A DNA stretch of 64,000 nt from IMG/VR virus record IMGVR_UViG_3300002835_000031; one strand, written 5' to 3'. The DNA is from an uncultured virus (IMG/VR IMGVR_UViG_3300002835_000031). Taxonomy: Duplodnaviria; Heunggongvirae; Uroviricota; Caudoviricetes. Numbering within the stretch: the stretch's first letter is position 1; every line of letters starts with the position of its first letter. The notes beneath the pieces are model-generated. The model ran no database searches. It worked only from the letters and a program-made list of their open reading frames with translations, and was not told the origin of the DNA. Positions 1 through 64,000 of this stretch are shown here, one piece after another. The position numbers and the translations under genes are program-made.

Positions 1-977
1 GCGAATGTATTGCCTGTATCGTCAACATTTAGACCTGTGCTCAAAGCTGGAGCGTAGTCTAGAACACCTGACATAGCTAATGCACTTGCAACGTCTGCAG
101 AGCAAACGATGAAGTTACCTTTACCACGACGTGTGTCTTGTGCAATGTGGTTAGCATCACGTTCAATGTTGAACAATAGACCTTTGAAACGCTCAACAGA
201 CCAACGTCCATTAGAGTCAACGTCTAAGTCAAATGTACCAGCAGATGCTGTTGCAGGTGAACCTGGTTTAGCAACTTTGTAAATTGTACGAATAACTTCG
301 CGATTAATTTCAAACATGAATTCTTGTGACAAGATGTTTGATAATTCTGCTTCAGCGTCAAGACCGTGAATAGCTTTCAAGTCTTGTGCTAATTCAACAG
401 TGTATTCAGCCTTTAAAGCACGTGATTTCGCAGTAACTGTTGTCTTATCAATGGAGAAAGACATTTCGTTGAATGCTTGACCACCAGTAGTGCCCATAGC
501 TTCAGCAGTTGCTGTAGCAACGCCGGCACCTGTTGTGTAAGCGCCGCTAACAGGATTTGATCCTGCGTGAGTAGTTGCAGTACCTGCAAATGAGGTGTTA
601 GCTTCATTGTACAATGCTTCAACGCGAGTTGAAGTATTGTTACGCTCTGTACCATATGTAGAACGCATTGCAAAGATCAAACCTGTTGGACCTGTCATTG
701 GCTGAACGCCGCAGATGTCATAAGCCATTAGGTTAGGCATTGCACGACGTACTAAACCGATCATGATCGGATCATACTTGTCGATACCGCTTGTTGCGTT
801 AATATTGTTTGCAGGAGCTGCCTCAAACATTGCGCTACGCTCTTCACGTAGTGAACGCTCTTGGTTCTCTAACAATACAGATGTAACTGCACGCTTGTAG
901 GAATCCTTGATCGCTGGAAGATCAGGGTGCTCTAAAATGGCTTGCCATTTTTGTTGTAAGTTTTCAGATAAAAACAT
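1..977 (-). CDS. gp23: major capsid protein (N-terminal part; runs off window start)
   Basis: Not in the ORF track. Manual translation from ATG at 977 gives MFLSENLQQKWQAILEHPDLPAIKDSYKRAVTSVLLENQE...DICGVQPMTGPTGLIFAMRS, a T4 gp23 signature; lies downstream of gp22. Confidence 0.97.
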   Translation of the reverse strand, partial: MFLSENLQQKWQAILEHPDLPAIKDSYKRAVTSVLLENQERSLREERSAMFEAAPANNINATSGIDKYDPIMIGLVRRAMPNLMAYDICGVQPMTGPTGLIFAMRSTYGTERNNTSTRVEALYNEANTSFAGTATTHAGSNPVSGAYTTGAGVATATAEAMGTTGGQAFNEMSFSIDKTTVTAKSRALKAEYTVELAQDLKAIHGLDAEAELSNILSQEFMFEINREVIRTIYKVAKPGSPATASAGTFDLDVDSNGRWSVERFKGLLFNIERDANHIAQDTRRGKGNFIVCSADVASALAMSGVLDYAPALSTGLNVDDTGNTF

Positions 978-1007
978 TTATTTTCTCCTTGATGGATAAC
1001 GTATTAA

Positions 1008-2138
1008 TTACGCTCTTTTGATTGATCTTGAAAGCGCTTGCGCGTATGCGTTGACTACAGTGTCACCCGTATAATCAGGTGTACTGCCATTGTCTTCAAT
1101 TAAAGTTTGTTGAACTTGTGAAGTCTGTTTAGATTCTGTTAATTGCTTCTTAGGGAAATAATTTTCCTTAATAACAGAAACTTTCTCTCTATATAGATCT
1201 TCATTCTCAAAATCAACACCCTCTAAAAGCTTACCTAATTTAGCTGCTTCTGTATCAGCTAGATCTTTGGACAGTTCTTCGACAACTGCAATTCGCTTTA
1301 AAGAAGTGACTTCTTTGTTAAGGTCTACATTGTGACCAATAGCTTCGTCTAGTTTTGCTTCTAGTTCTTCTGCCTTGGCTTGTAGTTCACCGATTACATC
1401 ATATTTTTCTTCGGGTACTTCAATGTAGTGTTCCTTGAATAATACCTTTAGTCCTGCCATGAAGTCTTCTGCAATCTCTGTGCGAAGACCATTCTCAATG
1501 GCTAATTCGTTATCTCTAATGTAGTTTTCGACCACATAGTTTAGATACGAGTCAATTTTCTCAACAATACCTTCTTTGTAGTCAGCTACATCAGCTGCAT
1601 ACTTTTCTTCTAGAGAAGAAGTTACTTTGTCCATTTCCGCATTAACGCGAGCAATAACTGCTGCTTCGAAAATAGATGTGGCCTTCTCTTTGAATTCTTC
1701 TGAAAGATCGTCACCAAAGATTGGTGATAGATCGATTGCAGCTGGTGCTGCTATAACTTCATCTTCAGCTACAACGTCTGCATCATCGGCTGTCTCATCT
1801 TCTTCGCGCATTCCTGCAGAAGTAGATTGACCGACAACAGAAGTAGGATCTGCCGTAGTAGTGAAATTAGGAGCGGATCCTGGGCCAGACTGTGTTAATG
1901 TATTTTTCTTAACATTACCAGAAACTTTGGCACCTTGATTCTCTTCTTTCTCATCACGTACTTCGTAAGAAGCGTCTTGCGAGTCGCCCTGTTTTGGGTT
2001 TGTTGCATCGCCGCTATTCGCTGGCTTAATAGTGCTGTCTTTGTTGACGCCGGTTGCGCCCATCATATCAGCCTCTTCAAGACTTGCTTTAGCATCTACG
2101 CGCCCTAGCAATTCTTTAATTTTGCTTTCTACTGACAT
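1008..2138 (-). CDS. gp22: prohead core scaffolding protein
   Basis: Acidic coiled-coil with LSEEFKEKATSIFEAAV, IDSYLNYVVE and ENYF motifs; between gp21 and gp23. Confidence 0.93.
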   Translation of the reverse strand: MSVESKIKELLGRVDAKASLEEADMMGATGVNKDSTIKPANSGDATNPKQGDSQDASYEVRDEKEENQGAKVSGNVKKNTLTQSGPGSAPNFTTTADPTSVVGQSTSAGMREEDETADDADVVAEDEVIAAPAAIDLSPIFGDDLSEEFKEKATSIFEAAVIARVNAEMDKVTSSLEEKYAADVADYKEGIVEKIDSYLNYVVENYIRDNELAIENGLRTEIAEDFMAGLKVLFKEHYIEVPEEKYDVIGELQAKAEELEAKLDEAIGHNVDLNKEVTSLKRIAVVEELSKDLADTEAAKLGKLLEGVDFENEDLYREKVSVIKENYFPKKQLTESKQTSQVQQTLIEDNGSTPDYTGDTVVNAYAQALSRSIKRA

Positions 2139-2167
2139 TAGTGTCTCCTAAATGGATTGTTCTTAAT

Positions 2168-2175
2168 TATTTATA
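2168..2175 (-). promoter_or_regulatory. T4-type late promoter TATAAATA upstream of gp22
   Basis: Exact TATAAATA on the minus strand in the gp21-gp22 gap. Confidence 0.75.
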
Positions 2176-2182
2176 AGTTTGG

Positions 2183-2833
2183 TTATCTAGATAATCTAGA
2201 CATAAACTCTTCAAACATCTTTAATTTTGTCTCTTCGAGATTAGCTTTAGATGCCTTCTTTAATGTTTGTTGCGCTCGTTCGACGTCAATCGCTTTCCAA
2301 ACTCCGTTTTCGCAAATCCATTCTGCAGACTCATAAATGCCTTGAACATAGGCATCATGTGCTGACGGATCCGCGACAATATCTACAGTCGCAAGATGAA
2401 AATCATCCTGTACTTCATTAACACCCTCTTTATTGAGTTTTAATGATCCTAACCCTCTAGATGAAACTCCCAACATTATTTCGTTCTCAATTAAATTGCG
2501 AGCAATGTTACCCATTGGGGTTTCTAAAATTTTTGCTTTACCAATTACATTTTTACCTTCAAAACGAAGGCTTGTAATTAGGTGAGATACTTTATCTAAA
2601 TTAAGTGTTGGGTTAGAAGGATGCCCTAACTCTCCCAAAGAACGCTTCTCGTCAATTAATTTTTGATATCTAGCAACTTCTTTTTCCATAACAGCCATGG
2701 GATACATTCTACCATTTCTGTTAGGTTGTTCTGCCTGCATGAAAATGCCTTCAATGAAAACATTCTTACCGCCACCTTTTTTATCTTCTTCAAGATATTG
2801 TAGGTCTTGTACGACTTCTGTAATTAAACGCAT
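2183..2833 (-). CDS. gp21: prohead protease
   Basis: IEGIFMQAEQPNRNGRMY, LGELGHP, GVSSRGLGS and DIVADPS motifs. Confidence 0.96.
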   Translation of the reverse strand: MRLITEVVQDLQYLEEDKKGGGKNVFIEGIFMQAEQPNRNGRMYPMAVMEKEVARYQKLIDEKRSLGELGHPSNPTLNLDKVSHLITSLRFEGKNVIGKAKILETPMGNIARNLIENEIMLGVSSRGLGSLKLNKEGVNEVQDDFHLATVDIVADPSAHDAYVQGIYESAEWICENGVWKAIDVERAQQTLKKASKANLEETKLKMFEEFMSRLSR

Positions 2834-2846
2834 TTTTATCTACCTA

Positions 2847-3251
2847 TTATACTTTAGTTTGTTGATCAGGTTCTTGATACCCGTTTTTCTTTGTCAATGT
2901 TAAATATAATGTTCCGCCAGCTGGTGGCAATAGAATATTTATATTTGAACTAGAATTTGAATTATCAGGAAATCCAAACATTTGTGTTAAGGACCAATTG
3001 TCATTGCCAAACAATATCAATGTATTTGCAGCTGCAGTATGTGGTCTTTTAATAACAATGGGGGATGCAACTGAATCGGATGCAGACCAAACCATGCCTG
3101 TAATTGTAACATTAGTATTAGCGTAACCTAAAAAAGTTTCATCCGCTAAAGCCAAATCAGAATTTAAATCAACGTTGGCCTGACCGTCGCCGACAAATTT
3201 AACAACCGCCTGTTGTCTAACTTTTTTAATTACCGTTTTTGTGACAGCCAT
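2847..3251 (-). CDS. hypothetical protein in head cluster
   Basis: 134-aa ORF with GAGG RBS, between the core-protein gene and gp21. Confidence 0.7.
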   Translation of the reverse strand: MAVTKTVIKKVRQQAVVKFVGDGQANVDLNSDLALADETFLGYANTNVTITGMVWSASDSVASPIVIKRPHTAAANTLILFGNDNWSLTQMFGFPDNSNSSSNINILLPPAGGTLYLTLTKKNGYQEPDQQTKV

Positions 3252-3260
3252 TTGTGCCTC

Positions 3261-4802
3261 TTAAAAGTTTCTAGATGCGGCAGACGCTAGTCTTGCAGCA
3301 AAATTTTGTTTACCAATAGCTTTAGTTACGCCACCAATTGCTTTGATGCTTTTAGGTACACCTTTTTGTGTGTTACCACGCTTTGAAGCAACTTTGGGGT
3401 CTGTAACTTTATTCACATATGATTGATATGTAGATGATTTCAATTCGTCAATTTGATTTTCGTCATCTTGCTCAACGCTATCACCCATATAGCGACCTTT
3501 TTCATATCCTCTGCTATTGGGATCTGCTTTGGGAGCAGGTGCACTCGCAGGCTTTGGATATTGTTTTGCGCTGGCGGTTTTAATGCCTTTTTCCAATTTG
3601 GCTTTTTTAGCCATTGAATTTGCATCAGTGTTGTTTCGTATGCTGTCAAATTTCTTGTGGCCTGCTACTTTATAATTTTGTAAAGTATTTTTTGATAATT
3701 CATCTAAAGTGTTTTCGCCGTCTGGTTCAAATGATGCAACTTGCATTGCGCCTTTTGATTTCATCCATGCCTCATATTCAGACATATCGCGGAATTTTTT
3801 CCCTGTAATTTTTTGCTTCATCTGATCTTTATCATTAGTTGCAAAATATTTTTTCATATCTGCCAATTTAGCTGATACAGGAGCAGGTTTTTTATTCTGT
3901 GAACCAAAAGATAAATTCATCTCATCTATTTCACTTGACATATAGTTTGAAACAGTTGAAATATAATCTTCTGCCAGTGTAATTTTAGATTGAACCCACT
4001 CAGGAAGATTATCATTGTCTTCTAGCATATCATGCACTCTTTGAGCATTCATTATAATACTTCGTAATTGACCACGGGCCATATCGCCTTCGTAATCGTA
4101 TTCACTTTTTTCTTTGGCTTCTTTAACTTCCGAAGCATGATGCTTTGATAACTCAAATGTAAATTTACCAGCTTGTACAGGCATACCTGTATGAATAGCT
4201 TGATGCTTAACATTTGTACCGTGAATAGCATTGGCAACAGATAAATTAGCGTGAGTATGAATATTACCTTCTGAGTCTTTTGTAAGCACTAAAGGATCTT
4301 CATGAGTTGTAGTAACTTCTTCATTTCTTTGAATGTTACCTTTTAAAGTTTTAACATCTTGTTTGTTTGCTTTTCCTGTGCTAGTTACACGAGCAGGAGT
4401 TCTGTTTGCAAGTTTATCATAACTTCCAAGTGTATGGCCTGGTCTTGCATAGTGACTTTTGGCATCAGCGGCACCTTGAACGGCAGCTGCTGATTTTGCA
4501 TCTTTAGTCTTTTTGGCATGGTCTGCAAATTTTTGAGGATCGTGTGACTTACCATAGTAGTAATCGGAATCAGGATCCGATGCTGACTTAGCAGCTTTAG
4601 CTAAAGTCTTTGTTGATATTTCATCAAGGTTTTCTTCAGCAACTCTTTTAGCGGCTGCTGTAGCAATAGCCATCTTTTTGCCCATGTCCATACCTGGATT
4701 CTCACGCTCCATGGCCATAGCAATTTCCTCTCGCTTTTTCTTTTCAGCGGGAGTAAGAGTTTTTTCTACTAAATCTAATCTTATTTGATTAAACTTCTTC
4801 AT
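3261..4802 (-). CDS. putative prohead core/internal head protein, modular and Lys-rich
   Basis: 513 aa at the T4 gp68 position; repeated (L/I)DE(L/I)S-type motifs; contains EYDYEGDMA...LPEWVQSKITLAEDY module. Confidence 0.7.
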   Translation of the reverse strand: MKKFNQIRLDLVEKTLTPAEKKKREEIAMAMERENPGMDMGKKMAIATAAAKRVAEENLDEISTKTLAKAAKSASDPDSDYYYGKSHDPQKFADHAKKTKDAKSAAAVQGAADAKSHYARPGHTLGSYDKLANRTPARVTSTGKANKQDVKTLKGNIQRNEEVTTTHEDPLVLTKDSEGNIHTHANLSVANAIHGTNVKHQAIHTGMPVQAGKFTFELSKHHASEVKEAKEKSEYDYEGDMARGQLRSIIMNAQRVHDMLEDNDNLPEWVQSKITLAEDYISTVSNYMSSEIDEMNLSFGSQNKKPAPVSAKLADMKKYFATNDKDQMKQKITGKKFRDMSEYEAWMKSKGAMQVASFEPDGENTLDELSKNTLQNYKVAGHKKFDSIRNNTDANSMAKKAKLEKGIKTASAKQYPKPASAPAPKADPNSRGYEKGRYMGDSVEQDDENQIDELKSSTYQSYVNKVTDPKVASKRGNTQKGVPKSIKAIGGVTKAIGKQNFAARLASAASRNF

Positions 4803-4971
4803 TTTCTTGTTCTTCTTTTTGTCCGATTGAAGCTGCTATTTCTTGTTTCTTTGTATCTAATGCATTGGATAATTTAAATCCCATTGCTGCATTAAATTGA
4901 TTAACTGCATCGTTTGAACGATCAGCTAAAATATCATCTACCATATTTCTAAGCGTTGCTGTAGTTTCCAT
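4789..4971 (-). CDS. gp67: prohead core protein, gp67-like
   Basis: 60-aa ORF with acidic tail directly after the portal gene; synteny. Confidence 0.6.
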   Translation of the reverse strand: METTATLRNMVDDILADRSNDAVNQFNAAMGFKLSNALDTKKQEIAASIGQKEEQENEEV

Positions 4972-4979
4972 AATTTTCC

Positions 4980-6527
4980 TTACTGTTGATTATTTATAGC
5001 ATCTAGAGGTTGTCCGCCAGCGCCCAATGTAGGTGAAGGTTCAGATTCAATCTGTTCTTCCATCTGCCCAATTTCTTCATCAGTCATTCTTAACACATTT
5101 TTCATTATATATTGTTTACTAAAATAAGTCCCAACATATGGTTGCATCTGATTAATAATATCTACGCGGTTACGAAGATTTTCAGAATTTTTCATTTCCT
5201 CAAAATATTGATCTTGTGCAAACTTATATTGTATTTTTTCTTTAATATCATCCCAATCTTGGTCGGTTATAACACCTGTTAAGATTAGTTGTGTTTTAAG
5301 AACATCATTAAATAATTCACTAAACTTCTTACGCAGTCTGCCAACAAATTTGGCAAACTTTAATTCATCTCTAGTAATCTCTGTTGCTCTACCAAATGAA
5401 ATACCCTGTTGAGGCTGCATTCTTGATAAAGGAACATTCAATGCTTGATATAACTTATTCTGAAAATAAACTATGTCTTCAATTTGACCTAAGTTTTCGC
5501 CACCTGGCAAAGTAGTAATTTCAGTACCTCGGCCGCCTTCTCTACGAGGCAACCAAAAGTCTTCCAACATTGACATAAATTTACGGTCATCTCTGATTTC
5601 GCCGGTAGCAGAATCATAAACAATCTTGTTTCTATAGCGAGCCATAATATCTTTTAAATATTGCTCAGCTTTCAATTTAGGTAAATTACCTACATCAATA
5701 TAAAATATTCTTCGTTCTGGAGCACGAGCAAGTCTATAAATGACTAACGCGTCTTCCATCATTTTAAGTTGGTTAACCGGCTTAATAGCCTTATGTAAGT
5801 AACTTAAAACTACATTTTGTTCTGAATCATTTAACCCAGAAGGAACATATGTTATAGAATCTACAGCAACTTTTAGTCCCTGATTTGTACCAGAAACTGA
5901 AGTTTGATAATTGGGATTATAGTTAATCCCTTTTTCGCTATAGATAAAATATTCTTCAATTGACTTAATTAAATCAACACCCGTTTTTTGATCCTTATCC
6001 TTTTTAACTTCTCGGACTTTACGAATCTTTCTTGGGTCAATTTTTCTTAATTCTAAGATTCCCTTTTTAGGGGTCTTAGTATCAATAATTTTTTGATAAT
6101 ATATTCTTCCGTCAATATACCAACTGCGGAATATATCAAAGCCCTTCATATTAAAATCCAACAATCGCACAACAGTATTAAACTGTTCCGTAATTGCGGT
6201 TTTAATGTTGTCAGGTAAATCTAATCCATCAATATTAATCTGTACTGCAGCTTCATCTTCAACCGCTGCAATTGCTTCAGTTACAATTTCATCAATTGCA
6301 CTGGAACAATCAGCATACATAGATGCTTCTCTGTATCGAGTAATTAACTCAGATTCAGACTTTGCGGTAGCATCCATATTAAGATAGGTGCCAAAATAGC
6401 CGCCACCTTGTACGGTTGCTGTTCCATCATCAGTAACAGGTGGCACGAAAGATTGATTCCGCGCCACCTTGTTAATATCATTTACATCGTCACGACTAAT
6501 TGTATAGCCAAACAAATTAATTGCCAT
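4980..6527 (-). CDS. gp20: portal vertex protein
   Basis: YRLARAPERRIFYIDVGNLPK, EDFWLPRREGGRGTEITTLPGG and ITRDELKF motifs. Confidence 0.98.
   Translation of the reverse strand: MAINLFGYTISRDDVNDINKVARNQSFVPPVTDDGTATVQGGGYFGTYLNMDATAKSESELITRYREASMYADCSSAIDEIVTEAIAAVEDEAAVQINIDGLDLPDNIKTAITEQFNTVVRLLDFNMKGFDIFRSWYIDGRIYYQKIIDTKTPKKGILELRKIDPRKIRKVREVKKDKDQKTGVDLIKSIEEYFIYSEKGINYNPNYQTSVSGTNQGLKVAVDSITYVPSGLNDSEQNVVLSYLHKAIKPVNQLKMMEDALVIYRLARAPERRIFYIDVGNLPKLKAEQYLKDIMARYRNKIVYDSATGEIRDDRKFMSMLEDFWLPRREGGRGTEITTLPGGENLGQIEDIVYFQNKLYQALNVPLSRMQPQQGISFGRATEITRDELKFAKFVGRLRKKFSELFNDVLKTQLILTGVITDQDWDDIKEKIQYKFAQDQYFEEMKNSENLRNRVDIINQMQPYVGTYFSKQYIMKNVLRMTDEEIGQMEEQIESEPSPTLGAGGQPLDAINNQQ
4991..4998 (-). 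promoter_or_regulatory. T4-type late promoter TATAAATA upstream of gp67
   Basis: Exact TATAAATA inside the last codons of gp20, about 20 nt before the gp67 start. Confidence 0.6.
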
Positions 6528-6545
6528 TATTTAAATTCCAAAAAA

Positions 6546-7139
6546 TTAAACACTTAATCCAAGCACTGCACCTGCTATTAGTGTGGAAGCCGCTACACTA
6601 TCAGCTGCTCTTAGACCATACTCAAAATGCTGGTATTGGAATGAAACTGTAAATGTAGATAATTGATCATTTGCGCTAAAGTCTAATCCAACAGGAGAAA
6701 TATCCACTGGAAATGCACCTAGCATTTTATATGATCTTAAAGTTGCACCATTTCTATCCAATTGCATAACATCAATGATTGACTGATATGCAGTAGGATT
6801 AGTAAAACCAGTTTTTAGTCCCATGTTTTCAATTCCATTCATCCACTCTTCTATACCATTTCTTAGTTTAAAATCTGTGTCGTTTAAAATTGTGCATTGG
6901 AAAGGTGCGAATACTTTATCGCCAGCCAGTTTAACTTCCCTACCTCTATAAAATACCGGAGTGGTACCTATAGTCTGGCCTGGAAGTTCTGCTACTGTAA
7001 CTAAGAAACTACTAGATTCTAATAGTTGTCTGTCGTTTTGAACATACGCCGGAAACCCAATTCTAACTTGGAATTGATTAGGACGAGCACCGCCGCCCTT
7101 TAGTTGCGTTTTAAATTGATCTATTCTAAAATTGCTCAT
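6546..7139 (-). CDS. gp19: tail tube protein
   Basis: GGGARPNQF, ELPG, YRGREVKLAGD and AFPVDIS motifs; follows the sheath gene. Confidence 0.93.
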   Translation of the reverse strand: MSNFRIDQFKTQLKGGGARPNQFQVRIGFPAYVQNDRQLLESSSFLVTVAELPGQTIGTTPVFYRGREVKLAGDKVFAPFQCTILNDTDFKLRNGIEEWMNGIENMGLKTGFTNPTAYQSIIDVMQLDRNGATLRSYKMLGAFPVDISPVGLDFSANDQLSTFTVSFQYQHFEYGLRAADSVAASTLIAGAVLGLSV

Positions 7140-7154
7140 TTATTTTCTCCGGTA

Positions 7155-8876
7155 TTAAGCGCCGAGCTCTTCAAAAGAAATACTCGATCTAGTGGCAACA
7201 AATGTCAATGTTATAAAGTTAATAGAACGAGCAGGCTTAACAAAAATGTCAGCTCTAAATTCATTTCTATCAATCACGTCGCCAGTATTGTTTGTTTCGT
7301 CACAAACAACTTTGAAGTCTGTAATACCGCGACGACCCTGAACATCTCTTAAGAATGGTTCAACTAAATTTCTAAATTGAGCACGTGTGAATTGATCGTT
7401 AAATTCAAACAACTGGAATTTTGCGGCTGTAGCAACTGCTTTTTCCAACACGATAAACAATCTACGAACATTGATTCTATCAAATGCGCTTGGTTTAGCT
7501 TGCATTGTTTTGTCGCCAAACAATATAGTACCTTGTCCAGGGAATGTTACCACAGGATTGATACCTGCTTTGTATAACGTATCTCTGTCAGCTTTACCTG
7601 GGCTATATGCTAATTTAACAACATTTCTAATTTGTCCGCGATTGTAACCACTAGGGCTGAACCATGGATCTGCTACAAAATCTGTTCTTGCGCATAAACC
7701 AGCAACGTCGCCATTTAATGGGACCCAACGATATTTGTCATTGTAACGGTCATACTGATATTTCCATCCGGAATCTATTTCAGCATAGCTAGAATTTACA
7801 GAGATTTGATTATTTCTATAATCTACAACATTAATTGGTTGCTGAGCAGGAGTAACGCCTACCACATCTGATAACTCAGGTGATAAGAATACCATACAAT
7901 CTTTTCTGTCTTCTGCAAGGGCTACTAAACTACTAACAACTGCGGCGTTACTCCATGGACCTGCAGGAATTAAACTAACGTCGAACTCTTCGTCATTGGA
8001 GAATAAATCAAATCCGGCAATAACATTGCCATTACTTAGGGCAGTCTCTGCAGAAACACCTAGCGATAAGGATGCTGCTACACCTGTAGATAAAGAAGTA
8101 AATGCCTTCCCCGCTATTGCTGCAGTTCCCCACGCGTTTGCGCCAGAGGTCATTCCTGTTGGATGATCTATAGACCAAACATATTCCGAAGATAAATTAA
8201 TTACATCTTTATAGTAATTGGAAGAACCGTTAGTATTTCTAGCATCTGATGCTTTTGACAAAAATGCGAATTTTTCTAATACGGAGTTGCGTGCACCGCC
8301 AGACCATGCTCCGTCTTCGTCAATCACAAGAACGTGAACTTCATCATTGGTTGCGCCAACTGAAGTTGCGTATGTTGACGTTCCTGGAGAACTATCAAAT
8401 TGTCCCGTAATATTAGGAGTAACTGCGGTAGTTGCAAATGTGTTTGCGTCTACTAAAACAACTTTTAAAGAGTTACCTAGATTTCCTGGGTATTTTGCAG
8501 CAAATTCGCCGAGGCCTAAGCCACCTGCCGAATATATACCATTTAAAAAGTCATCTTCATTTTTAATTAAAATTGCGGTTGCGCTTGCGTTTGCAATTGC
8601 GTTTTTCGCGGTTCCTTCGTTAACAACACGAACTAGTTGTAAATTATTACCGTATGATAAAAAGTTAGCTGCAGTATAAAATGATGTATAAGTTTCGTCA
8701 GTAGGCCCGCCGAAAAACTTAACCAAATTATTCTCAGAATCGACGGTGGTAACTTGCCCAACAGGTCCCCATTGGAAGGCGCCAGCGAATGCGCCAGCGG
8801 AAGTAGCAACAGCCGGCACTATCGAAGATAGATCCTTTTCTTGTACTAGTACGCCAGGTGAAAGCTGAAATGCCAT
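7155..8876 (-). CDS. gp18: tail sheath protein
   Basis: MAFQLSPGVLVQEKDL, FQWGP, PWFSPSGYNRG, FDRINVRRLF and IFVKPARSINFITLTFVA motifs. Confidence 0.98.
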   Translation of the reverse strand: MAFQLSPGVLVQEKDLSSIVPAVATSAGAFAGAFQWGPVGQVTTVDSENNLVKFFGGPTDETYTSFYTAANFLSYGNNLQLVRVVNEGTAKNAIANASATAILIKNEDDFLNGIYSAGGLGLGEFAAKYPGNLGNSLKVVLVDANTFATTAVTPNITGQFDSSPGTSTYATSVGATNDEVHVLVIDEDGAWSGGARNSVLEKFAFLSKASDARNTNGSSNYYKDVINLSSEYVWSIDHPTGMTSGANAWGTAAIAGKAFTSLSTGVAASLSLGVSAETALSNGNVIAGFDLFSNDEEFDVSLIPAGPWSNAAVVSSLVALAEDRKDCMVFLSPELSDVVGVTPAQQPINVVDYRNNQISVNSSYAEIDSGWKYQYDRYNDKYRWVPLNGDVAGLCARTDFVADPWFSPSGYNRGQIRNVVKLAYSPGKADRDTLYKAGINPVVTFPGQGTILFGDKTMQAKPSAFDRINVRRLFIVLEKAVATAAKFQLFEFNDQFTRAQFRNLVEPFLRDVQGRRGITDFKVVCDETNNTGDVIDRNEFRADIFVKPARSINFITLTFVATRSSISFEELGA

Positions 8877-8929
8877 CTTATTCTCCTTAAGATTTTATAG
8901 ATAGTCCAATATAACTATTGATTACTATT

Positions 8930-8937
8930 TATTTATA
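8930..8937 (-). promoter_or_regulatory. T4-type late promoter TATAAATA upstream of gp18
   Basis: Exact TATAAATA in the gp17-gp18 intergenic region. Confidence 0.75.
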
Positions 8938-8948
8938 AGTATCTCTTT

Positions 8949-10652
8949 TTAGACATTTTCCAACCAATTTCTTTTCATTTTTTTCATCTCTGCTTCAGGG
9001 TCTTGATTCCACCATAAATCCGAGTCAATAACTTCTGGCTGCGATTTTTCCGGTAGCCCGTCATTTACTATTCCAAACGGTGTAAGATTTTCCTCAATCT
9101 GTTTAAATTGATCTTCGTATAATACTTTTCTAAGATTTGTGTCTGTCAAATCTTTAAAGAATGGTTCGTTTGTTGCCCATGAGAATAAAACCAAACACAT
9201 GACCAAATCGTCATGGTATCCTTCATCTGCTTTATGGGTTCCTCGAACTTCAATAAATGTAGATATTTCCTCAATAATTTCTGCATCATGTATTAATAGT
9301 TTCGTGGCTTCTACCAAACTCTTAAATGACGTGCATCCTAATCGTTTAACTTGTTTCGTAGTTCTAACTCCAAGAGTCGCCCCATGGGTAAATCCACCGG
9401 ACAAGTATTGTCCTGTTTTGCTATTACTTCCCACAAAGAATACATTTTCGTATTCTAAATCCATATACAACGAATCTGCTACTTGCTGTCCGTTATCGTT
9501 AATCTCAACTAAACAGTAAGCTTTATTATAATCTTTTGCTACTTTATATATTACATTGGGAAACATCAACGGACTGATTCTGTTACTTCTATACTTTGCA
9601 ACCACTTTGTATGGATATGCGGTAATATCTATAACTGCAAATGCTGAGTAATCTCCCCCAACGCCTCGCGATGTGTCCGCGACAAGCATATAGATATGAT
9701 CTTGTCCTTCGTACGTTCCATCGTCTTTTTTGGTTGCTCTAATTGGTTCTTCTAAAACATCCAGTCCGTCTTTTGTATAAACGAATTGACGAGTAGACAT
9801 CTGAGAAATTGTGTCGGGATTAATAAGAGTATTGGATGAACCTAAGAATCTGCATAAAACCTCTTGGTTAAACTTTAGTTCGCCAAGCATAGATTTTTGT
9901 TCTGCTGCCCATTTCTCATCTCTACCAGGAATTTTGCTATATGGAATGAACATTGGAACAAATCCATTCAATCCTTGTTCTGCCTCATTCCAGAATTTCC
10001 AGAAGTGGTTATATCCCAATGGTGTAGATGTAAGAAGAATCTTTGTTGTTTGTCCCGCAGAAATTGTTGGGTAAACAGATGTGAAAAATTGTTCTGCAAC
10101 ATTATTTGGAATAATTGCTGCTTCGTCAATATACAACCAGTTTACAGATTTACCTCGAATACCAGATGAGCTTGTAGCTGACGTAAATACTTTAGATCCA
10201 TTTTCAAGTTCAATATCACCCTTGTTGAATGTCTTGACACCTTGCTGCATCCACATAGGAAGCATCTCATACATTAGTTCGTATCGGGAAAGAACCTCTC
10301 GAGCTGCCGATGATTTATTTGCGAGAATAGCAACGGTTTTGTTTTCTTGAAATAACGTATACCAAAGAATACATGCTGCAGCTGTGATGGTCTTTCCCTG
10401 TTGGCGACCTTCCATCAAAATAACTTTACGGTTATTGAGTATTACGTGCACTTTTTCTTTTTGACAATCATATAATTTAAATGGTACAAGTCCGTAATCA
10501 AGAGAAACAATCTTACAGTAGTTCTCAATAAAATAGATAGGATCCTGCATACAACGCATAAGTTCTTTAACTTGTTCTGCGCTGTAAGATTCAACAATTC
10601 CTATCGGTTTAAGATTTGGATTGCCGTTATATGATATTTGTTTATTGCTCAA
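8949..10652 (-). CDS. gp17: terminase large subunit
   Basis: Walker A GRQQGKT, Walker B LYIDEAA, STPLGYNHFW and nuclease motif HDDLVMCL. Confidence 0.98.
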   Translation of the reverse strand: MSNKQISYNGNPNLKPIGIVESYSAEQVKELMRCMQDPIYFIENYCKIVSLDYGLVPFKLYDCQKEKVHVILNNRKVILMEGRQQGKTITAAACILWYTLFQENKTVAILANKSSAAREVLSRYELMYEMLPMWMQQGVKTFNKGDIELENGSKVFTSATSSSGIRGKSVNWLYIDEAAIIPNNVAEQFFTSVYPTISAGQTTKILLTSTPLGYNHFWKFWNEAEQGLNGFVPMFIPYSKIPGRDEKWAAEQKSMLGELKFNQEVLCRFLGSSNTLINPDTISQMSTRQFVYTKDGLDVLEEPIRATKKDDGTYEGQDHIYMLVADTSRGVGGDYSAFAVIDITAYPYKVVAKYRSNRISPLMFPNVIYKVAKDYNKAYCLVEINDNGQQVADSLYMDLEYENVFFVGSNSKTGQYLSGGFTHGATLGVRTTKQVKRLGCTSFKSLVEATKLLIHDAEIIEEISTFIEVRGTHKADEGYHDDLVMCLVLFSWATNEPFFKDLTDTNLRKVLYEDQFKQIEENLTPFGIVNDGLPEKSQPEVIDSDLWWNQDPEAEMKKMKRNWLENV

Positions 10653-11064
10653 TTGTTTTGCCGTCGTCTTTGTTCTTTAGCATTTTAAATAACTCAGCGG
10701 TTGAACCTGCGAATACTACGTTATTATTTGTAACATTCTTTGCAGATACAGAGTCGCCGTCTTTTAAATCTTTAACTTTTTTCTGTAATTCAATTAAATC
10801 TTTAGCAACATCTGATACGGTTTTTATTAATTGGCCAGCAACCTCATATGTTCTGGGATGCTCAGAATTTTTAGCAAGTTCAATCATGTCATCCAAAGTA
10901 TTTTCACTTTTATATATTAGATTGCGTAATGTACTTCTTGCCAATTGGTAATCATCTTCTTGATCTAAGTTTTTGCTTGTTTCTGGCGCAATTACAGGCA
11001 AATTTTCCGCAGGGGCCTGAGATTCAATGTCAAAAATCTTATCAAGTTCTGGTATATGTTTCAT
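10642..11064 (-). CDS. gp16: terminase small subunit
   Basis: DYQLAR, SEHPRTYEVAGQLIK and NNNVVFAGSTAEL motifs; upstream of gp17. Confidence 0.93.
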   Translation of the reverse strand: MKHIPELDKIFDIESQAPAENLPVIAPETSKNLDQEDDYQLARSTLRNLIYKSENTLDDMIELAKNSEHPRTYEVAGQLIKTVSDVAKDLIELQKKVKDLKDGDSVSAKNVTNNNVVFAGSTAELFKMLKNKDDGKTIEQ

Positions 11065-11816
11065 TAAAAATCTTCAAAGGTTTCAATAAAGCCAATGTCA
11101 TCTCCAGGTTTAGCTGTCAATGGATTTGGTTGTATAGTAATAGATGATTGCTTTTCAGTTAAATTTTCATTACTATAAGTGTTAGCAATAACTTTCTTAA
11201 TAACACCCTGTCTACTAATTGGGCCATAATAATTTAATTTCATTGTAAAATTTAATGTCCAAATGATAGACCGTCTATCTGAAAAATCGCCCTCATAGGT
11301 ATCGTCGAAAGATATACTATTTAGTAGAATTGGTAAATCATTTTTAATACCCATCTGCGGTATTGTTTTCATCGTTAAATTATAATCAGGATTAAAGTAT
11401 GGTATAATTTGTTCTATTATCTGTAAACCATCATCTTGATTCTTAGCATATACGTATAATGCAACTTGTATATTATACGGAGTAGGTGCATACTGAGTAT
11501 CTAAAGTATTAATTGTAGAATTAATTGCTCTATTTTGTTGAAGCGGACTTATTTTTCGATTAACATCATATTCCAACGACAACATCTCAAAAGACATTCT
11601 TGGCAATACTACTTGAACTGGCCGCTCATCCACATTGGGTTGCTGTTGTATTCTAGTTAAGAACTTTGTTTTAGGCGCATATGATAACGGTATTCTTAAT
11701 GTTTCCTCACTATTTCCATCCGCATCTTTACGATCAATGGTAATTGAATTAAACATATTACCAAAAGCAACAATTGCTTTTCTAGTTGTTCCCCAGTAAA
11801 ATCTTTGATCTAACAT
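11064..11816 (-). CDS. gp15: tail sheath stabilizer/terminator
   Basis: AFGNMFN, LPRMSFE and QIIEQIIPYFNPDY motifs. Confidence 0.94.
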   Translation of the reverse strand: MLDQRFYWGTTRKAIVAFGNMFNSITIDRKDADGNSEETLRIPLSYAPKTKFLTRIQQQPNVDERPVQVVLPRMSFEMLSLEYDVNRKISPLQQNRAINSTINTLDTQYAPTPYNIQVALYVYAKNQDDGLQIIEQIIPYFNPDYNLTMKTIPQMGIKNDLPILLNSISFDDTYEGDFSDRRSIIWTLNFTMKLNYYGPISRQGVIKKVIANTYSNENLTEKQSSITIQPNPLTAKPGDDIGFIETFEDF

Positions 11817-12565
11817 TATTTAAATACCTCACCAAATGGATTTCTTTCTGTGAAATCTAATATGTCAGTAATGCCGGTATCAAAGTCGTCGTTTCTAGCG
11901 CCAGCATCAACTGTTGTTATTTTGTAACTTTCTAGAATCATCGGTGTTTCTGTGTTAAATTCTAATAATAATGACCCGTCTGATTCTATCAATAATTCAA
12001 AGTTGTTGAGATTTTGATCTATCGAATCTGCATAAGTATCAATCTCATCAATACCCGTATTAAAGTTCTCGCTAGAGAATTGCATTAGCTCACATTGCAT
12101 TCTAAATATGTAGAGTTTGCCAAGCTGATAGAATGGGGTATCACCTTCTACTTTGCGTATTTCAAAATAGGATTTTGTTAGTGGAAAATATAATACGTCA
12201 CCTTCAGCGGGTCTGTTAGCCAAAACTGTTTGACCTTTACTGCCAACTTCTTTATCCCATCTACGTCTGGATACTACAAAGGATGCGCTGTCGCGAAGTT
12301 CGACTCCAAATCTTGTTAGCAGGTCTCCCTCACCTTCAAACCCATTTGTGTTTTCCAAATACATCTCAATTGGATACGCATTCTCATAATAGTTTAACGG
12401 ATCCTCAACCAAAATACGATCCTCATTAAAAGATGTTCTTGGGATATAATAGACTTCGAAACCATAGATTTGTAGGCATTCGATTATTAGATCTTCGTAG
12501 AGATTCTGCTCCGAGGCTCTGCCCATCGGAATGCCAGATTGAAAATAATGGTTAACTGTTGCCAT
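11816..12565 (-). CDS. gp14: neck protein
   Basis: YYIPR, RPAEGDVLYFP, FYQLGK and C-terminal FTERNPFG motifs. Confidence 0.94.
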   Translation of the reverse strand: MATVNHYFQSGIPMGRASEQNLYEDLIIECLQIYGFEVYYIPRTSFNEDRILVEDPLNYYENAYPIEMYLENTNGFEGEGDLLTRFGVELRDSASFVVSRRRWDKEVGSKGQTVLANRPAEGDVLYFPLTKSYFEIRKVEGDTPFYQLGKLYIFRMQCELMQFSSENFNTGIDEIDTYADSIDQNLNNFELLIESDGSLLLEFNTETPMILESYKITTVDAGARNDDFDTGITDILDFTERNPFGEVFK

Positions 12566-12629
12566 AATTCTATAGACTTCTATTGACTTCGGTGTTAGTA
12601 TATGCTATGAGGTTAGGTGATATTAAGTA

Positions 12630-13373
12630 TCAGCCTGTAAAGAAATCTACTGGTAGTTCAAATCTAGATTGTATTTCAGCTTCAATTTTTAGCAATTCAT
12701 CCTCTGCTTCATCATATATTTTACCACCATTTAAAACAACTCCTCCAGGAAGTTGCACTCCGTCAAATTTTTTCATATTTGTTCCCCATTGCCGCTTAAT
12801 TAAAGCTGTCGCATATCTTTTCAAGAACATATCGTTGTAAACATCCGTGTATGTGTCCGGATCTAATATTCTCCAGGCTTCAACAACGATATTACTTCCT
12901 ACATCAACATCCGCTGCCCAGTCCATATCTATGTATAGACGATTCATATGGCGATTGAATCTAACAGGCTTTACGCCTACTAATGTTTGATTAATCAATT
13001 CTAATTGTTGTCTAACTTGCGTGTAATAAATTAAATCAGTAGACATTAAAGAATACAGATCATTAATTAAAATTTGATACCTAATGTCGAAAATATTTAT
13101 CCCCGTAGATTTATTACTAAAAGGCAAAACTCGTTCGACTCCAACAACCGCATCGGGAATAGGTATGTACAAATTAGTTAGGTCTTGTTCGGTTATCAAA
13201 TGCTTTAGGTAAACTTTTTCTACAGCATCATAATGATACTCTCTGTAGAATTGAAATGCATCATCAATACGATCTTCAAGCTGATCTTCATCTACATTGA
13301 TTTCAATAACAGGAGCACCTAGTCGGCGTAGGCAATATTCCTTCAATTGTTCTCTAGATGTTATTGACGCCAT
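12630..13373 (-). CDS. gp13: neck protein
   Basis: LRRLGAPVIEINV and QWGTNMKKFDGVQLPGGVVLNG motifs. Confidence 0.95.
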   Translation of the reverse strand: MASITSREQLKEYCLRRLGAPVIEINVDEDQLEDRIDDAFQFYREYHYDAVEKVYLKHLITEQDLTNLYIPIPDAVVGVERVLPFSNKSTGINIFDIRYQILINDLYSLMSTDLIYYTQVRQQLELINQTLVGVKPVRFNRHMNRLYIDMDWAADVDVGSNIVVEAWRILDPDTYTDVYNDMFLKRYATALIKRQWGTNMKKFDGVQLPGGVVLNGGKIYDEAEDELLKIEAEIQSRFELPVDFFTG

Positions 13374-13398
13374 GTGATATCCTTTATATTTATTTTTA

Positions 13399-15000
13399 TT
13401 ATGTATTTATTGTAATATTATTCATTACAACACCAGGAGTAACATTAAAATTTGTTGCAGCGTTAAACGGTTGAAACGCATAAGAATTTCGGCTACCGTG
13501 TAGGGTGTACAGTACACTATAATCGTCAGTTAATCCAGTATCAAACAAAACATTGGATGCGCTATCATTAACTATCCTATCTTTGATTTGTGCTGGAGTA
13601 TACGATGGGTATGCCTGTAACAATTGCGCACACATACCTGCAACTTGAGGTGAGGCCATTGAAGTTCCAGATAAAGTTCCTATCAAAAAAGAATTGTTAT
13701 TAGGATACTGTGTATTACAACTAAATGCATTTGTAGTTGACATTGTACTTATAATAAATGTGCCAGGAGCATAAATATCGACTCTTGGGCCAGACTCACT
13801 GGATGCTGCCTTTTGTTCGGCAAATCCTATGGAAGGATCTCCTATCCATATATTTCCCACAGTAATTACACCTGAAGCTGCGGTTGGGCTACCGCCTTGC
13901 ATATAATAAACCTGCCCATATACGCTGCTATTATAGTAATTATTAAAATTTATTCCAGTAGGAGTATCTATTGTTTGATAATTATTTCCAGCAGCGCCAC
14001 ATATAACAATGCCAGCTGCTATCATTTCGCTAATGTCTATATCTACAGAACTTATTCTAACACCGTGAGTATTGGTGTCGCTTCCAATCATACCATACGC
14101 AGCTTGTTTGGTTGTTCCTGTCCACGCATTGCCTTGATAATTTCCGCCAGTTATATTTTGAAATGTAGCGGTATACCCCCAACTCATATTGACAACGGTA
14201 GGGCGTTTAAATCCTGTTGTAGGATCTATTGGTTTGTTATTGTGCCAACCTTTAATTACGTCAAACACATCACTAATAGGCATGCCCTGTGAATTTGCAC
14301 CGTTTAATCCGTCAACTGTAATAGAATAAATGTTGGAGTTTTTTGCTCTGCCATAAGTTTTTCCAGCAGCAATTCCTGCAACATGAGTTCCGTGTCCGTC
14401 GGTATCAATATAGAAAAGATTGTCAGCTGGTTGTGTGCCAGGTAATCCACTAGCAGAATACCAATTTATTTTTTGAACTCTGGTTTCTCCTTTGGAATTT
14501 TCAAATTCTGGATGATCGCATTGTAATCCTCCATCTTGAATTACTATATCGACGCCTGTTCCATCTAACGGATAGTTATACAATAAATTTCCAGATGCTC
14601 CTATGGTATTATTTGTATTGCTGTTTAGTCTGAATAATCCCCAATTCACACCCAATGCATTGTTGGGATTTCTGCCTGTATTTGGAAATTTATAATAAAT
14701 CCCAGATTGGCTTGCAAAAGATTTAATTTTAATATCTGTTCGCTGATCTGCGGGAATTTCAACACATTGTACTCTGGAATCTTGTCTTAATGCAATCGCC
14801 TCTAAGTCAGTTAATGCGTAATGGCAACACCGTGTACTTAAAGGTCTCTCATTAATAATTTCTACTGGGCGACTTGGAACATATTCAGTTTCGAGAATTT
14901 CATTTTCATTTTCAATTTCATACCAAAAAGTATTATAATCTACGTTCTCTTTCAACCCCACAATATATTCTTTAAATTCTGTCTGCATCATGTATACCAC
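13399..15000 (-). CDS. subtilisin-like S8 serine peptidase
   Basis: Catalytic-triad motifs DIVIQDGG, DGHGTHVAG and GTSMASPQVAG; oxyanion AAGN. True start may be 14991. Confidence 0.92.
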   Translation of the reverse strand: MVYMMQTEFKEYIVGLKENVDYNTFWYEIENENEILETEYVPSRPVEIINERPLSTRCCHYALTDLEAIALRQDSRVQCVEIPADQRTDIKIKSFASQSGIYYKFPNTGRNPNNALGVNWGLFRLNSNTNNTIGASGNLLYNYPLDGTGVDIVIQDGGLQCDHPEFENSKGETRVQKINWYSASGLPGTQPADNLFYIDTDGHGTHVAGIAAGKTYGRAKNSNIYSITVDGLNGANSQGMPISDVFDVIKGWHNNKPIDPTTGFKRPTVVNMSWGYTATFQNITGGNYQGNAWTGTTKQAAYGMIGSDTNTHGVRISSVDIDISEMIAAGIVICGAAGNNYQTIDTPTGINFNNYYNSSVYGQVYYMQGGSPTAASGVITVGNIWIGDPSIGFAEQKAASSESGPRVDIYAPGTFIISTMSTTNAFSCNTQYPNNNSFLIGTLSGTSMASPQVAGMCAQLLQAYPSYTPAQIKDRIVNDSASNVLFDTGLTDDYSVLYTLHGSRNSYAFQPFNAATNFNVTPGVVMNNITINT

Positions 15001-16097
15001 TGTGTGTAACTTGCAGAAATTAAACGCAGAGTATTGCTGTTACTTGTTAGTACATATGCGGTATTGGCAGATGCCCCATCGATTTGTGCATTTAATTGTG
15101 GGTATACTGATATATCATTGCCAGTTGCATTTTTAATAAAAATTACAATGCCAGGATTCACATTTGGCAAAATAACACCAGATCCATTTATACCGGTATT
15201 TACAATGTTAATTGTATTACCTAATAGTGTAGCAGAATTTTGCGTAGTCCCAGCTGCAGAAATATTAGTTTGTATTGAATTTATTAAATAATTTCTTGTG
15301 AGTAAATTTGAACTTGTTATATCACCAATTGCTGTTAAAGTTCCACTGCCTAATATCCTAACAGCAATGGTAGGTATTAAATCTAAATTGGTTACTGAAG
15401 ATATAGCGGGAGTGCCTGCCCCCGATCCTACAAAATTTGAAGCAGTTATATTTCCCGACGCAACGATATTATTGCCGGTTAACGTTCCTGCTATTGTTAA
15501 TGCGGTTAAAGTGCCAACACTAATAATATTTGTTTGTATGGGATTTGTTACAATATTTGATGCAGGTACTGTCCCTACAACATTTGATCCAATTATACCA
15601 GTTAAGAATGATCCGTTACCTGTAAAATAATCAGCTTTAATATTTGTTGTATTATTTGGCAATAAACTTATGACATTTGCATATACTCTTGCATTCGTAA
15701 AATATAAGTTAGTACCTTCAGATATATCCGAAGTATTTTTACCATTTATTAAAATTGATCCGGTTGCTATTCCAGAAACTCCGGGATATACAGTTATAAT
15801 TCCTTCAACGATTCGTATAACGGTGTTTCCTTGCAAGGCTTCAACATCGTAAACATATCTTCCATGCGGTAAATTTGAAGTCTGAGTTGCCGACAACGAT
15901 AATGATATGTTTCCATATGCCGCATTTATAACAGTTGCTGCAATTGAGGCGGAGTTTGCGCTTTTATAAGATTTGCGTAATTGGCTTCTAACAGTATATC
16001 CTGTTAAATCTACAGGAATTTTACTATTTGTAACGTATTGTAGATTGGCAGTAAATGTACTACCTTGGTCTATTACTAAATTTTTAGTTATTGCCAT
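14988..16097 (-). CDS. virion structural/fibre-associated protein
   Basis: N-terminal LVIDQGSTF...GRYVYDVE...EGIITV domain, then an SDISEGTNLYFT motif and a G/N/T-rich beta region. Confidence 0.7.
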   Translation of the reverse strand: MAITKNLVIDQGSTFTANLQYVTNSKIPVDLTGYTVRSQLRKSYKSANSASIAATVINAAYGNISLSLSATQTSNLPHGRYVYDVEALQGNTVIRIVEGIITVYPGVSGIATGSILINGKNTSDISEGTNLYFTNARVYANVISLLPNNTTNIKADYFTGNGSFLTGIIGSNVVGTVPASNIVTNPIQTNIISVGTLTALTIAGTLTGNNIVASGNITASNFVGSGAGTPAISSVTNLDLIPTIAVRILGSGTLTAIGDITSSNLLTRNYLINSIQTNISAAGTTQNSATLLGNTINIVNTGINGSGVILPNVNPGIVIFIKNATGNDISVYPQLNAQIDGASANTAYVLTSNSNTLRLISASYTQWYT

Positions 16098-16100
16098 TTA

Positions 16101-19100
16101 TTATCCGCAATGGTATGAGCAAACAATTTGCTTAACTTCTGTGGGTGATGAGAATGTAACATTTTCTCTTGCCTTTGCTACAGTATAATTATGTAATAAA
16201 TCATCATCTTGTTTCATACCTTTACCTGGCATTGATGATGTTGTAATAAAATCTCCTATTTCAATATCACCATTTTCTCCGCATACATTAACTAAGCCTT
16301 CGCCTATGCTATTGATGTATACAAATTTATGCGTATCTATTATAGATTGATAAATTGGATTTAATCTTTCATCCTTTACAATAGTAGGTGCAACTTCAAT
16401 GTTAGCGGTATCTCCTATCGAAATATTCTCTATAATTTTTTCATATTCTTCAGCTAATGTATATGGGATATATTTCTCATATGTATATTCTCGCATAATG
16501 CCAAATACTGATTTTTGATTTATTTGTGTTGATTTTGTAACAATACCTACAGCATCACTTATATTTTTTGAAGCAACTATACTTACATCAACTAAAATAT
16601 CTCCTATCTCTACAGCTTCATTTAGTTCTATAAGTCCGTCGTGCGATCCTGTAAATGATACAACTATGCCTGCTCCTGTAACTATAGTACCTCTAACTAC
16701 TTTTATAGCATTACCCGTTGCTTCTGCAAGCCTTACTGCTGCAACCTGAGTTCCATTGAAATCGTTTTGAACTGCAGAAACTGCAACATCCCCATAGTTT
16801 CCAAGGAATGCTGAACTGTTTACTGATCCGTTAGGATTATAAGCACCAAAAACACCCGCATTGACTGTCCCACCTATGAAACCGTGCGTGTTAAAATTTT
16901 GGGGGCCAGCAGAATACGAACCGTAACGCATATTATAGAATGCCCCTGCCGTACCGGATCCTCTATTCGCCATGACCAGCCCAGGTTCGGTTGTTGCGCT
17001 TGCAGCAATTACCCCAAATTTACCGGCTGAAGTTACTTCAAATGCACCAACTGCACCAAAACCTGCAACATTTGTTCCTGCGCCAAAGCCAAATGTACCT
17101 GATCCTGCAATCGCTGCAGAACTTGCTGTAATTTTATCTGCAGTAATTGCACCTGCTTGAATTTTGTCTGCAGTAATTGCACCTACTGCTATCTTGCCTG
17201 CAGTAATTTGTAATGCATCAATTTTATCTGTAGTAATTGCGCCAGTTGCAATTTTATCTGCAATCACTGTTCCGTTTACCAGTATCGACCCATTAAATTG
17301 AGCTACAACAGATGTCCATGCCGATCCCGTATATACTTTGGTTTCTGAATAATTTCCTGAATGTAAAGTAACCTCATCTGTTCTAATAGGCGATCCTCCT
17401 CCTGCAACTGCTATTGCGTTATTTGCAATAACATCGCTCCATGAACTGGCTGCTGCAGATGTTCTAATACTTCCTCTTGTACCAGGTGCACCATTTGTGC
17501 CATTTGTTCCAGGATTTCCCTGTGGGCCTTGTTTTGCCTTAGATAATTTATATATTCTTGTTAAATTAGAATATCCTGATCTTGATCCAACAATAGTTAC
17601 TGTTGCGGTATCTGCAGACATTGCAGTAACTGTTATTGTTCTATTGCCGACTCCTGACCGTGTAATGGTACACCCACTTGCAGTAGACGCAAATGTCCAA
17701 TTATTAGTATCTTCTACTAATCCTAGATATACCGCTGCTGTAGTATTAACTCCCGAGAAAGAAGCAACTGTACCTGAACTATCTGCAGGTAAAGTTCTAT
17801 TTTCATCGGTTAAATACATTAACGGAGTAGTACTACCGTCATATACTTTATATAAACTAACAACATCTTCGAACGTTGTTGATCCGTCAACAATTGACGC
17901 AGTAATTGTTACTGAGTCAGACAACATATTTGCAAATGTTAATTTTCTAGCATTGGCAGTGGCGCCAGCTGTCAAAGCAGCTGTTCCAGCTGTAACAGCG
18001 AATGTAACCGTACCTGACAATCCAGTTAAGTCTGCAGTTAATGTTATTTCTGGAGTATTAGTAAATGTACCAGTTCCACTCACTCCAAACCCTGGATGAT
18101 CATTTCTCAAAGTTAAGAATTGTGCTGTAGCATTGGATGCAAGAGCTTCAAGAGTTGTTGTGCCACCTCCTACAATTGCTACTGGTATATTCCCAGAAAT
18201 AAATCCCGCAGAAACTAAAATATTCCCATTAGCGTCTCTAATAGTTAATCCTCTAGAATCAATTTTATCCGCAGTTATTGCATTGGCCGCGACTGATACC
18301 GCTGTAATTGCATTTGCTGCAATTTGATTTGCTGTAATGCAATTTGCGACCAAGTGATATGTAAACACAGAATTTGCTGCAATTTCTACAGCAGTAACCG
18401 CATTTGCTGCAATTTGATTTGCCGTAATACAATTTGCCTGAATTGCGTCTGCATAAACAGAATTTGCTGCCAATTGAACTGCTGTAATTGCATTAGCAGC
18501 AATTTGAGCAGCCGTGATAGAATTTGTTTGGATTGCATTTGCATAAACGGCATTGGCTGCCAATTGAACTGCTGTAATGGAATTTGCTGCAATTTTATTT
18601 GCTGTAATTACGTTTGCCTGTAATGCCTCAGCATATATAGAATTTGCTGCAATTTGAGTTGCGGTAATTGCATTTGCTGCAATTTCTACTGCGGTAATTA
18701 CTCCTGCGCCAATTTTACCCGCAATAATTGCATTAGATGCAATTAAACTTGCAGTTATTGCGTTTGCCTGAATTTCTGCGGCACTAATAGCAGCCGCGCC
18801 AATTTTTCCAGCAGTAATAGCTCCAGCTACAATCATTGACGATGTTATAATATTTGCACTTAAAACAACATTGCCTGTGCCAGCAATGTAAGTATCATAT
18901 GAATTCCATCCACCACTTATAAAGATGTATAATTTGTTGTTATAAAATCCTTGGCGACCTTCAAAATCTCTACCATCTCCTGGTCCGGTAGCTAGAGAAA
19001 AAGTTGTGAATATTTCAACACCGCTAATAGAATTAGCAGTAGGGGTAAAGGCCGCGCCAGGACTTATCCAAGAGTTCCCTCCCCAAATATACAACCCACC

Positions 19101-19607
19101 ATCTGTAACATTATATACCGCTTGACCATTTGCAGTACCATTTGCGGTTAAATTAGATACCAACCCCACAGCAACATTTGATGCTGTAGCGTTCGATGTT
19201 AATGTATTAAATGCGTTTGTAAAATTAGATAAAGATGTATAATTAACAGTTGCCAAAGCATTATTAAGTGCTCCCAAATTAACCGGCGCAACATTAGCTA
19301 ATGCATTTGCAAGAGCTCCTAAATTTGTAGGGCCAATATTTGCTAATTTGCTTGAAAGAATTGCCAAATTAGTTGTTGAAATATTTGGCCAGCCTTCAAA
19401 GTCGCCTCCGCCATAAAAATTAGTAACGTTTGTTACATTACCCCCTCCGCCGCCACCTAAACCATTATAATATGCTAAATTGGCATACGCATATACGTTT
19501 GCAAAATTTTGATTTACTTTTACAAACGCGGTCCGTAGAGGATCACCTTGCCCGTCATTTGCAACGGTGCCTATATTTACGTTACTTACAGAATATGTGT
19601 TTGACAT
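16101..19607 (-). CDS. tail fibre protein with C-terminal autocleaving chaperone-like domain
   Basis: N-terminal NIGTVANDGQGDPLRTAFVKVNQNF (gp9/gp10-type attachment); decapeptide AANAITAxQI repeats; short collagen-like G-X-Y run; C-terminal SFTGSHD...GEGLVNV...GDFITTS...YHCG. Confidence 0.88.
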   Translation of the reverse strand: MSNTYSVSNVNIGTVANDGQGDPLRTAFVKVNQNFANVYAYANLAYYNGLGGGGGGNVTNVTNFYGGGDFEGWPNISTTNLAILSSKLANIGPTNLGALANALANVAPVNLGALNNALATVNYTSLSNFTNAFNTLTSNATASNVAVGLVSNLTANGTANGQAVYNVTDGGLYIWGGNSWISPGAAFTPTANSISGVEIFTTFSLATGPGDGRDFEGRQGFYNNKLYIFISGGWNSYDTYIAGTGNVVLSANIITSSMIVAGAITAGKIGAAAISAAEIQANAITASLIASNAIIAGKIGAGVITAVEIAANAITATQIAANSIYAEALQANVITANKIAANSITAVQLAANAVYANAIQTNSITAAQIAANAITAVQLAANSVYADAIQANCITANQIAANAVTAVEIAANSVFTYHLVANCITANQIAANAITAVSVAANAITADKIDSRGLTIRDANGNILVSAGFISGNIPVAIVGGGTTTLEALASNATAQFLTLRNDHPGFGVSGTGTFTNTPEITLTADLTGLSGTVTFAVTAGTAALTAGATANARKLTFANMLSDSVTITASIVDGSTTFEDVVSLYKVYDGSTTPLMYLTDENRTLPADSSGTVASFSGVNTTAAVYLGLVEDTNNWTFASTASGCTITRSGVGNRTITVTAMSADTATVTIVGSRSGYSNLTRIYKLSKAKQGPQGNPGTNGTNGAPGTRGSIRTSAAASSWSDVIANNAIAVAGGGSPIRTDEVTLHSGNYSETKVYTGSAWTSVVAQFNGSILVNGTVIADKIATGAITTDKIDALQITAGKIAVGAITADKIQAGAITADKITASSAAIAGSGTFGFGAGTNVAGFGAVGAFEVTSAGKFGVIAASATTEPGLVMANRGSGTAGAFYNMRYGSYSAGPQNFNTHGFIGGTVNAGVFGAYNPNGSVNSSAFLGNYGDVAVSAVQNDFNGTQVAAVRLAEATGNAIKVVRGTIVTGAGIVVSFTGSHDGLIELNEAVEIGDILVDVSIVASKNISDAVGIVTKSTQINQKSVFGIMREYTYEKYIPYTLAEEYEKIIENISIGDTANIEVAPTIVKDERLNPIYQSIIDTHKFVYINSIGEGLVNVCGENGDIEIGDFITTSSMPGKGMKQDDDLLHNYTVAKARENVTFSSPTEVKQIVCSYHCG
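18270..18850. repeat. degenerate 30-bp tandem repeats encoding (A/Q)ANxITAxxI decapeptides
   Basis: Recurring tttgctgcaatt and gtaattgc units at 30-nt period; a shorter array (GAITADKI) lies at about 17130-17270. Confidence 0.85.
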
Positions 19608-19829
19608 TTATTTTCCCGACTGAGAATTATTTACCAATTGTTGAAGCAATGATTTTATCTCGTTAATTTCCGATTTCATATTATTTATTTCATCTGAGAT
19701 GTGTATCATTTTGGTAGTTGTTTCTTTTTTATTTCTATACTCTTTTAACCCAGCAATATCTTGATTAATTAATGCAAGATTTTCTATGTTTTTTACAAAA
19801 CTGTTTTCATTTTCTAATTTTACAAACAT
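19608..19829 (-). CDS. small coiled-coil hypothetical protein
   Basis: 73 aa, EINNMKSEINEIKSLLQQL; tightly packed between structural genes. Confidence 0.75.
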   Translation of the reverse strand: MFVKLENENSFVKNIENLALINQDIAGLKEYRNKKETTTKMIHISDEINNMKSEINEIKSLLQQLVNNSQSGK

Positions 19830-19830
19830 T

Positions 19831-21540
19831 TTAAATAACCGCAGTTGCTATTAGATTTTTAATTTTTGGCACAATTGTAGTATTTTCTGCATAAAATACA
19901 ACCTTGACTTGAAACTTGTTAAAGGATGTAAATGTTGTAGCTGCTCCCGCCCCAACATTTGAAGTATATGATAAATTAGGAGTACCCGTGGTTACTAAAG
20001 AATCTCCTTCTAAAATTTTATAAATTTCAGGAAGAAAATCTGTTTCGGATGAACCTACATATTTTTTACCAATACTTCCGGTAATACTACTCTCATTAAT
20101 TACATTTGCAGTTTGATTAAACAACGGCATTAATCTCCAATTTTTCTTTTCTATTGAAGAATCTATACCAATATCAGCTGAACTAATTACCCTACAAAAA
20201 ACATCTATATCTGTACCTGTTTTCCTATTTACATCCAGTTTGACTTCCAACCCAGTAGAATCAAACCCATTTTCCAAAGTAACAATTTTACTAATATATT
20301 TAGATTGCGCAACTCCGTTACTATATTGTAGTTCAGAGTTTCTTGTATCTATTTCAAAGGGGTCAATTAAATTTTTAAATGAGTACAGTTTAGTTCTTGC
20401 TTTATCTATTGCGGGAGATACATCGGTTGAATTATTTGTAAAGGTAACCTGCACTTTACAATCACCTACATTTTCTGTTACGAATCTATTAATTAATCTA
20501 AACGGCGTTTTTTCTTTAAAAGCCAAATAAGATTGTTGAACATTGTCTGACGAACGAGTACCTTTAATTTCATAATCTATTTTTGTTAAAGCGCCAAAAT
20601 TATATTGAGCAGTATCTAAAAATATATTATCAAATTCTGTTCTTGGAATTGCCGCAGTTTGTAATTCAAAACTCTTTTCTCCTGTTACAAATTTTGCCTT
20701 ATTAATTTTAAAACACAGGTCAGTATTTGTTTCCTCCAACCATTGATTTGTATTTTGCGATTTAAATAATCTTCCAGTATATGGTTCTTTACTTACAGTT
20801 ACACTACTACCTAAAATAGTTTCTCCTAATTTTCCAGCATATAGCGTATAATTTGGGGAATTCGACACTACGGAAAACGCATATTCTCCAGGAGTTAAAT
20901 ATACCGGGGAAAATGAAAATTTCGTAGATGGCCCGATGCCAGAATTAGGATCATTTGGAACATTTACTTCTGAAGAATTTTTAACAACTGTGGAGTCTTT
21001 TATAACTTCTCCTGCGGACGGTAATCCATTTATAAGTCGTCTTAGTTCTATAGAAACAGGTAATTCGGAATCTTTTGTTGCAAAAAATAGTTCAAGAGAA
21101 GTAATAACAATACCTTGAGTATATCTTTCAGGTACAAAAAATGTTTGAGTAACTGGACTTAGTGTGTTTGTTGCTTCTTGTATGCCTGAGCTATTTGTAG
21201 GAGATACTGCCCTTCCTCCACTTGTTAATTTATTATCAGACCTGGAAGACAAATTAGCAATAGCATAAATAGGGGGATCAAACCCATCGCGTGTTGTCTC
21301 TGAGCTACCAAACGTAATTTGTATATCGCCGGAATATGAAGAAAACCATTTATTTAAAATAAGTTTACCTTTTAATCTGCCCGTACCATCTGAGATTAAT
21401 GGTTCAACAATACCAGAGTTATTTACACACATAAGAGTATGATCTACTCCTGCAACCATCACAGCAATATTTGTATAAGGTGGCAAATTGAATACATCAA
21501 AATTAACAACAGAAGAGGATAAACGTGTTACATTGTTCAT
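19831..21540 (-). CDS. virion structural protein resembling the C-terminal part of VrlC/DUF4815-type proteins
   Basis: PVTQTFFV, ITSLELFFATKD, GRLFKSQN...DLCFKINKAKF, KYISKIVTL and FNKFQVKVV motifs. Confidence 0.75.
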   Translation of the reverse strand: MNNVTRLSSSVVNFDVFNLPPYTNIAVMVAGVDHTLMCVNNSGIVEPLISDGTGRLKGKLILNKWFSSYSGDIQITFGSSETTRDGFDPPIYAIANLSSRSDNKLTSGGRAVSPTNSSGIQEATNTLSPVTQTFFVPERYTQGIVITSLELFFATKDSELPVSIELRRLINGLPSAGEVIKDSTVVKNSSEVNVPNDPNSGIGPSTKFSFSPVYLTPGEYAFSVVSNSPNYTLYAGKLGETILGSSVTVSKEPYTGRLFKSQNTNQWLEETNTDLCFKINKAKFVTGEKSFELQTAAIPRTEFDNIFLDTAQYNFGALTKIDYEIKGTRSSDNVQQSYLAFKEKTPFRLINRFVTENVGDCKVQVTFTNNSTDVSPAIDKARTKLYSFKNLIDPFEIDTRNSELQYSNGVAQSKYISKIVTLENGFDSTGLEVKLDVNRKTGTDIDVFCRVISSADIGIDSSIEKKNWRLMPLFNQTANVINESSITGSIGKKYVGSSETDFLPEIYKILEGDSLVTTGTPNLSYTSNVGAGAATTFTSFNKFQVKVVFYAENTTIVPKIKNLIATAVI

Positions 21541-21545
21541 TTTTT

Positions 21546-22253
21546 TTAGTTTAAAAAGTTGTTAGTTAAAAATGCAGTTTTCAATTTTGCTATATTTTCT
21601 TCTGCTAAATCTTGCACGCCTTGCAGGTGTGGGGATAAATCTAAATCGTTTACAGCTACTCCCGTATAATTATTTAAGTATCCGTTGTTTATTGTGTAGT
21701 CTGAAGATGTTGTTATATTAGACGTGACATAAACATTATTTGTATTTAATGTAGTATTAACAAAAGAATCTAGAGCGGCTATGTTTGCAGAAAATCCAGT
21801 AATATTACTATAGAATTTTTTCTCAGGAATCATTACTTGAAAACTATTTGCAACAATTCCATTTGCGGTATTAAAATTTGTAGGAATACTTCTAGTAGTA
21901 TTTTCAATTGCAATTTGATTTACAACATTTCCCGAACTTTTATTAGTAATTGTATCTGCAATTGCTCTGCCAGTTGCAGTTTCATTTATTTTTAAATCTC
22001 TTATAGCATCTGCAGTAGCTATAACATTTATATTTTGCACAGTTAATAATAATCCGTTTGTATTTGAACTGTTGGTGTTATTCTCATCGTTAAGAATAAG
22101 TTTTGCTAAATCTATAGCAGCATCTTTAGATGCTCCTAATCCGGTCACCAGTGAAACTGCAGTGGCAGCCGCGTTTATGTTTAAAGGTTTAACTAATTGT
22201 TTGAAAAAATTTGCCATTTTTACCTTAAAATAATTTATTAAAATTGCGTGCAA
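21546..22253 (-). CDS. hypothetical N/T-rich structural protein
   Basis: 235-aa ORF; the real start is probably MANFFK (about 22217). Confidence 0.65.
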   Translation of the reverse strand: MHAILINYFKVKMANFFKQLVKPLNINAAATAVSLVTGLGASKDAAIDLAKLILNDENNTNSSNTNGLLLTVQNINVIATADAIRDLKINETATGRAIADTITNKSSGNVVNQIAIENTTRSIPTNFNTANGIVANSFQVMIPEKKFYSNITGFSANIAALDSFVNTTLNTNNVYVTSNITTSSDYTINNGYLNNYTGVAVNDLDLSPHLQGVQDLAEENIAKLKTAFLTNNFLN

Positions 22254-22269
22254 GTATCTTTATCATCTC

Positions 22270-25200
22270 TTACTCGCTTCCACCTGCTGACGCATTGTCA
22301 GCATAAAAATCACGATTTGAATATGAAACAGTAGTGACCGTGCCTTTTTCACCAGTAATTGTAGATGTTGCTCCCGTTACCCCTGATTTTTGATCTTCGT
22401 TATTAGATTGTGTTTGTCCTGTTAATTGATTTTCCGGTATAACATTTTCATAAATTAACGATGCAAGATCTCCGCCACCTGTAATTACTGAAGGATATAT
22501 AACTGCTCTAGCATTATCCCCAACTACTCCGTCTGGATTAGGATTTGAATTTTTATTACTTGCAATAGTTTGACTAATAAATTCTTCTTCAGTATAATTC
22601 ATATAGACCAAATCATTTAAGATTGACACGTCTGGATCTGTAACATAAAACAAATTATGTTCTATTGCTGAAAACGCAGGTCGACATTCTTGTCTAGAAG
22701 TATCTATAGCTGCGGTAAAGTCCGGACTTCTTACATACCCGGGACCATACCCTGAAAAATTGTCTACAAGTATTCCTGTTTTATATAATATATTTCCCGT
22801 AGATCCATTTCTATCAAAAACTATATTGTTTAACGCAATAATATCTAAACCTTGTTTTTTAACACGTTTTTCTAATAATGTCAATTTTTGATCAATTATA
22901 GAGATATCTTTCATAGTATAACGCGGGGCATCATTGTATTCTATTAATATATCTTGATAGCTTGCGGTATAAGGCTCAACGTATAAAGTAGCAATTAATT
23001 GTTTAGTACTATCCGTAAAATCTTTAGGAGAAGTTGGATTTAAACTAGGTACACCGGAATCAATACTAAACTTATTTTGAATTTTCTTTACACTTGCATC
23101 TCTATTATTTAGATATAATCTATCAATTCTACCTAGATAAAATTCAACATCTGCTTCTGTACCCGGAACTTCGGATGGATTTGGTTTAATATGAGCATCA
23201 AAATAAAATATATTTGATAATCTTCCATCATACCCAGGTTGAACACTAAGAGGAGTGTCATCTTGTCTGCGAATTCTATAATCTAAACAATCTCTTAAAT
23301 TAAATTCTGTAGCATCTATTACAGATCTATAAGTAGGGATTTTAGAATATAGATTTGCCGGATAAGATTCTACATCTAATGCGCCTGTTCCCGAATGTGT
23401 AAAATAATCAAAAGTAATTAATACATTGCCGGGTATACTATCTTGTGTCCCTAAAAATCTAACGGATCCGTGATCGTACCAATTATCAGTTTGTCCAGTA
23501 TTTAAACTATAAGACAATAATGATTCTTTTTTGACCTTTTCCCAATATGCAATATTTGTTAATGATTGTCCTGTACTTGAGGTATTTGCTCTGTAAATTA
23601 AACCATTATATTGAACTAGATTGTTTGTATTATATGCGGTAGAAGAATTATAATTTCCAACATAGGAATTACTACCTATTTTAAAAATTCCTTTATACGA
23701 ATAAACATCTGATTTTAATACTGAATAATCTACTTGAGGAACTTGTATGTTGGCATTAAATGTTTGATTTTCAACTAAAGTTTTAGTTCTTCTTGTTAAA
23801 GTGTCATTTTCCAAAGTTGCTATTATATCAACAGTGCCAGATAATATAATATTATTAAAATTTATAGTTAATTGTGTACCGGTTCCATTTAATGTCATTG
23901 AAGTATTTTCAAGAGGAACAAAAATATTACCAGAATATCCTCCAGAATATGAGTCTCTGACCACCATAGTATAGTATTCTCTTTTTATTGAGGACGGCAA
24001 TGAGGAACTAAGGGGCCCAACAAATTTATTAGGAGAACTAGTATTTAATGTTATAATTCCAGAAGTACCTAAAACATTAGGAAATAATTGAGAATAAACA
24101 ACTTTATTTTTTGATACTTTTTTAATATTATTTTTTGGTATTTTAAAAACATTTCTGTTTTCTCCTACCTCATAATATCTTAGTCTATTATCAACTAATC
24201 CATATGTTGGATGTATATTTGCAAAAAATGTTGGATGATTATATGTACCATTGTTGCCATAATTTATTGTGAATGGATTTTGAACCCCGATAACAGATCT
24301 AATATTATCTGGGGTTAAAGTAGTAGATGCTTGTTCATAATAGTACCAATAAAATCTAAAAGACGAACCTGTTCCAATTCCAGTTTCATATTGTATGTGT
24401 TTTGGGACAACATACCCCACCAGGGTAGAAGCATTCATTGCAGATCTATTAGTTGTATTATGACATTCGTAAAAATTCTCACCAGCTAAATCTGCTATTT
24501 GCGGCAATCCAAAAGTTGGTGCCTCAATTACAACATAAGTTCCAAAAAAGGTATTTATATTTAACGCTTCTAAGGTATCAGTTGTTAATGCCTTAGGAAT
24601 TGAAATTTCAGTTTTCCCGTAAGTTGCAATATCATATCCTCCTACAAATGCTCTGCCGGGGCTAATAAAAAAGTTCTCACTTAATCCATCTGTAGATGGG
24701 CCAGTAGTTTGTAAATTAAAAGGAGATACTAAATAATTTCCAGATTCAGCATATGTTCTTGATGCTAGAGTTTTTGCAAGTTCAGCATATTTAGAATCCC
24801 CTGTAGATTCAATTAAATCTAAATTACCATTTTTATATCTACCTATTTCTATAAATGTTCCAGATATATCAGGTTTATTATCAGATGTTAAGTCCACCCC
24901 ATCTAAAATTAATTGCATTTTTAATCTATCAGCACCTGGTGCTAAATAATTTGAACTACCAAATGATGGATCTAACAAACTGCTATCATCATTATAATCA
25001 ATTATAGTTTCGTTGTACCTTAAAATAATAGATTTTGTAGGATATGCTGTATATTTTTGAGGTACAATTTTTTGTTTAATAGTTTCTATAAAAAATCCAT
25101 TTTTATAATAGGTTCCTGAACTAGTTCCAAATATCAATGTGGGGCTGGTATTTCTTCGTTTAAATTGTATACTAACATTGGTATCGGTAATTCCTATAAT

Positions 25201-25869
25201 TTGATTAACTTTTATACTTGTATTTGTAATAACTTCAACCACATATAAATCTGAACTTAAACTTGGACCTATTATTTGATCTCCTACTTTAATTATACCT
25301 GTGGTTGTAGTTAATGTGATTGTATCAGAATATTCATTTAAATTTGCAGTTCCTGTAATAAATGAATCAGAAGCTGCCGATACTGTTAATGATGTTGCAC
25401 TTTTTGAATTTGCATCTGTAATTGTATTATAGAACTTTAAAGTTTCTTCAGACTTAAATTCGCTTGTACCTTCTGTTCTAATTAAAGACATTACAAAAGT
25501 TGGAGGATCTCCCACATCTGGATTATCTGCATCAAATACAAAATCTACTTTACCAATAATATTTGAAGTAGTTCCGGTAACATACTTATTTAAATATACT
25601 TGTAAGTTTGCAGTATTTGCGTCTGGTTGCAATTTAACAGCACGGCCATTATCATTAATAGTAACTGCTACAGGATCGTCACTTAATATTCTGCTTCCAT
25701 CTACAAAAATATGATTTGCAAATTTCTTTATCTGATCCTGTAGGATACTTTGAATTTGCGTAAGTTCTCTTGCCTGTACGGGCGTACCTGGCTTAAAAAG
25801 AATTCTATAAAAATTCTTAGTACTATCAAAATCGTCATAATATGGGTTTGTTGTTAAATTTACAGCCAT
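22270..25869 (-). CDS. large virion structural protein (VrlC/DUF4815-like N-terminal part)
   Basis: PYYDDFD...FYRILFKPGTPVQARELTQIQSILQDQI, APGADRLK, LASRTYAESGNY and KTGILVDNF motifs. Confidence 0.88.
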   Translation of the reverse strand: MAVNLTTNPYYDDFDSTKNFYRILFKPGTPVQARELTQIQSILQDQIKKFANHIFVDGSRILSDDPVAVTINDNGRAVKLQPDANTANLQVYLNKYVTGTTSNIIGKVDFVFDADNPDVGDPPTFVMSLIRTEGTSEFKSEETLKFYNTITDANSKSATSLTVSAASDSFITGTANLNEYSDTITLTTTTGIIKVGDQIIGPSLSSDLYVVEVITNTSIKVNQIIGITDTNVSIQFKRRNTSPTLIFGTSSGTYYKNGFFIETIKQKIVPQKYTAYPTKSIILRYNETIIDYNDDSSLLDPSFGSSNYLAPGADRLKMQLILDGVDLTSDNKPDISGTFIEIGRYKNGNLDLIESTGDSKYAELAKTLASRTYAESGNYLVSPFNLQTTGPSTDGLSENFFISPGRAFVGGYDIATYGKTEISIPKALTTDTLEALNINTFFGTYVVIEAPTFGLPQIADLAGENFYECHNTTNRSAMNASTLVGYVVPKHIQYETGIGTGSSFRFYWYYYEQASTTLTPDNIRSVIGVQNPFTINYGNNGTYNHPTFFANIHPTYGLVDNRLRYYEVGENRNVFKIPKNNIKKVSKNKVVYSQLFPNVLGTSGIITLNTSSPNKFVGPLSSSLPSSIKREYYTMVVRDSYSGGYSGNIFVPLENTSMTLNGTGTQLTINFNNIILSGTVDIIATLENDTLTRRTKTLVENQTFNANIQVPQVDYSVLKSDVYSYKGIFKIGSNSYVGNYNSSTAYNTNNLVQYNGLIYRANTSSTGQSLTNIAYWEKVKKESLLSYSLNTGQTDNWYDHGSVRFLGTQDSIPGNVLITFDYFTHSGTGALDVESYPANLYSKIPTYRSVIDATEFNLRDCLDYRIRRQDDTPLSVQPGYDGRLSNIFYFDAHIKPNPSEVPGTEADVEFYLGRIDRLYLNNRDASVKKIQNKFSIDSGVPSLNPTSPKDFTDSTKQLIATLYVEPYTASYQDILIEYNDAPRYTMKDISIIDQKLTLLEKRVKKQGLDIIALNNIVFDRNGSTGNILYKTGILVDNFSGYGPGYVRSPDFTAAIDTSRQECRPAFSAIEHNLFYVTDPDVSILNDLVYMNYTEEEFISQTIASNKNSNPNPDGVVGDNARAVIYPSVITGGGDLASLIYENVIPENQLTGQTQSNNEDQKSGVTGATSTITGEKGTVTTVSYSNRDFYADNASAGGSE

Positions 25870-25881
25870 TTTTATTTTACC

Positions 25882-27186
25882 TTAGAATTCTATAACTATA
25901 TGAATATTTTCTGCTTGGTCTAAAGCTCTTGTAATTTTAGCGCGGTTTTCCACATATAAAATTTGACCAGTATTTTTATTTACTTCAGCAGGTGTTATTA
26001 CACTAATAGTTCCTACTGCCAATGAATTTGCTCCACGAATTGTTTCCCCGGTTGAAAATATAATATTTCCCGAAAATAATTCAATCGGAGTAATATATCT
26101 AATAGTAACATTCCCGGCCGCCACATTCGCATTTGCGCTAACTATAAATGCGTTTGAGTTGGTATTATCTCCACTAATATATTCATCTAATGCAAATGTG
26201 CCAGTAACGTTTGAAACATTTAATGTAATTGTTGCATCAAGCGTTGTTTCAGTTGCTATTGTAGATGTTATGTTTGAAATTGGATTTTTAATTATTCCAA
26301 TTCTTCTATAATCATTTACTACAGGAAAATCACCACCACCTTCTGCATAATTAAGCCTTGTATTAATCATTACATATCTAGCACCCAATTCAGTCAACAC
26401 ATCTGATCCATGACCATTTACGGGAGAAATAATTGCTCTAGCAGTTGCATTTGCTCCTCCTCCTCCTGTAATTACTAGATTTGCATAATTATAATTAGAT
26501 CCTGGGGTACTTAATATAATACGACTAATTGTATTTGCGCTAGTAATAATACTTCCTACGGCAGCCCCGCTACCGTCTCCCAATATACTAACAGTAATAT
26601 TTGAATTTGTTGTATAAGAATTGCCGGCATTAACTACAATTGCATTATCTATAGTGCCTTTAATTGCAGTTGAAGTAACATCATAATTTAAATTAACCGG
26701 CATAAAATTACTTGTTAAAAATTTTAATAAATCGGTATCTGACAATGAATACAAATATTTCCATCTATATCCGTCAGAGGTTGTTATAACACTCATGGAT
26801 GTTCCGGTGGGTTTACTGGATGAAGCTGCCCCAAAATTATTAGATATACATTTGTAAACATTATTATCTTGTGTTAGTACATAAAAATTAGATCCATAAA
26901 AATTTTGATTTTCATTATCATATTGGGAATATACAACACCCGAAGACCAATTGTTACGTAAGACAACTTGTTTGAAATCATTTGGCACAATTCTTTTTAA
27001 TGCGACAGTATCCGTCCAATAAAGTGTATCTTGATATGGAACGTTTACTGGTGTGGGTGCCGTTGGTTCATTATCCCAACTTTGGGGTCTACCTATAAAA
27101 AGATACAGGTTATTAGTATCAACAACATACTCTATAAAACGAGTAGCATTAAATACTCTAAAATTTTCTGTAATGATTTGAGCCAT
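25882..27186 (-). CDS. gp8: baseplate wedge subunit
   Basis: YLFIGRPQSW, NVYKCISN, DGYRWKYLY and C-terminal LYVENR...ENIHIVIEF motifs. Confidence 0.9.
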   Translation of the reverse strand: MAQIITENFRVFNATRFIEYVVDTNNLYLFIGRPQSWDNEPTAPTPVNVPYQDTLYWTDTVALKRIVPNDFKQVVLRNNWSSGVVYSQYDNENQNFYGSNFYVLTQDNNVYKCISNNFGAASSSKPTGTSMSVITTSDGYRWKYLYSLSDTDLLKFLTSNFMPVNLNYDVTSTAIKGTIDNAIVVNAGNSYTTNSNITVSILGDGSGAAVGSIITSANTISRIILSTPGSNYNYANLVITGGGGANATARAIISPVNGHGSDVLTELGARYVMINTRLNYAEGGGDFPVVNDYRRIGIIKNPISNITSTIATETTLDATITLNVSNVTGTFALDEYISGDNTNSNAFIVSANANVAAGNVTIRYITPIELFSGNIIFSTGETIRGANSLAVGTISVITPAEVNKNTGQILYVENRAKITRALDQAENIHIVIEF

Positions 27187-27214
27187 TATAATTCCATTAA
27201 TTTTTAATTATTTA

Positions 27215-28999
27215 TTACAGTATATTGAATATATAATATACATGATCTGTAGATATAGGTAAATTTTGTACTCTGCTATTTGAATAAGAAGTCATGCTTG
27301 CATCAAATGGGGGAATATTCATATCTGCAGTTATACCCAAATAATCCCAAATCTCATTATCAACCGTTGTTTCAACATTTGCTGAAATCTGATTAGTAAT
27401 AAAAACTTCACCAAAAACTTCCATGCCCGCCGGATGAACTGTGGATTTGACAATATCTTTCCATTTATCAATAGATTCTCCGCTTCTTACCACATATGAA
27501 TATTGTTGATAAAATATTTTAGATTTATCTACAGAATCAACTGCAGGACCTTGGATATAAATTAATTCAGATAATTTACCTTTGTTGTTTAACCAATACC
27601 CCTCACTTTCTTGAACTGCTCCAATATTACTAAATAAGTTTGCTGTTCTTGTATATTTTAAATTTGCAAAAATAGCAGTTGAATCCAACCCGGTCATTGT
27701 AAATCTAAACCGGGTATCATCTAAAATTGTGGTGACGGTAATTACATTTTCCGCGCCATTAATATAACTATTAGAATTTCCGTAAAAAATTAAATTGGCA
27801 TTTTTTCCTCTAGATAAACCATGAGGAACTGTACCGGTAAATGTGCCTATTGTATTACTAAGTCGAACATTTCCTTGCACTACATTTACCGGATCTTCTA
27901 TAGATGCATTAACAAAAAATCCTACCGGTAGTGCACCATTTATCGGAGTAAGGCCTGCAAATACTCCAGGATTAACTACTTTAATTGTTCGAATTCCGCC
28001 GGTATCTGTTAAAGATGTTATTCGTACATTTGCATCTCGTACTAAAATTTTAGTATTTGCAGTATATCCATTTTCTCCGTCAATGATGTCAAGTTTAATT
28101 AACTGCGGAATTATGCTTGCATTTATAATTTCTCTAGTATTTGTGGTAGAATTTGTTAATTTACTAGCAGTTATATTTTCAATTAAAAAATTACCTTTAA
28201 TTTTTTCAAGAGTTAATTCATATACAGTAATTGTGTATCCTACATCAGGATTAATTTTAACAACATTATTTACTACGGCAGATGCTCCAGATACATCCCC
28301 TACAATTTTAGTATTAATAAAATTGAATATATTGGAATTATCTATAGATATAACTCTTAAATTATAATCTTTTTTCCAAACTCCGTCAGATGCCTTTAAA
28401 ACTACAGTATCCGGATAAAAGAAACTAGCTTCATCGTTAAAAATTATTCTAAATAATAATTTGTAAGCTTCTTCAGTTCCTTTTGTTTTATGTATATCTT
28501 TAAAGTGTTTAATAAAAGTGCGTTTATCTGTAATGATGTTACGCGGAATATCATTGCCATAATTTATAAAGAAATTCTCAATTAATGAATCAATTGTAGT
28601 TTCACTATCAGCGTATTGTCTTGCATTTTGTAATAGTTCTTGTGGGCTTTGATCTTGTTCTAAAAATTTGTAATATGCCTCTAAAAATTTTATAAAATTA
28701 GAACTAGTATCCGTTTTAACAAAACTTAATTGTACAGAAGTAAGTGTTGCTGGTGCAACTGCACTAATTTGAATTTTAGTATTTGATAATATACTTATAA
28801 CATAGAGTGAACTAGTAATTTGTGCATGTGATAGTTTATCACCTGCCATAATATCTACACTATTATTTACAGTTACAATATCAGATCCAGCAACAGTAGA
28901 ACCAATTGCATAAGATACTGCTTCAGATTCTCCTACACGCAAAAACTCAGGTATTTGATGTGTAAATATTTTTGATATTTTTTCTGTTATTCGGCTCAT
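27215..28999 (-). CDS. baseplate wedge initiator, gp7-like
   Basis: QIPEFLR, FLEAYY, KGTEEAYKLLFRIIF, YQQYSYVVRS and HPAGMEVFG motifs; between gp6 and gp8. Confidence 0.75.
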   Translation of the reverse strand: MSRITEKISKIFTHQIPEFLRVGESEAVSYAIGSTVAGSDIVTVNNSVDIMAGDKLSHAQITSSLYVISILSNTKIQISAVAPATLTSVQLSFVKTDTSSNFIKFLEAYYKFLEQDQSPQELLQNARQYADSETTIDSLIENFFINYGNDIPRNIITDKRTFIKHFKDIHKTKGTEEAYKLLFRIIFNDEASFFYPDTVVLKASDGVWKKDYNLRVISIDNSNIFNFINTKIVGDVSGASAVVNNVVKINPDVGYTITVYELTLEKIKGNFLIENITASKLTNSTTNTREIINASIIPQLIKLDIIDGENGYTANTKILVRDANVRITSLTDTGGIRTIKVVNPGVFAGLTPINGALPVGFFVNASIEDPVNVVQGNVRLSNTIGTFTGTVPHGLSRGKNANLIFYGNSNSYINGAENVITVTTILDDTRFRFTMTGLDSTAIFANLKYTRTANLFSNIGAVQESEGYWLNNKGKLSELIYIQGPAVDSVDKSKIFYQQYSYVVRSGESIDKWKDIVKSTVHPAGMEVFGEVFITNQISANVETTVDNEIWDYLGITADMNIPPFDASMTSYSNSRVQNLPISTDHVYYIFNIL

Positions 29000-30870
29000 T
29001 CAGTTACAACTGCGATTGTATTAACAGTTAATCCTTGTAGTCTATTTGCAGCACCATTAAAAGTACTGTCATCTAATAGTAAAATTTCATTTTTACTAAC
29101 CATAATATCTAAATATGAATCTTGCACGGTTGTTGATAATCTAATATCTGTAGTATCTTCCGTGTATCCTGTAGGATATAAAGAGTCTATTGAAATTATA
29201 CCGTTGTTATAATCAATAGTTCCATAGTTTGATGTAATAATTTCGGATGTATCTGCATTAACTAACTTAAGTGTGCCAAATCCTAATCTATTTGGGACAA
29301 TATCATTAGGAAAATCTTTAATTCTGGCTTCAACGGAATTGCCGTTTTGCGAAACAACAAATCTGGTAGTCTCTAAACTACCGGGTTCAATTCCATTTTT
29401 AAAGTTAATTGTGTTACCTATAGTATAAGAATTATCAAAATTTAATATTGGTGTTATTCTTTTCTGCAATTTAACAGTCATTAAATTACCTATAACAGAA
29501 TTATCTACTGCATCAATTGTTCTTGATAATTTAGAATAAACAAAATCTTTATCAAATTTTTGCAAATCATTATTAAAATATGTTCGTATCGTTGATATTA
29601 CTAAATTTTTAATTTGTGTTGCAGATACTGTAGAAATTTTAGAATTGTACTTCACATTCACTGCTAAATTAATATAAAAATATTCTGGTTCAATAAATTC
29701 TGGTATAATAGATAATACTTGTTTACTTTGTAGAACTAAATTTGAAATATCATCTTTAGTTTGTTGTGTTATCTCGTATCCATCATATGGGTTTAATGAA
29801 ATAATAACTTTGCCATATTTCGGAGGATTATTATCTTCTCCGCCCCATACTGAGATAGATTCAACTAAAGGATAATTTTTAGAAATTAATACTTTATAAT
29901 CTTCAGCAGTAACTGCTCTATTTTGAGAAGATCCAAATTTTGGAGCATTAAATCTAATACTTTCAATCGTTTCTCTAGAAGTTCCGCCTCTTGAATTTGA
30001 AGTGGGTGTGATTATACCGGTAACCGAACCGCCGCCAATTTGCGAGCCGCAAAAAAATTCTTGAGAAATATTACCAGAAACATTACCTAGCGTGCCATTA
30101 CTAATTAAATAGGTAACTTTAACAAGATTGCCTCTATTTAATTTTTTACCTAAAATACCATCGCCAAAATGTATTTGATATCTATCGGCTGTATTTTCTT
30201 CTAAGAAATAAACATTAGACGTTCCGTCAATATTTAAAGTATCTTCTGCTAAGGAGTATACTGTAGTTGTTGTATCTGATAATGAATTTTGCACAATAAC
30301 TTGAATAGATGAAATGTCGCAATTTTCATTAGGTATTATATATTTTTCTGCTGGACCAGGAACATCTGCAGTAAATATATATTCTAATGGAATTCCCTCT
30401 ACAACTTCTACATCAGTAAATGTATATGTTCCAACATTGGGTTGTATCGTTACAGAATTTAAATTAACAAATGTTAGAGAATTTTCATTTATAGTAGTTG
30501 TAAATGGAGTAAATCTTTCAAGTGTCAAAAAGTTTGGATTATTCGTAGGGGAGTCAACTTCGAATGATAATAGCGCTCTTGCACCTTGTGTAGAAAATGG
30601 TGTATATCCCAGATGTTTTGCAATAGAAACTGCCGACGCTCTTTTAACGGCCGAGTCTAAAAACATCTCATTAACTACCATGTTTGCTAAATAAGCATTG
30701 TAGTGAGTATTGTAAGATAACACATCCAACAGAATAGATAGCCCAGATCCTTCATAATCAAAGTCTGTGAAGTATGGTGCACCATCGTCATCAACGTAAT
30801 TTTTTAAAAAGTCTTTTAGATTTGATTTTATTGTATCAAAATCTAATTCCGCTATTCTTAGATTGGACAT
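28996..30870 (-). CDS. gp6: baseplate wedge subunit
   Basis: LDFDTIKSNLK, FTDFDYEGSGL, LDVLSYNTHY, FGDGILGK, QNRAVTAEDY and WGGEDN motifs. Confidence 0.96.
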   Translation of the reverse strand: MSNLRIAELDFDTIKSNLKDFLKNYVDDDGAPYFTDFDYEGSGLSILLDVLSYNTHYNAYLANMVVNEMFLDSAVKRASAVSIAKHLGYTPFSTQGARALLSFEVDSPTNNPNFLTLERFTPFTTTINENSLTFVNLNSVTIQPNVGTYTFTDVEVVEGIPLEYIFTADVPGPAEKYIIPNENCDISSIQVIVQNSLSDTTTTVYSLAEDTLNIDGTSNVYFLEENTADRYQIHFGDGILGKKLNRGNLVKVTYLISNGTLGNVSGNISQEFFCGSQIGGGSVTGIITPTSNSRGGTSRETIESIRFNAPKFGSSQNRAVTAEDYKVLISKNYPLVESISVWGGEDNNPPKYGKVIISLNPYDGYEITQQTKDDISNLVLQSKQVLSIIPEFIEPEYFYINLAVNVKYNSKISTVSATQIKNLVISTIRTYFNNDLQKFDKDFVYSKLSRTIDAVDNSVIGNLMTVKLQKRITPILNFDNSYTIGNTINFKNGIEPGSLETTRFVVSQNGNSVEARIKDFPNDIVPNRLGFGTLKLVNADTSEIITSNYGTIDYNNGIISIDSLYPTGYTEDTTDIRLSTTVQDSYLDIMVSKNEILLLDDSTFNGAANRLQGLTVNTIAVVTE

Positions 30871-31271
30871 TATCTTGCTCTGCTAATAGTTGTTGCTACG
30901 GTTATAGGTTCTTCGGTATTACTAAGTGCGAATGTTACTTCTATATCAATTGCATTTTTATCAGAATTATCAATAATCTGAATATCTATAATTCTTGCCC
31001 TTGGCTCAAATTTTCGTATAGTGGTTTCAATTGATTTTTCTAATGCAGTAATTGTAGATGGTATAAAATTTTCAAAAATCAACGCACTAATTTGACTACC
31101 TATTTCCGGGTGAAATGGTCTCTCATAATTTTTTGTCAGAATTAAATTCTGAATAGCAGTTTTTACTGCGTCAGCATTTGTTCTAGTTAAAACATCTTTT
31201 GAATAAGGATGCGGCTTAAATAACAGATTTAAATCTGTATATCTTCGTACAATTCGATTTACGGTTGCCAT
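30870..31271 (-). CDS. gp25: baseplate wedge subunit
   Basis: NLILTKNYERPFHPEIGS and FEPRA motifs. Confidence 0.94.
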   Translation of the reverse strand: MATVNRIVRRYTDLNLLFKPHPYSKDVLTRTNADAVKTAIQNLILTKNYERPFHPEIGSQISALIFENFIPSTITALEKSIETTIRKFEPRARIIDIQIIDNSDKNAIDIEVTFALSNTEEPITVATTISRAR

Positions 31272-31328
31272 TTTTATATTTATTGTTTTTGGTAAGAGGC
31301 TAGAACATTATTATTTATGTAGTAATTT

Positions 31329-33395
31329 TTATCCATAATTTACAAACGAATTGCGAGCCCCAGGAGCATTGGCACTGTGATTTACCAGTGTACCTATAGG
31401 CATTGCAGATTTTGATCCGTTGCTAGCTGCCGCAACGTGTATCCAAGCAACTATTTTTCCATTTGGTTTTTTAGCATATTCTAGCAATACTTGTTTATAT
31501 GGAGTATTTGCCTCAATCCATTTTGCAATATCATAATAATCATCGTTTGACCTGCCTGTAAATTGTATATCTACTGCCTGTCCTTTATCATGATCCGATC
31601 CTTCATTTTTACTTCTAAACCCGCTGGTTATAATCATATCAGGATATTGTTCTTTTATTTTATCTAATACGTTTACGGATAAGTGTTTTAGATTTCCTAC
31701 AATCTGAGCAGAGGTTAGTCCACCTTGATCCCTGACTGCGTACGATGAAGCAGCGGCTCTGGTTGAAAGATCTCCTAATGTAAAATATTTTGATAACTTC
31801 ATAGAATCTGGGAAAGTCTTCAATCCTGCAAATTCTGATACATCTACCGGTGTTGGTTGAACGCCTCCGGTTATCGATGAAGATTTTTCTGTATTAGTAT
31901 CTCTAGATAATGTTGTTAGATCTTCTACGTTTGTAGTAATTTCATTATTTTTAATCCTTGCTGCAGTATAAGTTTCTGCGCTTTTATCTAAAGAATCTCC
32001 TAAGAATATACTTTCCGGGCTATCGGGTCTTACAGAATCTTTAATAATTACAGGTGTAGGTGATTTAACTTCAGGAGGTGTTGGCACAGGAAGCGTAGTA
32101 GTGGATACTTGTATGGACCCCATTTTTGTTTTTACGGTTGCCGCATCTAATAACAATTCTAATCCGCCCTTTACACTTGCGGTTGTGCCTGCTTGCAATG
32201 CAACTTCTTTTGCAGCTTTTGCAGCAAATGCGCCGGTTTTTGCATTTAGTGTGATACTACTACCTTGTATGTTAACAGGCCCGTCACTTGTAATTTGTAC
32301 ACTAGATTTGCCGGATACTTTAATATCATCTCCAACTATTTGAACTGTTTGCGCCGCTTGCACTAAAGCAGATCTATGTGTTAAAATACTGGCTTCGCCG
32401 TCTACTTCAATGTCTGCATCATTTTGTACGAGTATTTTTGTAGTGCCACCTACTGTTAAATTATATGCACCTTTAACATATACATAACCATTTTTATCAG
32501 TTAATTCATAACTATCACCTACAGTCTTTTTAACAGATGAACCATTTACATCTATTTCAATATAGGATCCTTTTTTATGATATATGTGAATTCTTTCAGC
32601 ATTTGGACTAGAATCTAATTCAATGACATGCCCTGCTTCAGTTTCAATAACTTGGTTGTACGGATACAAGGCGTTATATGCCGATTCCGGTTCATCCCAT
32701 GTTCCCGTTGATTGCGCTTTGGATATACTTGTTTTTCTATTTTTAGTTTTTAACGCAAAATACTTATGTGATTTATCCTCTGCTGCTAATTTATTAGTGT
32801 CGGGTTTTTCTGAATACTCGATCTTAGGATACACTCCATTTGGATCTTTGAATGCTTTGGCCTTTACATCCGATGGATTGTTTAAAGGACCTGAAGATTT
32901 AGCTTTTGGATTATTTGGATGATTTAAAAATGATGAATTTTGATCATAATTAGAATCTGCAACATCTGTTCCAGTTTGTATTGGGTTACCTGAAATATCG
33001 GTTACTGGATTGCCTGAAGAAGTTGTTAATAAATTGTTCGCAGCTAATTGATCTTGCGCAATTTTCTTATCAGCGTTTGGATGTTTTTCATTTTTGCCTG
33101 CAAGAGTACCCATCATTACAGGCTGTTGTCCTTCTTCATTATCTAAGAACCAACCAAATACCCAAGTGCCTTCAACTGGGCCAACAGGTGCAATACCGAT
33201 ACCAGATGTAGCGGCAGATGTTATTGGCTGCATGGGAATAGCCCATGGCAAATCTGCTTTAGGCAACACGGTCAAATCATCTATATGATATCCAAATATT
33301 CTTACTTTACATCTACCTAATTTTTCGGGATCTTGTCTATCTTCAACTACCCCTACCCACCAGGTAAAATTTTGTCCGCCATACAGGTTATTCAT
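31329..33395 (-). CDS. gp5: baseplate hub/needle protein with C-terminal M15-type peptidase
   Basis: OB-fold WWVGVVEDRQDPEKLGRCKVRIFG; YPYNQVIETEAGH; beta-helix repeats; C-terminal LSKYFTL...ITSGFR...SDHDKGQAVD...WIHV. Confidence 0.92.
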   Translation of the reverse strand: MNNLYGGQNFTWWVGVVEDRQDPEKLGRCKVRIFGYHIDDLTVLPKADLPWAIPMQPITSAATSGIGIAPVGPVEGTWVFGWFLDNEEGQQPVMMGTLAGKNEKHPNADKKIAQDQLAANNLLTTSSGNPVTDISGNPIQTGTDVADSNYDQNSSFLNHPNNPKAKSSGPLNNPSDVKAKAFKDPNGVYPKIEYSEKPDTNKLAAEDKSHKYFALKTKNRKTSISKAQSTGTWDEPESAYNALYPYNQVIETEAGHVIELDSSPNAERIHIYHKKGSYIEIDVNGSSVKKTVGDSYELTDKNGYVYVKGAYNLTVGGTTKILVQNDADIEVDGEASILTHRSALVQAAQTVQIVGDDIKVSGKSSVQITSDGPVNIQGSSITLNAKTGAFAAKAAKEVALQAGTTASVKGGLELLLDAATVKTKMGSIQVSTTTLPVPTPPEVKSPTPVIIKDSVRPDSPESIFLGDSLDKSAETYTAARIKNNEITTNVEDLTTLSRDTNTEKSSSITGGVQPTPVDVSEFAGLKTFPDSMKLSKYFTLGDLSTRAAASSYAVRDQGGLTSAQIVGNLKHLSVNVLDKIKEQYPDMIITSGFRSKNEGSDHDKGQAVDIQFTGRSNDDYYDIAKWIEANTPYKQVLLEYAKKPNGKIVAWIHVAAASNGSKSAMPIGTLVNHSANAPGARNSFVNYG

Positions 33396-33404
33396 AATTA
33401 TCTT

Positions 33405-34742
33405 TCAAAACGCAGTAGTTGATACATTTGTGGCATCTATTAAAGTTGCGGCAGCAGGATCAAACGAATCTTTTATTATTTCCATAGATATACTATGAGT
33501 TAATATATTAATTTTGTGGTTGATTGCAGTTATTAAATATCTTCCAGAATACTTAGGATCAATTTTATCTTTGGCAATATCAGCTTCGCTAGGAGGATCC
33601 ATATCAGGAAATTTTACATTCATAAATTGCCCAGCTTCTATATCTGTTCGGCCATGTATTATTATGTTTAATTTTAAATTGCTCAACTCTTTTATATTTG
33701 ATAATCTATTGCCATAAATTTCACCCATGCGTTCATTATAATTCTTTTTAACTCCGGTGTGCAGATTAGGATATTTAGGATAAACACGCACATGAGAATT
33801 TACATTTCGGGTAATCGCATTCGTTGAAAATAAAGGAGAAGGATTATATTGTGTCGAGTGTTTATATTTTGAGTATTGCTCAACGTGATCGTATTCTGTA
33901 ACTTCTTGTTTTTTATTGTATAAATTTAATGAAATTAATTTACTTGCAAAATACCCAGAATCTAATCCTACAACATAGTCAAGTCCATTTTGTACAGATA
34001 ACTCTGTGATTAAAGTCATCTTTTCTTCTATATCGTCAGTGCCAACAGATACACCGGTTGCTGCATATCTGTAATCACCTATAGAATTTCCATTTTGAAA
34101 TAAAGTTTCTAAACTACCAAAATAGAATGATTTAGTTGATTCCCAGAATAAAAAATTGCAGGCTTTTCCGTCGCTGGGAATAGTTTTCTTTGCTAACCAA
34201 TTTATACATTTAAAGGGACTCCACCCATTACTTAGAAATTTCACATTGTTATCTGCACCGGTAAAAACAATTAAGTCTTTACCCATTTTTAAATTATTGT
34301 TAAATAAATCTTGTACTATTTTTGTTATATTTCCTTTAAATGGGGAATATAACATTGAATATGAATCTACAATTGCCTCAGGAGAAATTAACTTTAGTTT
34401 ATAAATTTGAGTATTTTGATCTCTTGCCAAGACTCTATCTTCAACTGTAAAAACTCTAAATATTTTTTCAATTTTATATTTGTTATCATTATTAAATCCA
34501 GGTGTTTTTAAACGCACGCTTAAATATTCTTCTCCGGTAATTGGAAAATGTCTTATTAAATTTGCACTATCTGATAATATTATTTCTCCGCTTATAACAT
34601 TACTAAATATGCTTTCATATAAATTTAATTCTATAAGATAATCTATTAGAGAGATAGATTTTCCGTTAGTAGATATCAGAGATAATTCTTCGATTGATAC
34701 TTCGCCTGGGGTTTGTAACCCATCTTGAACCGTGTTACTCAT
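33405..34742 (-). CDS. baseplate hub protein, gp27-like
   Basis: 445 aa between gp53 and gp5; LYESIF...SGEIILSD, FLFWE and YSGRYLITAINH motifs. Confidence 0.65.
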   Translation of the reverse strand: MSNTVQDGLQTPGEVSIEELSLISTNGKSISLIDYLIELNLYESIFSNVISGEIILSDSANLIRHFPITGEEYLSVRLKTPGFNNDNKYKIEKIFRVFTVEDRVLARDQNTQIYKLKLISPEAIVDSYSMLYSPFKGNITKIVQDLFNNNLKMGKDLIVFTGADNNVKFLSNGWSPFKCINWLAKKTIPSDGKACNFLFWESTKSFYFGSLETLFQNGNSIGDYRYAATGVSVGTDDIEEKMTLITELSVQNGLDYVVGLDSGYFASKLISLNLYNKKQEVTEYDHVEQYSKYKHSTQYNPSPLFSTNAITRNVNSHVRVYPKYPNLHTGVKKNYNERMGEIYGNRLSNIKELSNLKLNIIIHGRTDIEAGQFMNVKFPDMDPPSEADIAKDKIDPKYSGRYLITAINHKINILTHSISMEIIKDSFDPAAATLIDATNVSTTAF

Positions 34743-35332
34743 TCTTTTATGATCTTATTAAAATCGGAATCTATTCCCGATACTAATTCGGGTTTTAAAA
34801 TACTAATACGCCTTCTTTTTTCATTTAGTGAATCCTCATACATAAAGTTTGTAATTGGAAATAAATTATTTGTAGGAGCATTCTGAGATACTATTGGAGA
34901 AGAAAATGTTCCGGAACTTTGCACAACTAAAGAAATGGGATTATTAAATGTCGATCCGGGTTGTAACATTCTATAACCATTGATAATATATTCCGCTTGA
35001 TTAGCATAATGATGTATATGATATACTTGATTCTTACCATATTTACCACTGCAATATTCGTTCAACATATTGAAATCCATGGGCCAATCAAATCTAGGAT
35101 CAATAATGTCATTTGCCATTAATATAATCCAATGAAAAGTTGAGTCACCATAAAATTTATCTGCTAAAATTTCAGGAGTTTCTCCGTCACGAATATCATA
35201 CTTATCAAAAAACGCATCATTGTTTTTTAACTGATCTGAGAATTTTACTCGTCGTAAAATATCAGGCACAAGTTGATATGTACTTGTGTTATCAAGCGTA
35301 TACGCAAGTAGAGGAAATTTACTAAAAAACAT
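34739..35332 (-). CDS. gp53: baseplate wedge subunit
   Basis: MFFSKFP, LysM-like YDIRDGETPEILADKFYGD..HWIILMAN and YEDSLNEKRRRISIL motifs. Confidence 0.92.
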   Translation of the reverse strand: MFFSKFPLLAYTLDNTSTYQLVPDILRRVKFSDQLKNNDAFFDKYDIRDGETPEILADKFYGDSTFHWIILMANDIIDPRFDWPMDFNMLNEYCSGKYGKNQVYHIHHYANQAEYIINGYRMLQPGSTFNNPISLVVQSSGTFSSPIVSQNAPTNNLFPITNFMYEDSLNEKRRRISILKPELVSGIDSDFNKIIKE

Positions 35333-36433
35333 TTAATATCCTTGTCGAATAGAATCTTTAGTTAACAATTCTAATTCTCTAAAACTTAATGTGATGTTAA
35401 TTTCTGTAGGTGACCCATCTGAAAATGCTGCAAATTGTTCGCCGCCGTAATCTACAGACATATCAGTTAAAGCACATTGAGAAATTCTATTAAAGTATGG
35501 GTTTTCTTTATTTTTATAATAATAAACAATCTCAAACTCCGAAGGGTAAATGTAAAAATATCCTCCCTTAGATAATTCAGGGTGCATATGTTCTTTAAAT
35601 GTTTGAATAATGTTGTATACTGCTTGAGACTCTGTTCTGTCTTTCGGCATAAATCTATATCTAAAATTAAATTGTCTATAATCAACACCTTCAAAAAATA
35701 CCTCTCTAAACGGATTTGTTCTAACCTTTGCACTTAATTGCGCAATATCTCCCAAACCTGCTGACCCAAACCCCGGCAACATTGATGGGATTTTAGCTAA
35801 CTGTAATGCAAATGCTGATCCAAGTTCTCCGCCACTATTTTTAAAAGATTCGGTTATTGATGAATTATCGGTTAAAAATCCTCCCAATATACCCATATCT
35901 TTGTCTTGATAATTTATGCCATATTTTACACTAGGTCTTTCTTCAAGATGTAATGTTATAACATCTTTTAATCTTGATTTATTATCAGGCCTTAATGTAT
36001 CACCCAATGTAGCTGCAGCTACAACCGCCCCAGCGGTTCCTGCTGTTACCAGAGCAGTTTTTATACCTACCGCGCCTGCTCTACTAGGATCATCTATTGC
36101 TGTTTGTAATGCTGCAGCAACGCCTGTTGCCGCAGATAAGGCTCCTATTTTAGTAACAGTTCCTGTACCGGAGGCTGTTAAATCATAATTATCTGATCTT
36201 CTATTTCTTACATTAACATCGGCTTTTTGATAAGATTCAAAAAATTTAGATTTACCTCGAATATTAACAAAGAATGCTACGTAGTGTTGTAAATCCGGAG
36301 ATTTGCCCACACCGCTAGGATATGTATACTGGTTAACATTATACTTGTTAGATTCTGGGAAACTAAAGGGAGCGTCGTATTTCTTAGCTCTATTTTCCGT
36401 ATATTCTCGTATGTCTTTTGGGATATCTGCCAT
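35333..36433 (-). CDS. gp48: baseplate tail-tube cap
   Basis: NPFREVFFEGVDYRQFNFRYRFMPK, YPSEFEI and LSFRELELLTK motifs. Confidence 0.88.
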   Translation of the reverse strand: MADIPKDIREYTENRAKKYDAPFSFPESNKYNVNQYTYPSGVGKSPDLQHYVAFFVNIRGKSKFFESYQKADVNVRNRRSDNYDLTASGTGTVTKIGALSAATGVAAALQTAIDDPSRAGAVGIKTALVTAGTAGAVVAAATLGDTLRPDNKSRLKDVITLHLEERPSVKYGINYQDKDMGILGGFLTDNSSITESFKNSGGELGSAFALQLAKIPSMLPGFGSAGLGDIAQLSAKVRTNPFREVFFEGVDYRQFNFRYRFMPKDRTESQAVYNIIQTFKEHMHPELSKGGYFYIYPSEFEIVYYYKNKENPYFNRISQCALTDMSVDYGGEQFAAFSDGSPTEINITLSFRELELLTKDSIRQGY

Positions 36434-36441
36434 ATTTTGCC

Positions 36442-36471
36442 TATAAATATTATAGTTATTAATTATTTATA
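36442..36471. promoter_or_regulatory. face-to-face pair of T4 late promoters
   Basis: TATAAATA on plus at 36442-36449 (toward gp4) and on minus at 36464-36471 (toward gp48) in the 44-nt gap at the strand switch. Confidence 0.8.
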
Positions 36472-36477
36472 TGAGTT

Positions 36478-36927
36478 ATGTACACCAAAACCTACAAAGG
36501 CCGATTTAGGGTATTGAATCCTGCAAAATATAAAGGCGACATTACTACGGTAATCTATAGGTCTCTATGGGAACTTAGATTTATGAAATGGTGCGATCAG
36601 AGCCCCTCAATTATAGAATGGGGATCTGAGACCGTTATAATACCCTACGTGTCCCCGGTTGATAAAAAGGTGCACAGATATTTTGTAGATTTTTATATAA
36701 AAGTTAAATCTAAGAACAATACGACTGAGAAGTTCCTCATAGAAATAAAACCCGAAAAATTTACTAAACCGCCAGAAATCCCTAAAAAGAAAACAAAACG
36801 GTTTATTGACGAAGTTTTCCAGTACGGCGTAAATGAAGCTAAATGGAAAGCAGCTTTTGAATTTTGTACTGATCGAAATATGAAATTTATAGTATTAACC
36901 GAAAAAGATTTAGGATTATCCAAGTAA
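36478..36927 (+). CDS. gp4: head completion nuclease
   Basis: NPAKYKGD, YRSLWE, WGSE, HRYFVDF, IEIKP, NEAKWKAA and TEKDL motifs. Confidence 0.95.
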   Translation: MYTKTYKGRFRVLNPAKYKGDITTVIYRSLWELRFMKWCDQSPSIIEWGSETVIIPYVSPVDKKVHRYFVDFYIKVKSKNNTTEKFLIEIKPEKFTKPPEIPKKKTKRFIDEVFQYGVNEAKWKAAFEFCTDRNMKFIVLTEKDLGLSK

Positions 36928-37487
36928 TGGCCACCAACGCGTTTGAAACAATTAGGCTAAATGCCGCCGGAGAAGAAAAGTCATACCAATGGTATAGGCA
37001 GCAAATTGCATCTTTGGGCAAACTAACAAATACTAATCAGATATTAAGAGATACAAAAATTGCTACTAGACTTATTCCTGGCGAAATGTACTTGTTTTAT
37101 TATGACCCTAAGTACAAAGATACTTTGCCTTACTATGATAGATTGCCGCTAGTATTACCTTTTAGAAAAGTACCAGATGGCTTTTATGGAATAAACCTAC
37201 ATTATTTACCATATATGATGAGATTCAGAATATTAGGGCTTTTATCAGACTACTCCACGGGTAAAGATGAAGATACTAGAATTCAATTATCTTGGAGACT
37301 ATTAAATGCCTCTTCAAGATTACATCCGGCAAAATTCGCAGTAAAACACTATTTAAATTCACACGTCAAATCTCGTCTTTATAAAATACCCTATACCGAT
37401 TGGGTAACTGCTTCTCAATTACCTGTTGAAAAATTTGTCGGTGCACAGAAAACTAAAGTCTGGCAAGACTTTAACAGAACACTATAA
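36927..37487 (+). CDS. gp2: DNA end protector protein
   Basis: YDPKYKDTLPYYDRLPL, GINLHYLP and VKHYL motifs. Confidence 0.93.
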   Translation: MATNAFETIRLNAAGEEKSYQWYRQQIASLGKLTNTNQILRDTKIATRLIPGEMYLFYYDPKYKDTLPYYDRLPLVLPFRKVPDGFYGINLHYLPYMMRFRILGLLSDYSTGKDEDTRIQLSWRLLNASSRLHPAKFAVKHYLNSHVKSRLYKIPYTDWVTASQLPVEKFVGAQKTKVWQDFNRTL

Positions 37488-37495
37488 AGGACATA

Positions 37496-38119
37496 ATGTC
37501 AAACTTTAGTATATCAAATTTTATTTCGGAAGTAAATATTAGAGGTTTAGCTAGACCCAATAGATTTGAAGTATTTATTCTCCCGCCTTCCGGATTGGGG
37601 GCTTTCACTGGTAGCGGAAGACTTGTTAGTTTATTGTGCGAGTCTGCTAGTTTACCTGCAATGAGCGTATCTACAAAGCCTTTTAGAATCTACGGAGCAA
37701 GTTATCAAAGACCAGTATCTTCAGAATTTAATGGAGATGGAATAACTTTATCTTTCTATATAGATAACAAAATGGAAGTTAAATCTTTCTTTGACGCTTG
37801 GATGTTCAAAGTTGTCAATCCAAATTCTTTTAATGTTAGCTATCAGCAGGAATATGTGTCGCAAATTAAAATAGCGCAATTAGATGAACAGAATAATGAA
37901 AGTTATTCAGTATATCTAGAAGATGCATTTCCCAGAGCAGTTAATATGTTAGATTTAAATATGGGGTCGACAAATCAAGTACACAAATTAAATGTTACAT
38001 TTGCGTACAGAAGATGGTTTCCCGAAAGCGAATTATTAAACAGAATAAATTTTAACCCCAACTTATCTGATTTTGCAGCTGGGGCAGCATCCGGGGCAGT
38101 ACTCGGACAATCTTTTTAA
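37496..38119 (+). CDS. gp54: baseplate tail-tube initiator (tube-fold protein, gp54-like)
   Basis: GLARPNRFEV, CESASLP, AFPRAVN and VTFAYRRW: a gp19-family fold in the baseplate cluster. Confidence 0.7.
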   Translation: MSNFSISNFISEVNIRGLARPNRFEVFILPPSGLGAFTGSGRLVSLLCESASLPAMSVSTKPFRIYGASYQRPVSSEFNGDGITLSFYIDNKMEVKSFFDAWMFKVVNPNSFNVSYQQEYVSQIKIAQLDEQNNESYSVYLEDAFPRAVNMLDLNMGSTNQVHKLNVTFAYRRWFPESELLNRINFNPNLSDFAAGAASGAVLGQSF

Positions 38120-38133
38120 CATAGGAAATTATT

Positions 38134-38829
38134 ATGCCTTTACCAATATTAGAAACGCCAAACTATGAATTGATGTTACCATCAACCGGCAAAAAAATTA
38201 AATATAGACCATTTCTAGTTAAAGAATATAAAATTCTATTAACAACAATGGAAGCAGAAAGCAAAGAGATATCTAGAATAGTTACAGAACTTGTAGATAA
38301 TTGTACATTTAAAAAATTAGATATTGATAAATTAGCAAGCTTTGATATAGAATATTTATTCTTAAACATACGAGCAAGGTCTATAAGCGAAACTACTGAT
38401 ATCATTATTAATTGTGACTGCGGAGAAAAAATAGACTACAGTATGGATTTAACAAAGATTGAAGTCGATAAGCCAACTGGTATAGAAAACAAAATTATGT
38501 TGACTGATGATATCGGGGTCGTTATGCGATATCCTAGATTTGACGAAATATTAGATATATACGAAAACTCAAATTCCGATAAAATTTTATCATTAGTTGG
38601 AAATTGTATAGATGCCGTTTATACGAAGACGGAATACTTTGATAAGGATACTTATTCTGAAAAAGAATTAGATGATTTTGTTAGTTCTTTCTCAAAGAAT
38701 CAATTTGACCTATTGGAAAAATTCTTTGAGAAATTGCCAAGAATTGTGCATCATATTGAAGCCGATTGCCCGGCATGTGGTAAGAAAAATACAGTGGATT
38801 TAGAGGGCCTGCAAAATTTTTTCGTCTAA
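38134..38829 (+). CDS. gp26: baseplate hub assembly protein
   Basis: MPLPILETPNYELMLPSTGKKIKYRPFLVKE, DIEYLFLNIRARS, CPACG and LEGLQNFF motifs. Confidence 0.92.
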   Translation: MPLPILETPNYELMLPSTGKKIKYRPFLVKEYKILLTTMEAESKEISRIVTELVDNCTFKKLDIDKLASFDIEYLFLNIRARSISETTDIIINCDCGEKIDYSMDLTKIEVDKPTGIENKIMLTDDIGVVMRYPRFDEILDIYENSNSDKILSLVGNCIDAVYTKTEYFDKDTYSEKELDDFVSSFSKNQFDLLEKFFEKLPRIVHHIEADCPACGKKNTVDLEGLQNFFV

Positions 38830-38849
38830 CTCTTTCTCATGATAGTTTA

Positions 38850-39011
38850 GTGAATTATTATCAATTGAATTTCTCGTTAATGCAGCACCATAAATACTCA
38901 TTAACAGAAATTGAAAATATGATTCCATGGGAAAGAGAAATTTATGTGTCTATGTTGATTAATTATATTGGTGAGGAAAATCGTAAAATACAAACTAAGA
39001 AACAGGGGTAA
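38850..39011 (+). CDS. gp51: baseplate hub assembly catalyst, gp51-like (not in ORF track)
   Basis: Manual translation (V)NYYQLNFSLMQHHKYSLTEIENMIPWEREIYVSMLINYIGEEN...; start uncertain (GTG 38850, ATG 38880, or frameshift entry from gp26). Confidence 0.85.
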   Translation: MNYYQLNFSLMQHHKYSLTEIENMIPWEREIYVSMLINYIGEENRKIQTKKQG

Positions 39012-39016
39012 TTAAT

Positions 39017-39574
39017 ATGTTAGGTAATAATAAAACTGAAGAAGTTATAGAAGAAAAGAAAAAACCAGATGAAGACTGGATGACAAAAAAATGGCGTCCT
39101 ATGATGGCAATGATGTATATGTCTTGCTGTTTGTTTGATTTTGCTCTATTTCCAATCATGTTCACAATTGTGCAGTTCTGGGAAGTCCAAGCTGCTAATG
39201 ACGCATTTAGACAATGGGTACCTATTACCCTACAAGGTGGTGGATTATTTCACGTAGCGATGGGTGCGGTATTGGGTGTTTCTGCGTATGGTAGAACACA
39301 GGAAAAAGTTGCAGGCGCATCAAATGTCTCAACCAGCTTTTCATCAGGTGGGGTACCAACGCCTAACCTATCTTCGGCAGTACCGTCATTCTCTGGCGGA
39401 GGATTTAACTCCCAAACACAATCAACCGGCTTTGGACCTCAGACTCAATCATTCGGATCTTCTCAGTCATTTAATACTACAGAAACAACAACTGAATTTA
39501 GCATGAGTCCCGCTTCGGTCGATAATAGTTTTGGAAACGCACCGTCCAAACCAATAGTTAGAAGACCTGTATAA
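39017..39574 (+). CDS. putative holin (3-TM/GTA-holin-like) with S/T/G/F-rich tail
   Basis: DWMTKKWRPMMAMMYM...FDFALFP and LFHVAMGAVLGVSAYGRTQEK; hydrophobic segments. Confidence 0.65.
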   Translation: MLGNNKTEEVIEEKKKPDEDWMTKKWRPMMAMMYMSCCLFDFALFPIMFTIVQFWEVQAANDAFRQWVPITLQGGGLFHVAMGAVLGVSAYGRTQEKVAGASNVSTSFSSGGVPTPNLSSAVPSFSGGGFNSQTQSTGFGPQTQSFGSSQSFNTTETTTEFSMSPASVDNSFGNAPSKPIVRRPV

Positions 39575-41121
39575 TGGCAACTAAACAACCAGTTAATTCT
39601 TCGGGTATTATGACTTCATTAATGCAGTCCTTTACCGCAACAGCTAAAGATAAAGATATTGAAGCATTAAAAAAATCAATAGATAATTTATCTAAGATTT
39701 TAGAACGACGAGTAGGTAAAGTTAAAAAATCTTCTGAGTCTGCCGAGGATAAGGAAGATAAACAAAGAACACTGGTTGGTGATATTAAAGATTTTGGTAA
39801 AGGATTTATAACCCCATTTGCCGAAACAAAAAAATACATATTAGGGGGTAAGAATACAATGCCACCTAATATGAATTTAAAACCGGCAGAAGGTGAAGAA
39901 AAATCTGAAAATAAAGTATTAACATTATCGCAATTTAAAAATGAATTGCTAAAGATGAAAAATACAGAATTGGAAAAGAATATACTTGCGGAAGTGGTTG
40001 TAATACGAAAAATTGTTGCGCAAAAAGCTGGCTATGGTGATAATAAAAGTACAATACCTGCATTATCGGGTTCAGGGTTAGAACCTAACACCGAAGAAGA
40101 TAAACAAAGAGATAGAGAACTTTTGGCAGAAGCAATTGCAAAAAAATTAAAGGGTTTAGCAGACAATAATAAAGGTGGTGGGATAATTTCTAGTATACTT
40201 GAAGCCCTAGGATTAAAAGGATTGTTAGATGGCGGCCCAGGCAAAGGCAGAGGCAAAGGCAGAGGCAAAGGTGGCAAAGTGCCACCGGCAGGCGGAAAAG
40301 TTCCAGGAAAAATGGGGTTGGGTGGAAGATTATTAGGTCCGGCTAGTCTTGCATTGGGTGCGTATGAAGCAAGTGAATTTTTAGGTGAAACTGAGTATGG
40401 CAACAATATGTCAAAAGGTGCAGGCAAGGCTGCAGAGACGGCATTTAGAGAAAATGTTGCCCCCACTATCGATCCTGTTAAAACGGGCATGACTCCTGAA
40501 CAAGCAAGAAATGCTTTAGGGGGAAGCAATCGAGATATAGAAAAATTAGGTGGAAGAGAAGCTCTATTAAAAATAGCTAATACTGATTTTGAAAGTTCCA
40601 GTTCTTCTAAAGATTTAAAAGAACAAATTAGAATAAAAGAACAAAGTCTTAAGACATCTGGGCCGATGCTTAATGCAGAATATAGAGATAAGTTGCAAAC
40701 AGATATAGACACGTTGAACAAACGTATTCCTACTGCAGATATGCCAGACCAAATGGCGGCAGAGACCGCAAGATTAAATCGTTATTCCAATATTGAAACA
40801 AAACAATCATCTGCAACTGCAGAAAATGTTGTGCCAAAACAAGATCAATCGTTAGAATCAACTCTTGCCAATAGTTTTAAAAATGAAACTCTTAAACAAT
40901 TAAAAGCTGCTACAACCGGCGACCAAAAAATAGATTTATTAAACCAATTAGAAAATGTAAATATGGATCTAAAAGATTCTATGGGATCTATGTCGCAAAT
41001 ACTTGCACCTATGATATCGAATAGAACTGTAGATAACAGTACCCAACAATTTGTAACATCTCCTCCAAGACCATATCCAAATTCAAACGGAGTTGATCGT
41101 TGGCAAGATAAGCGGTACTAA
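39574..41121 (+). CDS. hypothetical protein, possible tape-measure/hub (gp29-like)
   Basis: 515 aa, helical and charged with a G/K-rich segment; last gene of the plus-strand baseplate unit. Confidence 0.5.
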   Translation: MATKQPVNSSGIMTSLMQSFTATAKDKDIEALKKSIDNLSKILERRVGKVKKSSESAEDKEDKQRTLVGDIKDFGKGFITPFAETKKYILGGKNTMPPNMNLKPAEGEEKSENKVLTLSQFKNELLKMKNTELEKNILAEVVVIRKIVAQKAGYGDNKSTIPALSGSGLEPNTEEDKQRDRELLAEAIAKKLKGLADNNKGGGIISSILEALGLKGLLDGGPGKGRGKGRGKGGKVPPAGGKVPGKMGLGGRLLGPASLALGAYEASEFLGETEYGNNMSKGAGKAAETAFRENVAPTIDPVKTGMTPEQARNALGGSNRDIEKLGGREALLKIANTDFESSSSSKDLKEQIRIKEQSLKTSGPMLNAEYRDKLQTDIDTLNKRIPTADMPDQMAAETARLNRYSNIETKQSSATAENVVPKQDQSLESTLANSFKNETLKQLKAATTGDQKIDLLNQLENVNMDLKDSMGSMSQILAPMISNRTVDNSTQQFVTSPPRPYPNSNGVDRWQDKRY

Positions 41122-41138
41122 CCTACATATGCTGCCAC

Positions 41139-41172
41139 AAAAAAGCCCAGAATTAACTGGGCTTTTCTTTTT
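41139..41172. terminator. bidirectional intrinsic terminator
   Basis: AAAAAA-GCCCAG-aattaa-CTGGGC-TTTTCTTTTT between convergent genes. Confidence 0.88.
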
Positions 41173-41416
41173 ACTTCTTAGCTTTTTCGGCAGCTAACTC
41201 TTCAGGTCGTTTAACAGTTGGCTTTGGAAGTTTCTCTTCTTTGGCCGCCCCTTCCTTTTTCTCTATTTTAATAACACCCGGTGTTGCTGTAGGTGTCGGT
41301 GCTGCAGGCTTTGCCTTTACAGCCTTTGCTGGCTCTTTTTTCTTTTCTGCAGGCTCTGCTGCAAAACCTGAATGAGCCATAGCCATTGCGGCTAGAAATA
41401 CAATAAGGGATTTCAT
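41171..41416 (-). CDS. small secreted Lys/Ala/Pro-rich protein
   Basis: GGAG RBS then MKSLIVFLAAMAMAHSGFA signal peptide; low-complexity mature part. Confidence 0.7.
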   Translation of the reverse strand: MKSLIVFLAAMAMAHSGFAAEPAEKKKEPAKAVKAKPAAPTPTATPGVIKIEKKEGAAKEEKLPKPTVKRPEELAAEKAKK

Positions 41417-41447
41417 GTTATCTTCTCCAAAAAGAATAGTCGCAAGC

Positions 41448-42380
41448 TTAGTCATCGCTCGCTAGTTTTGAGAAATATGACAATGATTCATCATCGTCAT
41501 CAAAGTCAACTTCCTTTGTAGGAGCTGCCTTTGGCGCGGCTGCTGGGCGTGCTGCAGATGTTGCAGGTTGCACATAATTTGCATCTTCACCCAATGTAAC
41601 TTCTTCTGCCTTCTTAATTGCAGATGTACCTCCAGAAAGAACCATGTCTAGTTTTTTCTTAAGATCGTCATATGACTTGAAGTTTTTAGGGTCAAGAAAC
41701 GCTGTAAGAGAATGTTGCTTATTCCAAATATTCTCGATAATAGAATCATCCTCGGAAATTGGGCTTGGTGTATCAAACTCTGATTTATCGTAATTGCGAT
41801 ATCCTTCCACATTACGAATTTTTAATTTAAAGTTTGCACCTTCCCAAAAGTCGAACGGATTAAGTGGCTTTTCGTCCTCGAACTGTGGCTCAGCAACATC
41901 CTTAATTTTGTCGAAAATCTTTTTACCAAACTTAAACAAAAATACTTTGCCTTCATTTTCAGGGTGCTTAGAATCCTGAACGATAAGAATATTTGTGTAG
42001 TAAGTTAGTTTACGCTTTTGTTTTCGAGCAACTTCTTTATTGGCCTCTGAGCCAGAATTCCATAACTCAGTATTAAACTCAGATACAGGATCAGTCTTGC
42101 CAATAGTTGTTAGTGAATTTTCAATGTACCATTTCCCTGTTGGGCCTTGGAAACCGTGATTCCAAACTCTAACCCATGGAAGTTCTTCGCCCTTAGGAGG
42201 AGCTAAGAAGCGAATGACAGCGTAGCCGTTACCCGCTTTGTCAACCTCAGGTTGCCAGAAACGGTCGTCATTTCTATTGTTAGATTCGGATTGTGGATTT
42301 GCGATCTTTTCAACTTCTTTCATTAAAGAATCGAAGCCGCCTCGTGATTTGCGGAGATCTGCTAGTGATGTGAATGCCAT
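41448..42380 (-). CDS. gp32: single-stranded DNA-binding protein
   Basis: DDRFW..VDKAGNGYAVIRFL, WYIENSLTT, GANFKLKIR, NYDKSEF and acidic C-terminus SYFSKLA. Confidence 0.97.
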   Translation of the reverse strand: MAFTSLADLRKSRGGFDSLMKEVEKIANPQSESNNRNDDRFWQPEVDKAGNGYAVIRFLAPPKGEELPWVRVWNHGFQGPTGKWYIENSLTTIGKTDPVSEFNTELWNSGSEANKEVARKQKRKLTYYTNILIVQDSKHPENEGKVFLFKFGKKIFDKIKDVAEPQFEDEKPLNPFDFWEGANFKLKIRNVEGYRNYDKSEFDTPSPISEDDSIIENIWNKQHSLTAFLDPKNFKSYDDLKKKLDMVLSGGTSAIKKAEEVTLGEDANYVQPATSAARPAAAPKAAPTKEVDFDDDDESLSYFSKLASDD

Positions 42381-42425
42381 AGTATGTCCTTTCGTATTAA
42401 CGGTGTATGGTTTTTCGTTTTAGTA

Positions 42426-42614
42426 TTAACGTTTTTTAAATTTTTGATTAGCGTATGCATAATCTAGGTACTCATCAAACGCATCGTCGTCTTTATTGAA
42501 CGATGCTACATTATATATAATCTTTCGATGCTTGTCAATCTTCTGTGTGCCCTTTTCAACTCGGCGCATTTTCTTCTCACGATCATTATAATCGTTCTTC
42601 TTAAACTTTTCCAT
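42426..42614 (-). CDS. hypothetical protein
   Basis: 62-aa basic ORF with upstream AGGAG. Confidence 0.6.
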   Translation of the reverse strand: MEKFKKNDYNDREKKMRRVEKGTQKIDKHRKIIYNVASFNKDDDAFDEYLDYAYANQKFKKR

Positions 42615-42643
42615 TTTAAAAAATCAAGGCTCCTACCTTAAAG

Positions 42644-42865
42644 TTAAACATCTTCTTTACCCTTAGCTTTAACCTTTAGGAAAGGCCAAGCTGTCATTCT
42701 TTTATTTAATTCCATTTGACTGTGCGCCAACTTAATTAAGTATCTTTGAGTTTCTTTCAAAGATTCCTGAGTCGTAAAAAGCGATTCTTGTAACATTAAA
42801 ATATCTTGTTCTAAACGCTTAATCTTTTGCGTTTTTAGTTCCAACTCGTCTTCTAAAGATTGCAT
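42644..42865 (-). CDS. hypothetical coiled-coil protein
   Basis: 73-aa ORF overlapping the end of gp59. Confidence 0.55.
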   Translation of the reverse strand: MQSLEDELELKTQKIKRLEQDILMLQESLFTTQESLKETQRYLIKLAHSQMELNKRMTAWPFLKVKAKGKEDV

Positions 42866-43439
42866 CGTATTTTTCCATGTCGATTAAAAGAAAAGGTTTG
42901 TACTTTTTAATAAGTCTAGAAACATCAGGCCACACTACGGTGTCACTAATCTCTCGATCAAACCTCTCGGTAAATTTATTTAGTCTTTCCAATATCACTA
43001 AAGTTTCTATACTAATTGTGTTTCGTAAGAATGCTTTAATTATATATGGATGCTGACCTTTTGACACCGCAAAAATATCCTCAATTTTTAGATTGGATTC
43101 TTCCAAATCATTAATAATATTATCCAATTCTTGTTCGAAATTATAGGATAAACTCTCGACTCGCTTTTTCCATTCTTTATATCGTTGACCTGCTTCTAAA
43201 TCAAACATTCCGCCCCAGCGATCACCTGACACAAAATTTGCTACTAAAAAATTTGCAACTTCTTCATCTGAATAGCTTTTTGCAATTTTTCTAATTGAGA
43301 ACAAATCTTTACGCTTAGCATATGCTTGACGACTTGCCCTCACTCTGCCCTTTTGTTGAATTACATCATAATTGTCTGTTGTGAAATGTAATCGCAAAGC
43401 TAAGTACATTTTATAAACTGAATATTCATCCATTATCAT
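42819..43439 (-). CDS. gp59: helicase loader
   Basis: YKMYLALRLHFTTDNYD, FLVANF, ISIETLVIL and KKYKPFL motifs; 33-59-32 synteny. Confidence 0.92.
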   Translation of the reverse strand: MIMDEYSVYKMYLALRLHFTTDNYDVIQQKGRVRASRQAYAKRKDLFSIRKIAKSYSDEEVANFLVANFVSGDRWGGMFDLEAGQRYKEWKKRVESLSYNFEQELDNIINDLEESNLKIEDIFAVSKGQHPYIIKAFLRNTISIETLVILERLNKFTERFDREISDTVVWPDVSRLIKKYKPFLLIDMEKYDAIFRRRVGTKNAKD

Positions 43440-43705
43440 AGGGGTAATTTACCACGCGGCCTCATATAGTTTTGCTCTTCTGCCTCATTTTGAATCTTAT
43501 CTTTTAGTGATTGATTAATTAGATTGGCAACGGCCGCAACATCAATATCAATTTCATTGCAGTATTGTATTACTGCATCCATATATCCTATACTTTCAGA
43601 TAAGACCTTTTCTTCAATATACAAAGAGAATTCATTTTGTGATCTGAATCTTTTGGTAATAATTAAACTGTCGGTCAATACTTCATTTAAATTAAGTTCT
43701 GTCAT
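43436..43705 (-). CDS. gp33: late transcription coactivator
   Basis: FSLYIE...YMDAVIQYC..IDID...LINQSLKDKIQNEA...KLPL. Confidence 0.9.
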   Translation of the reverse strand: MTELNLNEVLTDSLIITKRFRSQNEFSLYIEEKVLSESIGYMDAVIQYCNEIDIDVAAVANLINQSLKDKIQNEAEEQNYMRPRGKLPL

Positions 43706-44376
43706 TCGATCTCTGGAAATAAAATTTCATCCATAAAGGTTCTAAACACAGTTTGATCTATGCCAAGGGTAGTCATCATTGCTGGGGTGTGGGGATTCAT
43801 CTTTTGAAATTTACAATAGTTGTTGTATCTCTCTTTATATGACTCTCCGGTTTTTTCTACTTGTCCTACATTATAAAGGTAAACGTGCAAGCTTTCAATA
43901 GCTAGATCGGACAATTTGTCCAATTCTTCTTCTTCGGATATATTGCCCGCCGCAATCATTCCGGGACTAAAAATTTGAGTTGCCCACTCAGGCAATATTC
44001 TTGGTTTATTCCATTCTAATTTAGATGAACGATCAATAAACCAAGTATACAAATCACAATTTCCGTTTTTAGAAAAATCATGGAATGCACCTGTAATTTT
44101 GCTAGCTCCGCACACTACATCAAATCCAAAGATTGGAGTAGGATCATCAAACTCTGGAAAAATTGTCATGTGCATAACCCAGATCTTTTTTGCTTCGCGC
44201 GCATCAACAATTTCCACATGGGCTCTGCGATAATTCTTCGAAGTAAAAATATAATTTTCCCAAAGATATCCTTTTCCTTGTTCTGCGGTATATTTTAATT
44301 CATCATCTGTTGTTTGTTCCAATGTCTCAAGAATATTTTGAGACAACGGAATCATTTTATCCCATACTAAAGACAT
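43702..44376 (-). CDS. pcyX: ferredoxin-dependent bilin reductase, PcyX-like
   Basis: RRAHVEIVDARE, MHMTIFP, PIFGFDVV, KITGAFHDFS, LPEWATQIFS and QKMNPHT motifs; adjacent to heme oxygenase. Confidence 0.85.
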   Translation of the reverse strand: MSLVWDKMIPLSQNILETLEQTTDDELKYTAEQGKGYLWENYIFTSKNYRRAHVEIVDAREAKKIWVMHMTIFPEFDDPTPIFGFDVVCGASKITGAFHDFSKNGNCDLYTWFIDRSSKLEWNKPRILPEWATQIFSPGMIAAGNISEEEELDKLSDLAIESLHVYLYNVGQVEKTGESYKERYNNYCKFQKMNPHTPAMMTTLGIDQTVFRTFMDEILFPEIE

Positions 44377-44903
44377 TAGTTAAATTCCTTAACAATTTGT
44401 ATGTTATAATCAAATCCTACACAGGCTTCTTTGCCCATATCGTCTTTTAATTTAGCTCGGAACTTTTCTGTTAATTCTTCTTTATTTTCAAACTGAAACA
44501 TTTTGCCTGAACCAGGAACAAGCTTAGCAAAAATTTGGCCGCCATTTAAATCACCTAAGTATCTTACATACATATGTGCAATTAAATCATCATGCTTAGT
44601 AATGTCCATGATATACTGAATATACTTTAATGTAGATTCTTTAATCGTATATGTTTTATCTGGTACAGCTAATTCCTGAAAATCTTCAAAGATTGCTTTA
44701 GATCTATAAAGGCCAGGGATACCTTCATACGCACCTAATTTTGGACCTGCAATGTTTTCCATTGCATGATATACTAAGTATAGTTGATAGAGGTATTCCG
44801 CATACTTATTTTTATCAACTCTCTTCTGAAAGATTTCTTTAATAAATGATTGCGTTTCCGCTTCTTTATGTTTTTCGTGTGTTTGTTCTTTTAATGTAGA
44901 CAT
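44376..44903 (-). CDS. hemO: heme oxygenase
   Basis: LKEQTHEKHKEAE (proximal His) and AHMYVRYLGDLNGGQI signature; start taken at MSTLKE. Confidence 0.92.
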   Translation of the reverse strand: MSTLKEQTHEKHKEAETQSFIKEIFQKRVDKNKYAEYLYQLYLVYHAMENIAGPKLGAYEGIPGLYRSKAIFEDFQELAVPDKTYTIKESTLKYIQYIMDITKHDDLIAHMYVRYLGDLNGGQIFAKLVPGSGKMFQFENKEELTEKFRAKLKDDMGKEACVGFDYNIQIVKEFN

Positions 44904-44907
44904 AATT

Positions 44908-45219
44908 TTATTTAAATAATATAAGTGCAAGTAGAGTTGAGTGAATAATAAAACCTGCACCGATTGTTACAACGTGAAGAATATCTTTAAGTATTACTGC
45001 TCTAACAAACAGCATAGATAATCCCGCCCAAATAAACAAAATAAGATCAACCGGTGGCATCTTATCTGATAGTCCAGACATTACGGAAATCATTGTTGGC
45101 ACAGTTGCGGCATGAATAAGAACAATTCCAATCCATGAAATCGTTTCTGCAGTAGCAACCGTTAATGTTGTTTTGCAATAATTAATAACATCTTGTAGTG
45201 TGGGGTATTTAAAGTTCAT
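44908..45219 (-). CDS. small membrane protein
   Basis: 103 aa with about three hydrophobic segments. Confidence 0.75.
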   Translation of the reverse strand: MNFKYPTLQDVINYCKTTLTVATAETISWIGIVLIHAATVPTMISVMSGLSDKMPPVDLILFIWAGLSMLFVRAVILKDILHVVTIGAGFIIHSTLLALILFK

Positions 45220-45222
45220 AAT

Positions 45223-45753
45223 TTATTTGTAAAAAATGTGATTGCCAATTTGTGCGATTTGTTGTCGTTTCCATCCAGGTGAAACGTATGTTGCGTGATA
45301 ATAAAGTGCTTCAGTTAGACCAGCTAATCGGAATCCCTCAAGTAATACTTTCTTAGCTACCTCATATGATTCTCTATATGCGGATTGGTGAATAGGTCTT
45401 GTCTTTGTAGAAGTTTCGCAGTACCAACTAAACTGACAAATAACTTTTTCATACACTACGTTCTTTTGATATACAACTTTACATATATCGTTTGGAAATC
45501 CAGCATTTGCTGCTCTATTCATTGTTACTTGAGCCACTGCGACTTTACCTTCGAATGGTTCACTTCTTGCTTCGTGGTAAATATTTTTTGCCAAACAATC
45601 CAATTGCTGTTCTCTAACTGCAACCGTTGCTTTAGTATCGTTAAAATTTAGTTGTTTTAAATTTTGTAGTTTCGATGTTGTTACTTGTGTTAGTATTGAT
45701 ACCAACAATACTGCAGATACTGCTACTAAAAATGTTTGTGTATATGTTTTCAT
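45223..45753 (-). CDS. SleB-like cell wall hydrolase (Hydrolase_2)
   Basis: CLAKNIYHEARSE, VAQVTMNR, CQFSW, ALYYHATYV and IGNHIFY motifs; N-terminal hydrophobic anchor. Confidence 0.92.
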   Translation of the reverse strand: MKTYTQTFLVAVSAVLLVSILTQVTTSKLQNLKQLNFNDTKATVAVREQQLDCLAKNIYHEARSEPFEGKVAVAQVTMNRAANAGFPNDICKVVYQKNVVYEKVICQFSWYCETSTKTRPIHQSAYRESYEVAKKVLLEGFRLAGLTEALYYHATYVSPGWKRQQIAQIGNHIFYK

Positions 45754-45790
45754 TTATCTATGCAAGGGGATTTCTCCCCCTGCCTTCAGA

Positions 45791-46063
45791 TTACTTTTTA
45801 CTAATAGTCTTTATATTATCTTGAGGAATGTTAGAAACAAAGCCATTCAATACATGAGCCTTTGCAATAATATCAGTTTCTGAGGGGTAGGCTGGAAAGC
45901 CTGGGTGATCCGGAGGTGTTTGGCCAGCATGTTTAGCTGTCTCTACCTTAGTAGACCAATCGTTAGATATTACTTCACGTTTACCGTAGTAATCGTCACC
46001 AAGCATATCTTTGGCCATTTTTAAAAGTTCTAATCTAATTTCGAACGGTGTCATATTACTCAT
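45791..46063 (-). CDS. phage hypothetical protein
   Basis: MTPFEIRLELLKMAKDML...YPSETDIIAKA..LNGFVS; strong AAGGAG RBS. Confidence 0.8.
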   Translation of the reverse strand: MSNMTPFEIRLELLKMAKDMLGDDYYGKREVISNDWSTKVETAKHAGQTPPDHPGFPAYPSETDIIAKAHVLNGFVSNIPQDNIKTISKK

Positions 46064-46098
46064 TTTAATCTCCTTGTGTGTATGAGTGTTTGTAAAAT

Positions 46099-46444
46099 GG
46101 TTAGTTATTCTGTTACGAGGAAACTAACCGAAACCCTAGCTACCTTATTTAGGCGGCAATGCGAAACTGTGAGTCGTTTGCGTTTACTTTGTTTTAGTTT
46201 TAACATCTACTCTGATGTGCTGTCCACTCTGGTACTCTTTACCCTGTCGAATCTATTTCAGGCCCATCATAAAGACTTTTCCAACGATTGTGTGCTTCGA
46301 AATAACTAATCCAAACACACCCTTCGCATCCTTTACCGCAACAAGAATTTGGCTTTTGCGGTTCGGGCGGTAAATCTTTATGGTGGACCTGGCGGGATTC
46401 GCACCCGCGTCCAGAATCTGTTTCTCTTTGCTTCATACAGCAAT
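46099..46444 (-). ncRNA. ssrA: circularly permuted (two-piece) tmRNA gene
   Basis: Acceptor piece first (about 46444-46381: GGAC-GCGGG-TGCGAAT-CCCGC-CAGGTCC-A-CCA), then a 115-nt intervening segment, then the coding piece from 46265 (GGGCCTG..GATTCGAC). The 7-bp acceptor stem has the G3.U alanine determinant. Tag ANDSQFRIAA* at 46181-46149; terminal hairpin GGTTAGTT..AACTAACC. Confidence 0.93.
46239..46436 (-). CDS. small Cys-rich oxidoreductase-like-domain protein overlapping the tmRNA gene
   Basis: PPEPQKPNSCCGKGCEGCVWISYFEAHNRW resembles the Oxidored-like (PF09791/OXLD1) pattern; no SD, so translation is unproven. Confidence 0.5.
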   Translation of the reverse strand: MKQRETDSGRGCESRQVHHKDLPPEPQKPNSCCGKGCEGCVWISYFEAHNRWKSLYDGPEIDSTG

Positions 46445-46450
46445 AACTCT

Positions 46451-46479
46451 ATTATAACGCCTTTTGTTTAAGAAGTCAA
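46451..46479 (-). promoter_or_regulatory. sigma70 promoter of the tmRNA gene
   Basis: TTGACT-N17-TATAAT; predicted +1 about 46444. Confidence 0.85.
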
Positions 46480-47142
46480 AAGTTGTTTGTCCTTTTCGTA
46501 TAAATCTCTATACTCTAATAATTTGGTTACCCAATTATCTCGTTTTTCGACAAATACTTGCGGATCATCGTTTTCAACTGCCATAATAATAACTAATTTA
46601 CTTACAGGTACCCCTGTTCGTTCTTCATACATAACTGCATATGCAGCACATTGCATAAAGTAATTATGAATGTGATCTTTATCTTTTCGTCTACTAGACG
46701 TTTTATAATCTATAATTGCTAAGCGACCTTCATATTCGGCAACACAATCTACAGTCCCCGCCAATCTTAAATGATCGGAATATAATCTTTGTTCTTGAAC
46801 ATGAACATTGTTAATTTTGTGTAAATATGGAATAATACTTTCAAACAATTCTCTTTGAAATACTGGAATTGTATCTAGCACATTTACATTATTAAGATAA
46901 TTCTCACAATGTAAGTGCATTTTAGTGCCACGTCTTGCAGCTGCACTTGCAATTTTATTTGCTTGTTCTTCACCTACTCTTTTACGCCATTCCATCAGAC
47001 CTTGTTTACCATGTGCTGATAAAACAGTGGTTACCGAAGGATATTTTTTACCATTCGGTGTTGCGTAAAATCTTACTCCATCTTCTCGAGTAACTTGTTC
47101 CAGTTTCTCAAATTCTTTCACCTTAACATGATTATAAATCAT
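46468..47142 (-). CDS. PD-(D/E)XK exonuclease
   Basis: YPSVTTVL, RGTKMH, LAGTVDC, IIDYKTS and QCAAYA motifs. Confidence 0.9.
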   Translation of the reverse strand: MIYNHVKVKEFEKLEQVTREDGVRFYATPNGKKYPSVTTVLSAHGKQGLMEWRKRVGEEQANKIASAAARRGTKMHLHCENYLNNVNVLDTIPVFQRELFESIIPYLHKINNVHVQEQRLYSDHLRLAGTVDCVAEYEGRLAIIDYKTSSRRKDKDHIHNYFMQCAAYAVMYEERTGVPVSKLVIIMAVENDDPQVFVEKRDNWVTKLLEYRDLYEKDKQLLTS

Positions 47143-47144
47143 TC

Positions 47145-47783
47145 TTATTCCTGTAATATTTCCACTGCGTGATTGTAGTGTTTAAGTCTATCTTCAAGAC
47201 CAATAAATCCACCATTGATTTTCTTTGTCATCATTTTAATATCTTGCGCATCAGCAAGCACATTTAAATTATTAGCATTCCAGAACCAGCATGCAGAATT
47301 TAACGCATAGTAGGGTTGAACTAGAATATCAGGTTGTTCTAATAAAGTATGATCGTCAAAAAATGCTTCAGAACATTTTGTGTAATTATGTTTACCTGTT
47401 AATTGAATTAAGCCTCTGCCTCTAAATTTCCAACCCTCACCACTTGCTTCGTCTCCATTACCCATTCTATTTGCGTACACTTTATTAGCAATCTTTTCAG
47501 GTTGTCTTGCGTATTGGGTTGCGATTTGAGGATTAGGAAAATACTTACCAAATATCTTTTGCAGGCCATCTGCACTATAGTTAAGATTTTCTTGCATAAT
47601 CGCAAATCCGCCAGATTCATGAGCGCATTGTGCAATAAATGCAGAGACTCGAGCGATATCGTTGATACCATATTGCGGTAAAGTTTCTACCATTGAGTCA
47701 TACCACTCTTGGTGGTTTTTAACTCGAGGTAATAAATGCTGTACTTTGTCTAATGTGAAATCGAAATCAAATCCATCTGCCAT
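47145..47783 (-). CDS. GH19 (chitinase-class) endolysin
   Basis: FIAQCAHESGGF, ENLNYS, FRGRGLIQLTG, SACWFW and TKKINGG motifs. Confidence 0.93.
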   Translation of the reverse strand: MADGFDFDFTLDKVQHLLPRVKNHQEWYDSMVETLPQYGINDIARVSAFIAQCAHESGGFAIMQENLNYSADGLQKIFGKYFPNPQIATQYARQPEKIANKVYANRMGNGDEASGEGWKFRGRGLIQLTGKHNYTKCSEAFFDDHTLLEQPDILVQPYYALNSACWFWNANNLNVLADAQDIKMMTKKINGGFIGLEDRLKHYNHAVEILQE

Positions 47784-47795
47784 TTGTATTATCCT

Positions 47796-48089
47796 TTATC
47801 TTTGATAGCAAATTCGTTCTCTTTTTATTGTGCCATCAGGTTGTTGTGTTTCTTTCCAAGCAGAACATTCCATATTGTTTTCAACAGTAACACTCGGTTG
47901 TTGAATAATTACTGTGCTGGGATATTGCTGCGATCTACTAATTCCATATCCAATTGCTCCGGCTATAATTAAGGGAACAACTAAATCACTAGATGTACGA
48001 TACGGACCGTGTCTCGAGTGCCAGTGCATATATTGCGCTGATGCAGTTGCTGAAAATAATAAAGTAATAAGAATTAGAAGTTTTTTCAT
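47796..48089 (-). CDS. secreted hypothetical protein
   Basis: Signal peptide MKKLLILITLLFSATASA; two C-terminal Cys. Confidence 0.75.
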   Translation of the reverse strand: MKKLLILITLLFSATASAQYMHWHSRHGPYRTSSDLVVPLIIAGAIGYGISRSQQYPSTVIIQQPSVTVENNMECSAWKETQQPDGTIKRERICYQR

Positions 48090-48106
48090 TTTAGTTTCTT
48101 TTGATG

Positions 48107-48137
48107 AAAAAGAGCCGAATTATTAGCTCGACTCTTT
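48107..48137 (-). terminator. intrinsic terminator after phoH
   Basis: GAGTCGA-loop9-TCGGCTC followed by TTTTT on the minus strand. Confidence 0.7.
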
Positions 48138-48145
48138 TATTTATA
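48138..48145 (-). promoter_or_regulatory. T4-type late promoter TATAAATA for the secreted protein/endolysin unit
   Basis: Exact TATAAATA immediately after the phoH stop. Confidence 0.7.
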
Positions 48146-48898
48146 TTAATGAACGATGTGTCTACTTTCGTAGTCTAATCTAGCAAGAATATACTCCTTA
48201 ACAAGTTTTGATCTAACAATATCATCTACACCAAATTCGAAGACCTTAAAAGAGGGCATAAGGTCGGCAATTGCCATGAATTTTTTTAGTCCAGACATAT
48301 CGGTTTTTCTATACAAATCCGTTTGGCGAAAATCGCCGCAAAATATAATTTTTGACCGCTCTCCTACGCGAGTCATAATTGAATTAAGTTCCATATCTGT
48401 CATATTCTGACATTCATCTACAACGATAATAGAATCATCTAGAGTAATGCCTCTGACAAACGACGTAATTAAAAACTTTACTGCACCTTGTTCCGTCAAT
48501 CTTTGATACGCATCGCTACGACCAAAAAGATCTTCACAAATTCCGATATAAGGTTCAGTATATACTTCTGTTTTTTCTTTTTCATCTCCCGGTAGATGTC
48601 CGATTTCTCTGCTAGGAACAGCTGATCGAACGATTATTACTTGTCGATATGGATTTGATTTATCTAATACTTCCTCCAATGCGTGATAGAGTGCTATGAA
48701 TGTTTTTCCTGTCCCGGCTACTCCATGAAGCAACATGATTTTGGAATTATCATATGCATCAAATACTCGCCGCTGGTTGTCTGTCAATGGATCAATTGTT
48801 TTCATATCATCTATTCTCATCTTTAGTTTGTTGTTAACAACTAAATTGAGCGGTGGATGAGTTGGCTGCAATTGAAGATTATTTTTAGACTTGGCCAT
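48146..48898 (-). CDS. phoH: PhoH-family ATPase
   Basis: GVAGTGKT, IGHLPGD, SFVRGITL, VDECQN, CGDFRQTD and DIVRSKLVK motifs; start taken at MAKSK after AAGAGGG. Confidence 0.95.
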   Translation of the reverse strand: MAKSKNNLQLQPTHPPLNLVVNNKLKMRIDDMKTIDPLTDNQRRVFDAYDNSKIMLLHGVAGTGKTFIALYHALEEVLDKSNPYRQVIIVRSAVPSREIGHLPGDEKEKTEVYTEPYIGICEDLFGRSDAYQRLTEQGAVKFLITSFVRGITLDDSIIVVDECQNMTDMELNSIMTRVGERSKIIFCGDFRQTDLYRKTDMSGLKKFMAIADLMPSFKVFEFGVDDIVRSKLVKEYILARLDYESRHIVH

Positions 48899-48910
48899 GT
48901 ATACCCTCTT

Positions 48911-48948
48911 AAGAAAAAGAAAGGACACTAGCTACCGTGCTATTGTCC
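48911..48948 (-). terminator. terminator-like hairpin just upstream of phoH
   Basis: GGACAaTAGC-acggta-GCTAgTGTCC followed by TTTCTTTTTCTT. Confidence 0.6.
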
Positions 48949-48976
48949 CCTCAGGTAAAAATTGAATTGAAACATT

Positions 48977-49234
48977 TTATCGTCTACTTAATTTGTCTGC
49001 CAAGTTACTCTTATAATTTTGAGAGTGTATCTTAGACAAGACTTCTTTAAAACCACCATCAGGTTGAGTAATCCCGAGACGAACGGGATCACCTAGTGCA
49101 GGAGCACCGGTGATGATGTTTTCGTGATTTATTGATTTGCAATTTGTGCATTGCTGTTCTGGGCGTGCTGCGTAACGACATAACACGTCGAATATTGTAT
49201 CACAATCGTTGCATTTTAATGTATAACTAGGCAT
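48977..49234 (-). CDS. FmdB-like zinc-ribbon protein
   Basis: MPSYTLKCNDC...CTNCKS. Confidence 0.8.
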   Translation of the reverse strand: MPSYTLKCNDCDTIFDVLCRYAARPEQQCTNCKSINHENIITGAPALGDPVRLGITQPDGGFKEVLSKIHSQNYKSNLADKLSRR

Positions 49235-49769
49235 ATGTAAACCATTCAGGTATTTGTCGTTTTTTCCAGGCTGCTAGATGTTGCTTTGCACCTAGGTAAT
49301 AATTTATATATGATCTGACGGAATTACCGGACACCTTATACTCATCTGGCATTGCCGGAGTGGGTTCAGTAAATCCTACACCTTTTGGGATATTAGCAGG
49401 TGGCTTATACAATGCATCTACTAATCGAGCAGTTGCGTGTGTTCTACCATACCTATACGTGTATTCTTCTAATACTGCAATGAATAGCTTATATAACCAT
49501 TCATAATTTTCATATGATTGTCTTACCCAAATCGCTGAAGGATGATTAATATGAGTAGAACGGTACAAAGTATATTCACGCTCATCGGAAATAACATACC
49601 TGGTTTGTTTTCGATTAGTTTTACTGACACCCACAGATTGAAAACCATCAAGAACACGATGAGCAGTAGAAAGAAGTTGAGCATATTCGAGTATCATTTT
49701 AACGACGTGTTTATCGTTGTGCAATTCAGCGCACTTTTTAGGATCATGGTGTAAATAAAAAATATTCAT
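49227..49769 (-). CDS. conserved phage protein, pyrimidine-dimer glycosylase (DenV)-like
   Basis: MNIFYL...DKHVVKMILEYAQLLSTAH, THINHPSAIW, YTYRYGRTH and PAMPDEYK motifs. Confidence 0.7.
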   Translation of the reverse strand: MNIFYLHHDPKKCAELHNDKHVVKMILEYAQLLSTAHRVLDGFQSVGVSKTNRKQTRYVISDEREYTLYRSTHINHPSAIWVRQSYENYEWLYKLFIAVLEEYTYRYGRTHATARLVDALYKPPANIPKGVGFTEPTPAMPDEYKVSGNSVRSYINYYLGAKQHLAAWKKRQIPEWFTYA

Positions 49770-50014
49770 ATATATGTATCAATATTAGAACCTCTTTGAT
49801 GAATCTCGAATTGTTTCTTTTGCCTAATACTTTCATACTCTCGTATTTTTTCGATTTCTTTCATTAATTGAATTGCAAGAATGCGCCGGGCTTGTTCCGT
49901 AGCTTCTTTTAGTTTTTCGTTTTCGAATCTTTCAAGTTTACGAGTATATTCAATTATTCCATATTTTCTATTATATAGATTATTAGTTATTTCCGTACTT
50001 GTTATTTTACTCAT
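49766..50014 (-). CDS. hypothetical protein
   Basis: 82-aa ORF coupled by ATGA overlaps on both sides. Confidence 0.65.
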   Translation of the reverse strand: MSKITSTEITNNLYNRKYGIIEYTRKLERFENEKLKEATEQARRILAIQLMKEIEKIREYESIRQKKQFEIHQRGSNIDTYI

Positions 50015-51345
50015 TTTATTTTTTTGCTTGAATCTGCTATATCTTTATCTTCACGCATTTCAATAAATGTAGGCAAGAACAGACGTTCTACGCCGTCTCC
50101 GCGATCTTTAATGCGTGCGTTATATTTAACAGTTACGATTTTTCCAATTACAGCTTGTTTGGTAAATTCTTTACGTTGTTCATCGGAATATCCTGAACCC
50201 ACATTAACTTGAATTAATCCGTCAGATGATTCGCAAACTAGTGCTCCCAATCTGCCGACATTTTTGCCGGTACCTTCTTCCCAATTAACAACCACAAGAT
50301 CACATTCCAATTCACCTTTGAATTTAATTTGCTCCTTAGAGCGTTTATCTTCCCAGATGTTTGTTTTAGATTTGAGTATAGTACCTTCTTGACCTTCTGC
50401 TAAGAATTTCTCAAAAATCGTTTGTGCTTCAAATTGATTATTTACTTCTTTAGTCCAAACACAATCAATCAATGCACCCAATGCTTTATTTGATGTTTTT
50501 AGATTAACCGTGCGTTTAACTAAAAATTGTAAACGATCTTCATACGGTGTAACAAATTTACCAATTTTAAAATCATCATATGGAATAGCATCCCATAATG
50601 TTACACGAACAGAACTTGCTTCTGTTTCTGACATTGTACCTTTAACACCTTTGCTTAAGATACCATTGCCTGTTTTACGATCAAGAGGTTTGCCTGCAGA
50701 ATCTACAACTAATAGCTCACCATCAAAAACATAATTGGCACCGTAATAAGAAGCCAATTTGAGTAAAGCATCGCTAAATAGCTTACTTGGAATATTAAGT
50801 TCTTTACCATTGCGGCTCCTGTATTCTACTGTGCCATTTCGGACGATTGCGTTAAAACGCATGCCATCTAATTTTAACTGACAATATGCCGGGAATTTAA
50901 TTTTGTCGACAAGCTTTTGGTCGAATCCAGAAGCCAACATAACCGGATACGTTGAGATAAGCTTGGGCCAGATTTTGTTTGCGGTTGCTTCACTGACTCC
51001 ACAACGAAGGTCTTGCTTGATGATACGCTCAATAACGCTGGCATCTTTTTCATTCACTGACTCCAATACAAAGGTTAGATGTTCAATTGCTGCATTGCCC
51101 GTCACATTGCGGGTTGCAAATTCATTAAGGAGTTCTTGCATAGCCCAAGTTAAAGATTGTTTACCTTTAGCTTGTTTGGTGTATGCTGGAATTTTGCGAA
51201 TATAATAACTGATAAGAGGATCTAGCGCAATTCGAAACGCTTCTTTTAGGTCAGCATTATTCTTATTGGTTGTAAGAATTGCTTCTTTAGCCAAGCGAGA
51301 ATTGTCAGATGCGAGTTGATCTAAAATATCATATACCGTTGTCAT
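50011..51345 (-). CDS. gp30: ATP-dependent DNA ligase
   Basis: Motif I QLKLDGMR, FDGEL, EGTILK, VNVGSG and LFLPTF..MREDK. Confidence 0.95.
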   Translation of the reverse strand: MTTVYDILDQLASDNSRLAKEAILTTNKNNADLKEAFRIALDPLISYYIRKIPAYTKQAKGKQSLTWAMQELLNEFATRNVTGNAAIEHLTFVLESVNEKDASVIERIIKQDLRCGVSEATANKIWPKLISTYPVMLASGFDQKLVDKIKFPAYCQLKLDGMRFNAIVRNGTVEYRSRNGKELNIPSKLFSDALLKLASYYGANYVFDGELLVVDSAGKPLDRKTGNGILSKGVKGTMSETEASSVRVTLWDAIPYDDFKIGKFVTPYEDRLQFLVKRTVNLKTSNKALGALIDCVWTKEVNNQFEAQTIFEKFLAEGQEGTILKSKTNIWEDKRSKEQIKFKGELECDLVVVNWEEGTGKNVGRLGALVCESSDGLIQVNVGSGYSDEQRKEFTKQAVIGKIVTVKYNARIKDRGDGVERLFLPTFIEMREDKDIADSSKKIK

Positions 51346-51368
51346 AATAACCTTTCTTCATATGCTTT

Positions 51369-51397
51369 ATTATAACATCTTTTTTGGTAAGTGTCAA
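51369..51397 (-). promoter_or_regulatory. early sigma70 promoter
   Basis: TTGACA-N17-TATAAT with extended -10 TG; upstream of ligase. Confidence 0.9.
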
Positions 51398-51416
51398 GCA
51401 TAAAAGTGCTCATTTT

Positions 51417-51605
51417 TTAAGCAAATGGTCGCATTTCGGTGTTGATTTTATAAGTAATACTTGTATACTTATGAGGAGCATCTTCAACCGCTTGTTTGGC
51501 TTTTTCTAATTTTTGGATATCGTCATAAACACCGATAATATCTTGTTTTCGAGTACGACCAATAGTGTCACGCCATTCAGCTTCTAAAATATACAAGGTT
51601 TTCAT
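51417..51605 (-). CDS. hypothetical protein
   Basis: MKTLYILEAEWRD..., starting just after the dsbA stop. Confidence 0.6.
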   Translation of the reverse strand: MKTLYILEAEWRDTIGRTRKQDIIGVYDDIQKLEKAKQAVEDAPHKYTSITYKINTEMRPFA

Positions 51606-51606
51606 A

Positions 51607-51879
51607 TTATGCAGACATTCTTGTAGAATTTGTAATGGTCTCATACATTGTTTCAAATTCTTCATGTTCTTCAATTTCTTTGGTAAAATTTTGTTTGTGA
51701 TATACCTTAGCCATACGACGAAATGTCTTTTTGCTAAGTTCTAGATTATCACATAACTCTTTAATTGCTTCTCGTTGAAACTCACGTTCACCTTCAGTAC
51801 GTGTCATACTTGCTGAAAGTTCTTTCATACAATCAAGAATTGCTTTACGATCCGTGGGACTGGATGGGATACCTGCCAT
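51607..51879 (-). CDS. dsbA: double-stranded DNA-binding protein
   Basis: KELSASMTR.E.E...AIKEL...KKTFRRMAKVYHKQNF, T4 DsbA-like. Confidence 0.8.
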   Translation of the reverse strand: MAGIPSSPTDRKAILDCMKELSASMTRTEGEREFQREAIKELCDNLELSKKTFRRMAKVYHKQNFTKEIEEHEEFETMYETITNSTRMSA

Positions 51880-51882
51880 AAT

Positions 51883-52647
51883 TTATTTCCTTTCAATATC
51901 ATCTTCAATACAATTGTCGCCATACTGGATTTCGACAATCTTCAATGGTGACTCAGTTTCATTACAAAGCTGATGCCACTCTGTTTTACCAATATGGAGA
52001 TTTTCAAATTTATTGAATTTCCCAATTAGTTCAACATCTGTGCTACAATTTAACGTATAAACCGTAGCTGTTCCTTCTGATACAAACCAATGCTCGCTTC
52101 GATCTTTATGTCGTTGCATACTTAAACATTTGCCAGGGGCAACAGTTAATTCTTTTACTTTGACATCTTTACTTTGTTCATGAAGAACTCGATAATAGCC
52201 CCACACCCTTTCAGTTTTAGGTGTTTTCCATTCTTGTAATATCCATGAACTAGAATTAATTTTGTTTTCGCCACCAACGCCAAACGCAAAAACTAAATTA
52301 TCATCTTTAATATCCATCTCGGGAATATTTTCCTGAGTACGATCTCCGCCATTTGCAAAAACAATTTGATCATTGGGATATAATGCTCGCAAATCTCGAA
52401 TAGCTTCTTTAGCTGATCCATCTCGATCATTAAAAAATATTGTACGATCTACCATGCTCAAATTTTTAACAATGCCATTACGCTCTTGTTCAGGCATAAA
52501 CGGTGCACCTTTTTTACGACTAAGCCATGCATCTGAATTTATTCCAACAACTAATAAATCACCTAATTTTTTAGCTGATTTAAAATATTCAATATGCCCA
52601 GAATGTAAGGGATCAAACCCTCCGGTTACTAAAACTATTTTTCTCAT
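51883..52647 (-). CDS. cytidylyltransferase-like domain fused to a cupin (mannose-6-phosphate isomerase type II-like)
   Basis: TGGFDPLHSGH, FANGGDR and SSSWIL; then WGYYRVL, LSMQRH..RSEHW and EIQYG..CIEDDIER. Confidence 0.88.
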   Translation of the reverse strand: MRKIVLVTGGFDPLHSGHIEYFKSAKKLGDLLVVGINSDAWLSRKKGAPFMPEQERNGIVKNLSMVDRTIFFNDRDGSAKEAIRDLRALYPNDQIVFANGGDRTQENIPEMDIKDDNLVFAFGVGGENKINSSSWILQEWKTPKTERVWGYYRVLHEQSKDVKVKELTVAPGKCLSMQRHKDRSEHWFVSEGTATVYTLNCSTDVELIGKFNKFENLHIGKTEWHQLCNETESPLKIVEIQYGDNCIEDDIERK

Positions 52648-53042
52648 TATCGCCTCATTGTAGAAATTTCTTTTGCCTCGTCATCACTAAAGATGGGGAC
52701 AGCATTAGACTTGTGCATTGTACCAATACCTAGAACCTTTGTTCCAGTATACACGGGTGCCGGCTTGCTAGAAACTGCACCTGTTATTTTATCGTTTAAA
52801 CTTTTAATATTTTTATTCGTAATGCCTCGGGGATTAGAAGATACCGGAGGAATATACGCATCTGCTTCCATAGCTCGTTTACGTTTTTTATCCTCATCTG
52901 CAATACCCCATTTTTTCTGCATAAGTTTCCATTCTTCTGCTAAAGCTCTAGCATTACGTGCCTGTTCAGCACTTTGAAATTTAACTTTTGATTTCTTTTT
53001 TCCGGTTGTAGATAACCAGGGTCCAACGATGTGCATTGTCAT
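52647..53042 (-). CDS. phage hypothetical protein
   Basis: C-terminal YTGTKVLGIGTMHKSNAVPIF..MRR; GGGAG RBS and its own promoter. Confidence 0.8.
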   Translation of the reverse strand: MTMHIVGPWLSTTGKKKSKVKFQSAEQARNARALAEEWKLMQKKWGIADEDKKRKRAMEADAYIPPVSSNPRGITNKNIKSLNDKITGAVSSKPAPVYTGTKVLGIGTMHKSNAVPIFSDDEAKEISTMRR

Positions 53043-53061
53043 ATTAAATCTCCCATACTAT

Positions 53062-53090
53062 ATTATAACATCTTTTTCAATACTTGTCAA
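53062..53090 (-). promoter_or_regulatory. early sigma70 promoter
   Basis: TTGACA-N17-TATAAT with extended -10 TG. Confidence 0.9.
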
Positions 53091-53210
53091 ATGCTCGATA
53101 TTTGTGGTGGTTTACCGTTCTACTGTCATACATTGGGTCATCTGGTATATCATCCGAAACTAACCAATTACTTACGACTGGTTCGGGTTCGTCTCGTTTG
53201 AAGAACCTAG

Positions 53211-53723
53211 TCAATCTTTCAAAGAGACTGCGGCTTTTTTTGCTTTTGGTTCTTTCTTAAGAACTGGAATAATATCTACAATAGTTTTTGGTTTAGCAGG
53301 GGGAAGAATATTGGGAAATGCTTCTCTAACTAAATCTTCTGTAAGCGTTTTATATCTAGTTTCAAGATTTTTGTCTTTAGCTAAACATATTACTTCAGAC
53401 TCTGTCCAATGGATACCTTCAAGCATTTGAACAAACAATTGTTCTTTTTTAATTTTAGATAGGTTAATATTTGGTTCTAGCCAAATATACATACGTCTAA
53501 ATTCTGCATACAAGTTTGTTTCGGAATATCCAATTGGAATTTTCTCATCTTTCTTGAATGGCGGTTCACCCTCTGGTAAATCTAATTTAACATCTGGGTT
53601 AAAATTGATTTGTAGAACGCCCTCAAGCTGTGGGCTATGGTATGATCTTAATACAGCAATCTTTTTATCTTTGCCGTTTGTTTTTTCGACTTCTTCGAAA
53701 ATTTGTGGTATAGTTGTTCGCAT
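53211..53723 (-). CDS. hypothetical protein of T4-like phages
   Basis: LPEGEPPF and KKEQLFVQMLEGIH motifs; downstream of rnh. Confidence 0.8.
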   Translation of the reverse strand: MRTTIPQIFEEVEKTNGKDKKIAVLRSYHSPQLEGVLQINFNPDVKLDLPEGEPPFKKDEKIPIGYSETNLYAEFRRMYIWLEPNINLSKIKKEQLFVQMLEGIHWTESEVICLAKDKNLETRYKTLTEDLVREAFPNILPPAKPKTIVDIIPVLKKEPKAKKAAVSLKD

Positions 53724-54610
53724 CAGAACTCCTCAATTAATTCCAACATATTCTTCATTTTATGCTCAATGAAAAAGTTCAAAAGCATACTCTTGTTTTT
53801 ATCAGGCTGACCTGTGTAGTTATTTATAATAGAATTTTTAATCTCTTCTGGGATGCAGGCAAAGTCAACCAATTTGCGATTACGTTCAAATCGAGTCTTA
53901 AATTCATCATCTTGTGGCATAAGCGTTGCATCTTTGTACCAAGCTTCTAATTTTTTAGTTGTGATTGGTTTTTGTCTTTCACCTGCAACAATACTATCAT
54001 CTGCAGATAATACGTTAGGTACTCCGTCGCCCTTGTCGCCTTTAATTGTATGTTCGAAGATATATTGTTTAGGTGACATATCAGGTTTAACATATTTCTT
54101 TTGTACTGGAGAAAATTGTTTTACATTCTTAAACTTTTGAAGTTGAATAAAATCATGATCGCCCGATACAATTAAAAAGGGTTTTGGATCATCTTCAAAA
54201 ACTCCACCACCTGCAAAATCATTTGTTTGAGACCACTCTGCTAATACTGCAATAACGTCATCTGCCTCTGCGCCATCGACGTTAACAACTTTGTAAGGAA
54301 AAAACTTATCGATCTCATTTCTGATTAGATCCAGAGCTTCAAAGATTGTTTTCCAATCTAAACCAGAATCCTCACGAGCTTTTTTGCGACCTGCCTTATA
54401 ATATTGGAATTCTTGTCTCCTCCAATAATTTCTATTGTCTACTGCAATAACTAATTGACCAAATTCTTTTCCGAATTTTTGTTTGTAGCCTCGAATAGAA
54501 TTTAAAATCATGTGACGCAATAGGGGCACCTGTATTTCAATATCTTTTCTGCCGCCAATTTCTGCCATCAAATTTGAAATAGCCGTTTGGCTGTAATCAA
54601 CAACAATCAT
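53723..54610 (-). CDS. rnh: RNase H / 5'-3' exonuclease
   Basis: IVVDYSQ, YKAGRKK, EADDVIAVL, SGDHDFIQLQ and GDKGDGVPNVLS motifs. Confidence 0.95.
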   Translation of the reverse strand: MIVVDYSQTAISNLMAEIGGRKDIEIQVPLLRHMILNSIRGYKQKFGKEFGQLVIAVDNRNYWRRQEFQYYKAGRKKAREDSGLDWKTIFEALDLIRNEIDKFFPYKVVNVDGAEADDVIAVLAEWSQTNDFAGGGVFEDDPKPFLIVSGDHDFIQLQKFKNVKQFSPVQKKYVKPDMSPKQYIFEHTIKGDKGDGVPNVLSADDSIVAGERQKPITTKKLEAWYKDATLMPQDDEFKTRFERNRKLVDFACIPEEIKNSIINNYTGQPDKNKSMLLNFFIEHKMKNMLELIEEF

Positions 54611-54625
54611 AATATATCTTTCTGT

Positions 54626-55534
54626 TTAGGTTGCAAGTGTGGTATTTGTAAAAGGTTGACCGGTTGCGCCATCCAAAGCCGCGTCAAGTTGTTGTTTCTG
54701 TATATATTGAGCATACGGGGTTATAGCTTCTTTTACCGAAGGGATTAGTGTTGCATTTAGCAAAGTATTGCTACAACCTGTTAATAAGTTAAAAACAACA
54801 TAATTTACGTAAGATTCAACCGCTCTTTTAATTGCAAGTTTATTAATCTTGGTAGTTACAGTAGTATTAAAAGTATTAACTGTTGATTGTAAATTTCCAA
54901 GCGCACTAATTAATGCTGCACCGCCAGTATTAGCAAGTACTGCCTGGGTCAGCGCACTCTTTGCACCTTCAATAATAGCACCAGATTTAAATCCATCTAC
55001 AAGAACTTGAAGGTCAATATCTGGTACATCACCTGCCGGACTACATCCATCTCCCAATAAATCTGCAAGTGTGCATCCACCAAATGGTTTACCATCTTCG
55101 GGATCAGCTTGGCCTGACAATCTATCACTATGAGTTTTAAAATTTGTCATTTCAGTTTTTAAACTATTTAAATATGCAAATTCAGTTGCATTGCCAGATG
55201 TTGCCACAGGACCAGCACCAAGATCTTCCGTAATTTGAGCAAGGCGCAAATTAATTTGCGTAATAGTCTGAGTCGTAACAGTTCCTACTGGATTATAGAA
55301 AAACTGATTAGCCATTTGTTGCATAGCATTTACGTCGCCGGATATTCCATTTAATGTAGTAGTTACCTGATCAATAAATGCTTTAATTTGTGCAATCTCT
55401 GAAGGAATAATTCCTCGTGTAGATATCTGCTTCATGCCCTGAGATAACTGAGTGTATACCTGTTGTAATGGACTACCGCCAATCTGTGCAAGAACAATCT
55501 TAATTAATTGGCAATATGATATTTTTAACGCCAT
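54626..55534 (-). CDS. hypothetical protein
   Basis: 302-aa helical A/T/Q-rich ORF. Confidence 0.75.
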   Translation of the reverse strand: MALKISYCQLIKIVLAQIGGSPLQQVYTQLSQGMKQISTRGIIPSEIAQIKAFIDQVTTTLNGISGDVNAMQQMANQFFYNPVGTVTTQTITQINLRLAQITEDLGAGPVATSGNATEFAYLNSLKTEMTNFKTHSDRLSGQADPEDGKPFGGCTLADLLGDGCSPAGDVPDIDLQVLVDGFKSGAIIEGAKSALTQAVLANTGGAALISALGNLQSTVNTFNTTVTTKINKLAIKRAVESYVNYVVFNLLTGCSNTLLNATLIPSVKEAITPYAQYIQKQQLDAALDGATGQPFTNTTLAT

Positions 55535-55542
55535 TTGAAACC

Positions 55543-56631
55543 TTATTTAATAACTCGAAGGATTAATGTATCAGCATTCATTCTGCCATTTGCAGGCGAT
55601 GCTTTAGAATTTACACTATCCATATACTTTCTTAATTGTACCTTTGTAGCACCCATCAAATCTTTAAGTTGATCTGCAGGTTTACGCAAAGTCTTTTGAC
55701 ATCCCATTTCTGGATCGTAGTTCTGAAAGCTGGAACCTTTAACAACAATACCCATAGCTGAATCTGTTTTATATAGAGCCAACTTACGAGTTTTACTATT
55801 AAATACCCACACTTGTTGTGCACCAATAATTTCTGCAGGGTCAACTGAATTAAGACCTAGCTCAGTATCTTCTTTTTTATATTTAAGATTCTTAACTTGA
55901 ACACTCGCAGGCTTAGCCTTAATCATTCGAGGTTTACGATTTGCTTTCTTGAACTCTGAATATTTATCACAATCTTCAATAAATTGTGCGAGCATTTTTA
56001 CAATGCTTTTTAATTCTTTCTTTGTAATATTAGAATAACCTTCTACAAGTTGAGAATCCTTGCCCTCATATACTTGAATGTATTCGCGAAGTTTATTCTT
56101 AGACCATTCCTTAATATCATTTACATAAGGCTTTGGAATTTGATTCGCCTGCATATTCTTATATAATGAAAAATCTTCTTTTGCATTAACTACAGAATCG
56201 AATGATCCTTCTAACTCGCCCAAATACTCTGAAATTTTTTCTTTCATTGCATCTTGGATTGAAGGCTTAGGTGCAGATACAACAACCTTTTGTTCTACTG
56301 GTTCTGGAATATAAACCGTAGAAGCTAATGTATCTTTTAGATATCCTGTAAGTTTTGTAACATGCTTATCTGATATTTTACCATTGCGCATAATGATACG
56401 AGAAATCCAACCATATGTGTTTACAATGTTTACATCTTTAACCTGGTCAAATGTGTTCAACTCACTTGGCATTTTAGCTTTGACATATTCTCGCATATAC
56501 TTGCGAGCGTCAGCTTTTACTTTCTCAGCAGAATACCAGTTCATGATTCTCATCAATTGAACATTATAAGTATTTTCTTCTGGAGATAGTACAGCAATGC
56601 TAGGTTCAGCGTCAAGTGATACTCGTGCCAT
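55543..56631 (-). CDS. hypothetical protein of T4-like phages
   Basis: 362 aa; QLVEGYS, IIGAQQVWVFNSKTRKL, KTLRKP and NGRMNADTLILR motifs. Confidence 0.8.
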   Translation of the reverse strand: MARVSLDAEPSIAVLSPEENTYNVQLMRIMNWYSAEKVKADARKYMREYVKAKMPSELNTFDQVKDVNIVNTYGWISRIIMRNGKISDKHVTKLTGYLKDTLASTVYIPEPVEQKVVVSAPKPSIQDAMKEKISEYLGELEGSFDSVVNAKEDFSLYKNMQANQIPKPYVNDIKEWSKNKLREYIQVYEGKDSQLVEGYSNITKKELKSIVKMLAQFIEDCDKYSEFKKANRKPRMIKAKPASVQVKNLKYKKEDTELGLNSVDPAEIIGAQQVWVFNSKTRKLALYKTDSAMGIVVKGSSFQNYDPEMGCQKTLRKPADQLKDLMGATKVQLRKYMDSVNSKASPANGRMNADTLILRVIK

Positions 56632-56768
56632 TATTTTTCCTTAATTACTAATTTTTTAAATTCTCTAAGATCGCGTTTATTTAGTAACGGATCGGGAATA
56701 AACTTGCGTTTATTTTCAATCAATTTTGTTGGCTTAAATGTCGAAGCGGATTTCTTTGATTGTTTCAT
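56631..56768 (-). CDS. small basic hypothetical protein (not in ORF track)
   Basis: MKQSKKSASTFKPTKLIENKRKFIPDPLLNKRDLREFKKLVIKEK*; its TAA overlaps the next ATG (TAATG). Confidence 0.45.
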   Translation of the reverse strand: MKQSKKSASTFKPTKLIENKRKFIPDPLLNKRDLREFKKLVIKEK

Positions 56769-57039
56769 ATCGAATAGCACGCCATGCGCCTTTATCCATA
56801 TCCCATACTGGAAGTACTTCTGTGTTTTCTTTTCGTTTAATTTCTTTTTCTTCAGTTACAGGCAAATATCCTGCGCCGAGAGTGCAACGCATATCGCGAA
56901 TTGTATTGTCTTTTTTGGTAAATTTAATTTTCATCTCACCCATTGCAAGATGACTCTTAATCCAACTTTTAAATATATCGCGCTCTTGGTCTGAAGCAGT
57001 CGCATACCATGCGCCTGTATACTTTTCGGTATCTGTCAT
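56734..57039 (-). CDS. SH3/Sm-like (WYL_2-type) small protein
   Basis: IKFTKKDNTIRDMRCTL...VWDMDKGAWRAIR; start taken at MTDTE after AAAGGA. Confidence 0.75.
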   Translation of the reverse strand: MTDTEKYTGAWYATASDQERDIFKSWIKSHLAMGEMKIKFTKKDNTIRDMRCTLGAGYLPVTEEKEIKRKENTEVLPVWDMDKGAWRAIRYETIKEIRFDI

Positions 57040-57059
57040 ATTTTTCCTTTTCATGCTAT

Positions 57060-57088
57060 ATTATAACATCTTTTAGTAACCCTGTCAA
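57060..57088 (-). promoter_or_regulatory. early sigma70 promoter
   Basis: TTGACA-N17-TATAAT with extended -10 TG. Confidence 0.9.
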
Positions 57089-57099
57089 CCGTAAGGGTA

Positions 57100-57375
57100 T
57101 TATGCTGTAGAAACATATCGATATTGATTAATAACATTAATTTCATCTGCAATCGTTTTATCTTTGATTCTACCAAATTCTTGTTCCATATAATATCTGG
57201 CCATTTTTTGAGTACATTGATCCATTAAACTAGATGTTTCTCCTTCTAGCCAAAAACGAACAGGGGATTTTCCCCACGTATTATGTTTTAATGCTGTATG
57301 GAAAATTTCACGGTGTGTTTTATCGGTTGGATTAAATGTTACCCATGGACGCGAATATTGCTCAACTTTACTCAT
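57100..57375 (-). CDS. hypothetical protein
   Basis: 91 aa with AAGGAG RBS. Confidence 0.75.
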   Translation of the reverse strand: MSKVEQYSRPWVTFNPTDKTHREIFHTALKHNTWGKSPVRFWLEGETSSLMDQCTQKMARYYMEQEFGRIKDKTIADEINVINQYRYVSTA

Positions 57376-57387
57376 AATATAAACTCC

Positions 57388-58218
57388 TTAAACTTCAAAA
57401 ATAATATTGGGATCAAAATCATCAGCTCTTTGCTCATAATTAACATATCCCCTCGGATTACAAACTACTCTAGTACTACCCACAAGATAATCGAAAGTAT
57501 CATGCGTGTGTCCGTGTGTCCACATTTTAATTTGCGGATGATCTAAAATGAATTCTGATAGATCAGATGAATATGCACCATTCATAAGATAATCATCTTG
57601 ATATCTTGGTTTTGTAGATAACTTGCTTGGTGCATGATGACCAACAACTACAAACTTTTGATCGTATTTGCCTTCAATGATAATACGAATATATTCCAAC
57701 ATTGATTTATGGTCAATAACTACATCGTCAGGTTTTAATCTGTTAATACGATAATATGGTTTATTGGAATTATTATCTAATTTACCATTAGAGACTTTTA
57801 TAAAGTCGTTCATCATACCACTAATACTAATCATAGATGAAGCATCTTCCTTATTCATATCAGTCCATAATGTTCCGCCGATGAATGTTACATCATCAAT
57901 AGTAACAATCTCTTTATCGAGAATATGCAGATTATCTAAATACTCGAAGGATCTTTTTAGGTGAGGTATTGTTTGTTGAAAGTCGCCATTATAATGTTCA
58001 TGATTACCAACAATATAAATTACATTTTTATATTCTTTAGAACACATTTCAAAGAAATCGTGAATCTTTCTAGACTTGTTATCTAAATCATCTTTATGCA
58101 TTACATCAATCGCAACGCAAATATCACCAGACAGAATAAGGACATCTGCCCTCTCTGTATTTTTAATTTCAATTGGTCCGAATTCTAAATGAATATCAGA
58201 CGCTATATTAATCCTCAT
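57388..58218 (-). CDS. calcineurin-like metallophosphoesterase
   Basis: SDIHLE, LSGDI, GNHEHY, VGHHAP, HGHTH and NPRGY motifs. Confidence 0.92.
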   Translation of the reverse strand: MRINIASDIHLEFGPIEIKNTERADVLILSGDICVAIDVMHKDDLDNKSRKIHDFFEMCSKEYKNVIYIVGNHEHYNGDFQQTIPHLKRSFEYLDNLHILDKEIVTIDDVTFIGGTLWTDMNKEDASSMISISGMMNDFIKVSNGKLDNNSNKPYYRINRLKPDDVVIDHKSMLEYIRIIIEGKYDQKFVVVGHHAPSKLSTKPRYQDDYLMNGAYSSDLSEFILDHPQIKMWTHGHTHDTFDYLVGSTRVVCNPRGYVNYEQRADDFDPNIIFEV

Positions 58219-58675
58219 CTCCCGCACCTTTAATTTTTTCTGCAACAATTCTATGTTCTACATCTTTACCAAATGACATATTTTCATGGTACAACTTAAT
58301 CAGTCCTTTTCGATAAAGGTTCTCCATTGTAACCATTATCATAAATTGATTAATTTTTCGTGTTAGGTCATCGTCATCTTCAGAGATTAAACCTTCTGCA
58401 CGAGAAAGCATTTCTGTCATAAGAACAAAGTCTGCCATTCGCTCGTCGGTTACTTCATCGTCTTCGTCAAACCCCATATGTTGTTCAACGATATCACTAA
58501 GAATTGCTAAATCACTTTTGGAAATATTCATTAGAAAATCCCCAACCGTCATATATGGATTAGCTTTCAAATCTGCAGCAAGAATACGTGTCATAGATAA
58601 ACATTCTTTGCTGGCAATCACATTGTCGTAATTAATATCAAAGTCTGTATATTGCTCGTCGTCTTCTTCCATCAT
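58208..58675 (-). CDS. acidic hypothetical protein
   Basis: 155-aa ORF within the operon. Confidence 0.75.
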   Translation of the reverse strand: MMEEDDEQYTDFDINYDNVIASKECLSMTRILAADLKANPYMTVGDFLMNISKSDLAILSDIVEQHMGFDEDDEVTDERMADFVLMTEMLSRAEGLISEDDDDLTRKINQFMIMVTMENLYRKGLIKLYHENMSFGKDVEHRIVAEKIKGAGDED

Positions 58676-58851
58676 TTTTTACTTTCTTTCTCAAGTTGTT
58701 CGATTGCTTTTTCCAATTTAGGAATTAGGTGGTTATAGTTATCCGGACTTAGTAGTCTGGACACCCATTTCTTACGTACTAAAATTCTATCTTTAGTAAG
58801 TGCGAAATAGATTTCTTCTAACAATTCTTTTATAGATTGTTTATCTTCCAT
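58672..58851 (-). CDS. hypothetical protein (not in ORF track)
   Basis: MEDKQSIKELLEEIYFALTKDR...EKESKK*, 59 aa; ATGA overlap with the next gene; preceded by an extended -10 TGTTATAAT. Confidence 0.6.
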   Translation of the reverse strand: MEDKQSIKELLEEIYFALTKDRILVRKKWVSRLLSPDNYNHLIPKLEKAIEQLEKESKK

Positions 58852-58875
58852 GTTACTATTATAACATCTTTTTCG

Positions 58876-59085
58876 TCAATTTGTGCCGAGATTATCCAAT
58901 TTTTTTGGTTTATTTTCGGCAATCCACTCATCTTCACCGGTAAATGTGGAAGATTTGGATAACCAATATTGACATTCCCATAAAGTCTGCAAGATTTGTT
59001 GTTTGTAATGGAAAGCAGTGTATCCATCATTATACGGAGAAATCATTTCGTGACCGTATTTTTCAATATCATAGATTGTACTCAT
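58876..59085 (-). CDS. hypothetical protein
   Basis: 69 aa; ATGA overlap with the upstream gene. Confidence 0.65.
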   Translation of the reverse strand: MSTIYDIEKYGHEMISPYNDGYTAFHYKQQILQTLWECQYWLSKSSTFTGEDEWIAENKPKKLDNLGTN

Positions 59086-59333
59086 TGTTCAATTTCCTTA
59101 TCATGTTGATATAACTTTTGCTCTTGAAATGTTAGCTCACCAAATGTTTTTCTGGGGTTTGCACACATTACGCAATTTGGATTTCCGCATGCCATAGCAT
59201 GATGCTTATTAAATTTATGCGGTTCTTTAACAGGGATCCCAAACGTCTTTGCAATTACTTCTTGCTTATGTATTTTGGTCTCTTTTTGGTAAATTCTTTT
59301 AGAATGCTTAAAACGATCTTCTTCTTTTGACAT
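59082..59333 (-). CDS. hypothetical protein with His/Cys cluster
   Basis: HHAMACGNPNCVMCANPRK; GGAG RBS. Confidence 0.75.
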   Translation of the reverse strand: MSKEEDRFKHSKRIYQKETKIHKQEVIAKTFGIPVKEPHKFNKHHAMACGNPNCVMCANPRKTFGELTFQEQKLYQHDKEIEQ

Positions 59334-59361
59334 ATTGAATCTCCATAGTATGTGTTATATA

Positions 59362-59673
59362 TTAATCTCCCAATGAGGCATCGTAGTCCGGGTCTGGAGG
59401 TGCATCCTTAATGACAAATAGGGGCATGTCATCAATCCACACATCTATATGTATTCCCAGTTTATAGCATGCTTCTTTTTTGGCCTTGCGAGCAGTAAAG
59501 ATAATACCATCAACCATGGGTCCCAATTGATTTCGTACTTCGTCACCCTCTGCATTGGATCGCATTGTGACACAATATACATTGTGCCCAGAGGCTTTGG
59601 CAAGTTTAATAAATCCGTTCCAAAGATACTTGTCTCTGGTATAAGTGTTATCGTAATCAAGTGAGATATTCAT
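59362..59673 (-). CDS. minimal HAD-superfamily protein
   Basis: ISLDYDNT (DxDxT), VTMR and WIDD motifs. Confidence 0.75.
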   Translation of the reverse strand: MNISLDYDNTYTRDKYLWNGFIKLAKASGHNVYCVTMRSNAEGDEVRNQLGPMVDGIIFTARKAKKEACYKLGIHIDVWIDDMPLFVIKDAPPDPDYDASLGD

Positions 59674-59837
59674 TAGTAGTTTACCGCAATATAGAATTTA
59701 AAAAACCAGATCGTAACCCAGTCACCGTCGTAATAGCTATGTTTAAAGCCAAAACGATATCTATCAGAATGGTTGTCAAATCCCCATTCCCATTTACCAT
59801 ATCGAATCGCATAATACATATGTCTAAAGATACTCAT
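59673..59837 (-). CDS. small aromatic-rich hypothetical protein (not in ORF track)
   Basis: MSIFRHMYYAIRYGKWEWGF...WFFKFYIAVNY*; AGGGG RBS; TAATG overlap with the next gene. Confidence 0.6.
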   Translation of the reverse strand: MSIFRHMYYAIRYGKWEWGFDNHSDRYRFGFKHSYYDGDWVTIWFFKFYIAVNY

Positions 59838-59878
59838 AAGTTCCCCTATTTCCCGGTTTCTTCAACGGCCGAAATCCG

Positions 59879-60055
59879 TCAATTTCTAGAAGTATCTAAA
59901 AGAATAACCGCACCCAAAATTAGCGCGATCCAAGCATTCGTAGTCATATCACCATGCCGAAGATACACAGCGGCCGCGGCAAGTAGATTGATCGTGCCCA
60001 CAAAATAACCAATAGGTTTTCTATAGAAATTAGCCCAAATTAAAAATTTATTCAT
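59879..60055 (-). CDS. small membrane protein
   Basis: MNKFLIWANF..., two hydrophobic segments; AGGA RBS. Confidence 0.6.
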   Translation of the reverse strand: MNKFLIWANFYRKPIGYFVGTINLLAAAAVYLRHGDMTTNAWIALILGAVILLDTSRN

Positions 60056-60069
60056 ATTTTTTCCTAAGT

Positions 60070-60282
60070 TTATTTTACTCCGTACTTTTGTCGAATCTTC
60101 AGGGCAACGATGTTCGCGGGATACATAGGTTCCAGGGACAGCATATCGTCGCACACATCGTCGATCAGCATTCCAGCGAACTTCTCGGGATCGATAAGGA
60201 GAACAGATTGCATCTGCCCGTCGACCAAGATAGTTTTATACGCTTTCGACAGTTCAGCGTATTGTTTAATTTTTTCATTCAT
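60070..60282 (-). CDS. hypothetical protein
   Basis: MNEKIKQYAE...EKFAGMLI...YGVK; GGAG RBS. Confidence 0.65.
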   Translation of the reverse strand: MNEKIKQYAELSKAYKTILVDGQMQSVLLIDPEKFAGMLIDDVCDDMLSLEPMYPANIVALKIRQKYGVK

Positions 60283-60374
60283 AATAAGTAACTCCAAAGT
60301 CTAATTATCCAGTATATAATCCAATATACAATAACAAGCAGTATCAGGCCCCAAAAGGTTAACACTGCTGTCAT
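60279..60374 (-). CDS. possible 31-aa membrane peptide
   Basis: MTAVLTFWGLILLVIVYWIIYWIIRLWSYLL*; ATGA overlap with the next gene. Confidence 0.4.
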   Translation of the reverse strand: MTAVLTFWGLILLVIVYWIIYWIIRLWSYLL

Positions 60375-60405
60375 AAACGCAGTTCCCAATAGTTTTATAA
60401 TAAGG

Positions 60406-60660
60406 TCAAATATCACGATTAACTTCGAAATGATCTAATAGTAATTGCTCGATATCTACAAAATCTCCACATCCATTATCTATAGCAACCTCGACACATT
60501 CTCTAACGATTAATTCACCGAATCGCTCAATAGCTTTACGATCATACTCATCAAGTTGATCCCAACAACCAGAGGCAGTTAGACCCGACCGATACATCAG
60601 GTCTTCAAATTTAGTATCCATATAATTTCCTGCGGTAGTAAATTTTAAATCGTTCATCAA
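60406..60660 (-). CDS. hypothetical protein
   Basis: ERFGELIVRECV motif; resembles 60070-60282. Confidence 0.65.
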   Translation of the reverse strand: MMNDLKFTTAGNYMDTKFEDLMYRSGLTASGCWDQLDEYDRKAIERFGELIVRECVEVAIDNGCGDFVDIEQLLLDHFEVNRDI

Positions 60661-60963
60661 TTACTCCAGTAGAGTACGTCCATCGATTTCCCAGTATCGC
60701 TCTACACCCTTACGGGCCCAATCGGAATCAATAAACTGACCAAGCGTTTTTTCCATATTGTTCTCCAAGTATACACGACCACCCCAGATACCTGTTTTAG
60801 TACCGACAGTATAGACTGCTCCAATAATCTTACCATCAGAGCTATCAAAGTATACCCATTGCCCGAATTCTTTCTCCATCCATTGTTTCTGTTGTTTACG
60901 ATTGTTGAGCATAAACTCAACCTCTCGTTTTACATCATCTTCGTTCATATCATCTCCATGCAT
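60661..60963 (-). CDS. hypothetical protein
   Basis: About 100-aa ORF within the operon. Confidence 0.65.
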   Translation of the reverse strand: MHGDDMNEDDVKREVEFMLNNRKQQKQWMEKEFGQWVYFDSSDGKIIGAVYTVGTKTGIWGGRVYLENNMEKTLGQFIDSDWARKGVERYWEIDGRTLLE

Positions 60964-61177
60964 TAACTAAACCTATTGCGCAAGTAACGATTGCTACAAT
61001 ATTTACCACCATCTGTGGATGGTTCTTTGCACGTATAGCCCATGTTAGAAACATAACGGTACCTAGTGTAAAAGCAACAATATTCCAGGGATAGGCATCA
61101 GGACCAATAGCATTGGCAACGTGTCCGATTATAATAGCAACTGCACCCAGCCATTGAATAATATCGTTAAATTTCAT
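60950..61177 (-). CDS. small 3-TM membrane protein
   Basis: MKFNDIIQWLGAV...YPWNIVAF; hydrophobic segments. Confidence 0.65.
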   Translation of the reverse strand: MKFNDIIQWLGAVAIIIGHVANAIGPDAYPWNIVAFTLGTVMFLTWAIRAKNHPQMVVNIVAIVTCAIGLVNAWR

Positions 61178-61178
61178 A

Positions 61179-61592
61179 TTAGTACTTTGTAGACCACTCA
61201 TCAGTATCAGTTACTTGTGAAGCAATAATTAAAAAAGTATTGAAATTTATATCCCAATGTTTGTATATCTTCTTAGCAACCATTACAGCTTGTATTCTTT
61301 GTGTAAGTTCAGTAACAGGCTCATCGACATCTACAGAGAAAGGAATCTCCCATATCTCAGCAATCTCATTCCGTAACGTATTAGCGTTATAGCGTTTTAC
61401 GGTTTCTTTGAGAATCTTTCTAGTGAAGTAGACTTTGTTGAGTTGGGGTGCTCTAAAAATTGGGTGACGTACGGCGGGCTTGACATCAGCATCTACTGTA
61501 GGCCAGCTAGCGGTCGGTGTTTGTCTGATAGAGGGTAAGGTGGGCATAGGACCAAATGCGGAGTTTAGAGGGGATTGAACGAATGTCTTCAT
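61179..61592 (-). CDS. hypothetical protein
   Basis: 137-aa ORF. Confidence 0.6.
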   Translation of the reverse strand: MKTFVQSPLNSAFGPMPTLPSIRQTPTASWPTVDADVKPAVRHPIFRAPQLNKVYFTRKILKETVKRYNANTLRNEIAEIWEIPFSVDVDEPVTELTQRIQAVMVAKKIYKHWDINFNTFLIIASQVTDTDEWSTKY

Positions 61593-61767
61593 AGCAGTGT
61601 TTTTTAGACGGAGTTTTTAGCAGGGGTTTTTGGGGCAAATTTTTTCTGGGAAATTTTTTTAGAGAGAGAATTTTGAGAATAGAGTAAACACGAATATAAG
61701 GTGGCGGTTGTTTAACCCCTGATCTAGCAAAGGGTACCCCTATCTATAATTTAGGGTACCCTTGTTC

Positions 61768-61953
61768 TCAGGCGCCGTAGTATTCGCCGTACGCTTCGGC
61801 TAGATCGTTCGCCATCTGTTCGGTCTCGATATCGTGAGCTAGAACCGCTACGGCCTCTTTGGGAAGACCTGTAATCTTAGCGATCGATTCGTTGCTAAGT
61901 CCCATTGCTACGCACTCTACGAGTTCTGCGTATAGATTCTTCATATTGCTCAT
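61768..61953 (-). CDS. small protein with HTH-like segment
   Basis: GLSNESIAKITGLPKEAV; ATGA overlap with the upstream gene. Confidence 0.6.
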   Translation of the reverse strand: MSNMKNLYAELVECVAMGLSNESIAKITGLPKEAVAVLAHDIETEQMANDLAEAYGEYYGA

Positions 61954-62252
61954 GCTGTTTCCCTTTGATCCATCATTTCAAATAACACAAATTTCGCGAT
62001 GTTTAACTGCTGGCGAATAAGTTCCTTTGTAGCCTTGCTGTTTATATCCGCAGCGTGCTGGTACGCAGTAAGTTCTTGCACATCTGACAGAATGCCAGCA
62101 ACCACCATCTCTAAGCCCGTCATGCGACCGATGGCCATGTACTCCACTTTGATCTGGTCTGTGGTCATACCGTACATTGCGATCTCACGCTTGTATTTTT
62201 CGTTGCTTGTAATCATCTCACCCATTGCTTTGTAATTGATAGTCATGTTCAA
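61950..62252 (-). CDS. hypothetical protein
   Basis: About 100-aa ORF; start TTG 62252 or ATG 62246. Confidence 0.7.
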   Translation of the reverse strand: MNMTINYKAMGEMITSNEKYKREIAMYGMTTDQIKVEYMAIGRMTGLEMVVAGILSDVQELTAYQHAADINSKATKELIRQQLNIAKFVLFEMMDQRETA

Positions 62253-62344
62253 ACCTTTGTCAAAATGTAGTAGAAAAACGGACCGAATGCAACTGCTACA
62301 AACAGCGCTGCTTGGGATACTTCTATCGCTAGCTCTTTAATCAT
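62249..62344 (-). CDS. 31-aa hydrophobic peptide (not in ORF track)
   Basis: MIKELAIEVSQAALFVAVAFGPFFYYILTKV*; AAAGGA RBS directly behind a promoter. Confidence 0.6.
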   Translation of the reverse strand: MIKELAIEVSQAALFVAVAFGPFFYYILTKV

Positions 62345-62368
62345 CTGTGTTCCTTTGTTCATGCCTCA

Positions 62369-62397
62369 ATTATAGCACGAAATGGCGATCCTGTCAA
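62369..62397 (-). promoter_or_regulatory. early sigma70 promoter
   Basis: TTGACA-N17-TATAAT with extended -10 TG. Confidence 0.9.
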
Positions 62398-62544
62398 GCA
62401 TTTTCTTAAAGACCATACGTAGGAATAGGGTATTTACCCCTACGGACGGCATCTTTTAGCATGTTTTTAGAAAAACGGCGTAAAAAAGCTAATGTTTTCA
62501 TAGACTTATAACGCCGTTTTCTCACTTCTTAGCGCCAGCAAACA

Positions 62545-62805
62545 TTAAAATACAGTGCCAGCATACTGTTCGTAGTCGTAAAATGCCACGAGTTTATTCT
62601 CTTTGAAGAATACTGTGAGACCACCCAAATCATCTCGAGAATCCCACTTGCCAGCAACGAGTACTTCAAAGCGATGCTCGAGTTCGCGCTCATAGTCCCA
62701 TTGTGCTCCAGACAAATGATCGTCAGTATCAATTTGATCAGACCAATCTACAGTGTATTCTGTAGTGTTGATCAGATTGGATTCAGCTTCAGTTAACATT
62801 CTCAT
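62545..62805 (-). CDS. acidic hypothetical protein
   Basis: 86 aa; AAAGG RBS; own promoter. Confidence 0.7.
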   Translation of the reverse strand: MRMLTEAESNLINTTEYTVDWSDQIDTDDHLSGAQWDYERELEHRFEVLVAGKWDSRDDLGGLTVFFKENKLVAFYDYEQYAGTVF

Positions 62806-62837
62806 AGTATAGACCTTTCTGTGTTGCTACATAGAGT

Positions 62838-62866
62838 ATTATAACACCGAATGGGATTCTTGTCAA
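62838..62866 (-). promoter_or_regulatory. early sigma70 promoter
   Basis: TTGACA-N17-TATAAT with extended -10 TG. Confidence 0.9.
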
Positions 62867-63078
62867 TAGCTTTTTGAGGGGAAACGGGCGGTTGGATCCG
62901 CTCTGAGCTTCATGCCAGAGTTTGATTTGCCTTTGGCTGAAACCGGTTTTGGGTTCTTACGGCCTTTGAGTTCTTGAACGCTACCGCCCTGAGCTAGGAA
63001 CCTTGCGACTGCATCTTCTTGCATCTCGCGGGCGACTTCTTTCGGTACTGGTGCTAGTTCTCTTAGATCTTTATTCAT
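62863..63078 (-). CDS. hypothetical protein
   Basis: AVARFLAQGGSVQEL motif; start taken at MNKDL (ATGA overlap). Confidence 0.65.
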   Translation of the reverse strand: MNKDLRELAPVPKEVAREMQEDAVARFLAQGGSVQELKGRKNPKPVSAKGKSNSGMKLRADPTARFPSKSY

Positions 63079-63251
63079 GTTACTTTGTTCCATGCTTTTT
63101 TACTTTCGATTGCGAATACTGCATAAGCCTCAATGGTCTTTGCTGTCTGTGCCATGGGATTTGCTTTGACAAAAGCCACGAAGTCGAAAAACTCCATTCC
63201 CAAGAAATCTGCATCTGATTCCAAATGCTTGATTGCTGTTTCTATTTTCAT
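63075..63251 (-). CDS. hypothetical protein (not in ORF track)
   Basis: MKIETAIKHLESDADFLGMEFF...AWNKVT*, 58 aa; AAGGA RBS. Confidence 0.7.
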   Translation of the reverse strand: MKIETAIKHLESDADFLGMEFFDFVAFVKANPMAQTAKTIEAYAVFAIESKKAWNKVT

Positions 63252-63377
63252 ACTAGGTCCTTATATAGATTAACCGTTGCCCCATCTAAGTGCCCTAGTG
63301 CTCTGGGGCTTTACCGCTGTTCCTCAAGCGGGCTTAAATGCTCTTTACTTCAACAACCTTTTTCTTACTATGTGTCT

Positions 63378-63406
63378 ATTATAGCACATTTTGGATAACT
63401 TGTCAA
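63378..63406 (-). promoter_or_regulatory. early sigma70 promoter
   Basis: TTGACA-N17-TATAAT with extended -10 TG. Confidence 0.9.
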
Positions 63407-63445
63407 GCAATACCCCAGATCTCTGAAGGGGTATTGATTTCTTAA

Positions 63446-63649
63446 TTAGACAAGATACTCAGCTTCTTTGGTGAATATAGATAATTGATAAACGACTTCG
63501 TCATAGGCGTCTGTAATATCCTCGTCTAGGTCATCCCAATTTTCTTTTATTGATTTTAGACCAGCAATTAAATCGGTTCCTAAACCTGATTCTTTTGTAT
63601 ATTTAGCAATGATATCAAATTCTGATAATGTACCGTATTGAATAGACAT
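63446..63649 (-). CDS. hypothetical protein
   Basis: 67 aa; AAGGA RBS. Confidence 0.7.
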   Translation of the reverse strand: MSIQYGTLSEFDIIAKYTKESGLGTDLIAGLKSIKENWDDLDEDITDAYDEVVYQLSIFTKEAEYLV

Positions 63650-63661
63650 AATGGTTCCTTA

Positions 63662-63850
63662 TTAAGAAAAATAATGAAGATGTGAGTAAGCTGTATTTTC
63701 AGCTGTTTCCAGAATTTCTAAGACTCCGAAAGCTAAAGGTCTTTCTGAAGCTTCAACATTTCCGATTGAGATTTGTTCGTCTAGAATCTGAAGCAGAAGA
63801 GCGATTTGTTGAGCATTTAGCTCGACTTTTACGGTAATTTCTTTTTGCAT
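63662..63850 (-). CDS. hypothetical protein
   Basis: MQKEITV...; AAAGGA RBS behind a promoter. Confidence 0.7.
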   Translation of the reverse strand: MQKEITVKVELNAQQIALLLQILDEQISIGNVEASERPLAFGVLEILETAENTAYSHLHYFS

Positions 63851-63874
63851 TTTGTTTTCCTTTTTCATGCTTCA

Positions 63875-63903
63875 ATTATAGCACATTTTGGACAACTTGT
63901 CAA
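63875..63903 (-). promoter_or_regulatory. early sigma70 promoter (leftward)
   Basis: TTGACA-N17-TATAAT; nearly identical to the 63378 promoter. Confidence 0.9.
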
Positions 63904-63941
63904 GCAATACAAAGTATCCAGGATGCTGAAAGGGTCTTTGC

Positions 63942-63970
63942 TTGACACCTCAATCAAAATGTGCTATAAT
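63942..63970 (+). promoter_or_regulatory. early sigma70 promoter (rightward, divergent)
   Basis: TTGACA-N17-TATAAT with extended -10 TG on the plus strand. Confidence 0.9.
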
Positions 63971-64000
63971 AAAAGCATTCGAACAGTAGGGGGTGGACGG

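Follow-up and report, generated by a model that had tools for sequence, protein, structure and literature searches.

The intervening segment of a circularly permuted, two-piece tmRNA gene on the minus strand of a genome fragment from an uncultured T4-like lake phage (IMG/VR record IMGVR_UViG_3300002835_000031; the whole stretch analyzed, 64,000 nucleotides long, is called the window here) very probably encodes a small protein domain of the Oxidored-like family (PF09791) that is under selection. The segment would be a working coding sequence for this four-cysteine domain, which forms the middle of a 65-codon frame. The most likely start of this frame is AUG 46436, which lies within P2 of the acceptor piece and from which the frame would pass through the T-arm, the 3' acceptor strand, the CCA and the segment before ending at a UAA in the coding piece. 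Translation probably starts at this AUG on the unprocessed tmRNA transcript and would be mutually exclusive with processing. The novel feature is a single frame spanning T-arm, acceptor strand and both processing sites.

ARAGORN and Rfam together identify the minus strand between 46058 and 46493 as a circularly permuted two-piece tmRNA gene. The ARAGORN call of a permuted tmRNA covers 46058-46473(-) with the tag ANDSQFRIAA*, and two Rfam models score above their gathering thresholds: tmRNA_permuted (RF04321; 108.3 bits against 47, at 46149-46442(-)) and beta_tmRNA (RF01850; 100.3 bits against 84, at 46093-46493(-)), the alignment to the latter also taking in the promoter region. The gene order is that of a permuted tmRNA, with the T-arm, 3' acceptor strand and CCA followed by the intervening segment and then by the 5' acceptor strand and the tag-coding piece, and the tag begins with Ala and ends in a hydrophobic ...AA tail and a stop codon. 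In known two-piece tmRNAs the intervening segment is removed during maturation, in which RNase P makes cuts. The beta_tmRNA model expects a distance of about 23 nt between the CCA and the mature 5' end, whereas here this distance is about 110 nt. The -35 hexamer of the promoter overlaps the final codons of an upstream PD-(D/E)XK nuclease gene. An earlier note on this DNA had placed the CCA end at 46381, the mature 5' end at 46265, a segment of 115 nt between them and a 65-residue peptide starting at ATG 46436, and all of these hold in the sequence (Table 1). The neighbourhood in the window is T4-like, with genes for gp32, gp59, PhoH, a DNA ligase and a denV-type glycosylase. Genes for a heme oxygenase and a ferredoxin-dependent bilin reductase are found about 1.3-2.5 kb from the tmRNA locus.

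Table 1. Features of the permuted tmRNA locus and of the open reading frame that crosses it (window coordinates)
Feature	Position	Strand	Basis or remark
tmRNA gene, permuted two-piece, beta type	46093..46493	-	RF01850, RF04321, ARAGORN
Promoter, sigma-70-type, TTGACT-17-TATAAT (11/12)	46451..46479	-	Promoter scan
Acceptor piece: P2 5' strand, T-arm, 3' acceptor strand, CCA	46381..46443	-	Rfam and RNAalifold; 5' limit (46443) inferred from the promoter alone
65-codon ORF	46239..46436	-	ATG 46436 to UAA 46241-46239
T-arm	46392-46408	-	RNAalifold pairs 29-33/41-45, compensatory changes
3' acceptor strand	46385-46391	-	RNAalifold acceptor pairs 46-52/172-178
CCA	46381-46383	-	Sequence
Closing stem, 5' strand, extending the acceptor helix	46372..46382	-	RNAalifold columns 55-65
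Intervening segment, 115 nt	46266..46380	-	Between CCA end 46381 and 5' GGG 46265
Closing stem, 3' strand	46268..46278	-	RNAalifold columns 159-169
Tag reading frame ANDSQFRIAA and stop	46149..46181	-	ARAGORN

Codons 1-19 of the ORF derive from the acceptor piece, codons 20-58 from the intervening segment and codons 59-65, with the stop, from the 5' end of the coding piece, where the UAA lies 26 nt inside. The 65-residue product matches PF09791 at 41.7 bits (cut-off 24; E-value 9.4e-11), with residues 22-54 aligned to profile positions 7-39 of 46, and the 38-residue translation of the segment by itself scores 41.8 bits. The Oxidored-like pattern that had been recognized in the letters of the segment is thereby borne out by an HMM search. 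Such a match lies far outside what chance would give, as it passes a curated Pfam threshold and relatives conserve the frame. The PHROGs families gave no significant match for the ORF. In an alignment of 101 family sequences the cysteines C32, C33, C37 and C40 are invariant, and G34, G36, V41 and W42 are conserved in at least 90%. The product thus has the CC-x-x-GC-x-x-C motif of the family, followed by VW and a predicted amphipathic helix. An AlphaFold2 model based on the 101-row alignment shows a loop with the four cysteines and then a helix at residues 41-57; its pLDDT is 85-92 at residues 21-50 and low at the ends coded by tRNA-like sequence (56-57 for residues 1-20 and 47 for residues 61-65). 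The flanking residues coded by the tRNA-like parts would be passengers.

A Foldseek comparison of the model with the PDB returned no match. The profile of the family alignment matches one solved chain, chain o of PDB 7zm7 ("Oxidoreductase-like domain-containing protein"; E 4.7e-14), which comes from Chaetomium thermophilum complex I. The available text on this complex describes one extra accessory subunit at the NDUFV3 site atop the peripheral arm (PMC9699679), and chain o is presumably that subunit. The motif P-x-P...CC-x-x-GC-x-x-CVW...Y...W is common to PF09791, the phage product and chain o, but the fungal protein, a component of a mitochondrial complex, is 380 residues long, whereas the phage protein has 65 amino acids with tRNA-derived tails. 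Since the only solved relative is a subunit of a fungal respiratory complex I, binding of an NADH-dehydrogenase-type redox partner is a lead and not a result. The product may plausibly act as a small accessory protein that binds a redox partner or a metal.

The frame is widely kept among related viral sequences. A search of IMG/VR with the ORF as query gave 51 loci, and the whole frame is kept in 34 of them, corresponding to 25 unique ORF sequences in about four clades. Of the 52 sequences given to ARAGORN, 42 were called as containing a permuted tmRNA. The segment measures 115 or 109 nt, the sole length difference among the 25 unique ORFs being a 6-nt in-frame indel. A second search with seven small free-standing homologues as queries yielded 60 loci, 29 of them new, and 16 of these 29 were further embedded copies. 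A search for homologous proteins gave eight matches, six of which are other tmRNA-embedded copies. The other two, P0007 and P0008, were discarded as homologues, as they match through the tmRNA-derived flanks only and their spacer is unrelated. Among GenBank phages, blastn gave only two 65-nt matches, which are in Xanthomonas phages and cover 15% of the query, and a tblastn search with the ORF was without result; there is therefore no cultured relative with a similar locus in these searches. No match was obtained in the nearest record (23 kb, 13% complete). A pattern scan of genome contigs for the acceptor piece returned 106 matches, nearly all of them 3' ends of one-piece tmRNAs from unrelated phyla; among 80 of these matches there were two of permuted-like type, each apparently a phage contig that had been placed in a Bacteroidota MAG.

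Substitutions in the segment are those of a protein-coding sequence. Nei-Gojobori dN/dS for segment codons 21-58 ranged from 0.04 to 0.27 in 13 pairs, with pS up to 0.64, and that of the tRNA-like flanking codons from 0.2 to 3.0 where defined. Pooled over 10 inter-clade pairs, dN/dS was 0.165 in the reading frame, with 0 stop-containing codon pairs, as compared to 0.40-1.43 with 10 to 43 stop-containing codon pairs in the other five frames (two sense and three antisense). From this frame-by-frame contrast, the protein-level selection is real, is confined to the segment and is not an effect of an antisense ORF. The earlier note had proposed to look in homologous loci for the Cys motif, the frame and a synonymous bias, and all three were found: besides the pooled dN/dS, the Oxidored motif is in frame in 35 of the 138 unique sequences of tmRNA 5' part plus spacer (all loci pooled, among the matches listed).

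Where translation of this frame would begin is a separate question. No in-frame ATG, GTG or TTG occurs between the CCA and the first Cys in any clade, the window segment has no Shine-Dalgarno (SD) sequence either, and the window frame is closed three codons upstream of ATG 46436, which makes this ATG the only ordinary start here. We rejected the ATA of clade 2, or any other segment codon, as a conserved internal start, no such codon being common to the clades. An in-frame ATG with an open frame to the CCA is present in 34 of the 35 unique Oxidored-bearing tmRNAs, and a stop in none of the 35, as compared to 52 open from the ATG and 31 carrying a stop, mostly a TAA at codon 3, among the 103 other unique tmRNAs (among the matches listed); these counts ignore shared ancestry. 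Since the ATG is also present in those 52 of 103 tmRNAs, RNA constraints alone could explain its presence. The ATG sits 14 nt downstream of the -10 box, which leaves a leader of about 8 nt without SD. Both points had been raised before as a caveat and both are true, but the weight given to them was too great with respect to the SD: an SD core is found in 19 of the 39 large ORFs of the window and is absent from the other 20, and free-standing homologues with their own ATG, as read from their upstream sequences, also lack one, so the missing SD counts for little. The leader of about 8 nt is a real objection to a start at AUG 46436, if the promoter call is right.

That objection is one reason to consider a start elsewhere, which we regard as unlikely. 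The domain would then be translated from a read-through transcript of the nuclease gene, whose stop lies 31 nt upstream, by means of another codon or re-initiation, or else from a non-AUG codon. One lineage (locus L069, proteins P0004 and P0009) has ACG in place of the AUG and yet keeps the domain intact, its frame being open to an ATG 22 codons upstream, seemingly before the presumed promoter; and in the loci where the gene lies just upstream of the tmRNA, it is clearly transcribed from further upstream, across the tmRNA promoter. However, the stop three codons above the AUG leaves no longer frame in the window, the stretch between the AUG and the first Cys is devoid of in-frame ATG, GTG and TTG codons in every clade, and the codon-3 stops so common in other tmRNAs are missing from all 35 unique Oxidored-bearing ones.

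The domain lacks both a start and a stop codon of its own, so with AUG 46436 as the start its messenger would have to be either the primary transcript of the strong tmRNA promoter before processing or a longer one that arises by read-through. The cuts at the CCA end and at the 5' GGG would destroy this messenger, and a ribosome would have to unwind the T-arm and acceptor helices to read it. One transcript is probably both messenger and precursor of a stable RNA, although translation, the start codon and the mutual exclusion with processing are what we infer from the frame. Small parts of the window are contained in seventeen RNA-library runs, and contigs of four metatranscriptomes were compared with it. 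The two mature pieces reach depths of 80-450 in libraries X1 and X6, whereas the segment is at least ten-fold below them or absent in the four libraries (depth 0 in X3 and X6, 0-0.5 in X2), its absence in X3 and X6 not being evidence as only contigs are concerned. One 143-nt contig of X1, from a lake, spans the whole segment (46246-46388, 4 differences, depth 7.2), and one 208-nt contig of X2, from a river, joins the acceptor piece, a diverged segment of equal length and the coding piece at a depth of 3.8. These contigs are a weak hint that fits a rare but existing precursor; they show no ends, strand or level and cannot exclude DNA carry-over, and the tmRNAs of relatives add to their depth.

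A regulatory coupling of translation and processing is at most possible. Its fullest form, a bifunctional precursor with built-in competition, seems to us quite improbable. It would work in both directions: a ribosome starting at AUG 46436 would block maturation by melting the closing stem, T-arm and acceptor helix, and processing would remove the start and the stop of the ORF. An RNase P cut made during translation would leave a non-stop end, and rescue by tmRNA would tag the Oxidored-like protein for degradation, so that the amount of this protein would report or tune the trans-translation capacity of the phage or its host. If such competition exists, the recurrent placement of the gene at the acceptor piece, either overlapping it from upstream or in the spacer, would be functional and not accidental.

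The same gene is found outside tmRNA spacers. An exhaustive phmmer search retrieved 137 proteins at E <= 0.001, and the nearest non-embedded relatives are 44-62 amino acids long, start with M-Y-P-x-P and are 60-76% identical to the segment-coded part. Viral contigs carry the gene in three positions: 1) embedded in the tmRNA, 2) immediately upstream of it and 3) unlinked to it. In the upstream arrangement (10 loci) the gene starts at an ATG of its own, and its reading frame extends over the tmRNA promoter and into the acceptor piece; L077, L082-L084, L092 and L093 use the window's frame there, L072 and L105 a different one. The unlinked position is exemplified by a 354-kb record (G005, 98% complete), with 65 kb between the gene and the tmRNA. 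A metagenome scan did not recover the locus of the free-standing protein P0011.

Close relatives of the segment that possess start and stop codons, whether next to the tmRNA on its upstream side or away from it, suggest a source from which the segment could have been captured as a gene piece that is no longer translated, its coding appearance being due to recent capture or to repeated copying of the free copy. The embedded forms do not make up one clade in a tree of the 39-column domain alignment, a poorly resolved tree in which the arrangements cannot be ordered, and some embedded copies are broken: L033 and L034 have Tyr in place of a Cys, L037 and P0016 have lost an internal stretch, and P0015 is frameshifted. 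The existence of broken copies implies that the gene is dispensable. Even so, an untranslated capture is very improbable. Embedded copies that are about 0.5-0.6 apart in pS still show dN/dS of 0.06-0.26, which means that selection acted after their divergence, and the only indel is a multiple of three. Furthermore, in a complete genome (G002; 346,856 bp, terminal repeats, 100% by CheckV) the single PF09791 match is the embedded copy; as the only copy of that phage, it could not be maintained by copying from a free one. The inert captured fragment that the earlier note had offered as an alternative is therefore made unlikely by the selection and by the conservation of the frame.

The RNA, too, is under constraint. 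RNAalifold, applied to 13 embedded genes, recovered P2, the T-arm, the 7-bp acceptor stem and a closing stem of 10-11 bp, the latter corresponding in the window to the 11-bp stem noticed previously (46382-46372/46278-46268). Compensatory changes were observed at 4 of the 5 T-arm pairs, in P2 and at two pairs of the closing stem (columns 57/167, UA to AU, and 63/161, CG to UA). The changes in the closing stem alter residues, His/Gln at codon 19 and Tyr/Phe at codon 57 (the latter by reading the aligned sequences). Since stem changes recode amino acids, the ends of the segment obey the RNA and its middle obeys the protein. Covariation thus shows the T-arm, acceptor and closing stems to be kept, and the RNA is also under selection. 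The tag frames are conserved as well, relatives having the tags ANDSKFALAA, ANDEKYALAA and ANESSYRLAA. No convincing covariation was detected by RNAalifold in the segment interior of the 13 sequences, where 10 of the 14 predicted pairs are invariant, two vary by broken pairs only, one changes on one side only, and the sole pair with a two-sided change (78/99) is broken in 4 of the 13. It is hardly credible that an RNA structure of the segment or an ORF of the opposite strand explains the conservation and that the Pfam match is fortuitous: the compensated closing stem and plus-strand ORFs of 40-77 amino acids at this locus would agree with it, but the pairs beyond that stem are without support, all three antisense frames contain stops and have dN/dS of 0.40-1.43, the Pfam score is well above its curated threshold and the four cysteines are invariant across the 101-sequence family alignment.

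Spacers of other tmRNAs of this kind carry small genes as well. A pattern scan for the acceptor piece gave at least 120 viral stretches, and 80 loci were examined. Both spacer ends could be placed in 70 of these 80, which gave 65 unique spacers of 13-342 nt among the matches listed. In the 25 unique non-Oxidored spacers of at least 90 nt (among the matches listed), a forward ORF covers at least 70% of the length in 18, as compared to 3 on the reverse strand, and 10 of the 25 beat 95% of dinucleotide shuffles. An SD core with a start within the first 20 nt or so after the CCA is present in 16 of 29 long spacers (4 Oxidored ones included) and in none of 36 short ones, among the matches listed. 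Many of the spacer products, again among the matches listed, are hydrophobic peptides of 23-48 amino acids. Two of 86-87 amino acids, from L127 and L165, pass the threshold of PF03692, the "CxxCxxCC" putative zinc- or iron-chelating domain (29.4 and 26.6 bits against 23), and the SD-led ORFs of L120 and L152 continue past the 5' cut site into tmRNA sequence, sharing their frame with the tail of the window ORF. The spacer in this phage tmRNA family is a slot for small genes. The sequence of the window segment does not follow the SD-led pattern, having neither an SD nor a start of its own, and the window case is a variant whose gene lost, or never had, its own start and stop.

These observations bear on the way in which tmRNA genes are read. 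They are annotated as non-coding and the excised segment is treated as junk, yet here it carries a domain under purifying selection, and pipelines that mask RNA genes miss small phage genes. The overlap of RNA and protein information in the T-arm and acceptor stem is unusually tight, and the locus is a concrete case in which competition between translation and stable-RNA processing for a single transcript could be tested. It also links PF09791 (the OXLD1 family), uncharacterised and widespread, to phage infection.

Dual-function RNAs are known in bacteria. SgrS, which encodes SgrT, and RNAIII, which encodes delta-haemolysin, likewise combine a coding and a non-coding job, but there a stable molecule carries its ORF and its functional RNA element in different parts, whereas here the ORF overlaps the tRNA-like domain and would be destroyed by maturation. 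We found no literature on protein-coding intervening sequences of tmRNAs, supplementary files aside; the list of phage tmRNAs in Table S1 of PMC9004378, for instance, could hold related genes. In the accessible part of PMC4131195 phage tmRNAs are only listed. The Methylophilales phage Melnitz and the pelagimyophages have a permuted ssrA with an early-type promoter in a T4-like genome and, as in the window, the acceptor piece, intervening segment and coding piece are in one transcript (PMC9004378). That paper describes for its 3' domain a glutamine riboswitch, and its available text is silent on the coding capacity of the segment, which here holds a Pfam domain. The 2025 update of the tmRNA database reports an intact tRNA-Ala gene and a repetitive element as inserts in intervening sequences (PMC11915505). 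Permuted tmRNAs thus tolerate foreign inserts at this place, but in its accessible part that report mentions no protein-coding insert, and here we find a selected ORF without its own start or stop. The closest published analogue that we found is the intervening sequence of 23S rRNA in Coxiella and Leptospira, with its S23p ORF (PMC4990558). There too the precursor of a stable RNA loses a segment that is closed by a stem and contains an ORF. According to the part of that paper available, the S23p ORF is wholly inside the segment and its protein was suggested not to be made, whereas the frame described here crosses both processing sites and is under purifying selection.

The Oxidored-like ORF (PF09791) is not the only Cys-rich frame in the spacers, the segments between the CCA of the acceptor piece and the coding piece of the permuted tmRNA genes. 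Two spacer ORFs scored above the Pfam threshold for PF03692, a putative zinc- or iron-chelating domain with the pattern CxxCxxCC. Judged by these profile matches, PF03692 is a second Cys-rich domain lodged in the tmRNA spacer and unrelated to the Oxidored-like one. Spacers of at least 90 nt in this phage tmRNA family are usually filled by an SD-led ORF that starts 9-24 nt past the CCA. Among the matches listed, 18 of the 25 unique non-Oxidored spacers of this length contained a forward ORF over at least 70% of the spacer. The products are in many cases hydrophobic peptides of 23-48 aa, and the 5' strand of the stem closing the spacer is the site of the SD core.

Features of the phage tmRNA loci (L-numbers) and of the window
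Feature	Locus and position	Strand	Remark
Cys-rich spacer ORF	L165:736-993	+	86-87 aa; PF03692
Cys-rich spacer ORF	L127:432-692	-	86-87 aa; PF03692
SD-led spacer ORFs	L115, L118, L120, L127, L129, L139, L148, L152, L156, L158, L162, L165, L172, L175, L184, L189
SD-led spacer ORFs, further loci	L039-L043, L072, L252		directly past CCA
Oxidored-like gene upstream of tmRNA	L082:2522-2692		own ATG; adjoins tmRNA
Same placement	L072:2513-2701
Same placement	L105:966-1148
Same placement	L077, L083, L084, L092, L093
Rearranged Oxidored/tmRNA region	L081:2522-4280; also L085
Remodelled T-arm	L032:3020-3050		embedded-type tmRNA
Codon-3 CAA/TAA toggling, examples	L043, L044, L129, L144, L165
Heme oxygenase (PF01126) and ferredoxin-dependent bilin reductase (PF05996)	window 43702-44960	-	adjacent genes

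Where the Oxidored-like gene lies directly upstream of the tmRNA, its frame crosses the tmRNA promoter, enters the acceptor piece and ends shortly past the CCA (L072, L077, L082-L084, L092, L093 and L105). In L105, the Oxidored-like gene begins 13 nt past a tRNA gene's 3' end. A different order was found in L081, where the Oxidored ORF is followed by an acceptor-piece remnant and then by two more ORFs: one of 152 aa that is similar to spacer ORFs in L162 and L043, and one of 243 aa on the minus strand whose N-terminal motif looks like that of a GIY-YIG homing endonuclease. A complete tmRNA is present 1.3 kb further downstream. The layout of L081 and L085 suggests a nuclease-driven rearrangement around the tmRNA gene.

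The tmRNA tag of the T4-like window phage looks proteobacterial rather than cyanobacterial, and it co-occurs with the heme oxygenase/bilin reductase pair. Two permuted phage-type tmRNA loci, L237 and L252, belong to MAGs labelled Crocinitomicaceae and Haliscomenobacter; they are probably phage contigs binned together with bacteria.

In tmRNAs that lack the Oxidored insert, codon 3 past the ATG of the P2 region frequently toggles between CAA and TAA; those carrying the insert show no such toggling. The L032 tmRNA, whose remodelled T-arm has a loop without the usual T-loop sequence, scored 124 bits with Rfam and was not called by ARAGORN; its ORF is intact (74 aa). Tags of 27-28 residues were predicted by ARAGORN in the coding pieces of L011, L066, L082 and L084, and the coding piece of L072, where ARAGORN found no gene, looks similar by eye only. 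These tags, for example ANVNKTVTVSGKNIKFSARSAKEALAV, are unusually long and contrast with the 10-residue ANDxxxALAA type.
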